Positions 1 through 64,000 of a stretch of 64,000 bases of DNA are shown one piece after another (positions within the stretch are counted from its first letter, which is position 1; the number at the start of each line of letters is the position of its first letter). A model generated the notes under the pieces. It was not told the origin of the DNA. It made no database searches and saw only the letters and a program-made list of their open reading frames with translations. The translations under genes and the position numbers were made by a program. This stretch comes from Raillietiella orientalis (lineage: Eukaryota), in assembly GCA_036172245.1 (NCBI GenBank), contig JAYWIR010000010.1, positions 2,542,001 through 2,606,000 of the forward strand, given 5' to 3'.

Positions 1-1
1 G

Positions 2-646
2 GAGCACGGAACGCTTTCTCCTGTGACCAGCAGTAGCTTCCTCATCGCTTCTCTGAAGGAGCAGACGCAGCAGATGTTTGCCCTTTTGCTCAATGAAAGC
101 GATGCTCCGGGCGACGACGGTGACATCAAGAAGAACGCTCCTGGCAAGAAGCGAAGTCTGCCCGCGCAAAGGGAGAAGCTGCAGACCGGGAAACTGACGA
201 AGTCTGAAGCATCGGACTGCACGGATATCACGCTGACGCAGTTGAATGCGTTGCGTGGGAACACTGCCTTCAGCGGTCACGGTGCGAACGGTCCCGGTAA
301 GAAGGGTAGGAATGGGAAAAGAGGAAGGAAGCAAAACTCTGCCGATGACACGTATCTGGTTCCTTTTTCACCAAGTTCTCAAACGGACTGCAAATCTGAT
401 GATGTTCCCTGCGTGCCGGGAAACGATGCCGAGTGGCAGTTTCCAGACACTCTCTTTCCAAATTTAATAACTGAAGAATGGATGCAATCCGACCTTCCCT
501 GCGTTCATGCTGAAGGCTCAACCGAAGCAGCCAACGCAGACAGCAGCCAAGGATATCACTTTCAGCTGGGACCAGAATCCAATGTGCTCCCGTGGCTGGC
601 AGAATCGTACGCTCTGCTCTATCAGAACGAACAGTCCACAGTGTAG
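2..646 (+). CDS. Probable terminal coding exon of an unidentified gene that begins upstream of the window (low-complexity basic/acidic protein tail)
   Basis: Frame is open from base 2 to TAG at 644-646 (>210 codons) in GC-richer sequence. It has basic NLS-like clusters (KKRS, KKGRNGKRGRK) and is followed by an AT-rich UTR-like stretch. No family recognised. Confidence 0.5.
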   Translation, partial: EHGTLSPVTSSSFLIASLKEQTQQMFALLLNESDAPGDDGDIKKNAPGKKRSLPAQREKLQTGKLTKSEASDCTDITLTQLNALRGNTAFSGHGANGPGKKGRNGKRGRKQNSADDTYLVPFSPSSQTDCKSDDVPCVPGNDAEWQFPDTLFPNLITEEWMQSDLPCVHAEGSTEAANADSSQGYHFQLGPESNVLPWLAESYALLYQNEQSTV

Positions 647-3600
647 TCAGCTCTATACTTTCAGAACCTTTTTTTGTGTGTGTGTGTGTGGGGGGGGGTG
701 CGTGCTGATTTTGACAAGTGAGCGACTTGGATCCTGTTTCGTAAGAACTTGACATAATCATTTTGATAGCAATTTGACGGAGGTGCCCTTTCCAGAGTGG
801 CAGTCATTTTTTTTTTTTTTTTCCTTTACAAACGGCCATTTTTGGCAAAATGCAATTGCAGTAATAGGGGTTAGGGAGAAACGATTCTCAGTGGGAATAC
901 TGCTTGAATGTATGAAATTTATTTTGTATACGAAAATGTAAAAAACACAAAAAAAAAAATTGTGAATGGCAATCAGAACCTTAATGAATTCATTTTTGAT
1001 GTCCGTCTTCACTTAATTCTGCTTCCGATCCTCTTTATGCATAAAAGTATTCATAAATTCTACGACTGCCACTTGGGTGATTTTTGCATCGATGGGGATG
1101 ACAAGTTGCAGCACAGGTGGAAAATATCCAAATAAGTACAGTACCATAAATTTGTAAACTACAAAGTACAAAGCGAAACATGCGTTGTGGGCAAATGTTT
1201 TGACTGCAGTTGTTTTGAAGAAAATCGAAATACAAGTTCTAACGACATAGTTGAAAAGGACAGCAACTTCATTCTCACAGCTCACGCTCTGGTAAAAATC
1301 CATTCAATTCATTACAGAAACTCAGCTGATTTCGGCCACTGAAGATTCTTCTTCAGAATTCTTCTTAGTATTTAAATTATATTCTAAGCACTCTAAATGC
1401 ATCGCTCTTCAGAAGCTATAATGACGAAGAGACCAACCTGCTCTGGCTTTCAGGAGAATCCAACGTATCTCCTGAATTCGAACGAAAGCTCAAGCAACTT
1501 CAAAAATGATTCTCATCTGGATTTCAATTTGTCGAATTCGTTTCACGCCTACTTCTCCTTATTCAACCTCGGTTCCACTTTATCTCCTGTTTCTCTTATC
1601 GTACTCATTCTTCGCTTGCCTATCTTCTTAAATTGCGAGTGTGCATCCACAGACTCTACAGATTATTTTTTTCAACGATGTTTGGAGAAAAAAGAGTGCC
1701 GGCACTCCAAGACTACGGCTCGAATCATCAAAAATCAGTGAATGATTGGATTATTCCGAATTCGGCTCCCAGCTGAGGGTGTGTTCATGCTTTATGAATT
1801 GAGATGTGATCCTTGTCAGAAGGCGATCCGCAAATAAAAAAAATCACACCGACTCTTTAGTCATGCTAGAAGGTGTGGCCCGTGCCCTGGTGCTGGAGTG
1901 CAAAAGTACCAAAGGTTCGAACCACGTCGGTCCGTGAACTTTAGGACGGTTGATTCAAACTGTAAAAGCTGCTATGCGCTTATTATGCAGGCGTAGGTGG
2001 AATGGGGCATGGCTTGAAAATGCATAGTTGCCGATCAACGGACTCGGAAATTTAGAGTCGAATAACTACACACCTCTCTGTGAGCTGTGCCAGCATCCGG
2101 ATATCTTTTCATTGACATGGAAACTCCGTTTTTTACACGTATTTGCTGAAACTTGCCGCTTTCCACAGCTTGACAGATGCACGGCAACCACACCCTTTGG
2201 AAGGCCGTTTTCACAAGTGTGAGACCTCTTTCCGCACGAACAAATGATTGAAATGAGCAGTGGTGAGCTTATTGAAAATAATTTAGCCCCATTATCTCCA
2301 CAACAGACTATCGGGAAAGCAGTTACACAGATAATGGCGCATTATTATTTTTCGGTCTTTTGATGGCCAACAAGTCTTTTGTGTCAACCTTTTCACTGCC
2401 TTATGAGGGGGAGGGGGGGGGAGTGGAGTTTTTGAACGCTTACGAGTCAAGCGGTTTGGTTTCCTGTTAATTACATTCTTTATTCGCTTGGCAATCAGAA
2501 GAACTTTGAAAGTTCTCTACCTTTCTGTCTTCAAAGTCCTGGCATTCAAATCGATTACGCCCCATTCAATCGAGGAGTGCGTTGTAGAAGCGTTCCACAA
2601 GAATATGGAAAAGAGAAACGTAACGAGAAGAGACATTTCATACCAGCCAGTTAGTGCAGGAAAGTTCCAGTCATTTATAGCTAATCTGAATACAAAGCAA
2701 GAGATCACCTGAAAATCGGACATCTGCTTAATTAACTACTTCAGGAATTAAATACACAAGTGAAAATTTTTCGTTTTGTATGCATCCAAGAGGAGCACAT
2801 TTCCATTACGTGAAATCATAATCCAAGCAAGTTGCCTGCAATTATCAGCAGAGCACCGCATTTTTCGTGCTGGCCACCCTTGATCGAGCATGTCACACAT
2901 CCCAAGTGTGGCAACAGGAACACCCCCGCACACGGGAAACCAGTGAATTTCACATTGTGGAAGCGAAATGCTCAAACACACTCTTGAGGAGGCATAAATG
3001 GTTCGAAACGAAAATCCAAATTTTAGATTTTTTTTTAAAAAAAGAACCTTCCAGAGTGGACGAGGAATGGATTGTAATGACAAGTGTAACGTTGCCACTA
3101 CGAAAAGCACACCTACGATAACGGATGAAAAAAAGGAAACTTTGCAAGCACACCGGACAAATATGAAATTCAATATGGGATGGGCACTGTAAATCTTCAT
3201 ACTGTTCTCTGCAATGACAACCCTTCCCTGCCGAGGAGGAATGCAAAAATTCTGTTCCCAGAGAGGACTCCAGAAGCGAACGAACTGCTCTGCCGCACGA
3301 CGACCACGGTCAAAACACGCAAAGTCTGTCGTTTTATTCACTGAAGTTTGTTTGAAGATCCAAGTAATCAGAATGCTTTGTGCAACATCGTAAAACACAC
3401 ACAAAAAAAAAGCCTTCCTGAGCTATAAGGCCAATTATCAACTGTTAGAATACACGTCCTACGTACCGATGGTTCCATGGCATGCAAAAGTTGGAAGCGT
3501 TGGATGAAAAACTCTCGCCAAACAAGAACTACACTTCATCGAATTTTGCTATCTCGCAATACATTTTGCCTAGGAGATTCAGTAACCTTACGCTGCGCAA

Positions 3601-4253
3601 TGTACAAATTCAACATAATAAATGAGCTGGACTTTCCAAAAGAATACTGAAATACAAAAACCGGAAAATAGGCACTTCCACCGTGGTGCATTTCCGACAG
3701 ATATGAAGCGAAATGGGAGGCCAAGAGCAGCTCACATATTCCTGGTAGCATCTGATGTCATATTCCAAAATTGCAACAAAATAATTTCGATAAGGTTATT
3801 CACAGATTCAGCAACAGTATCACTTGTAACTGAAAAATCCACTTTTCGATGTTCAAATTAGTAAACCAAAATAATCCCAAACATTTTTATTTCCTTTTAA
3901 TGGAGAAAGTCAGTTGGAATGGCATTTTTCTTACATGATCTTTCCAATGAGGTTCTCTCGCTTACACTCTAAAGGAGTAATTACACTTGTCATAATTTCC
4001 TAGTGATGACACAAACATAACTCAAAACATATGAAAATCACACTATAAAAACAAAAACAAAATACCAATCAACGTTCACATATGCACCGTAGGTTTCCAG
4101 ATATATAGGTGCATAATGTACCATAATCAAAGAGAAATATTCAAAATCCCATATCCAACAAGTAATTAGGCTCCACCTTCGTAAGCAACTTTTGGGAATA
4201 CTTATTTATTTTAATAGATCATCTTGTAGTTGAAGTAAAGGATATGGTTACAT

Positions 4254-6669
4254 TTACTGGAATTTATTTGGCTGAAACTTTTCCAAACGTTTTTTTCGTA
4301 CTTCATCTCGTTCCTCTGAAACTGCCTCCTTAACACCAGATATTTCCCCTTTGGAAGAAGCTTCTCCAATTTCATTTTCTTTCTCCTTTCTAAAATGAAG
4401 ATTAGTTTTTTAATGTGTTAATTGCACATTTACTTACTCTGCTAGTTGCTCCCCTGTCGTCCTAAAAACATATCAATACACAAGCTTTGGTATGATTTAC
4501 ACTCACTTTGAAGTACTTTCAACAAGTGCAAGATACTGATTGATTTGAAGCATAGCTGCATCCAATAGTGTCTGAATGTTCTTCAGTGTTTTAATACGCA
4601 ATTCAATTGCTTCCCTTTCATTCCTCTCCATAAGTTGTAATTCTTCTACAGTTAAGCCACTAAAATCATTTGGAATTGTTGGAGGAGGTACCACTATGAC
4701 AATGTACTATAAACTAGGATTCTCATATGGATGACTTACTAAATGGCAGTAAGGGAAAAGGAGGTAAAAGAAATGGCATAGATGGTCCTGTAGCAGTATT
4801 ATTACTTGAATTACCTAGAAATCACATAATGTGATATCAAGAAAGCAGATACTTAAATAAATTTACTAGTTTCTTGTCTTGCATTAGATAAGACTTGCTG
4901 CATGGATGGCCATAGATGAGGAGGAATATTAAAGAAATTCGTTGGTGGTTGTCCTGAAATTCATGATTTGAGAAGTTAGTTGATTAATCCCAATGTACAC
5001 CCTGAATACCATTTACGGGTTGTGCTAATTGTGGAGCTGACTGCTGTTGCTGTATTTGTGATGCACTAGGTCTCACTATCAAGATGTTCATTCTACATGT
5101 GGGGCATGTCTGCTGTCGCTGGAACCAAGAACGCAAACATGCAGAATGGAATATATGATTGCATGGTAATTTTTTAGCACCTGTAAGAAACATTTACTAT
5201 AATAATTCTGCATGATGCAAAGTTTTGGGAGCTAAAAAAATTTGTGTAAACAAACACCTGTTGTCATTTCTTCTCTACAAATAATGCACACATTGTCTGA
5301 GGATTGTAGCTCTTCAGCACTAGCATCGGGATACAAAGTGTTCATATTATGAACTGCTTGGCGAGATCGGATAACATCCAAAACTGCTTTTCTAAAGGCA
5401 CGAAGACTAAGGTACATGGACCGGACGATAAATAAAGGGAAAAAACTGTAAAACTGGATCATTATTCCAATAAATGCCAAGAATAGAATGACTTTGCATA
5501 ATCCTTATTAAAAAATCTTCTGATTATAAAGGAAATGTTGTCCATATCTACGTACCCATCACTAAGTCTGAATACAATAAGCAAACAGCTTTGTCATCCC
5601 AAGGGGTGTCATTCTGCAGATCAACAGCATGCAAGATATATTTTATAGTAATATTAAGGCCAATAACAAAAAGAATGGCATATTCAAAACCAAATACCAG
5701 TTGCACAGATGGTTTAATCATTACACTATGATATGCACGATAGACAAAACAAGCATCACAACTAATAAGAAAAATCAGCAAGGCTAAAATATGCAATGAG
5801 AAAAAATCTTGATAAGCGTTACTTACATATGATCCGAAGATGAAAGAGCAATGTAATTATTGGGCTCCTTTCTATCTGAAAGGTGTTGCAATTGAAAGAA
5901 CTAATTCATCAACAAACAAACATTCAATTACTCAGACATTACAAAAAAAACGTCTTTTTAAAAGAATCGAATACTTTTATACAAAAATAATATAATGTGA
6001 AAGTTAAAAACACATACTGAGATAGATTTAAATGCCCTACGAGACATCCAATTTGGCTACTTACAAAATCAACTCTTTCTTCTGCTAACCAGTGAAATGA
6101 TCTTAAAAACAAAAGGATTGTAAAAAGTGCAATAAAATGTGGAGTCAAATCATCTTTAAACATTGTGAATGCTAAACAGGTTTCAGTAATCGCATACCAA
6201 AACTTCTCCCTTAAATGCTAAAACATTCTCAGTGAACACAAACTTGTACAAACAACCACTCACCTCAAATTCTGTACTACGCAACTGCCCAAAAAATATT
6301 TTTACCATCAATTTTGCCACCAGAAAGACACAAACAAAACCTTGGACATACAAGGCCTAAAAAACAAATGCACGCAGTTCTATAACATGGAAAAAACACC
6401 TCTGAACTTATGTATTTACGCAAAATCATACAAGATTTTTCCTCTGAAGTTAAACAACGGCAACTATTTACAAAACCCATTGGTTTTGATGATAACAAAT
6501 ATTGGTTAATACTATTAATAAACTTTTAAATTTTACTTACTGCGATGCTGAATTTGGATTTTGTTATATAAATTGCTGTGGGATAAAATTCTTTCTTTTG
6601 ATAATATGCATTTCCAATTACTGTTGCAGTCAAAGCTAGGCTTCCAAGCGTAAATAATACAGTTTTCAT
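4254..6669 (-). CDS. SYVN1: ERAD E3 ubiquitin ligase HRD1/synoviolin (multi-exon)
   Basis: ATG at 6669: MKTVLFTLGSLALTATVIGNAYYQKKEFYPTAIYITKS. Internal motifs FHWLAEERVDF, QLVFGFEYAIL and RING-H2 CIICREEM...KKLPCNHIFHSACLRSWFQRQQTCPTCR. C-terminus EVRKKRLEKFQPNKFQ* (TAA 4254-4256), AATAAA at 4205-4210, GT-AG mini-introns. Confidence 0.97.
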
Positions 6670-9600
6670 TTTGATTAAGAAACCAAAACTACAATACTAT
6701 TTGGAAATCTTAATAGTTACACAAACATTTTAATTACACTCGCAAACGTAATTGCAATCCATAGGTCTCCCTTACATTGAAAAACAAAAAACAAAGGCTG
6801 ATTTATAAGTAGATGATGATTACATGAAATTTTAGTACACAGTGTTCACTTCATATTGGATTTATACTATTTGAGACTTCCCTTTTGTCATCATGCAAAC
6901 TTTTAAATATTCACAGCTTTTACTCCTCTTTATTCATTGTCATCCGAGATCCTGAACTATAACCTGTGTAGATTAAAGCAGGCAATGAAATCCCTGGAAA
7001 AACAAAAACTTACGGCTAACCTACGTGGGTTGTATGTTGTAACATACAACACAATCAAAATACGAAGTTATTTTCTATTGGCGATTCCATAAATACCAAG
7101 CTTGTAATCTCGTTAACGTTTCTCTTCAATTTAATTTTATTCGATACAGAAATAGAATTTTATGTTTTCAAAGCAAAATTTCCTTCATAAATCCAAATAA
7201 ACTGAAGGCTTTATATCTCATGCACTGTATCTAATATAACAGTAAATTATTGTCCATCATCACATCATACTTGGTACGTCATATAGAGGTGTCTCAAAGC
7301 TGTGATAACTTGCACATTTCCTACATACGGAAAACGCTGCTTTGATCTGAAAAAAGAAGCAACATTGCTACTGAAATCATTTGTTCCTCCTTTAAAGGTA
7401 CGAATTCCTTATTTCTAAAAATCATTCACATGAAATACATTCGAGAATACACGGGTAATCATGAGAGGCAATGATATTGCATTTTTTAGATTAGTGACAG
7501 AAACTTCCTAACCCTATGTTTAGTACTGACTCATCTTAGTTCATAGTATCGTGATTAAATTCATACAGATTACTGACCAGAGGTTGCTGGAGTCGATATG
7601 AAGAAAGAATTCACAATAAGAAATATTATAAGTTCTCTTCGCCACTAAACACTAAAATAACAATAAATTCTCTTTACAAATGATTCTCTTTTCCACTAAC
7701 CACATCAAATGATGATGGAAATGAAGAAATATAGAACAAATCAACCGAAATTATTCGGCACTCTCATCTGTAAACAGCAATAATTCGTTTCCTGACGCCT
7801 TTCTTAAGTCTTTACTGATCATTAGATTCATTAGTATTACGCTACACACTATTCTGCCGTATCTCCATATGAAAACATTTATTTACATCTCGAATGTCAT
7901 GTAACGATTCTGTAATTAAGTATGAAAAATTTTGAAGCTAGTATACATATAAGAAAAAATATCCAGCGAAAGCATATAAACTTTGCAAACAATGGTTAAT
8001 CATATTCATATATTTCTCAAAGAAAAAGTTTCGTTTCCTTCCTTATGATTTGTTTCGACTCTTTACCTTCAAAACGGAAAGCAAAAGTCTAAGCAAGTTT
8101 TTAAAAAGTGGTATGTGTAGAACAATGGAGCTCAAAGCGATTTTCCGGGAGATTCTATGAAAAAAGAAGCATAAGAAATCGTGCTTGATGCTATTCTAGT
8201 TCTCAAAATAATTCGGAAAATTGATAGAGAAAACATGAAAGTACAATGACTTCATAGTTCTCGTGGAAACTATAGGACAGTAAAAGGAGATCTCTTTCTA
8301 AATAGGCTTCCAGGCAGTCGTATCACTCTATGGTAAAACAGCATAACCACCATGTATTCTAAATCTAAATTGATCATTTGGCAATTTTTTTTTGTATCTA
8401 TATTCTATATCGACTTGACTTTTATTACTGCCTGTATTTGTTTAATTATGTTGCATTTCTTCTATAAAGTAATGAAGATTATTATTTGAAGCACATGAAA
8501 TTTCGTAACACATGGATTTTTTTGAGATTTTTCGTTCCACTAAGAATGTTGTCATAAATAATTTGTTTGCTAACACTTTTCCAAAATTTAAGATAAGGAT
8601 ATTAGTATTTTATATCTGAAACAATGTTTTGTTTTATATGTTTTTCGGATATGCAACACAAATTCAAAAGGTTCGAGACGGAATTTGCAACCATTAAGTG
8701 GTTCGTTTCTTAGAAGTTCTTGCTGCAATAGATTTCTAAAGAGTAAGAGCAATTTAATAATCTATTGCAATACTTCGATATAAGGGGAAAATTGTGACAT
8801 GTTGTGATAACATCATTCCACTTTACAACCAATGCACAAATATATAGGTCCAGTATTTGAAATCAGTTGGACCCATGAAACTTATAGCTTATGATTTGTG
8901 AAAGAAATCATTCCACATGTCGGTGATTCTTTTGGTTTTCATAGCCATTTTTTGCGTTCTGAATTCCACCGCTCATGTTCATGTTTTTCCTTACCACATA
9001 AGCTCCTGTTTTGTTCTTTTACTTTTATACTTTGCTCTCTATATTTCTCTCAGTAATTGTAAGTAACTGGTTGTATAAGAATTCAAAAAGTAGACTTTCA
9101 AAGATTTCTTCCTTCCACTTATACGTCTCAAACAACAAAATAAAGCAGATTTCAATGATAAATGATTTGTTGAATCAATAATTTCACATAATTATAAAAA
9201 TCTGGAGCACTCATACATAAGAATTCAAAATATTGAGGTAAGATAGTTTAGAGATTCAAATCCTAGCATCACAGTTTTCAAGGATGGAATTCATTTATTG
9301 GTTTGGCGTTTTATCAATGCTTCATTGTGAATTATCTATTGAACTTTGAGAAAACGCATTATTTGAGTCTAATACACCAAACAGAAATGAGAAACACCAA
9401 TGAGAAAAGTTTCAGGATAAAACTAATTTTGTGATTCCATTGGGTACATGAAAAAAAAGTAAATTCCATTCTTTCCATTGAATAAGCTGTTCTTTTATTT
9501 GGTCATGATTGAATTAAAACTGTAAAGGTCATTCTCAACTAATTCAATTTGCTGTCTCATACAGGTTAAATACTTGCTTATCCCGACTTCTGCTTGTCTC

Positions 9601-10289
9601 AAACTAGCACGGAGTGGTTTCTTTTTGTTTTTATATTTTTTACCATGTATTCTGTTTCAAATTTTGTGCGCATTCTCCAGCATGCTGATTTTTGTGATAT
9701 CGCCACATCAAATATCAATTATTTTCAACTCCTGAAAGTCATGAAACTTTCATTTTTATTTTGCTTTCTTAATTTTCATTTCCGTTTATTTATTATAGTA
9801 GTAGTGTGCTATCGTTTTTAAAGCTGAATTTTAAACGAAATTAAAGATTTGGGCAAGCATATTTATTTTGTTAAATGTTCAAAACAATGTTCATGCTGAC
9901 AGACATTTCTGAATGTTTACTAGCACTGGATAATAGTATTCAATGGACGATTTTTCCTATATCTTCAGCGCTCACTAAGTTCTCAAAGTCATATTTGTGT
10001 CTAATCCTAAAATCAGAAAAATGCCTGCAAAGTACCAATCATTAATTTTTCCTGGAAACGAATTCACGTTTTAGTGCACATGCAAATTGGACGAAGAAGT
10101 GATGCATCTTGCGTCTAAGAGCTTGGAGTTTATTTGGATTAAAGGTTTTCTACAGGAACCCAATTGGCAGTACTTGCTTTTTTTTTCAAGTACGCTTATT
10201 GATTTAGACTCATTTCTAGACGTACCACACTTGCCAGAAAGATTCACGTAATTTTTATAAATGTAGTATTTCGTTTCACACTGCTGACC

Positions 10290-10572
10290 ATGAGTACAAC
10301 ACACCGCTCGGGACATAAGGTAAGTCGCAAATAGTGCAAAGAAATGCAACGTTTTGCAGTATTATGAAAGTTACAGCGATGTGGAAACAAACGAAGAATT
10401 GCATGATACTATTCGTTACATGAAGATGGCGAACACCAAGACAGAAACTTACCCATCCTGTGACGGCACCATAATTAGTGTTATATTTGTTTTGGTTATT
10501 CTCGTCATATCGGGCGTTACAATCTACTCCTTTCAACATCTGTATTGGGCGGTATCCCGCGAACGTGGTTAA
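10290..10572 (+). CDS. Candidate two-exon 80-aa single-pass membrane microprotein
   Basis: gaccATG at 10290; exon 1 MSTTHRSGHK (10290-10319). A 40-nt intron GTAAGT...TTTTGCAG (10320-10359) joins in frame to exon 2 YYESYSD...IISVIFVLVILVISGVTIYSF (TM-like)...RERG*. Confidence 0.55.
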
Positions 10573-10683
10573 AAAGAAAAACTAAACTTTGAAATATCTT
10601 GGTTTATTAAAAGGCCAAAGCAATGTACATCAATTGAAATGCTAATAACAATTTTTAAGCTAAACCAAGTACATTTTTTGTTA

Positions 10684-13382
<2,699 letters not shown>

Positions 13383-15819
13383 ATTTATTCAATCTTGATT
13401 ATTACAGAACCCTATGTAATTGTGTAAAAATTTAAAACTGCTACACATACGATTACACGGGCAAACTTAAAACAAGCAAAATACAAAAATTTCCTTGTTT
13501 TCGCTCCGAAATAACCATACGTAAGTGCAATTAACATACTTACATTTATCAAAATGAACTTAAATTTATTAACATATGAGCAAAAAGAAAACCTAATAAC
13601 CATACCTTTAACCAGAACCAACGCTTTCACCGCACTCAACTGCCGCGTTCAAAATGGCTACACATAATGTATGGCGGAAACTGTTTTCTTAGTTGTCGCT
13701 AAAAGTAAAAGCAACTTCCGAAAATTTTATTATGAGAATGATTTCAGTCATTAATAATATTCGAATACCAGAAGAAAGAAATCACTTATTTGCTGTAGTC
13801 GTGTAAAGTATTTCCGTATAGCTATATGTGTCTTTTCGTATAGCTAATATGTGTCTTTTCGTATGTGCCAATGCACAATGGGCATACACAGTTTCAATAA
13901 AATCACGTGTATTTGAATAAATTTTGATACTTTACCTCGTAGCTATCGTGTAAGCTATGCTAAATCACAAAACAAGTTTTGGAATTCGGGTGCATTTATG
14001 TTATAAAGTTATGAATCATATTACGCAGACTGAGTTGATTGAGTTTGTGCACAATCTTCAATTCGGTTCATCAGAACATATTAGGCAATTGCTGCGTTAC
14101 TGATGATTCACCGATTGCTTTTATCATAATAGGAATTGGGAGGAATACAGGTTCACATCTTTTTATTTCAGGATAAATCAAAAGTTTTTGAAGCAATTCT
14201 AAAATATTCCAAGCTATCTTTTGGGGATTAATGCATTATCTACAGAAATACTTGTTCCAATAACCTGCACTGAAAATAATGGATGCCGTCGTTTAACGAA
14301 GCAAAGTTAAAATAACATGAAATTTCTAAGGTAAGGAATGTAGTCTGGAAATTGCAAGAGTGAAAATTAAAGTAATTGTTTTCAATATAAACTCTTATCT
14401 TAATCACATAATAAAAATCCTGTTGATTAGTTGTTAGTCAATCAGTAAATGGGTAACTTTTCTTCTAGAACTCAAAAATTGGAAATCTAAGTTAGAAGTT
14501 TAGGGATTCTTAATGTAAATGCGAAGATTTCTTGGTATCGTATGTGATCTATTAAAGTTAACTATATGATAAAACGAAGGGAAATACTTTGTGCATTATA
14601 GTGGTGATAAAAATAAACTCCGAGTTTAATTTCTTTAACATGGATTTTCTTTTTATTTTACAGTAATGGGTAGTCAACATTCCGATATGCAATTTGAAGA
14701 TTTCATATTTAAAAGTTCTCCAATTAGTTGAAAACTAATGTATTTGCTTCCCCAATATTTGAAGTTGTGCTAACTTAGCATTCTAAACACTTATTTGAAA
14801 GATCAGATTTTCAGGGTATTCTATTCAAACTTAGAAAAATCTAGTAACCGAAGGCTATCTAATGCCACAACAAGTAGTCTTATTTAGTCTGAGCATTTTA
14901 ATCGCTGAAAGAAAAAAAAAGAAACGATGAGAATATTGCAATTATCAGTTTGATTACTCCTGTAAAATAGCTCATTTGCGAGATATGTCTGCCTAAATCC
15001 TACTGTCCACTCCTACAAAATCTAGAACATTTCATACGCTGTCCTCAAAGAATTTTACAATCACAGATTAAGCAGAAATATTTGTCAAGCCTAGAAATCC
15101 TGAAAATATCAGACAAATACTCTGTTCGTGTGCCTTTCTTCATATTAAAGACGACGCTATGTTTCTTTTACTTTGAAATCAGTGTTTATGAAAACTGTAT
15201 TGTACTGTCGTCTCTCCAAAATTACCCCCATAACCACGTCTAAGTTCTATCCATAACTGCTTTAATCTTTCTCCAGAATGATCTAGATGGTTTCGTTTTA
15301 ACCCAATCAAAAATATTCAAATGGTTTGAAGAAGCGAGGAGTTTATTTCCGCTGTAAATCATGTCCGTTATTATAAAACCATTATCTTCTTGTTTTATGT
15401 TATAGATTCTTTTTTTCCTTTTTTATGCTAAGGTAGCCATAGTCGATTCATATCCTCCAGAATTCACATATTGATTCATTCAAATAAGAAAGTTCTTGTT
15501 GAAAATGATAGTGCTTTGATTTACACCCTAACGTGTACGTAGTGAAGGAGAATCATTAAGGCGGAATCATTATACGGAAATGAGCTGAAAGCCAAATGAA
15601 ATGAAACAGTTTTAGGTTTGAAAAATGAATGAAACAGTTCAAGGTTTGCGCTACTGAGTTTTCTGTTGCTGCTAAAATGTGTTCAGATGTCAGGTTGAGG
15701 AGGGAATGAGAAAGAAACATTCACCAGCACTATTGTAACGTAATTTGAAACGAAAGAATGGTGGTCATCCGCATAATTGGCGCTGTTTTTGTCCGTTGGG
15801 ACTTGCGGCGTACGCGTAT

Positions 15820-15970
15820 GAAAATACGGTCACGAGTTGCTATCACAAGAAAGCTGGGAACATTTCACAACAGTTCGAAAAAAATTTTTTACAAAGGCAA
15901 AAATGTAAATGAAAAAGGGAATAATAAGACCGTGTAGAACACTTGTATGCATGAGAAGAGTCTTTTTCCT
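15820..15970. repeat. Dispersed ~150-bp repeat, copy 1 (copy 2 at 18835-18976, same orientation)
   Basis: Shared blocks GAGTTGCTATCACA..AAAGCTGG.AACATTTCACAA..TTTACAAA..GAAAAA.GGAATAATA..TGCATGAGAA are visible in both copies. Confidence 0.8.
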
Positions 15971-17017
15971 CATAGAGTTATTTTTCTACTTTAGAACTAA
16001 ATTCAAGTTAGCTGTGTAACCGATTTTTTGTGTCCATGGAGTTGTAAAATAAGATGGAATTTCAAATAATTGAACTCTTTTATACAACATAACTTACTTT
16101 TGAACATATGTACTCATCGTGGTAATTTGTTTAACAGGTTGAAATGTAAGTTCACTTCCTCATACTTGTACTACATCGTACTCTTATTTCACATTACTTG
16201 AATATTGTTTCATTCTTTATTACTACACGTTTGCTTCACGTTCAGCAAAGCACCACCTCTGAATCAGCCGCTTGTATGTACATACAGTGCTTTCGTAATT
16301 GTTGTACTCAGGCTCGTTATATAATCTGCATTATCTCTATAAACTATACTATTCCTTCACTGCTGTAATCTACCAAATGCTGCTATTCGCCTACCTCATA
16401 TCTGCATAGCTAATGAAACAATGCCCGGAAACCTTGCTCTTATTCGTGTAGACCCGAAATTTTTTCATCTTCATACTACATTCAATTCCTCAAGTACCTG
16501 GATTCCGCATTTACCATTTCTTTAAACCTATAGCTTAATGGATATGGGTTGGGACATGACAAATCGTGATACACAAGTATTTTAAGATTTGCAGGAGCTG
16601 TACAAAAAAATGTTCATGTGATCATATCGGCTATTTGTATCGTAGCTATAGACTCATATAAGGACGTTCAAACACTTGATATTGCCGGATGAGGTTCTTT
16701 ATGTTAACCTCCACAAAGGTTAGGTTTACTGTAATTAAATGCAACTTACATGCTTAAAGAAAATTTCTTCACCTTGTTCATTTTCAAGTTGAAAGCTTTT
16801 GAAACACATAGACTCTTAGCAAACTTGAAATTAGAAAAGTTGTAATGCATGAAAAAAAATCTTTTTAGAATAAAAATGAATATAATATATTACAAACAAC
16901 ATTAAAGTACATGTCCTTTATTGTCATTTATGAGTGAGCACAAGAGATTCTCAAACTTAAGTCAGATCTGTTGCTGTATTGCATGGACTAGAAACAGTGA
17001 AAAAACTTCAACAACTG

Positions 17018-20000
17018 TTACTGATTGACAACAGGAGACTTCTTATCATCTGCTTGTGAAGAGGAGCCGGAAGTGGATGTAATACGATCACTACCATTAG
17101 CCCATAAGGTAGAGGCTGACATGGGTGATTCAGAGAAGTTAGTAACAGATTCATCCAATCCTGAACTGGGATCATATTGCGTATTTTCAAGACGAGTAAT
17201 GAGACGTTCATCTTCATCACCAAATTCTCCACCCATTAAAGAAGGTTCACCAACTACCATTACATCTTGGGAGGCTAAAGAAAAACTAGCAGGACCAGGT
17301 GACTTTTTTTTAAGACTTCCAGATCCAGCAGGGGATGATGACACTGCTGAAGAATTACCTGCTGTTGAGCCTTTTCTTTTCCTACGCTTGCTGGCAGGCC
17401 GTTGGCTCTCTATAAACATATGTAATAAAGTCTAACATATTTTACCATGTCACATACCTGGTGGTGCTACCATACGCTGCCACTTCTGAAACAAAGTTGT
17501 TTTCAAACAGTCTCGTGGAGATAATGAGACTGCTCGGTAACTGGACATCAATTCTTGCATAGGTTCTAATATTACACACAACTAGTAATGCAAAATAATT
17601 ATTTAAGCCCTCACATTAATGCATATCTCACTCTCAAATAATTTAATGTTGAATTTGTAATACCACAGCGAGTAAGATTTTTGCTCATTTGTTCCAGCAT
17701 ATTAGGATCTTGTTGCAAATTTAAATATGATCGAGGAATAAGTTCTTTATGAGATTTGACAGCAAAATGCCAAGATTTGATACGCATTAACTCATCAAAT
17801 GAGAACTCCAAAATGAGTCGACCATCTGTACATACCTTCAAGAAGAAACACCAGAGACTTAAATGATGGTATGATTTACATAATATACTTTGGTAAAAAT
17901 AGGTTTCCCTAAAAGTGTAACTACTGTGCACTGATCACAATCAAGCGTCACACTTGTGTTATGGAATGATTCTTTGGGATATCTAAGACAATAATACAAC
18001 TCTGTTGCTCCACCTTCAAAAATACTTCTGAAATAACGAGGAATAAGCGTCCTTCCAATAGCTGATTGAAAAATCATTTCTAAATAAACCAATATTTGAA
18101 GATACTCTTACAGTAACGTTTAGGCCCATCTTCCAGACAAAATGTTAACGTCAGAGTAGCATCATCATCAAAAAATTCAGAAGTAAATGAGTCCCACCAC
18201 AAATTGTCGCTATCCTGTAAAATAGTTTTCATTTAATCCATAAGCTGGAATCACATTATACATACTTCAGTTCTTTGTTGTAATCTTTTATTGAGCTCAT
18301 ATATTCGATAATCCAACTGCGGCTGACCATAAAAAGGAACAGGTCTCCTATATTTAAAATAAAATTAGCACAAGATTTGTAGGAATGAGTCAATTCACAT
18401 TTATAGTTTATTTTTGAATTGCACAAAATTATTTGTGAAAATGAAAATCGCACATTTAGAAAAGCATACATTTAAAAAGAATTATATGATTTAAATTTGG
18501 CTTGGTATTTACCAAATTTGAAATCACACCTTTTTCATGACATTGCTTGTCATAATATGGCTCAACAACCAGGACAAATAAAGAAAAGTTTTCAATTCCT
18601 CATGAACTTCATTATTAGAAATAAACAAAACAAAAACACGCATGCACCATTTAACAAATCAGATATCCAGAACAACAAACAATAATTGCAGGCAACTTTT
18701 CAATAGAACTTCTATGGGTTCCTTTACACAAATGAAACTGCATTTATAAACTACATGTATTTTTGATCTGAATGCATTTAGTAAGATATCGGTTATCCAT
18801 GGGTACACAAATATGTTCAAAAAACATATGCTTTGAAAACGGCTAAGAGTTGCTATCACAGAAAAGCTGGAACATTTCACAAGAGTTTAAAGATTTACAA
18901 AAGCGAAAATGCGAATGAAAAAAGGAATAATAGTACCATGTATAACATTTGCATGCATGAGAAATGCTTTTTTCCACATACAATGAAACAGACAAAGCAA
19001 CCCAAAGCAATGATTAACATTGTTGGTATGATTGCATTAATACACAACAAAACACAAACAAAAAATATCAACTACAAGCAAAAAACACCCAAGACCAACT
19101 CAACAAACTGATATACCTGTAGTACGGATTTCCAAATGGTGTATTATAAAATGGTTCGGAATGTGGTGGCTGGGGAGTCATCATAGGCCTTTGATTAGGG
19201 CCATGCTGTGTTAAGGGAGGCAGGGATTCCGTACCAGATACTGGAGATAATGACATTGCAGCACAGCAGCTGCTGCACTGGCAGCAGGATATTGATTCTT
19301 CATTCAAAGGCACACAGCTAATGTGTGACAAAAATGTCAAATAAAAGTGAAACCACACGAAAATGTGTATTCATTAAAGAAATTCATAAGTTCTGCAGAT
19401 TCTCTTCACTACATGAGCTTTTGTTTCCACAGCTATCCTGCTTATCATGACATACAGGAAAAATCATAGATCTCTGTTTCACTGAATGTGTATCAAAGTT
19501 GGTAGGAATTTTTTTTTTAAAAAAATTCTCACACACATTTGCACTAACATTTGCAACCATCTTAACCATTTTCGATGAAAAAACAAACTTATGTTTACAA
19601 CTTACATCAACAGTTTTATTACTGATACAGAATAGTAAATTAAAAATAAGACTATGGTAATCACAATAAAAGAAATATTGAATAATGCAAAATAATGTAA
19701 GTTTAAACGCAAACATGAAATCAATCACAGTAAAATCAAGCAGAAAAATTCAAAAATGAAACTCTTTTGACAAGATTTCTCAACACTGACACAATTGAAA
19801 GAAGGTTACATAGACTACAAGACACAAACATTTTATTAACAAAGATTAATAGAATACTTACCCATGATCCATCCTATCACCCATGGGTGCAGATATAGTA
19901 TTTGGAAGTAAATGTCCATGAGGTGGACCTGACAATGGACCCCCATGTCCATGGCTTTGAGGATGAGTTCCACCAAAATGAGGGGCAGAATTTGGGGGAA

Positions 20001-20517
20001 AAGGATGCCCAGAACTGGAGAAACCAGTTCCATGTATCTGACCTAGATGGGAGGGATGTGCACTGAGAATAGGGCCATTGTAGTGTGATGCACTTCCAGC
20101 ACCAAATCCTGAACCTATAGCACCTGGATGACAATTTGGTGTTGGTCCTGGTGGAAAAGTGGACCCTGGTCCAGGAGTAGAGGCACCTGAAGGAGCTGGA
20201 GATGAAGTATAACTAGGCAATGCAGCAAGCGGATGGAGGGGGCCAGCAGCACCAAAAGTACTATGTGATCCAGGACCAGGAGATGAACCGGGATAATTGG
20301 GAGATGGTCCAGAGTATCCTTGGGAATTAGCTACACCAATAGGGGTTCCTGGTCCAGAATAAGTAGGTGTAGAAGCATTAGATGGAGCACCAAAGGGTGA
20401 ATGCCCAGGACCAAGAGAGCCAGAACCATCACCCAAATGAGGTCCCTTCCACGTAGGGTCGTCCAGTGTGGAAGGAGGAAGAGCCAGCGACACCGCCAGC
20501 TCGAAAAGAATTGCCGG
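17018..20517 (-). CDS. LDB1: LIM-domain-binding protein (LDB1/2, Chip); 5' end not resolved
   Basis: Exons encode DYRIYELNKRLQQRTE, DSDNLWWDSFTSEFFDDDATLTLTFCLEDGPKRY, IGRTLIPRYFRSIFEGG, VCTDGRLILEF, NLS KRRKRK and LID DVMVVGEPSLMGGEFGDEDERLITRLENTQYD. A large Pro/Gly/His-rich exon at 19862-20517 is preceded by a TTTTAG acceptor. Confidence 0.95.
18835..18976. repeat. Dispersed ~140-bp repeat, copy 2, inside an LDB intron
   Basis: Aligns by eye with 15820-15970. Confidence 0.8.
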
Positions 20518-21398
20518 CTAAAATTATATATTATGACATTAATAGCAACACCAACATCAATTAGCTACTATAATTGCTAATATTTCAGAAAAACTGAATG
20601 GATAAAATAATCCAGAAAAACATATCTCAGATGTTTGCATAAATGTAAACACATGTAGCCTGAACAAATATTTTCATATATTTTATTAGAAATATACGAA
20701 AATTGCGTTTTCTATAAATAAATAAATAAATAAAAAAAAAAAAAAAAAAAAAAAAGAGTTCAACTTTGGCATAAGGAGAAAATCTATATTTCACAGGCAA
20801 CTGCAAATACACAGTTGACTTAATTACTCAAGTTAACAAGCATAGCCCATCTGTTTGCAACTTTTATCTCTACCTATTATTATTTTCACATTTTTGAAAA
20901 AATATTCAACATTCATTAATGTAGGTTCACCTTCTTTGCAGTAACCTCTCAAGAAAATTTCAATTCACTTCATATTCATCAGTTGATAAATCATAAAACT
21001 TGATAGATTAGTCAATAATCTTACAGAAAAACGGTGCTTATGATCACTATTTTAACTGCATTTTTCTCATTTCGGAACCTATTGCTGAAAATCGAAATAA
21101 TCTTTTTACAAAAATACCTGCTTCAAGTGCTCCCCAAATTAAAACAGGCTATTGCCTATTTTGTTTAACCAACACATATCACATTCTTGAAGGACAAATT
21201 ATCACATATGCAACCAAAATAAAAAAAGGTTGGACACAATACTCCTAACTATTTTAAAACCTGTACAAAAACTCTGAACACACTTAAGCTCCCACACCTA
21301 CATCTTTGCATCTTAGTGTGATACTGTTACTTGTATCATCCTTCGCTGTAATAGGTATGCATAAGAAAAAAAAACAAGAAAATTTCAAATAAGTGTTT

Positions 21399-21445
21399 AG
21401 TCCATCAGTCTGCATCAAATACAATTTGATGCAGATTGATGGACT
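21399..21445. repeat. Near-perfect 22-bp inverted repeat (hairpin, 3-nt loop)
   Basis: AGTCCATCAGTCTGCATCAAAT-ACA-ATTTGATGCAGATTGATGGACT, with one G:T mismatch. Confidence 0.9.
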
Positions 21446-24400
21446 CCAAAACCAATCGTCTAAAACAAATTTAATCTTTTTATTTCACATATGCTCCCAG
21501 AACTTCTATTAACAAATTACTCTATAAGATTGTTAAATTGGAAAGCAAATACAAAACTTAAGAGAGAGAGAAAAAAAAGGGTGTAAAACACAAAACACCA
21601 GGTAATTATAAACAAAAACATTTGAAAAATGAAATGTAAGAAGAAAAAATCATTTAAACCTACTCACTATAGAAAAGCTTCCTAATTATATTATAAAGAA
21701 TTACAAACATGCACTTATTAACGGAATGAACTGCTGGAAAAATTATAGATTTGGAAGTTGTCCCAGTTGCTAAATAAGTAATGTGGTCCTTAATTTAATT
21801 ACACAGAAAGTTTGGAATATTTGTTAACAATAGTGTTCCTGAAAACTGAATTTTCTAAGTTACTTCCAAAGATAACAAAAGATCGAAAAATAATTACACC
21901 GATTAAATCGAATCTAAAAGTGAATGGCTCAAAGCAAATAAAATCCCTTTATAATCTTACTCAATCTAATGACATAACAAAAATACAATCAGAAAAAGTA
22001 AAATGCAAATTTCTAACCTCTTTGTTTATTCATTGGATTTATTTTGTGATAAAACTCTTACTTAAAACCAATTGCTACAAATTCAAGAAATACTTGGACA
22101 AAACCTTCATCCCATTCAAGGTAATATCATACTGAATGCTACCATACACAGTTTTTATATTTTTAAAACTCTTACCTTCTTTACAATTAAAAGATTATCA
22201 TTTCATCCTTGCTTCATGATAAACACAAGATTTTAAATTTCACGAACTTATAATTTTATTCAGTTTTCTTGATGAACAGGTGTTAAACTAACTGCAAAAG
22301 AGACATTCATAAAAGTGACGCACAAAATTATTAAAGTTAAACATGGTTAAACACGATTGGACTAAAAAATTCTGCCAAATCAACGTCAAATTAAGCATAA
22401 CAAATACTAAGGAATGACTTTAAAGGTATTAGATAATTTCGAGAACTGAAAAATCTATACGTATCTTGTGCATACAATTACCAAAATTCGATAAAAATTC
22501 ATTTAATTAAATTCAACCAACATGGAGGTACAGCATACGTAATTCCCATCATAGAAACACGAATATAAATTTTCATGACACTGAGGCACTAACACTTCAA
22601 ATATATTTATGCTCTTAATTATAAAAAACGAATAATTCCATATAAAAAATTATCAGGCGGAAGCAGAAACGACCAGCTTAAACTACTGTTAAAATATTCA
22701 CACAACAACAGTAAAAGGCTTTCAGATAATACTCACAAAGATAATTAAATTGCATACTAAAATAAATTTTTTAATGAGTGATTGCAAGGTTTTTCCGCCA
22801 TTCACCAATACACAACTTTTTTCAATATTGCAGTTCTTACATGTTATAAGCAAAATACTAATTTTTGTTTACTACACATAGTTTAACAACACAATACTCT
22901 TGTAAAAAAAACCTACAAACGAAACCAACCTTTCATATAGTAAAAGTCGATTATTTTTTTAGAATTCATTATTAGTACTCTTGATGCTACTGTGGGATTC
23001 CATCTTGCTTCATATGAAAATAAAACGTATTTCCGCAAAGCATTTCCTTCTTTGAGATATGTAAATTCCTTGATTCTAATGTAACCAGATATTAAAAAAA
23101 TGATTTTCATCCTATAACAAACTATAATAACAATACTACAGAATCAAAGTATCCCAAACACTTAACGTTTTCAAGATCAAATACTGTGTTAAACTACAGG
23201 ACCAATTTCAATCAATATCGTTCAAAAAAACATAAAGAAAAAAAGAAGCTTGTGTTTATTAAAATAATACGCTATGATTTTCATGGGTTACTGGAAATCA
23301 GAAGATTTATATTACGACTCTCGAAAAACCAATGTTAATATTCCAAAGAACAATAATGTTTTGCTTTTGAAACTTCAAAAAAATTCTTCATGTCATCCAA
23401 CTCCTTGTAGTAAATCACATTACTACGATTTGTTTAAGTACAAATATTCACTTGTGTTGGTTCACATATAAACGGAGAAAAAAATTTCATAAATGGATCA
23501 AAGTTCTTTCATCAAAGGGGCTTGCAAAAGTTAAAGTCTGGAGACACGTCCTTGGGTGAAAGTGTATAAGCGTATAACACGTATCAATCACATATGGTTA
23601 ATACAAGAAAACATCTGCAAGCAGTATTGAATTCATGAATACTTTACAACAGTTGCACCAAATTTTAAAGCAGATAATTAAGAAATTCCTTCACGATCCC
23701 TTGAAGTATTAATTGCACTCATTAGTAGTGAATCCAAAGTTATCATAAAACCATGAATAAAAGCATCAATAACCAAATATAACTACTAAACTGAAAATGT
23801 AAAAAAAATCATGCAACTAAAAAATTAAATGAGATTTCATCAGACAGTGAAATACGAGATTTTAATTAATCACAAGAATAGTGGTAACTCTTAACAAAAA
23901 TTCAAGATCTACGAGTTTTTTTTAAATACGGTACATCAAGGTACAAAGCTTCAAATGCATACGATTTCGTATTATAGATAACAATCCTGTTAATAAATGT
24001 AAATAATGTTTTATATCGTAGAAGTGCTATCGTTGCTTTATGTATATTGATATTTTTCCCTGTTTTTTTCGAAAGAATGTTTTGACTTCATAATACAGAT
24101 TGTAGGTACGTGTGCATATAAAAAATGTTATAATTGATCATTATGAGAAACCACAAAAAATAAATGCAAATCTGAAACCAGAATATTCACTTTGATCGGG
24201 ACAAATGATTTTGGTAACTAATGTGCAATAATTGCAAATATAACTTACAAGATTTCTTAGGTATTTCTACTTTCTTGAATATTTATTAATTACTTGATGC
24301 AAAGTTTCTATGTTCAGAGCTTTTCTGGTAAGATCTCATCTACAATCCTTTTAACTTTCCACGTTTTTCAAGCAACAATTTACTGAAAAGATTTCCTAAG

Positions 24401-27143
24401 GGAAACACTCCATGTCAAGGCAGACAACGGAATATTACCGCAGAGACTTATCATCTTAGGTGGAGTATCTTTTTTAATGAGTTTACTTTAGAGTTCGGAT
24501 TCAAAGGTTATATTGCATTTCAAGCTTATCTTAATATCTCCATAATAAACACTGGCTCCCATTGGTTCATTACGAAGTCAATCATGCTGTATGAATAACT
24601 TCTAAGGAGTTCATCGAAATGGTATTTTCTCGTATATTTGTCGCGTTTTTTTCTAAAAAAAAAATAAAAATGATTTCCAAATGGATGGCGATAGAGGTCA
24701 AATAAGTTAAAAGTTATTTCTAACTTTGATAGTAAGCTTCAAAGTGAATGGAATTCTATAGTTTATTATACTGTGGATTTACTTTGAACACAGTTTTTAT
24801 CATCTGGGGTTTGAAAAACTAACAAACTTGTGCAGGTATAGGATTTCAACTTACGAAGCTCTACTCGTAATTTCATTTTTAAAGAACAAATGCTTTAATG
24901 ATAAAACAAAAGTATGCGTGGCTACGTATGTATGTGCATTCTCAGAGACAGTATTAATTCCTCTGAAGTTTAACTTTCAAGGAGTCCATGGTTTTTGGAG
25001 AAATAGAAAAATGAAACGTTTGAATTACTAATCTAAGTAGCTATAGAAACTTGCTGCTTTCTACTTACGTTCATATCACATGTTTAGTCGAATATAGTGA
25101 GTCAAAATACTTGAAAAATTTTTTGTTTGTCAGTTAATTACTCTTTATTGAAGAGCTGACTTTTCATTCAGCTGTTAAAAAAAATGGTTAGTTATGTTTC
25201 TGTGTTATATTATATTTAGAAAAAAGCCGATTTTCTCTTGAAGAAAATCTTATTTCAAGCGAAATGTTTTTATTATTTTTGAACTACAGGCTTCATGCTT
25301 AAATTAATTTCACTTTTACACATCTTTGCAATACTAACTAAAACAAACGAGTCAAGCAGAACCAATAACTTTTATTTCACTCTTAAATACACAATAATTT
25401 CATGAAATATCTTTGGTTTCATCACGACGCTTATTATGTAGCAAAGATCACCAGTGATTTTTTATTGCTCGCAATTGAATCTCTCTTCATTCATAATTAT
25501 TAATGATTGCATTCCATTTAAGTTATTAAAAGTGCCTCTAAATGAAACTACAGAACTTCAGAATCTCGTTTTAAATGCTTCATATATGCATGAATATATT
25601 CAATAATCCAAGTTGCAATTTCTGCTTACAGCATTCAGTCTGCAGCATTGCGTGCATCTGACGAGAAAATATTTCGTGCGTTATGTTCTCGAGTTATCAG
25701 CATAGAATTCGTAGCAGGGAAATATGAGCACAAAACAAATAATCGTGAACTTCATTTGTTTTGGATTTGCCACTTCTTGAGACTATTTAGTTCACTTTAT
25801 TTTTTGTACTTTTGCTGTTTATATTTCCGAAGAATCATGTAACTTCCCTGATAAATAGGATGATTTTTTAGGATTCGATTTTTATCATTTTTAGTATCCC
25901 GCTCAAACTAATTTCTTAAATGATTTACTTTAACGTATAAAGGCTTGAAAATCCAGATGGTTTGTATGTCTTTCCATTTAAAAAACATTTTTTTCACCAT
26001 ATTTCCATAGAAAAGCTCAATCGATCTTAACCATCGTACTAAAACAAGTTCAAATATTGGCCAAGTTTTCTTGAATTTTCCTTTTAAGTGATCCATTTGT
26101 GCATGAAATCCGACTGTTTATTTCATCTTTCCTATTTTCTTTTGCTTGCTCTTAAAATGTGGAATTCTGATATGAGTATGACGAAGAAAAAAAAAACTAT
26201 AAAATGCGTGCAAAAAGTTTAGAATCCACAGAATCAGGCATCTAATATAATGGCATTCGTTTCTTGTATAATTTTCCATACAGAGAACGCTGTTATAATC
26301 TTAATAACCGCAACTCGGAAGGAGGAAGGTATGTTTTGTGCAAGTGGGGATCTATTTATCCACCAGATTGATTTTCGTGTTTTAGCTGTGAATTTTCATC
26401 TCTCAGACTCATGAAGTCGCCATCTATAATCAACAGCAATAATTAAATAACATGAAAATACTGCTTCGTTGTATGGATAAATATGAAGAATCTGAAAACT
26501 GTAAGCAGATAAAAATTACAATTCTTACTTTTTCTTTTGAAAATAAGTTTGAGGTTGCACAACAAGCTATCTATGATAGGACAGTGGATCCACTCAAAGG
26601 TGACTTACCTATTTATTCTGAATCAGCATTAGTAAAGAAAGTATTCTTATATACTAAGTTCATATAATTATCCAATTACTACAAGAACATTTATTTTCTC
26701 TATGGTTTTTCATACAGAAAACGCTGTTATAACCTTAGTGACTGCAAGTCAGGAGGAACATAACTCTGTGTGGTATGTGTAAAGTCGTCGACCGGTGTTC
26801 TCCATGAGTATTCTTCTAACATCAAGTTAATTATTTCAGCACTTCAGAAGGCGTGATTACTTTACGATTTACCAATACATCAACGCAAGTCAAATATTGC
26901 CCGGAGAGTTCAAAGCGATAATCTGATTCTCATTTAATGGCTCAGGAGAGTTTGTAATTGGGTCCACAAGCGTTCCTCTTTGAATGCTGTGTTTCTTTTG
27001 TGAGATTAGAACATCTATGCGGTGCACATGCAATATGGTCACCTTGGATAAAGGAAACTTTTGACATAAGCTTGACATAGTCAACATTTTAAGTTTTCTC
27101 TCATTCGATAGAAGAAACTTTTATTTTCTCAACCGCGTTAAAG

Positions 27144-27880
27144 ATGGGAAAAAATAAGAGAAATTCATCAACCATTCAAGCCAGAGGTTAGGTATTCTAC
27201 GTGGAATCGAGAAGGGAACGGAGGTGAAAGTTTGAAAGGCGACGCGGATCAATCAACCATCTCGAAGATGGTGAGAAATAGGGAGGAGCCCGAGTCGCCC
27301 CCATGCGGCGATGTCCCGCAACACCGAAAAATGGGGGCGATGGCGACCTCGGAAATTCCCGAATCGGAACGAGCTCTATGCTCGTGGTGTTTTCGACAAC
27401 AGCGAGACTTGGAAGACGTCAGCATCGCAAATGAAATCTCGAAACGAAAGGCCACGGAAATTCGTGTCCGGTTGGCACATGGTGGGGAATTTTCGGCAAG
27501 TGGTGGGTGGCTGAGCAACGTCTTCAAAAAGAAAGACGTGCTATCCGCTTGTCGACTGCTGTCCGGGGAGAAACTTTCGTGAGACGCCTCGCAGGTTTCA
27601 GTTTTCTTGGAAAAGTCTAAAGAGATGGTTGAAAGGTTGGCTGAAATTAGATATTGGTTCATGAAAACCAATATCTAATGGAGCAATTCTACAATCGTGA
27701 CGAAACGGGACTGATGTGCCGAACAGGACGAATGTTCATCGGAAGGAAGTAACAGCCCCTGGGAGAAAAAAATAAAAAGGCTCGGGTCACTCGTGCCCGA
27801 TGCCGCGGGTAATCACAAATTGCCCTTCATGATGATTGGGAAGGCCACTCGTCCAGGCTGCTTCAAAAATGTTCAAAAAT
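27144..27880 (+). mobile_element. Decayed pogo/Tigger (jerky/CENP-B-like) DNA transposase remnant
   Basis: CENP-B-type HTH segments DQSTISKMVRNRE and ERALCSWCFRQQR...EFSASGGWLSNVFKKK...LSGEKLS; DDE-domain motifs QFYNRDETGL and AAGNHKLPFMMIGKATRPGCFK. Interrupted by stops and frameshifts; no TIRs identified. Confidence 0.85.
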
Positions 27881-28891
27881 TTCGTCTCGACAAAGTCATT
27901 GACTCGTTCAACTTAGCTATGGGGCCGTCAGGAATCGTCTGCCTTCCTGTTCATGATGTTCTCCTCCTGAGAAGAACACGGGAAAAAACGATCGTGAAGA
28001 AGTTTGAATAAAATTTCATATTGTATCATCATCGTTTACTGTACACTATCATTCTTTTAACTTTTGTGGTGTTACTAAATTTGATTGTGGAAACTCTGTA
28101 CAATTTCGTTTCTTTTATTTCATTATCCAAACTTTTTTTTTTATTCCGACTGCCCGTCTCGAAGCAATCTACAGCATTCTGTACAGGCAGCATTTTTAAA
28201 ATTCTGATTCCAGCAAAGGTGAGCACATCGCCTGAGAAGGGAAAAGCAAACGAAGTGCGGTAAGCCAAATTTTCTTCGTTCCAAAGTAAATGTCACACGA
28301 TGCACGTGCATCCTTATGATGTCGTACACTCGTCCTGCACATAATGTAAATGGTGAGCGTAATTCGTGTTTTGCCCCTGACAAAGGTGCCGCAAAGAAAC
28401 AAATTCTTCAATTATGGCCGACTCAGTTTAGCAATTTACTGCAGAAAGCCTACAGAAATAAACTACGACAGTTTTAGAAGAATTTGTTATCACGGCTAAT
28501 TCTAAGAAAAACGGTGTTTGGAATATATGGGTAATTGAAAATGATAACGGTTCACTGCTGCACCCATTTATGCGGCGACGTTTATGGAAAATGAAGTCTA
28601 TTGAAGTCTGCTCTTTAATAGGAGAGTGCTTTGCCACCAGGTATTCATTTGGAGCTGGGTTGTCTACGGATACCAACTTCTGATTCCTTCGTTTTCTTAA
28701 GGGGTGAAGTTTTTGTTTCTTGGATCCGGTGCACTAGATATTCAGAAATCGCCGCATCACTCCAATTCATTATTTAAGTACAAAGAGCAAAGAAATGCTG
28801 TAATGTGCCATGTTTTCACAACATAATTCTGTTTTTACCCGTGAATTCTTAAGCTTCAGTTAACATTCAGATTGCAGGCGAAGTTCTGGTA

Positions 28892-29300
28892 ATGCAAGCA
28901 CACAAACAGGTGTTGATTGTTGATCCTCCTCAAGAACTTTGTTTTAAAGGTCCATTTACTGACATAGTGGCATTCTATTTAAAACTTACCAATTCTATTA
29001 ACCAAGATCAACATCTTTGAACTCAAGAGAACTCCCTGTTATTGTGCTAAACCAAATTGCCCCCAAAGACACAGCTACAGTAGTAATGTTGCAACTAGCT
29101 GAATTTGATCCTGCTGACTAAATCAGGCATGATTTCATGCTTGATTGTTTTCAAGTTTCAGAGCCCTCAGTGCCCAAACTGACTGCATCATGGTGCACTC
29201 AGTTTTGGCACTGATGGCTCTGAAGCTTTTGAAAACATGGAATAATGTTAGTCCTGATGCTCTCATGTACACCAAGCTGGAATGTGTATTTGTGATGCTT
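28892..29300 (+). pseudogene. VAP (VAMP-associated protein, MSP domain) pseudogene
   Basis: MQAHKQVLIVDPPQELCFKGPFTDIVAFYLKLTN matches the VAPA/B N-terminus (EQILVLDPP..LKFKGPFTDVV). Later pieces YCAKPN, VMLQLAEFDP and KTWNNVSPDALMYTKLECVF (cf. LMDSKLRCVF) are broken by stops and frameshifts. Confidence 0.85.
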
Positions 29301-31214
29301 GTAGGTAAGTCTTTTAGCATCTTTGAGAACTCCAGTGAGTGATGAAGAGAGAACAGATTAGTGGTGTATGTGAGACAAACACTAATGAGAAATTGCTGGA
29401 AACTGGGCAACTGGAGCAACCTCAAAATTGGTTGCACCCCAAACTTCTATATATGCAAGACAAGTGCAGAGAATAGAGGAGCTATCTTTCTCAACCAAGT
29501 ACAATTTAAAAAAGAGATTCGAACACATCGAAAAAGTTCTTGTGTGGTGAGAGAAATCATGAAACTTTCAAGTCCTTCAACTGACAAAGGATTATGTTTG
29601 GGAAGCATACTCCCTGTACAAACCACATAATGGGTCAGCCTTTGGGTTGGTTGTCAGTGGGCTGGGCACACAGAAGGCATTTTTTCAAAACTCTTTGTGC
29701 TGTAAGCACAACGTTCATTATCTTAAATGGATGCATGCATACCTATGTGAAAACATGAACCTAATCAACAGACCACAAGAGTGCACTAGTTGTGATGAGT
29801 AATCTTTGGTACATGTTGATGGAAGTTTGGAAAGCAAGCAGCAATGCACACAGTGCATTCCACATATTGCAAAAATCAGTATTTTTAGTGCTTCATTCAA
29901 GGATGAAGTTCCAGAACCAGAGTTCTACAAAAAACATTCCCAACCAAGCACTGCGTATTATGTTTCTATCTTGTCATATTTTTAGAATATTATTCTTTGG
30001 ATACATGCAAAATTACTCATGAATCTCATACCTATTTGAAGCAGAAAATTCAGCTTCCCTACTTTTCAACTTGAAATACAGAAATGCTTCTTTCCCTGTG
30101 TGCACTAACTTAAGGCTGTTACAGTGAAACAACAAGAATCATATTCCCTAGTCTCATGTTATGCCAGCATGAAAACTGATGAGTTTCTACTTTCATGAAA
30201 TACTTTTTTGATATCAATTCAAGTATCTGATAATCTCACACTTTGAATTTAATAGAAATTTCCAAAGTTTCCAATAGAAACATCTGTGTGACAAGAAAGA
30301 AAAATGAAAATGGACAATGCACTGTATGTTACTTCTCATTTAGAGTGCCGAGAAAAACTGGATTACTTCTTTCATCTTTTAATTTTTAAGAGCACACATA
30401 TGTGCAAGCATGAATTTTTGTATGTAAATTCTATAATTTTCCTTAAAATAGGAAAATAAAAATCAAAAACATGAAGTTTTAAAAACTTAAAAGATTTTTG
30501 GTCATTAATTTGTATGAACACAATGTATTTAGTAAATGCCATTCACAAACAATTAAGATTTAAAAAATGCATTGGCTGGCATGTGTAAGGGAACTAAAAT
30601 GCTTCTAAGCAATAACGTGATGAAACCTCGAGTCTGTACATTTACTGCTGGTTTTTGTTTAAAATAAATTTCTGCAACATGATATCCAAATGTATTTTTT
30701 TACATTGGTAACACAGTTTCACTAACATACACCATGGAACCACTGAAAATTTGAGTAAAAAAGTATTACTTATTACCAGCAGCATAGAATACGGTGCAAA
30801 AATTTAAATGAACTATATTTGCAACATTTATCAAATTCAAAAGTCAAATTCGAACTTAAATAAAAATTATTTTCAAATATTTAAAATTTCTCAGCAGGCA
30901 AAGTCATTCACAAAATGCGAATCTATGCAAGCATATTTCCTAAGATTCAAACTCATGATTTCTGGCAAAAATGTATGTATGCAAATATACACACATAAAC
31001 TCTAAGTTGAAAAATGCTACTTTTGAGGTCAATTTACTTCTACATGAATTCATTTACAATTAGTCTTCACAAATGGTTATTTCCATAAAATAGGTTTACT
31101 GAAGAACATTTCAATTCTAATTCAGTTAACTCTTAACACGAACATTTCATGATAAGTCTGGTACCTAATGTAAAAAAGTATCCTAAATATAGTCATCTTA
31201 CATGATTACATGAT

Positions 31215-38016
<6,802 letters not shown>

Positions 38017-38829
38017 GATTCTTTTACATTCACATAAAGTACTGAGATCCGATAAAAATGCTAACTTCTCCACTATATTGTTTATAAAAAAACTTTTTTC
38101 CATGGTTAACCTTGGATTTCGGTGTAAAATAACACATCCTCAAGCACGGTACAAAAAACAGAAAAAAAAAAAAAAAACAAAACTGAAGAAATAGTCACTT
38201 CACATAGTTTCAGTTGCGGTTGCAGAAAAGACCTGAAAGCAAACTATATTGGCTACAAAGGCCTTCGTAGTTCGAAACAAATTTTTGTGCCGAATAAGCA
38301 CGTATAGTCAGTTTAACCATTTGTCATCAAAATGATAAAACACTGTGCATACATGCAACAGTTCTAATGACTCATGACTGATTTTATTAATTGTACAGTA
38401 AACCAATTACATTAACAAGCACGCATATTTCAAGCTTAAACCGATATAGGGATGATTTTCATGTACAGTGATGCCAACATATATTGCATCTTGATTGCAT
38501 TCAGGATTTTAATAAAACAAATTTCTTTAAAATCAAATCTTAGATTTTCATATTGTCATAAATTGAATAATTCACATATAAATATTTATATACATATGTG
38601 TTTTTCTTTCGATTTTCAAGGTAAATTAATGGAAAGCTCGAAGTGTAACCTGCACATAAGTGTACATACTCATGAAAGAGAACTTTTGTACCAGCAAACA
38701 TTTCATTTATGCATTCATTTGTAACAAAATATAAAAAAATATGAATGAACAATAACATTTGAAGTATCTTGAAAATTATTATTAAGTTAATAAGCATTAA
38801 TAACTCATCCATTATCATAATCATACAAA

Positions 38830-41800
38830 TGGGGTTGTACCGAGAAACCTCGCCTCCCCATCAAACATTTCCGAAATGACTTCTATTAGTGTATCGTCTC
38901 CAAATTTGCCACCTCTTACCAGTCTTGTGGTAGCGTTGAGCGAGTGAGCATTTGGAGCTGGGTTTCCTCGGCACACACGTCATACAAAACTCGTCTTTGA
39001 TGTTGCCAGTCTAGTTCTCAACCTTGGGGCCACTCATGAGTCCTCCGTGATGAAACATGAGGAGATCCTCGTGGGTGTCTCATGGCAGGTGGTTCTTCCA
39101 AACTGTTGATCAAATTGCTCGCAGGTTAACTTTCGGATGCTCAAGTGGTTGTAAACAGAAGCAATGGTATAGCTACTTCTGTCTTCCTAGGGAATATATT
39201 CCCGGAGATTCTTTTTTATAATTCTGGATCACGCGATGTTGTCCTGATTCGTCTATAATTAGTATGCTCTTTGAGTAAGTCACTTTTATTATATCGATGT
39301 GAAGAAACAATCGCATTTTATGGAAGTTGTGACTAATGGTGAACTGTTTGTAGTATCGAATGGTCAATCGAGACCTTTGGTATATCCATAGACATGTCTC
39401 TCTTGGGATGAGAAGGAAGCAAGGAATTATTAGAACCAGTTCTGACTAGATTTCTTTGTTTCGAGGCATTATTTTTGTTGATGGATCCTCACCATTGCCG
39501 TTATTACTGTTTCCTCTTCTAGGTTGGGTTGATGTTCACCCACTCCAGATTTGCCGATGAAGGCTGACATCAAGCCACTCGAGTTGGGCAACTTCGAGCA
39601 GACTCTGCGAGTTGCAAATGGCCCCTCGTCGCATTCCTCGGTGAATTCCAGGAGTTGTCGCGCTACCATGGTTTGCACGGAGTGCTCCAGAGACTTCGCT
39701 CCGGTCTCGCCGTCTTCTCATAGGCGGAACAAAAGGTTCAGTCTCACCCTGGGTTTGCATTCTGGCATCTGAATCCAAGATGGATTTTGGCTACCACCGG
39801 ATAACTTTGGTCAATTCGTCCTCCTTGGGAAGCAATCACCACCTGCTTTTGTAGAATGAATCTGGGAACCTATGTTCTTGAATCCTTTTAATGAGTTTTG
39901 GTGAACAGGCGTAGATAGGAATGCAAGTACCGCTGGTAGTGAGAGATGGTCACAGTATGGAAAGCGGTCTGCACGCACTTGCGAAGTTCTGCGATTTTAA
40001 CTTCCATGGAGATGTCACCGTCGATTCGATCATGCTGTTGTTAACTCAGTCTCCCGTGCAGGTAGCTCAGGATGGCCTGTTGCTTCCCCAGGCACACACA
40101 TCTTGTCTCCGGAAATGGGAGGTTTGATGCTTTTGAGGAGCACTCACGATTTCTTCTGATTTGGTTGTCCTTCCTTTCTCATTTTCCTGTTGCTGTATTG
40201 TAGGCTGCAGAACAGATGACTCGTGTGTTTCACCCTGTCCCAGTCGGCCACTCGGCAAGTAATAGCGTTTCCCCGTTTCTCCTTGATGACTTCCTAGTGA
40301 CTGCATAGCATCTCGAAGCTGGCTGGCATGCAGATGACATCATTCTCCCTCCGAGGGTTCTCGGTTTTCACGGTGAACCGCCGTAGGGAGTGGTCCGACA
40401 GCAGAGTTTGCGTGTCTCAGAACTACTGCAAGCGATTGCAGATTTCTTTGTTGTGGAAGATGCGGTTGATCGAGTTGTGTCTCGCTGTGAGCCACAGAGT
40501 TGGAGATGACGATGTCTTTGAGTGCAACGTTGCCATGCAGATAGCTCTCTGCATTGATTTTGCACGTCGATGCTTTTTTTTTCTCAGCCAGGAGCAGGCG
40601 GTTTCTTCCGGACCAGGAAATTCGAATTATACTGCCTGACCATCTCAAGGATGGTGTGCTCAATCTCTCTCTTCACAAGAATCGCCACCCCTTTCCTCTT
40701 TTTTTCACGCTTGCTTCTGAACAGTTGGGAGTCCAGTAGTCACTCGAGCTCGAGGCAGGTCTGGTTGCCCATATAGTGGGTTTCTCGCAGGCATACAATA
40801 TGGTCACACTCGAAGGTCCGCGTGATGCATCTCCTTTTTTCTTGGTTTCACAATCCATTGACGTTACACGAATCCTGACCTGCTTATGTTTGCGTATCTG
40901 GCCGTCGATGAGAAGTTCATTGAGATTTACCTGGAGGCACTGGTCTTTTTGCGCCTCTGCTGAGACCACTTGTGGCTCCTGTTAGCAGCGCGTTCTTCCC
41001 CGACGTAGCTTTTGGTTTCCACGTAGTCCTGTGCTATCTGTGACAAAGTGGCCTTTGTATTTGGTTCTGTTTTACCCCTTTTCCACCATCTCGATGCATT
41101 TGATCACCACACAGCATCTTGCTCCTCACAGTGCGGGTGATGTTCCTCGTTGAGGACTTCCTCAAGGATGACTTCCCGTACAGAACAGAGTTGGTGCGGG
41201 ATACTCGCCCGTTTCTCACTGCTTGTACCCAGTCGCACTTCGTTACTTTTTCCATCTGCGGTTTGTATTCTTTTATTGTTACGAATTCCTTGCTGGGTAC
41301 GGCACTTTCTGGCTGCGCTTCCTTTTCCCTTGCCTCCTCTTCACTTACGAGAATTCCGTTGCTGTGGTAGCGGTCTTGTCCGGCATTACTTTTTTTTTTT
41401 CATTATTCTGCTGTATCTTCTCGAACAAAAGAGGAAAGATTCGGATCTATCACCAGTTGGTATACCTCTTGCTTTCCCTCTTTGCATGTTTTCGTAGCTT
41501 GCAGAAGCAGCACAACTGCGGCTGCGTACACGATTTGATGAAGTACCCTTGTTGGTCACAGCAGGAGCATTGTGTTCTGATGTAGGTGCCGACTCGCTGT
41601 CCAGAACTCTTGCAACCAATGCAAACTCCTGGTTGCTGCCGGTACCCTATCAGTACCTCCTGGTAGTCCCACCCCTAGGATCTTGACATCCTCATCCATC
41701 TTTACGCGGGAGATGCCCTCCTCGAGAAGACCTTGCTCACTCGGTATCTGAATCCAGCAGTTTTACTTCTCCGTTGGGACAGGTCATCCCAGACTTTCTT

Positions 41801-42160
41801 CATGCTGGTGTGCAAACTAATTCCCTCCATGTATACTGCTGTGGTGGCGGATATACCAACTATATACAGCAGACTCCCATACAGGGTGATGCCCTGTTTG
41901 ACTGTTGCGCCGATCAGTTGCTCACAACCGTGTGGATTGTGAATCCGCTGACGCACTGGATGACCTCTTGGATACTATCAAAGTTGTCGTCTTTCTTGTA
42001 CGGTGCAAAATTATGCCCTTCACACTGCTGATTTTTAGTCGCTCTCGATGTTGCAGCTCACCGCCTTAAGCTCACAACCTACTTTTTCAATGGGGATGTC
42101 CTCCCGTTGAATTACCTGAAATTCCGACTTAATAGAAGTACGCTTAAGGTTCTACGTTAC
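38830..42160 (-). mobile_element. Decayed L1/Tx1-clade (APE-type) non-LTR retrotransposon: ORF1, endonuclease, partial RT and C-terminal Cys domain
   Basis: ORF1-like AVYMEGISLHTS and knuckle relic YRQQPGVCIGCKSSG (~41590-41650). APE motifs GGD and SINRIF...LSDHSL (~40385-40460). RT N-terminus FPDSFYKS/LLPKEDELTKVIRW*PKSILDSDAR (~39770-39870). C-terminal VWKNHLP*DTHEDLLMFHHGGL...FCMTC (~38950-39110). Many stops and frameshifts; much of the RT appears deleted. Confidence 0.75.
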
Positions 42161-42990
42161 TCCCTTCATATTGGCATCTCCGGGGACTTGAGATCGACTG
42201 GGGACGGTGTTCAAAGACCCTCCTCCACATCAGACTCCAGGATCTTACTGGAGTATTTGCTACTAGCGCCAAGATCTGCGCCAACGGCGGCTCCAGGTGA
42301 GTTCTCGTCAAACCCTTCTGCGCGCACCATCGTGACCCTCCCATTCACGGAACCTGAAAAACCCTGCGTCCTCTGGAGGCAAATGTCGGAAGGCAGGAAC
42401 CGGCTCTGTCCCGGTGGTTGGGAGCAGGCTTGACGCTTGAGCGCCATCCACCTTCAGGTCCGTTGCTTTGATAGGTAAGTTGCCACACATTCCTTAGCGG
42501 ATTCTGATTTCCATGGCCACCGTTCTGCTGTTCATAGGAACCAACACCTTTCATGAGATCTGATGAGCGTCGCATCGGGAGCGGTAGTCCAACGTTTGGT
42601 TCATCCCAGCGTCAGTTCTGTTTACCAGAATCGGTCCACTGAGCGCTCATGGAACCGAAATTCCAGACTTTGGCTTTCAAGCAAGACGGACTTGTCACTC
42701 GTTTAAAGTTCAAGAATAGGTTGAAGTCATTTCAGCCCCAAGCCTCCAATCATTCGCTTTACCGGATGAGACTTCGTTCCTTTTCTGCTTCAGCGAGCGC
42801 CAGATATTCTGAGGGAAACGTAAGAGGGAACCAGCTCTACATGGTTCGTTTCATCTTTCGCATCTATACCCAGCTTCTACGACCAATTCACATTAGTATC
42901 GCAGCGGACCTCCACCAGAGCTTCATCTGGCTCCGTTTCCTCTGGTTAGGCATATTTCACAGCTCCTCCGTGTAAGACGCGTGCGGTGTT
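42160..42990 (-). pseudogene. Degenerate 28S rRNA gene fragment (about the LR3 core to expansion segment D7a)
   Basis: The reverse complement contains LSU core motifs with substitutions: GTGAAATATGCC, CTCTGGTGGAGGTCCG, CTGGTTCCCTC..GTTTCCCTCAG, ATCCGGTAAAGCGAATGATT, CTGGTAAACAGAACTG, ACGGTGGCCATGGAAATCAGAATCCGCTAAGGA, GCAGATCTTGGCGCTAGTAGCAAATA, CAGTCGATCTCAAG. No 18S, 5.8S or distal 28S seen nearby. Confidence 0.93.
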
Positions 42991-43029
42991 GCCACCATTA
43001 GTGGCACGGCTATCTGCATGGTAAGGACA

Positions 43030-46000
43030 GCTGTGTCTGACGCACATCCATAGCCTAGCCATCTGATCTTTCCCTTGATAACCTGGTAGCTTGGTATCTT
43101 TTTGATACCTGGTTTAAAAGAGTTACTTCGTCACCTCTAACCTCACACTGGTTTCATTCTCCCAAGTAATCATGGCTTTACTGACTTCGAGGCCACTCAA
43201 GTGTGATGCCTGAAGTACGGCCAACAAGTATGGCCACGCAATTGTTCGAAGACTGGAGCTGATGTTCAAGAGCGAGAGTCAAGCTCGATGCTTCCTCCCC
43301 TTCAGTGAATTCCGAGATATGGTTCTGGAAGAACCACGATAAAGAAAAGAGTTCAAGTACAAGATTTTATTTCTCTCTTTTCGCTCCCGGTGGAGTTCTG
43401 CGATCGGTTGAGAGCATTATAAGTGGGAGTGTGGAATTCCAAGGACATTTAAATTCTTGGAGAACTCGACGCCCCTTGCACAAAGGCAGAAGATGGCCGG
43501 CCCTAGATTGCAACACAGTCGAAATATTGGGAGGACCTTCTGATCCGCCGTCCAGAACAACCAGCTTCTTCAGTGACGGCAAATACAGTATGGAAAGAGC
43601 GTAAAAGGTGCAGGGAATCCGAATCCTTCAAACGACTTTTCGTGTCCTCCCATGGACATTTCCCTTTCGTGTACTTACCGGGTAAAATGGGAACTTTTAA
43701 ACAGCTGAACCCACGATGGGGGTAGTTGACAATTCTCTTAGACATTTGTTTCGTGTATCAAATTTTTTGAATACGCGCAAGCAAAATTATTACGGCTGCA
43801 TGTGCTCATGCTTCCCCTGAGGCAACAGCACAACGAGCCCAGAGGGCGTGTTGCCACCAAGCTCGTCATTCTCCTATCGTCTTGTTCAAGAATAGCTTGC
43901 ACCCCTTTGCAAGAAGAACGCTCATTTGAAGGAACAATGCGGGTACGTGCAACGAACGCGCTTCCTTGGTGGACCTCCCCTCAGAAAAGTCATTGCTTCT
44001 TGGAACGTCAACACATTCTCTCACTGCAGAAGCTGTAAAGACGCTTCAACGTTTATCCGAAAGCCTTACCACAGCTACAGCCGAATTCTGAGCGGCTGGA
44101 ACGAACGATCCTCCGAAGCAACTCCCACCAGGCTTGCTAGGATCAGAAGCTCGCTATTTGTTTCCGTTTGCTTCCTTTGATTGCAAGTTCTGATGTGCCT
44201 TCCTGGAAGGAGTATCGCTGGAAGTTGTCTTTTTGGAGGAGTTGTCATCCTCCATCTGAGAGAACTGTCAAGAGGCGCTGATTCATTCCCCATTGAAAGG
44301 AAACAGTTTTGCAATAGGATAAATGAGGAATCCAATCAAGGACAGTTAACTCAATGCAGGTTCGACTTCTCCCTGGTCTGGCATCGACAGCACATGTTTT
44401 CTATGCAGGTACGGATCCCCTCCGACCATTGGGTTTCGTACACTTTCAACTACTTTATAGTGACAAAAAAAAGGCGCAGTTAGTGGTTGCAGAGAAAAAA
44501 GAGGGTGATTTTTCCGGAAGGAACTCCAAAATGCCAGGAGAACAGCTAAAAAGGGAGAAATTGCCAGGAAACAAAAGCTGAAGAGAAGTTCTACTCAGCC
44601 TACCGCGAGCTGCGATGGGGATGAAGGTCACAACTTTGTATGCTTGTGTCCGTAAATGTCTGAAAAGGGAAAGGCATGAGAATCCATCTACCGTTTACTC
44701 GTGTGATTTGGGTAACTAGGAAGAGAGTGCACTCTGATGAGAAGAGCGGCCGCGAACTTCGTCGAGCAGCATATAGCAGGTGGTGGTGGTGGTGTCAAAG
44801 ACAGTGGTGTCGGAGGCCAAAAATGGGAACAGAAAACCCACTGCAATTTTTTCCATCCCCTGGCTCCAAAACTCCTGGCTTCGATGCATTTTCCCAGCCA
44901 ACCTACATCGCGACTTCGCGCCCATCACAGCCCCGTCAATCAGAAACAGGAATGGAAACCTTGCTCGTGAAGACATTTCTAGATGGAGAAAGGATTTCAT
45001 TTCATTTTCATTCCTAGCGACGATCAATTCATGGAAGACTGTGCCAAAAGCGTTTGCGAAGTCTATGAAGACTGCGCAGAAAAACTTCAACTGGTGACGA
45101 GCAGAGTCTATCTTGTTTGGATTACGGAGTTCTGTTCTAGCATCCCATCAAAGAACAGGAAGCCCTTTTGTTAGGTGCAGGTGCCATTACTCCGTTGTCC
45201 AATATCCAGATTCTTGTTCTGGAGGCTAAGCACTTGGCGTACAGCCTTATGCACTGTCACCAATTGATATTGGCCTCTAGTTGGAGATGTTCTCTGCTGA
45301 TGAGGGGTTCTTCCCCATAAGCACCGTCTTGGTGCACTTCCACTCTTCTGGAATTCGACGAAATTTTCTTTAAGAATTAAAGATTATCGTAAGCATCTCT
45401 GATTCTGGGTCTTTACTTCTCCAGCCAGCATATGTTATTCCATCTCCAGGAGAGAAGTTTTCGGCATTCCACAGTATTGCCGCTACCTCCTCCTGTGTAA
45501 ATACAGATATTTCTATGAGGGATGCTTTCTGGCTTCTTCCCAGCAGTATCTTTTGGGGAATCTCTTTGTCTGATTCGTGATTTCTCTCCAACTCTCTTTC
45601 AAAATGCTTTTCTATCGTCTCAACCTCCAGCCTGCAAGTTTGGTCCTGCTGACTCAGAGTTGCTCGAACTGCTCTTAATTCTGTTAATATTGTAGAGTTT
45701 CTGGATGGAGAATCTGTCGTTTGGATCAATTCTCGGTTTTCTTTCTCTGTTCCATCTTGTTTTGACACCTTAGTTTTCACGAGATGATATGTCGCGAAAA
45801 AGTCCTCCCAGCGAGACCTTTCTTCATCTGGGATCCAAAGATGGATTCTTTCTTCGTTGAATTTCGAATAATAATTCGGTTTCCATGTCTATTTTACTTT
45901 CCAGCCTCTTAATTTCCATATGTTTTGTATTTCTTCTGTTTTTCTCGTCTCTTCTGAAGGTTCTCGCTCGCTCTCCTGAGCGACTGTGGCTGGGGGATGA

Positions 46001-46760
46001 CAGCCCAAAAGGAGGGGGGAATCACACCATACTTTGTAGTCGATGGAAGCGAGCAGGTTGTAGTTGCTCCTTTTCCATGTCTTCTTTTAGTTCATCTCCG
46101 ATCAGAGGGCTTATAATTGTTTCCAAATTTCCAAAAAAAAAAACACTTACTCCCCTTCTAGTGGGGGCATCGCGGGTAATATTCATACTGTCGTGTTTTC
46201 CCTTCTCGTATCTTATTTCTCTTCTGCTGCTTCCTGTTTATTCTCTTTTAATCTTCCATCTCCAAGTATATTAATGGATGTGACTTCTCTCCGTTGGCAG
46301 GTTGCAGCCTCCCAGCTCGTTCATGCCATACTCGATGGTTTAGCAGGTCTTTTCTTGTGGAAAAGACCATGAAGCACTCCGGTCTGGTACAGACGAGTCT
46401 CGTCGACACTTGTACCGTGACCACGGGAGCAGACGAAGAGGGTTCTCAATTGCAGACGTGATGAGAAAGTATTGCTAAATGTATGTCAGCACTGCATCTT
46501 CTATATTTGTATCTTATTGATTCCTCTTCCATTCTGTGTGTGCTCATCTTGTGCTTCTTCATTTTGGGGACTTGGATTCGAACTAATGCAGCCTTAGATA
46601 TATAGTTGAATCCCACGACGCCACAGGCCATTGCGGATACCAATGGATATAGTAAAGTGACCACGTGAGCCTGCGGATCCCAGTCTTTCTTCTCCACAGT
46701 TTTCATTTCTTCTTCCCTTTCTTCTTCCGGCTCTTTTTCCAGTTGGCGCAGGTTTCTCCA
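43030..46760 (-). mobile_element. Decayed RLE-type non-LTR retrotransposon, NeSL/Utopia-like, near full length
   Basis: N-terminal LLYPLVSAMAC...H segment and C2H2 finger CTRPECFMVFSTRKDLLNHRVWH (~46325-46395). RT motifs FTQEEVAAILWNAENFSPGDGITYAGWRSKDP, IPEEWKCTKTVL...N*RPISI, QKGFLFFDGMLEQN and CAVFIDFANAFGTVFHELI. The C-terminal half is heavily eroded. Confidence 0.8.
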
Positions 46761-47620
46761 GATGGACGGTGACCTTCAGCGTAAACAAGAGGTTCCTTGC
46801 CTACTTTTCAGGGGACTAAGCATATATAGTCTTGTCAGTTTCACACAAATTCCTCTTTTCCAGTGGTATAAAAAAGCCATCTTGCAGGACCAACGAAATG
46901 CATTCTCCAAGCCGCGGCCTGGGGAATGTGAGTCCTCGCTTACAAAAACGAACTTGAAGGGAGAATAACCCGCAGGAAACGTGAACGTTGGCAACACCAA
47001 GACACTCAGTGGTCCAGTGAGCCCTAAACTCACCAACATAAGAATGCTGGAAAACCATCCGAAGGTCTTGGCGAAGATCAGGTCCAGATTAGGTAACGCC
47101 GCACTCGATCCACGGGCGATCGGGACGTTCCTGTGGAGATCCTCGCTGCTACCGAACGTTCAGGACTGCCACCTGATGTTCTACCACGGAGGCATCCTGT
47201 GCTGCACGAGGCTCCAACACTGGACCACGAACCCCGATGACAGCCGGTATCCAGGGTGCGGGTCGATCGAAGACGACCTGCACATCTACACCTGCCGAAC
47301 CCTCGTCCAGGATTGGAGGGTTGTGAAGCGGGCGTTAGAGATGGGAGGACAGGTCGACGCTGGAAATACTACGATGACTCTTCGAAGGCGAAGAAGGCGT
47401 TCCCCGCTACAACCCTACGGTGCGGGTGATTGTCGCCTTCTTCCTGAGGAGCATCCTCGTCAGAAGGACCAAGTTGACCCACGGAGATGTGTGCACTGCC
47501 CGAGACATTCTCTCAGGAACCCTGAAAAAGGAGATAGTCATCCGGGCGTGCGGAAGAGTTCCATCTTAGACTCTCCTGCATTGCCTGCGAATCGTGAACT
47601 GTGCGGCCGGACGGTGTAGT
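46760..47620 (+). mobile_element. 3' fragment of an L1/Tx1-like element (zf-RVT-like C-terminus), inverted relative to the copy at 38830-42160
   Basis: ORF 46981-47619 segment HPKV...FLWRSSLLPNVQDCHLMFYHGGIL...GCGSIEDDLHIYTC..LVQDW aligns by eye with HPKV..VWKNHLP*DTHEDLLMFHHGGL...LPQDW at 38900-39140 (-). Confidence 0.65.
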
Positions 47621-47759
47621 GCTGTACCAGTGCAGGCCGTATCAGTGATTGTGTGCTGTGTTGTTTGCGTGAATGTAATGCGATTGGTTTGTTTTTTGTT
47701 TCAATAGATCCATCCCACCGCAAGTTGGACTGGGGAAAGGGACTGCAGAAGTTACCTGA

Positions 47760-48430
47760 GTCCTGCCACTTTACGGGAAGAGGTCCTTCCTATACAAGTG
47801 ACCCATCCGATGTATCGAGGATACGTTCTGAAAATCTTGTAAGATGGAGCATTATATTCTTTCCCGTCGTTGATGACTTTTCCTGCTTCTTGTCAAGCTT
47901 GGATTGCACCAATACTTCGTCCTTTCCCGGATTCCATGGTCCCAGAAATTCCACTCGAATGCTGTTAAGGTAGCAAGCACTCCTTCGGAAGTGGATTTCA
48001 GTCAGTCTTGTATGCGCTTGCTGTTTCTATGTCTTGCTTCTTACAATGAAGCTGATGAGTACTCATAAGGACACGACAGATTCGAGATATCACCTCCCCT
48101 TCTCCTTGGAGCACTGGATCTGGTGTGGACCTTGGATCTGTTCTCGGAGTAGCCTTGGTTGACCACTACCAACTCCCAATGCTTCACAGCAACCTTCTTG
48201 ATTTTGGTCACCAGCTCTCCCTCAATCGTCTGGTAGTGGACGCATCTGCTGAAGACGGAAAAATGACGAAGGGTACTGGAGAGCAAGTATGGAAGATTGG
48301 CTCTTCGCTCAGTGATAATAGAGCAATGATTTCCAAAATTCGTGTTTCTCCTGATTTAAAGATCAGGAGAATCACGAATTGCTGAGGGAAATGAATGGCA
48401 GATGGCTGCCTTCGACTCCATTGACATTTC
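47760..48430 (-). mobile_element. Decayed C-terminal RLE endonuclease region of a NeSL/Utopia-like element
   Basis: LVTKIKKVAVKHWELVVVNQ...LSCPYE...FLGPWNPGKD resembles the IVARIKKA..WEVISENQ..PD..VTCPFE..LGSWDP pattern of this clade. Confidence 0.6.
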
Positions 48431-49249
48431 ACGGTTATTCAGTCAGCTTATTGTTAAATGCGATTCATACTTGAGATGCAATCCTTGCATGGTGTTTTAC
48501 TCTTTCCATATTGCTTAAGCAAGAAACGGTAATAACCGTTTTTACTAACGACGAACAAATTGATTCTCTCAACTCATTTTCCAAATTTTGTGTATTAACT
48601 CTCTTATAACTCTCTGCATCCTCACCTGGTTATGCCGGGACATTTATTGTAGATATTATCATACGTCTTCCAGTCTTTTTGTATTGGCAGTTCCGGAGGA
48701 TTTCTCCGCTAGGAAGCAGTCTCCAAAAGAGGTCCGCGAAGGGAAATTCGGGAAAAAGGGAATAAACAAATGAAGGTTAAACAAAAAAAGTACCGACATG
48801 TTTGGAAGGGAGGGAAGGGAAGGGATTATGGTGGCCTCTGGATCTTCTCAAGGATGCTGGCAATTTCCACCTGGTTGTTCCTCAGGTACAGTCATCTCAC
48901 CGCGATCCTTACTGAGGATGAGACGAGACACCTTCTAGGTTATTCCGAACTCTGTTGTCAGATCCTCTAGCCCCATGATTGAGCGGACGCAGCACAAAAC
49001 TGAGATCGTCGCGACAAGCGAGTTTTCTTTTCTGTCTTCTCTGTACACAATACAAAAGCTGGGAGGTGCCTTAGTCGAATAGAATAAAATCGATCTTGGT
49101 TTCTTAGAGGTAAGTTGTGACTGATAGTGGGTGTTGACGGGGAAGAAATCAAAGAGTCAATACCAAGAATCTGTTTCCTATACTGAATACTTGAAGTTCG
49201 TTTGCCAACAATTGGTGCCTAAAAATTTCTCGAATGAAACCAAATCCCT

Positions 49250-50400
49250 TCCATTTTGAACAGTGAAACGCTGCAGGACCAGGAAGAAGCGCCTCGAGGC
49301 ATGGATGCTGTAGAGATGTCAGAAATGAAGGGGCATTCTAAGGTTCATGCTTTTGGTGAGAATCCGACAGATGACACAGATCTTACATGACTCTGAGACT
49401 GATACAAGACGAGTTGTTCTTTGGAACAAAGATATTCAACACAACAAGACTCTCTCTTGCTTTTCCTTCCTTCCAGTGTTCTGGTAAGGAATTTGCTTGA
49501 TAGTGAAGGATGCAGTTCGAAACAACAACAAAAAAAAAACAGACGCACGGATTTTATTGTTAGCCAAAGGCAAAGAATGAAGCGGACTTCGATGATCATC
49601 TAGTTTTGCAATCATCTGACAACTCCTAGACATCATTATTCAAAGCCAGTTGTCGGCACAGCTACCAGTATACTTTTCCTCGAAATAGCCTTTGCTATGG
49701 TTGCAGCACAAGGGATTTGTTCTGGTGACACATTTGATGATCATTTTCTCTTTCCTTGTGGCATTGTTTTGGAAAGCACAGGCCATTTGGCAATGGCCAC
49801 CTTCAGGAATCAATGAAATGGACGAATGCCTTCTTCCAGTGAAATCCCCATTAGCGAACATGAGATCTTTTCTAATGAACTTATTCCACCTTCACTAGAT
49901 TCTCCAGCACCTTCGAGTACGAATCGAGAAAGAGGAAGGCGTTTTCTTTTGGCTTTGAAGGAGCCCTCCTACAGATTCCCTCCTTTCATATTATTTGCGT
50001 GTTATTCGTAATATTTCATTGTCACCAAAGGTTTATCCTAAACGGATTCAAAGACATCTGCGCGCTTTTGAGAATTCGTGCATCTTCATCACCCAAGGAG
50101 AGTCATAGTACCTCTTGCTCGGCCTTTACCTCAAAGGTTTTTGCTCTGTCTTCATCTTTAAGTACAAGTTTGGTGACCAACAACGTGGTTTTACGCCTTA
50201 GACCGGATATTTTAAAGCCATGCTGCCCACAGAATTCAGAGTTAATATGTATCTTCTATTTTTCACGTCTCTATGGAGAATCTGGAAATCTGTAGTCTCG
50301 TCGAAAAACGCCCCCCAGCTTAGCGTGAAAACACTTCGTAACGACTCCACGGTTTTGATTTGAAGCTCGTATTTTTCTGTAGATGATTGCTTCTTTTGAG
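49250..50400 (-). mobile_element. Further decayed NeSL/Utopia-like segment (CCHC/RLE region)
   Basis: FANGDFT (cf. HFLRNGDFTRFADW), KC...NPLCCNHSKGY (cf. ETLPHVLNHC), then IPYQN and SWS relics. Very eroded. Confidence 0.4.
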
Positions 50401-51844
50401 AATATTCATGACTACACTATGGTTGCTCAAAACACAATGGAAATTCACTCATTCTATCTGAGAGATATTGGACAAATATATTACTTTCATTTCCCGAATT
50501 GGAAAAATATCTCAAAGGAAAAATAATTGGACAAATGCCCAAAAATGTGAAGCAAAATGCAAAGAAAATTATGAGTCAAGATCCCTGTGGATACTCGTGC
50601 TAGGTGTTTTGAATAAATCGGAAAACTGCAAATGATTGCTTATTCATATCTGCAACACAGATATTTTTCAAGAACGCTATAGCGATTGCAATCAGAATAA
50701 AATATCAGTATTAATTTTAGGTTCCTTCTTAAGCTGAAGAAAGAGATCAACGTCGTTGTATTAATATGAACAAAAGCTCTAAGTTTCCGTGTTTGCATGT
50801 TGTAGATAGTTTTGGAAATATGTTGCAGTTGTAACAAGTGCGAGGGAGAGGCTGAAGAATGAAATTATTCAAATTCCATTATTTATAAAAACATTAGGAC
50901 ATTGTATACTTTTCTGATTCACACAGTGGGGGAATGAGTTGAGATCAAAAGTGTGTTAAAGGAATGCTAAAAGGGCATCAGTTGGAACACGAATTCAAAG
51001 TCTTTCGAGTACTAACAAAGGAAGGCTGCTACATGCATGAGTGATGGAATGAAACATATTTAAAAAGAGGAGAAAATTCAGATTATGTTATAAATGATAA
51101 AATAATGTAATCTCAATGCGAAGTTTGCGTGAATTTTTCAAGTTTTTCGGTATGACCATTTATGCTTTTGTCCTTGTCCGGACATATCACAGCTTTCAAT
51201 TTACGGCGTATCGAATTTCAGTGTTGGAAAACTTTTTTGGGGTCGATGAATGAAATCAAAATGCTGTTGTTAACCTCATATGCTTTGTGTTCTTACCTAA
51301 ATGCCAGATTTTCCTTGTCGTGGGGATATATTCAATTGGTCCATTTGCATGAAAGTCCTTAGCTGCTTGTGATAATGGATCCCATGGAAACCTCGTTTGC
51401 TAGAAGGCGTTGTAGTACCTAATTTGAGGAATGCTGAGAGAATTACATCAAACTAAATATGAGTTACATAAATTGCATCGTCTTACTGATTTGTTGCGCA
51501 TGCGTAAGGCTCAATTTGAACAGACCTCTTATACAGAACGCGAGATATGATGAATGACTTTGTGAAAACTCGTAGCAGTGTTTCTATCCTCAAACTCATG
51601 AAATATGTTGCAGAATATCGAATCTAGTTCACAGTGTACAAATAATTAACAGATCTCTTTAAGAAAACTGTTTTCAACTTTCACAGTCGTCTCTGTGAAT
51701 TTTCCCGTTTCTCCCATTTCCCAATGGCAATTCCGTTGACATTGCTAAGGTCGTAAACGACGGTAATTTTTTTTTGACACCACGGTGGTGTAGGAATGAG
51801 TTCGTCATCCAGAAAAGTCACTGCACAGTTATAGGATTCTCAGA

Positions 51845-53151
51845 ATGACATTCATAATATCGTGTTTCAATGGAATTCGATGCATGCCTTTTCCTGCATG
51901 GAAGAAAACAGTAACTATAGACTCTATTGATTCGAAATATTCTCTCATATTTGTCAAGGGCTTTAATTTTTGCAGAGCTTCCTCCTCCTGCAGCACTACT
52001 GCCTCGGTTACAAGGGACCTCAAAGAAGGTCCAGAACTTAAGGACTTCCTTGCTGGACATGTAAATGAAAAGCCAGAGAAAGAAAATAATCATGGGCTCG
52101 CAAGGGACTCTAGACGAATGCGTCTACCCTCTTGGCTACGAGCGAAAGTACCCGCAGGAGCGAATTATGAGAAATTGCGGGAGACATTACGAAAGCTAAA
52201 TTTACACACAGTTTGTGAAGAAGCAAAATGTCCTAACATTGGTGAATGTTGGAGTGGTGGAGAAGAAAAGGTAGCCACTGCCACTATCATGGTACTGCTT
52301 ATTCAACCATGAACTTTCTTTACAGTGTCTTCTAGTTATTAGGTGATCAGTGCACCCGTGGATGTAGATTTTGTGCTGTGCACACATCTCGCTCTCCCCC
52401 CCCTCCCGATCCAAATGAACCCTTCAATACAGCACAAGCAATTGTGACATGGGGACTGGATTATGTTGTCCTGACATCAGTAGATAGAGATGGTTAGAGT
52501 ACTGTTCTTTGAAACATAGTTTATAAGCATTTTCAGACATTGTGGATGGTGGTGCTAAACATTTTGCAAAGACTATAGCAGAGATTAAAAAACAGTAAGT
52601 GAACTGATATTGTAGTCTAATGAATATCAATTTCTAGAGGTCCACATATCTTGGTTGAATGTTTGACACCAGATTTTGGTGGAAACTTGGCAGCAATTGA
52701 AACTGTAGTAAAATCAGAACCTGATGTATTTGCCCATAACTTGGAAACAGTGAAAGAGTTACAGAAGAGTGTAAGGGATCGGCGAGCAAATTATGATCAA
52801 TCACTTACAGTGCTACACCATGCCAAACAATTAAAGCCACACCTGATAACAAAATCGTCCCTTATGCTTGGACTGGGTGAAAATGACCAGCAGATCATGA
52901 ATGCATTCAAAGATTTACGTGCAGTAGGTGTTGACTGTGTAACACTAGGCCAGTATTTGCAACCTACCCGTCGCCACATGAGTGTTAAGGAGTTTGTTAC
53001 TCCTAAACAATTTACAGAATGGGAGAAGTATGCACTTGAGCTTGGCTTTGCATATGCTGCATGTGGTCCTCTAGTACGCAGTTCATACAGAGCAGGAGAA
53101 TTGTTTGTGCGCCACTTGGTAAACAAAAGAAAGCAAAATATATCCCAATAA
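51845..53151 (+). CDS. LIAS: Mitochondrial lipoyl synthase (radical SAM)
   Basis: [98 protein letters not shown]. Short GT-AG introns; TAA at 53149-53151. Confidence 0.97.
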
Positions 53152-53196
53152 ATCTCAAAGCATCTTGTGGAAAGAATGAATGCTATTTTGGAGTAG

Positions 53197-55286
53197 CTAT
53201 TCTTTCTGAGAACGTCGTTGACGGGGTGATGAACTGATATGGGGTGACACATCACTAACATTGTGCAAATCCTGAAAAGTTTCATCAACATTGTAAACTA
53301 AGAAAAAACTTGGAAACCTCTAATTCTTCTTCCGAAGTGTTATCAGAAAGCTTCTGATCACCAGAATCATTTGGCTCCTTCTCATCTTCTGCTGATTGGA
53401 ATGCCTGTTCCTCTGGAGCATCATCATTTGTGGGCTCATCTGTTTTCTTGTAGTCGGCTTCAGATTTGCTCACCTACAAGAGACATCTTCACAAACTTAG
53501 ATGGTAACTAGTCATCACCTTTTTAGATGGGGAGCAGCAGAAGGTGAACAAGAGAACTAAAGGTAATCCAATTAAGACAACATAGATGGCCCATATCCAT
53601 GGATAGCGATTGGTGAAGCGAACAATGCGTTTCCACCAAGATACCTAAAATAAAGAATCAATCCTTCAATCTTTGAATTTTGCAGTTGCACAAAGCAGAC
53701 ATGCATGTCATACCTTAATATATTTCACAATATATCAAGATATTTTGTTCACATATAATGAGGGCAATGCTCACCGTTTCTCCTTCATGCTGTTCCAGTT
53801 TAAGATCATATGTGCTATGAAGCCATTCATCAGCATCTTTTTCATTATCAGACATGAAAACATTATCAAAGTATACACTATCTGACATGGACCATAATTC
53901 AAATCCTATAGCTCCCTACCAGACAGCTATAATCATTAATTTGATCCAAAACACTTACAATGGGAAGCATTTTGAAAGGATTTTCATCATAAAAATAATC
54001 AGGATTAGGTATACGCCTTGGATGCCACTCCCCACGGTATTTAGGATTAGGAATCAATGGAGGTGTCCATTTTTCTTTATATAAGGGATTCTCTTTCATT
54101 GGAGCTTTCCAGGGTCCACATCCTGGTGCATTTGCACATTTAGGATTAGGGATTAGTGGTGGCTCATATTCTCCATCCATGTCAGGATCCCTTGAATTCC
54201 ACACGTACAAAACTGAGTTTTCAGTTGTACATCCTTACCAATCTTCTGGTTGCACAGCATTAGTGTCTGACACCATTTCTGATTCACTTTCCAGCCAGCC
54301 AGCAGGCATTTTTGCATCTAAATCTGGTATCATTCTTGGTTGGGTTTCATCCCAATCATCAGGACGCTTAGCTTCAGGATCAGGGATATGATCACGATCA
54401 TCCCAATCACTTGGTTTAGTATCTGAAGGATCATCAATCTCCTTAGGAGGATTCACTGGCGGATCCATATCTTTTAAAAGGCTTCCAGATGCAACCACTT
54501 CTTTATCTATCCATACAGTGTATGTATTATCTGGACTAACAACTAGCCGAAGAACATGAGGCTTATTATCTCTAACTATCTCCTCAATGTTAGAATTTAT
54601 CCGGGCTCGTTTCTCTGATATGGAACCATTTATTGGATTCACATGCCTCATAATGAAATATAACTATCAACTAGTTTAACTGAGAGTTCTGAATCTTAAT
54701 GCTTACTTTATGGTCATTGCCGCATTTGTCTGGACCAAACATAATGGTATATGGTGTGCCTTCATGAAAGTTTGAAGGATCAAACTTGGGATCATAGGTT
54801 AAGAGCTTCAGGTAGGCTCCACCACATTCTTGTCCACCTTGAAAGCTAACTTCATATTGAACTACAAGAGGCTTATTATTATTAAAGTGAAAGGGTTGTT
54901 TCAAAATTCGACTAATTGCAAAATGTTTTGCACGGGATCTCATGACTAGACCCAAATCTCCAGAAAGAGGATATTTTTGTAAAGGTTCAAGTTTCCAAGT
55001 GCCATCATAAAGTGATAATGAATCATCAGCTCCTCTCCTCTGGGCTTTTGATAAATGCCAGTTCTGCCACACTTGTGATTCATCATCAAAGGATTCTGCT
55101 ATGAAGGCATTTGCAGATTTAGGTGTTCTGTAAAACACTTCTGGAATTTTCTTGTTGTCCTATTGGTATGATATTAAGTTACTGTTACTTCAACACTTGC
55201 TTGTTTACCTCTTTTGCATCTTCTCCATGTATCCTGTTTTCCCAGATGATACCAACTAGTAATAACCAAACATAGCACTGCCGCAT
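53197..55286 (-). CDS. CANX: Calnexin
   Basis: Signal peptide from ATG 55286 ([14 protein letters not shown]). [35 protein letters not shown]-domain repeats [61 protein letters not shown]; acidic tail ending [10 protein letters not shown]. Confidence 0.97.
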
Positions 55287-58200
55287 TTTTTAAAAATTAA
55301 TCCTTTAAAACGCAAACATGTACACTTTAGTATATTCAGGTCGATACATTGTACCTATTATACCGTATACATTCACAATTAATAAATAAATATCATGAAG
55401 GATTATTCTCAATGAAACTGGTTCGAATCTAATCAAACTATTCGATTAATTAAGTTGGTTGCTGATAACAAAAAATTACCAATTAACAGTTAATTACGTA
55501 CTTATTTATATTATGTGGATCTGATACACAAAAACGTGTATTACATTAAAAGAAACTATAAAAGTGATCATGATCTGCCGACTCGATAACTCATAAAATT
55601 ATTAACTATTCTTTATGAAACAACACAATCCATAATTTTCTTTTCTTTACGATGGCGTTAAATAATGCATGCGCTAGTGAAGATTCACACAAACAAACAA
55701 GCATACTTTAATTATTTCCACAGCATGATGAATTAATTTAGGAGGTATTATTTCAGTTTCCCATTCTTGAAGCACACACGGCCAGCTTCTTACGAAGAAT
55801 CACGAATCACATCACCTCTTCAGCTGGCACATGTGTCTTTCAATTAACGCTTTTTATGTGCACACAAATTACCAATAGGAGTTGTTCAAACTTTTCAACT
55901 GTTTCGATCGAATGCTACAAAAATTACACTTTGTGATATACTTCATAGGATTAAAAAGACGTAAGGGGGGGGGAGGGAAAAAAAAAAAAAAAGATTTGCA
56001 TGCAAATACTGCTCGTGCATGAACATCAAACGTCCATCAATTCGATTGGTTTACAAAGGAGTTTTGACACCCATGATTAGCTCATTTTGGAGACGTGAAT
56101 CTCAATAGCACTTCTGCACGAAATGCCCTGCTGGGTTTTGTGCCTCCCAGTCGTACATAGCGTGGTACATGCACTTCGAAACGTGTTGGCTGATGGAATT
56201 TTCACTTACTATTTGCTAGGTCGCACCACTCTATTTACCAAGATAGAAGTTGGATCACAACGTTTTAGGTATATGAAGGGCTACGATGTTAAGCTACTGG
56301 GTTATTATAGCGCGCAGGTATTACATAGGTTTATGAATAAAATTGGCACGAAAATCTATACATCAAGATACACAACGAATTGTAATGAAAGAAACAAACA
56401 AATGCTCAATCCAGCTTGAACTGATAGACATGCACACAAATACATTGTTCCTTTTTTTTTTTCCTTCGAGAAATCTACCTATCGTTTTGCTTCATTAACC
56501 TTAACACAACTTTCTTGCAAATACATTTTGAGAATTAAATCAAATTTCATCTGATGACAACATGAGTGTTCAAGAATCATTCGATACCACGAATTCAAAA
56601 TATCACAGAAATTTTGAATTCCTGCTATAAAATCTACACATATACGAGGTTCGTAATTCTGATTTAATATTTCGGATAATTTGGTGCTATGCATTTTTTT
56701 CCCTTCTGTTTTCATAGCTCTATACCACTTTCATTTAAATTAAAATTCTTAATTTTTAGGCACAGCTCCACTTTTTAAATCATACTATCAGTTAAGGAAA
56801 CTCATATTTCGTATAGATGGGAAACAAGCGAAAATGAAAAATTTATGTTTCTATTTTTATAGTATCAACGGCAAGACAGAAAACACATTGATAACCAATA
56901 TTTCGATCTGTCCAGACACTTCATGGTCCATCCTATTTGTATCACTCCCATTTTAGAATATGGGATAAAGGAATACAAGTTTGAATTCACAAAGCCGCTA
57001 GATTTCTTTATCACTTGGAATCCTCCCTTCTTGCTGATTAAACACACACACACACAAAGAATTCTATTTGGATTTTTCTTATGCTTGCACATTCTTTCCA
57101 CATATGTCATTATTCCAACGATAATTCTACACTTTCTTTTAAAAAAACAAACAGAAGAGTTCAATGATAAACTTGAATGATATTAAATATTATCTGTAGT
57201 TACTCCTATTTCAAGATTCCACAATGGAAGGAATATAATTTAATGATGCTCCCAAGAGCACCTGTATTCAGTCAATACTACATTTTTATGAGTTCTTGTA
57301 TGAGCTGGATAACGATAAAAATGAAATTTTTCAAAATATTATGTATCCATATGATAACATAGAATGACTGCTTTAAAGTTCCTGAATTTCGTTTATTACA
57401 AAAGTGTCCATTTTTTAAAATTTTCGTTTATTAAATTAGATGATTTTAGAATGGAAACTTGTACCAAGAAATTACTTTCCTTAGTATGTAGGAGTGCTAC
57501 GACATTAATCTCTCCCATTTCTGATCTTTCATTTTTGTAAGGAATAATACACACAGGAAGTCAGAGCGACATTGCGCAAAAATATTTGGTTCTGGTTAAC
57601 CTGTTCATGTGAATGACCTGAAATTTACTGGGAAAATCTTTGTCTCATTAGATTCAAGTTCTAATTGTCATATCACGGCTGTCAATCACTCAAAAAAAAA
57701 CTTTTGAAGTAATTTTACTATAAAGATGTGTCTAATCTTTTGCTGAATTTTCTGAGCGGCGAACACAAATTAATAAATGCATAGCGCCCATACAAAATTA
57801 TGCTGCTCACATTTACTGACATACTTTATAAAAAAAATGAACGCTATTGTGAATACAAAACAGCAACACTAGGAGGGAGGAGGAATGCTATTACAATGGC
57901 ATATGCTGGAAAATGAACATTGAACCTGAAAATAAATGTGTAAGAACAATTTCTGTAATTTGCATTTTCGAACCCTGCAGGAGATATGCAATCATACGTA
58001 TTGCGGAAGCTGCATGAAGTAGCAACTCGGTATACATCAACAAGCATAATGAGCGGTATTAATGAATTCGCGTGATAAACCTGCATACGAATCAAGGAGA
58101 CACTATCCTGACTGGCAACCTACAGTGTTTTTCTAAATAAAACATGTCTGTTCTTTAGCTACATCTGAGTTCAAAGAAGGAAGGTCTTTGGAACAATGTT

Positions 58201-59368
58201 CAGATCAAATTCAAATACAAATTCCAAATAAAAACGTTTTCGGAAGTGCCAAATTAATGGCGATTTACTAAAGGATTTTGGATAATTTCATCAAGAGCTA
58301 AATGCATAATTCAATTTTTCAAGACAAGAAAACAACTAGGTTGCAGTGCGTAGCAAAAGCGGCCATTTATGTAGCATAGAATTATTTGGAATTCATTTAC
58401 TTTTCCATATGATAGTTTGTTTTTCGTAATAATGTTGCTACATCTTGGAACAGATTATCAATCTCTCGAACCTGAAATTCGATGTACGATGCAGTTTTAA
58501 TGCATCGTTATTTCGTAACTAAACACATGGCAAATAATATAACTGCTTATGTTCTCGTTGCATCTTGTATATTTAACAATTGATTTCCAGGAAAGAATTA
58601 TCATAATAAGTGAATGTAGGATTTTGAATCAAAACTTCCTAGAATATATTTCATAGGAAATAATGAGTAATCTAACAAGATATTCAGAGTATATACAACT
58701 GGATTAAAATATAAAAGAATGAGCATTATTTTCTATTAGTCATGTCTGCAATACTCATGCAAGTTCTCGATTTCCAAAGAGAATTTTGATACATTTTTCT
58801 TTAGAATTTTGGCAGATATGATCATTGTAACCTAAACAAAACCGTTATTCTGTGAATACTAGGCATGAAAGGACATATTGAGTTCATCTCAATATCTCAT
58901 TTAAAACAATGTATAATTATGAATTAAAAGACATTATTTAAACTTGTTGAATTAATAAATATATACAATTATCTGTTATATGTCATATGTATGAATTCCG
59001 AAAATTGGTTGTAATAATTACAGGTAGACTTCAAAATTTCTGTCCTACAGGCAGAAATTTTAACGTAGACAATCGCTTCCAAAGATTGAACCGACTGACA
59101 AATTATTGAAGTTCATTTTAACGCAATGGAATTCCAAGAAAATATATAAATAAAACATATGAATCATTCTGTACATAGTTTACAATTTACTATCTATCTA
59201 AAATATTTGTTTACTATCTATCAATTTACTATCTATCTAAAATGTAATAAAAGTGGAGCGTACCAATTTTTTAAATACTTATTAGGTTTTAAATACTTAT
59301 TGTGGAAGTTGGCAATAGTAACTTCTTCCGTTATAGGGGGTGCGGAAGTGTTGTAAAGTAGAAGTACG

Positions 59369-60359
<991 letters not shown>

Positions 60360-60415
60360 TTTAATAAAGTGAAGGAAATATATCAACATTATCAGTGAAT
60401 AAGATACATGTATAT

Positions 60416-61470
60416 TTAGGCATTGTGAAGGGATGGAGCTAAATACCTAACTGCAGAAATCAGCATCTGTATCAGAGAACGGATAAAATTTGGGCATCTA
60501 GGGCTATTAATAATCTGATAGCATATCAGGTTGATTTCTTGGAACATTATTTTTGTATAAGGATTTCTTCTAGATGCATAACGATGATAAACAAATTGAT
60601 AATATAAAAATAAAGTTATTGGATTGTTGCGTCCACTGAAAGAAATATGAATGTATACATTCCTTTTATATGAAGGTTTCAATAGGTTTCTTCAACAAAA
60701 GAAATAACATTACCTTATAAAGTCTAACAGTAGGATAGGTAGAAGCACAATTTCAGCTAATGCTATTACACGAAATAAATTTTCAGAATAGCTTGTGAAA
60801 GAACGTAAGTAATAAGCTACTTTGGAGTCCTTATGCAGGATCTAAGATACAATGATTTTATGTGGACACATTCCACTTACCTTAAATAGGTTTCCAAAGA
60901 AACTGGCATTATGCATGACAGCATACAGACAAGGTGGTAACAAAACCACTAGGAAACATTAAGAAAACTCTCGACAAAACTAAGCTTTTCAATTTTACAA
61001 TTAACTGAATGCGTTAAAAACTTAGATTATGAATCTAAAGAAGCAACTGTTACTTATGTATGGAAATTGCAAAGGATACAAGTAATGGGATGTGAACAAA
61101 CACAAATGAATATTAGGGAATAGAAGACATAGTGAAAACTATCTTCCAAAAACAGACGATTTAAAAATTCTCTAGTAAAATGAATCCCTTTAATATGGTG
61201 ATGTAGTCTTAAGGTATAGGCAGCTGCATTTGCCAATAAAACTTTGTAGTAAGCATTATAGGAGGTTCTAAAAACGAAAATAACATTAATAAATTGATAA
61301 ACCGTTGTTAATAAGTGCGTTACTTACATGAACACAGGTACAAAGTACTGGAATGCAAACACGATAGCAAGTAATCTCGCAAAATTGGTAAGAACATCAA
61401 TTTTATTCTTTTTGATAAACTCTATCAAGTATTTGGGACCATGTTGCTCGGTGCACTCTTGATTTGACAT
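60416..61470 (-). CDS. TMEM33: Transmembrane protein 33 (Pom33/Kr-h2 family)
   Basis: ATG 61470; YYKVLLANAAAYTLRLHH, LFLEDSFHYVFYSLIF, LANAEI, RYASRRNPYTKIMFQE; stop at 60416-60418. Confidence 0.92.
60949..61079 (-). other. U12-type (minor spliceosome) GT-AG intron in TMEM33
   Basis: Donor GTATCCTTT; branch-like TTTCTTAAT about 10 nt before the AG; no long polypyrimidine tract. Splicing restores HPITLVLLPP. Confidence 0.85.
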
Positions 61471-62399
61471 TCTGTATATACAATTAACTAGAATCACTTT
61501 ACACTTTAACTACACAACATCATGCATCATAAGAGTATTCCACGCTTTAAGAGTCAAAGCTAGGGATTGTGCAAACTTTTGTAATGTTTGGCACCGTACC
61601 AAGAACCCGGAGCAGAGATTCAAGACTCATTGCCAAGGTGATTTGGTAAAAGTAACTTAATTTTGCAAATATACTTTTCTATCTGTTCTGTCATTTTCTT
61701 CAACAACTTAACTCTAATAAATGATATTAAATCTCCTGATAAATTCTATCAAAAAGATAATAATTTCATTTTTTCTCAATACGCATTCAACAGCATGCTG
61801 AATGTTTCGTTCGAATAAATGTTTGGGTTGTAAACTCCGAATGAACAATCAACATTTGGAATAGGAAAGATTTGTTGTCCCTGCTAACTGATCTATGTAC
61901 TTTGGAATTTTTATTTGTGTTTAACTATCGCGATGAAGATATCTTTTACTTGTTCATTGCGTTTCAAAGCTTCTGGTAGTCAGTCATTTCGTAGGGAGCT
62001 CTCGGAGCTATAATGATTCAATAAGAGCCGGAGATTTTCCATTATCCTCTTATATCTATTATCTATCTATGGCTATAGTTCTCCGAGGTATTCAGTTAAT
62101 TTATACATATCGGACTCCTTCGCAAACACTGTTCTACCTTACATTTAAACCATACATTTAAGCTCTGAATAAAGTCATGGAATTTAATTAAATTCCAACT
62201 ACTTTGAAGGTTGAAACATTTTTTTTGATGTGTATATTTCCAAATGCTGATGCTATACGAACCAACAATATTACCTACAACTTTTAGTAGTGATTACTCT
62301 AAATTTTCTGTTCGCTGAGCTATCTCATGATATTCCTACGTATGTTGAAACCGACTTAATGATGTCATAATGATGATTTTTGAAGTCGCTAATGTTCCC

Positions 62400-63650
62400 C
62401 TGTCCACAGTTGAAGCAAGAGATCCGATCGCTAGAAAATAATCATAACCTTGTTCAAAATAAAACAGTTTGAAAAAATCTTGTGCTCTTTGGAATACAGA
62501 CTACAGCTTGCCGCAGGGATTTTCTTGGAAATTATATCCTTAGCAAAAAATACTGGAAGAGTAAATTGTAAATTCTTCTTCACACAATTATCAATCAGGT
62601 TTCATATGATGGAAAACTCTTTAAAAATTGCCTGAGATTTCGGTGCTGATCTATTTTTTTTCCTCTTTGGAATTGGGAGTACCCTTTCACTTAACTTTTG
62701 CTTCGAACAAAAATCCTGTTTGATTTCCATTGGAGATATTATGGTGAAAACCACCTCCGATGTTCAGTGAATTACTCAGTCACCTCAAATTGCGCTACCG
62801 GGACGAATATAAAAACTTCAACTGCTATATATATTGACCGCTACCTTATCCATACGTCAACTTTCCCAACTGATGCTACCACCCTATTGCATTTGAGTCC
62901 TCAATCCTTATATACACACATATCCACCTTATATCCATTCATAAAGGTGCTTCAAGTATTGCTATTTATTACTGAATTTCACTGACTAGTCAGCCTTTTG
63001 TTACCTTGATTTCGTCGGCAAATTTCATCGCATATTTCCAGCACTCTATGCCGAAATTAACTGCCTGCGCGCCGACTCCAGTGGAAACTTTGATTTTATG
63101 TTCAAAGAAATGAGTTGCCTTCCGCTCTTAATATGAAACTCAACACTTCAAACTATCAGACTCCTGACTATCATGAATTTTTTGTTCGACTCACGCTAAA
63201 CTTAATGAATCAAAATATGGATAAAAATTGATTGTACCCCACATCAAAGCGGCACATCGAGATGATAATTTCGTTGTAAACTTTTCAACTGTTAGCATAG
63301 ACTCATTGTCTCTGCTACGACGTAGTCTGCGGAAGATACTCCAGATGATCTAGCTAGGGACCTCTCTACATTGGCAAACGTGAGCACCACTGCATCCTCA
63401 ATTCTCGAACGAAAGGTTGCGAGAACCTGTCTCAACGAGACAATCTGACTACAGCAAAGTTCCTTTAGCTATCCGGAAGATAGAGAGAGAGATCCGCGAA
63501 GCATCGTATGTCATACAAAAAAAGGAAATCCCTGTTAGTAGCCTGGAAATGAGAATAAGAAACTGTATCGTCGTGGTTTGCTCTGAACGACTATGTAGCA
63601 CCAGCTCCGGGATTTCTAAAATGTTTCCAACTTACCATTAAAGTGGAAAC
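62400..63650 (-). mobile_element. Possible highly eroded CR1/L2-like LINE RT relic
   Basis: Minus-strand MKFADEIKV (63005-63030) resembles the KFADDTK RT motif, with HLYEW downstream. Other motifs are only weakly recognisable. Confidence 0.3.
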
Positions 63651-64000
63651 GGTATCTCTGCACCTGCGCTTACTTTGCTCATGTGCAATGAATGTCATCT
63701 CGAACTATTTACATCCCTTAGAGGCACATACCCTATAACGTAATGCACCAGTTATCTCCAAATGCAAACTAAGATGTGTGACTTAGCATTATTGGTTTAT
63801 GGGAACGTTTTTTTAAAACTAATTTCTCACCAATACTCCATAAAGGGATTCCATAAAACTGCAATCTGCAACTCGTAATCATAAAAATCAATTTGCCTCG
63901 CAATCGACTCCTCTCTTTTCGCAATCATGGAAAAATTCCAACCACAAAAAAAAAAAGTTCGTACGCTTTTTCCTTGTTGAAAAAGACTTCATGAGCAAAG

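Follow-up and report, generated by a model that had tools for sequence, protein, structure and literature searches.

A degenerate 28S rRNA fragment and a decayed non-LTR retrotransposon, here called element Y, share the minus strand of a 64,000-nucleotide stretch of the Raillietiella orientalis genome (the window), with the 28S fragment lying 5' of Y, whose features run from 41974 down to 38900. The most economical reading of this one locus, to which we assign a probability of about 0.4, is an old chimeric retrocopy generated in a single event of target-primed reverse transcription, as in one of the two models offered by the initial annotation. Starting at the 3' end of the RNA of Y, a LINE, the element's reverse transcriptase would have proceeded as far as the 5' end or its vicinity before switching template onto 28S rRNA, of which some 0.85 kb or more would have been copied, beginning in D7a and finishing at the D2/D3 border; the cDNA would then have been joined to the chromosome. 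The acceptor end would lie in D7a, and in a host with a hidden break mature 28S-alpha would offer its free 3' terminus as a natural acceptor. Decay as neutral DNA would have followed for the 28S sequence and Y alike, among the other dead elements piled up in a region flanked by genes. We infer each of the three components of this reading, namely the joint arrival of the 28S sequence and Y, the switch at a natural RNA end and the hidden break of the host. A stronger proposal sees the junction as the 28S hidden break fossilised in DNA: having reached the end of its own RNA, the LINE reverse transcriptase would have made an end-to-end jump to the free 3' terminus of 28S-alpha and so have written the in vivo cleavage site into the genome. 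This proposal is tentative and seems to us somewhat unlikely.

The 28S part was delimited with Rfam, which returned a single match to eukaryotic LSU rRNA (RF02543) at 42185-43022 of the window, on the minus strand, with 358.2 bits and an E value of 7e-94. About 0.8 kb of degenerate minus-strand 28S had been described before, and this was confirmed with a length of 838 bases (~0.84 kb), the match extending slightly past the earlier upper bound of 42990. Its landmarks were as follows:

42185..43022, minus strand: degenerate 28S (LSU) fragment (Rfam RF02543), spanning model positions ~665 (immediately past the 3' side of D2) to ~1536-1549 (conserved block on the 5' edge of D7a).
42187..42229, minus strand: last 28S landmarks, i.e. 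a relic of the upstream hidden-break marker (TGTGGAGGAGGGTC..; marker as in PMC6925239), a shortened hairpin and then the block CAGTCGATCTCAAG.

The degeneracy of the fragment was apparent in the Rfam alignment as many non-canonical pairs and small indels within universally conserved blocks, and about 62 of the 91 columns at model positions 867-957 were identical when counted by eye. The alignment was trusted from model position 665 to ~1536-1549, since the reported end at 1888 arises from a local-end jump in the structure model and not from sequence. By eye, the likeness possibly begins about 20 bases further upstream, near 43045; Rfam gave no LSU match at E<=10 in 43023-43700. An inverted 28S piece suspected by eye at ~43330-43380 was dropped, as Rfam detected nothing there at E<=10. 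Elsewhere in the 64 kb no LSU, SSU or 5.8S match was obtained at E<=1, the window contained no second copy of the 28S fragment or of its junction with the element, and a blastn search of 38500-43200 against the window yielded the self match only.

The 28S likeness stops right after a conserved AGUCGAUCCUAAG-type block, the last recognisable block being CAGTCGATCTCAAG at 42200-42187, which by eye resembles uAGUCGgUCCUAAG of the model. When downstream sequence was included, the LSU score decreased from 91.5 bits (42185-42460) to 76.9 (42050-42460) and 64.5 (41850-42460), a cost of 14.6 and 27 bits. Therefore, the next conserved 28S block is truly absent, which is more than a mere failure to align. 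A continuation of the 28S past D7a, with a possible relic of the second marker at 42166-42161 or 42131-42110, was rejected because of this fall in score once the region was added. In agreement with the earlier claim that neither the downstream conserved block nor any later 28S follows, there was no LSU match in 41600-42184 at E<=10, and the downstream hidden-break marker of PMC6925239 (CGAAAGGGAAT...) was not found, the best candidate in 42000-42190 being a 6-base exact word. A 20-mer marker test was too weak for use, as the true relic of the upstream marker scored 10 in it, no better than 23 of ~12,800 windows with scores of at least 10. As the likeness stops after the upstream block and the downstream marker was not found, the end of the 28S fragment falls between the pair of markers on either side of the protostome hidden break, at a resolution of ~60 bases within which further D7a sequence is possible.

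These markers (PMC6925239) are ~100-120 bases apart in a molecule of at least 3,400 bases, and by our own estimate a random end would fall between them with a chance of ~3%. Table 1 of the same source gives the D7a of break-bearing phyla as more AU-rich than the remaining 28S. The hidden break removes a short piece of D7a, which is given in PMC6884822 as 42 bases in Dugesia japonica and as 4 to 350 among species. The one Schmidtea mediterranea probe compared by eye, which covers the start of D7a, showed no resemblance to the window there. The hidden break in D7a of protostome 28S is a feature of the RNA, whereas the present case is a junction in DNA, and no link between the two was found in a literature search at the level of titles and abstract openings.

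Element Y is probably a long-dead non-LTR retrotransposon, as suggested by an array of zinc knuckles, by the tblastx likeness of its 3' part to a nearby open reading frame and by motifs recognised by eye. Its putative parts, together with that reading frame (neighbour Z), were:

41450..41974, minus strand: ORF1 remnant, a 175-codon phase with 3 stops that ends in three tandem CCHC-type zinc knuckles (41623-41471).
41348..41401, minus strand: run of 11 A followed by ATG (MPDKTATT..), a possible ORF1/ORF2 boundary, interpreted by eye only.
40384..40936, minus strand: apurinic-endonuclease-like (APE-like) remnant in three phases, by eye against APE consensus motifs.
40936-40901 (LQVNLNELLIDG) and 40805-40776 (DHIVCLRETH), minus strand: APE-like motifs 1-2, by eye.
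40691-40656 (GVAILVKREIEH), 40506-40441 (..NRIFHNKEI) and 40404-40384 (LLSDHSL), minus strand: APE-like motifs 3-5, by eye.
39752..39868, minus strand: putative start of the reverse-transcriptase domain (FPDSFYKSRW.LLPKEDELTKVIRW.PKSILDSDARM), from a weak match to protein P0001 and otherwise by eye.
38900..39121, minus strand: C-terminal-type region of ORF2, with CxxC at 38986-38975, from its tblastx likeness to the ORF at 46969-47619 (+).
46969..47619, plus strand: neighbour Z, an intact 216-codon ORF that resembles a LINE ORF2 C-terminal region and is related to the 3' part of Y.

The triple CX2CX4HX4C array at 41471-41623 was the sole match with at least 8 of the 12 key residues in the six frames of the window, and none of 30 shuffled windows contained one; each knuckle has one or two of its key residues altered. 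The tblastx match between 38900-39121 and the ORF at 46969-47619 had an E value of 1.4e-4 window-wide and of 9e-7 pairwise. The match of the reverse-transcriptase start to residues 90-126 of P0001 was weak and ungapped (17.7 bits, E 6.2, in a small search space), and the remainder of this domain was unrecognisable, with AT-rich sequence at 39180-39480. In the GC profile, the GC-rich sequence of Y turns AT-rich near 38830. The motifs of Y are scattered over three phases, and ORF1-type as well as C-terminal-type parts are retained, hence Y is no short 5'-truncated scrap.

Domain and homology searches gave no further hold on Y. No retroelement family of Pfam was detected in 16 single ORFs or in three read-through frames, nor at E<=10 in five pieces (three of them in the intended frame), and neither Exo_endo_phos nor RVT_1 matched on Y. 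The three frames and the ORF1 remnant had no relevant match in PDB, and when the main frame was run with HMMER against all 1.84 billion representatives, 0 matches were obtained at E<=0.001. The initial annotation had named this element a Tx1/L1-like retrotransposon. Its retrotransposon nature is consistent with the knuckle array, the tblastx likeness and the APE and reverse-transcriptase motifs seen by eye, without a Pfam, PDB or HMMER match, and the Tx1/L1 label has one weak lead, in the zf-RVT clusters matched by Z.

A stretch of uncertain origin separates the two parts:

41975..42184, minus strand: junction stretch with no LSU likeness and no poly(A), possibly the D7a 5' arm, non-templated or spacer DNA, or the 5' UTR of the element.

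These ~210 bases (42184-41975), or up to ~560 if counted to the first knuckle, could be attributed neither to 28S nor to the element by any test. A fusion with almost no spacer had been proposed, in which the 28S would pass directly into ORF1-like sequence (NLKRTSIKSEF..EDIPIEKV). This found no support, since the corresponding frame of 38 codons (42151-42038) had no homologue, the main phase of the element contains 6 stops in ~75 codons from 42199 to 41975, and across 41650-42184 the stop counts of the three frames are 11, 8 and 9 per ~178 codons, no frame being stop-poor. There is no poly(A) between the 28S part and the element. No target-site duplication was found, as 43 of 200 shuffles scored at least as high as the best match between the two flanks (10.0); with a locus this old and a neighbouring element, X, upstream, such a duplication has likely been lost.

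The shared orientation, the end of the 28S inside the break window and the lack of poly(A) between the parts are what favour a single chimeric retrocopy. As rRNA lacks poly(A) and no A-tail follows the fragment, an independent LINE-mediated retrocopy of the 28S would have required a template switch anyway. Moreover, the substitutions and indels of the 28S fragment and the dispersal of the Y motifs over three phases indicate that both are old, as co-insertion predicts. Against the same reading we count the ~210 to ~560 bases that belong to neither part, the missing target-site duplication, and an identity of Y that received no support from Pfam, PDB, the 1.84 billion proteins or word-indexed searches. 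A pile of dead elements is also a place where chance neighbours are common, and the upstream flank is occupied by dead element X, so that the original 5' junction has possibly been lost. The features of X were:

44339..45460, minus strand: neighbour X, a non-LTR relic putatively of the R2 superclade (restriction-like-endonuclease type), upstream of the 28S piece and on the same strand.
45450-45016 and 44404-44339, minus strand: start of the reverse transcriptase and C-terminal CCHC-like motif of X, respectively, from PDB R2 proteins and P0001.

The reverse transcriptase of X matched R2 proteins of PDB with E values of 3.2e-4 and 4.6e-4, which were lost when a longer query was used, and P0001, itself R2-like, aligned to X with an E value of 1.4e-4, the CCHC motif being identical at 11 of 24 positions (E 0.83). 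No endonuclease match was detected for X. In word-indexed searches against longer proteins, none of 1765 candidates reached E<=0.01, and among the 683 candidates for the reverse-transcriptase region the best was P0001 alone, at E 1.3. X ends somewhere upstream of the 28S fragment, and its position with respect to that fragment does not correspond to the canonical R2 site. The suggestion that X is younger than the 28S fragment was dropped, as it was unsupported by the stop counts.

Other histories could have produced the same arrangement. It is unlikely, in our view, that the 28S scrap and the LINE landed adjacently at different times in a region that collects elements. The scrap could then descend from a piece of rDNA captured at a break, or from rRNA that another element had retrocopied, and its end in D7a could be a coincidence or the point at which alignment stops in a variable segment. 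The region from 39 to 50 kb, made of unrelated dead elements on both strands, would provide the setting, and the unattributed sequence at the junction, the lack of a detected target-site duplication and the small minority that LINE chimeras represent among genomic rRNA fragments in one primate survey (18 loci; 10.1101/2025.02.02.635956) all point in this direction. However, such an origin needs three coincidences, i.e. the same strand, the 5' side of Y facing the fragment and an end within ~100 of at least 3,400 bases, and an alignment stop is at odds with the true absence of the next 28S block, as measured by the losses of 14.6 and 27 bits. We consider it very improbable that a composite element with the 28S piece as an integral component spread as a unit, the piece being either the leader of Y or the 3' region of X. 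Precedents exist in 28S-derived SINEs and in R2 families with 28S-like 3' UTRs, seven of which are given in section 13 of PMC5035012, and X does end somewhere upstream of the fragment, but these R2 tails are short and match the region beside the R2 site, not positions 665-1540, and neither the fragment nor the junction recurs in the window.

It is quite unlikely that the locus derives from a master copy of the element that resided in a 28S gene, within the AU-rich loop of D7a, and was transcribed together with the 28S upstream of it. Such a copy would have arisen either by a chance preference of the endonuclease or by true site specificity, and the present locus would be either a retrocopy of the read-through RNA (5' transduction) or an orphan at the DNA level. 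Clades with a CCHC-bearing ORF1 and an AP endonuclease have many target-specific families among them, and the orientation is that of co-transcribed R elements, both of which speak for this origin. An AU-rich D7a (PMC6925239) would suit an AP-type endonuclease, and neighbour X probably falls into the R2 superclade, the members of which mostly target rDNA (PMC3636483). On the other hand, 28S was found on one side of Y only, as its 3' part is followed near 38830 by AT-rich DNA and, ~700 bases beyond, by a kinase exon (identity by eye); no SSU or 5.8S match was present in the 64 kb, protein-coding exons lie on both sides, and X is off the canonical R2 site relative to the fragment. Furthermore, no R element was found reported at D7a in the passages covered of PMC5035012, PMC4640811 and PMC3636483. 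The second model of the initial annotation, a D7a-specific family co-transcribed by Pol I, is therefore disfavoured, as the C-terminal region of Y (38900-39121) gives way to AT-rich DNA and the kinase exon with no 28S-beta, and no other rDNA is present.

The single chimeric retrocopy would be of a known kind, since 28S/LINE-1 chimeras are already described in primates, where 18 of them, 83% in sense orientation, were ascribed to template switching or RNA ligation (10.1101/2025.02.02.635956). As here, the LINE of those chimeras has the 28S segment on its 5' side, and this segment usually shares the LINE's orientation and lacks a poly(A) of its own. In contrast, their 28S segments are of 50-482 bases and often start near human 28S position 3636, whereas the present one has at least 838 bases and ends in D7a; their LINE is L1, whereas Y is of another LINE family with CCHC knuckles; and their origin in single events was shown by multi-species alignment, whereas here it is proposed from one locus. 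According to the legend of supplementary figure 2G in that source, the natural 28S 3' end is a frequent starting point of genomic 28S insertions, which fits natural RNA ends as acceptors. Chimeras of LINEs with small structural RNAs, such as U6/LINE-1, likewise carry the RNA in sense on the 5' side, connected to the LINE through its natural 3' end (10.1101/2025.02.02.635956), but U6 is full-length and small and its L1 is usually 5'-truncated, whereas a long, 5'-truncated rRNA would be joined here to an element that keeps ORF1-type sequence. R1, R2, R4, R5, R8, R9 and planarian LIN9/24/26 also have the orientation of the 28S, with 28S directly upstream of the 5' end (PMC5035012, PMC4640811, PMC3636483); however, these elements reside inside rDNA units at one fixed site with 28S on both sides, whereas no 28S follows Y and its surroundings are protein-coding.

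If a single event at the natural 28S-alpha end took place, rRNA/LINE chimeras would extend from primate L1 to an invertebrate-type LINE, and the locus would document, as DNA rarely does, a site of RNA processing; this would be of use for the cheap mapping of hidden breaks and for the study of template jumping in vivo. If such joins recur, the sites and the history of hidden breaks could be read from genome sequence alone, and they would show that LINE enzymes accept cleaved rRNA halves as templates in the germ line. At present, with one decayed locus, the value is that of a lead for a genome-wide search and not of a result.

The block around the junction stands out by its composition, with a GC content of 0.43-0.49 over 40-50 kb compared to 0.28-0.37 around it. 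Searches of the six frames of 43000-50000 revealed no retroelement family of Pfam. Neighbour Z had no Pfam match either, and none of 779 candidates from the word-indexed search against longer proteins reached E<=0.001. In the ESM Atlas, 7 of its 30 matches were zf-RVT clusters, in which the family was assigned on 25% of the members with a recognition below the usual level. A calreticulin-family exon is also present in the window.

The Rfam search of the 64-kb window returned a single ribosomal match, to eukaryotic LSU rRNA, at 42185-43022 on the minus strand (358.2 bits), and no SSU, 5.8S or second LSU match at E<=1 was detected elsewhere in it. This 28S fragment is a pseudogene. In the Rfam alignment, substitutions and indels of one or two bases were found even in blocks that are invariant among eukaryotes, and about 62 of the 91 columns in the block at model positions 867-957 were counted by eye as identical. 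Its first aligned model position, 665, is immediately 3' of the D2 expansion segment. Judged by eye, LSU-like sequence may start some 20 bases further upstream, and no LSU likeness at E<=10 was found by Rfam on either strand of 43023-43700. The 5' edge of the fragment (43009-43024) also shows a 16-base inverted match (94%) to 40530-40545, inside the dead element Y that lies 3' of the fragment on the same strand, which by a rough estimate is about chance level for 10 kb.

To test whether the 28S continues, three LSU runs with differing 3' limits were carried out. The scores were 91.5 bits for 42185-42460, 76.9 bits for 42050-42460 and 64.5 bits for 41850-42460, so the extra downstream sequence lowers the LSU score, and 41600-42184 scanned alone gave no LSU match at E<=10. 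The tabulated model end, 1888, reflects the covariance model jumping to a local end and not the true alignment end; at residue level, confidence in the alignment extends no further than about model position 1505-1536. On visual inspection, CAGTCGATCTCAAG (42200-42187) in the window corresponds to the conserved 28S block uAGUCGgUCCUAAG, and the hairpin preceding it is small and shortened. According to Natsidis et al. (PMC6925239), the protostome hidden-break region, where 28S is cleaved within D7a into alpha and beta, is delimited by two conserved 20-mers, with a mean spacing of about 120 bases in species with the break. The first marker has left a relic at about 42229-42210. The second was not detectable in 42000-42190 (best match, a 6-base word) by a 20-mer test of low power, as the true first marker itself does not outscore 23 of about 12,800 windows. 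Therefore, the score runs, the scan of 41600-42184 and the first-marker relic bear out the initial annotation in that the 28S fragment ends inside the hidden-break window, and up to about 60 bases of unalignable D7a beyond the detected end may still be 28S.

The fragment lies in a GC-richer block (39000-50000) composed of several dead elements in both orientations, with a GC content of 0.43-0.49 over 40-50 kb compared to 0.28-0.37 around it. A kinase gene borders this block on one side and a lipoyl-synthase-like gene on the other, with protein-coding exons found on both flanks. The neighbouring features are as follows:

37828-38139, minus strand: kinase exon, identified by eye, about 700 bases beyond Y
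44339-45460, minus strand: X, upstream of the 28S fragment, a probable R2-superclade relic with an RT start and a C-terminal CCHC-like motif
46969-47619, plus strand: Z, an intact ORF of 216 codons, like the C-terminal zinc-binding region of LINE ORF2 and akin to the 3' part of Y
51800-53151: lipoyl-synthase-like exons, identified by eye
54671-55159: calreticulin-family exon

Element Y was recognised neither by Pfam, in ORFs and read-through frames, nor in the PDB, and a full HMMER pass of its main frame gave no match at E<=0.001 among 1.84 billion representative proteins. Three tandem CX2CX4HX4C-type knuckles are present at 41623-41471 (minus strand), with 8 of the 12 key residues kept; the array is the sole one across the six frames of the window, and none of 30 shuffled windows has one. 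On translation, the knuckles end a 175-codon phase holding three stops. The 3' part of Y (38900-39121) resembles Z, on the opposite strand, with tblastx E values of 1.4e-4 window-wide and 9e-7 pairwise. Z has no Pfam match and no homologue among longer proteins, and it resembles ESM Atlas clusters carrying zf-RVT (7 of 30 matches, in which 25% of members have the family), the zf-RVT recognition for Z being 2084, under the usual 2300. Between the knuckles and the 3' part, motifs that we take by eye to be AP-endonuclease-like and RT-start-like follow in the correct order; the best objective figure for them is a weak match of the Y RT start to P0001, an R2-like database protein (17.7 bits, E 6.2). 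These sequence features lead us to regard Y as a non-LTR element that has a gag-like ORF1, an AP endonuclease and an RT, the last mostly lost. Its earlier assignment as Tx1/L1-like was not established, the zf-RVT likeness being the sole lead to a clade. Y also contains two A runs (41391-41401 and 40567-40575, minus strand), separated by 816 bases, whose flanks show weak similarity; an ATG follows the former, which may be the boundary between ORF1 and ORF2.

The junction had been described as a direct fusion with almost no spacer, in which the 28S passes into an ORF1-like frame (NLKRTSIKSEF..EDIPIEKV, 42151-42038). No homologue of this frame was found, and it is not supported as ORF1. The main Y phase contains 6 stops between 42199 and 41975 (about 75 codons), and in 41650-42184 the three frames hold 11, 8 and 9 stops over about 178 codons each, in contrast to 4, 1 and 4 over 166 codons in 40100-40599. 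As all frames are stop-rich and the proposed one is without a homologue, about 210 bases, or up to about 560 to the first knuckle, were assigned to neither part, and the direct fusion is thus not established. This stretch could be the D7a 5' arm, extra bases, spacer DNA or the 5' UTR of Y. The sequence has no A-tail after the 28S part, and a comparison of the two outer flanks showed no target-site duplication (best score 10.0, reached by 43 of 200 shuffles).

The 28S observation is real and neatly placed, and a single-event 28S/LINE chimera is the best reading of the locus, with a probability of roughly 0.4. The mechanism proposed in the initial annotation, a chimeric retrocopy joined at the 28S-alpha 3' end, is plausible, and this kind of mechanism is already known. 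As rRNA is without poly(A), a LINE-made rRNA copy requires a template switch, and non-LTR enzymes reportedly jump from one template, at its 5' end, onto the 3' end of a second one, as is said of R2 in the work of Bibillo and Eickbush. A switch of the LINE enzyme onto rRNA would produce 5'-rRNA-LINE-3' on one strand, and in a host with the hidden break the 28S-alpha 3' end would be a second natural RNA end. According to a preprint (10.1101/2025.02.02.635956), primates have 18 28S/LINE-1 chimera loci (50-482 bases, 83% sense), and genomic 28S copies often begin at the natural 28S 3' end. The 5'-rRNA-LINE-3' arrangement on the same strand, expected for such chimeras, is also found at the present locus. 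A limited literature search returned no report that connects retroelement junctions with the hidden break.

Chance adjacency of a 28S scrap and a LINE is plausible in such a pile of dead elements, but it requires the same strand, the 5' side of Y facing the fragment and an end within about 100 of at least 3,400 bases, and we consider it somewhat unlikely. Residence in rDNA is an unlikely explanation, either as the D7a-specific family co-transcribed in rDNA that had been suggested or in a softer version, in which a master copy resided in the AU-rich loop of D7a in some rDNA unit and its read-through RNA was retrocopied here. For the specific family, 28S would have to lie on either side of Y within an rDNA setting; Rfam found neither in the 64-kb window, and this version is unlikely. 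Furthermore, the C-terminal-type region of Y is retained and directly borders AT-rich host DNA; the 3' flank of Y is therefore probably original, which also argues against that family. R2 families with 28S-like 3' UTRs do exist (PMC5035012) and would be a precedent for a composite element with 28S as a built-in part; however, those tails are short and derived from a different 28S region than the present fragment, making this explanation highly improbable.

Regarding X, its RT start matched solved R2 proteins in the PDB (E 3.2e-4 and 4.6e-4), the other two of the four listed matches being antibodies (E about 0.7-1), and the R2 match was lost when the query was lengthened. The only database relative found for X was P0001, whose R2-like nature is indicated by RVT_1 (126 bits) and by R2 structures (E 1e-48). 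This protein aligns to X at 45399-45016 with an E value of 1.4e-4, and to its C-terminal CCHC motif (44404-44339) with an E value of 0.83. X lies outside any rDNA unit, away from the R2 site; R2 families lacking target specificity are known in flatworms (PMC5035012). Beside the kinase exon, an A-rich run of 30 bases (79% A) is present at 38153-38182 on the plus strand, which is a T run on the minus strand.
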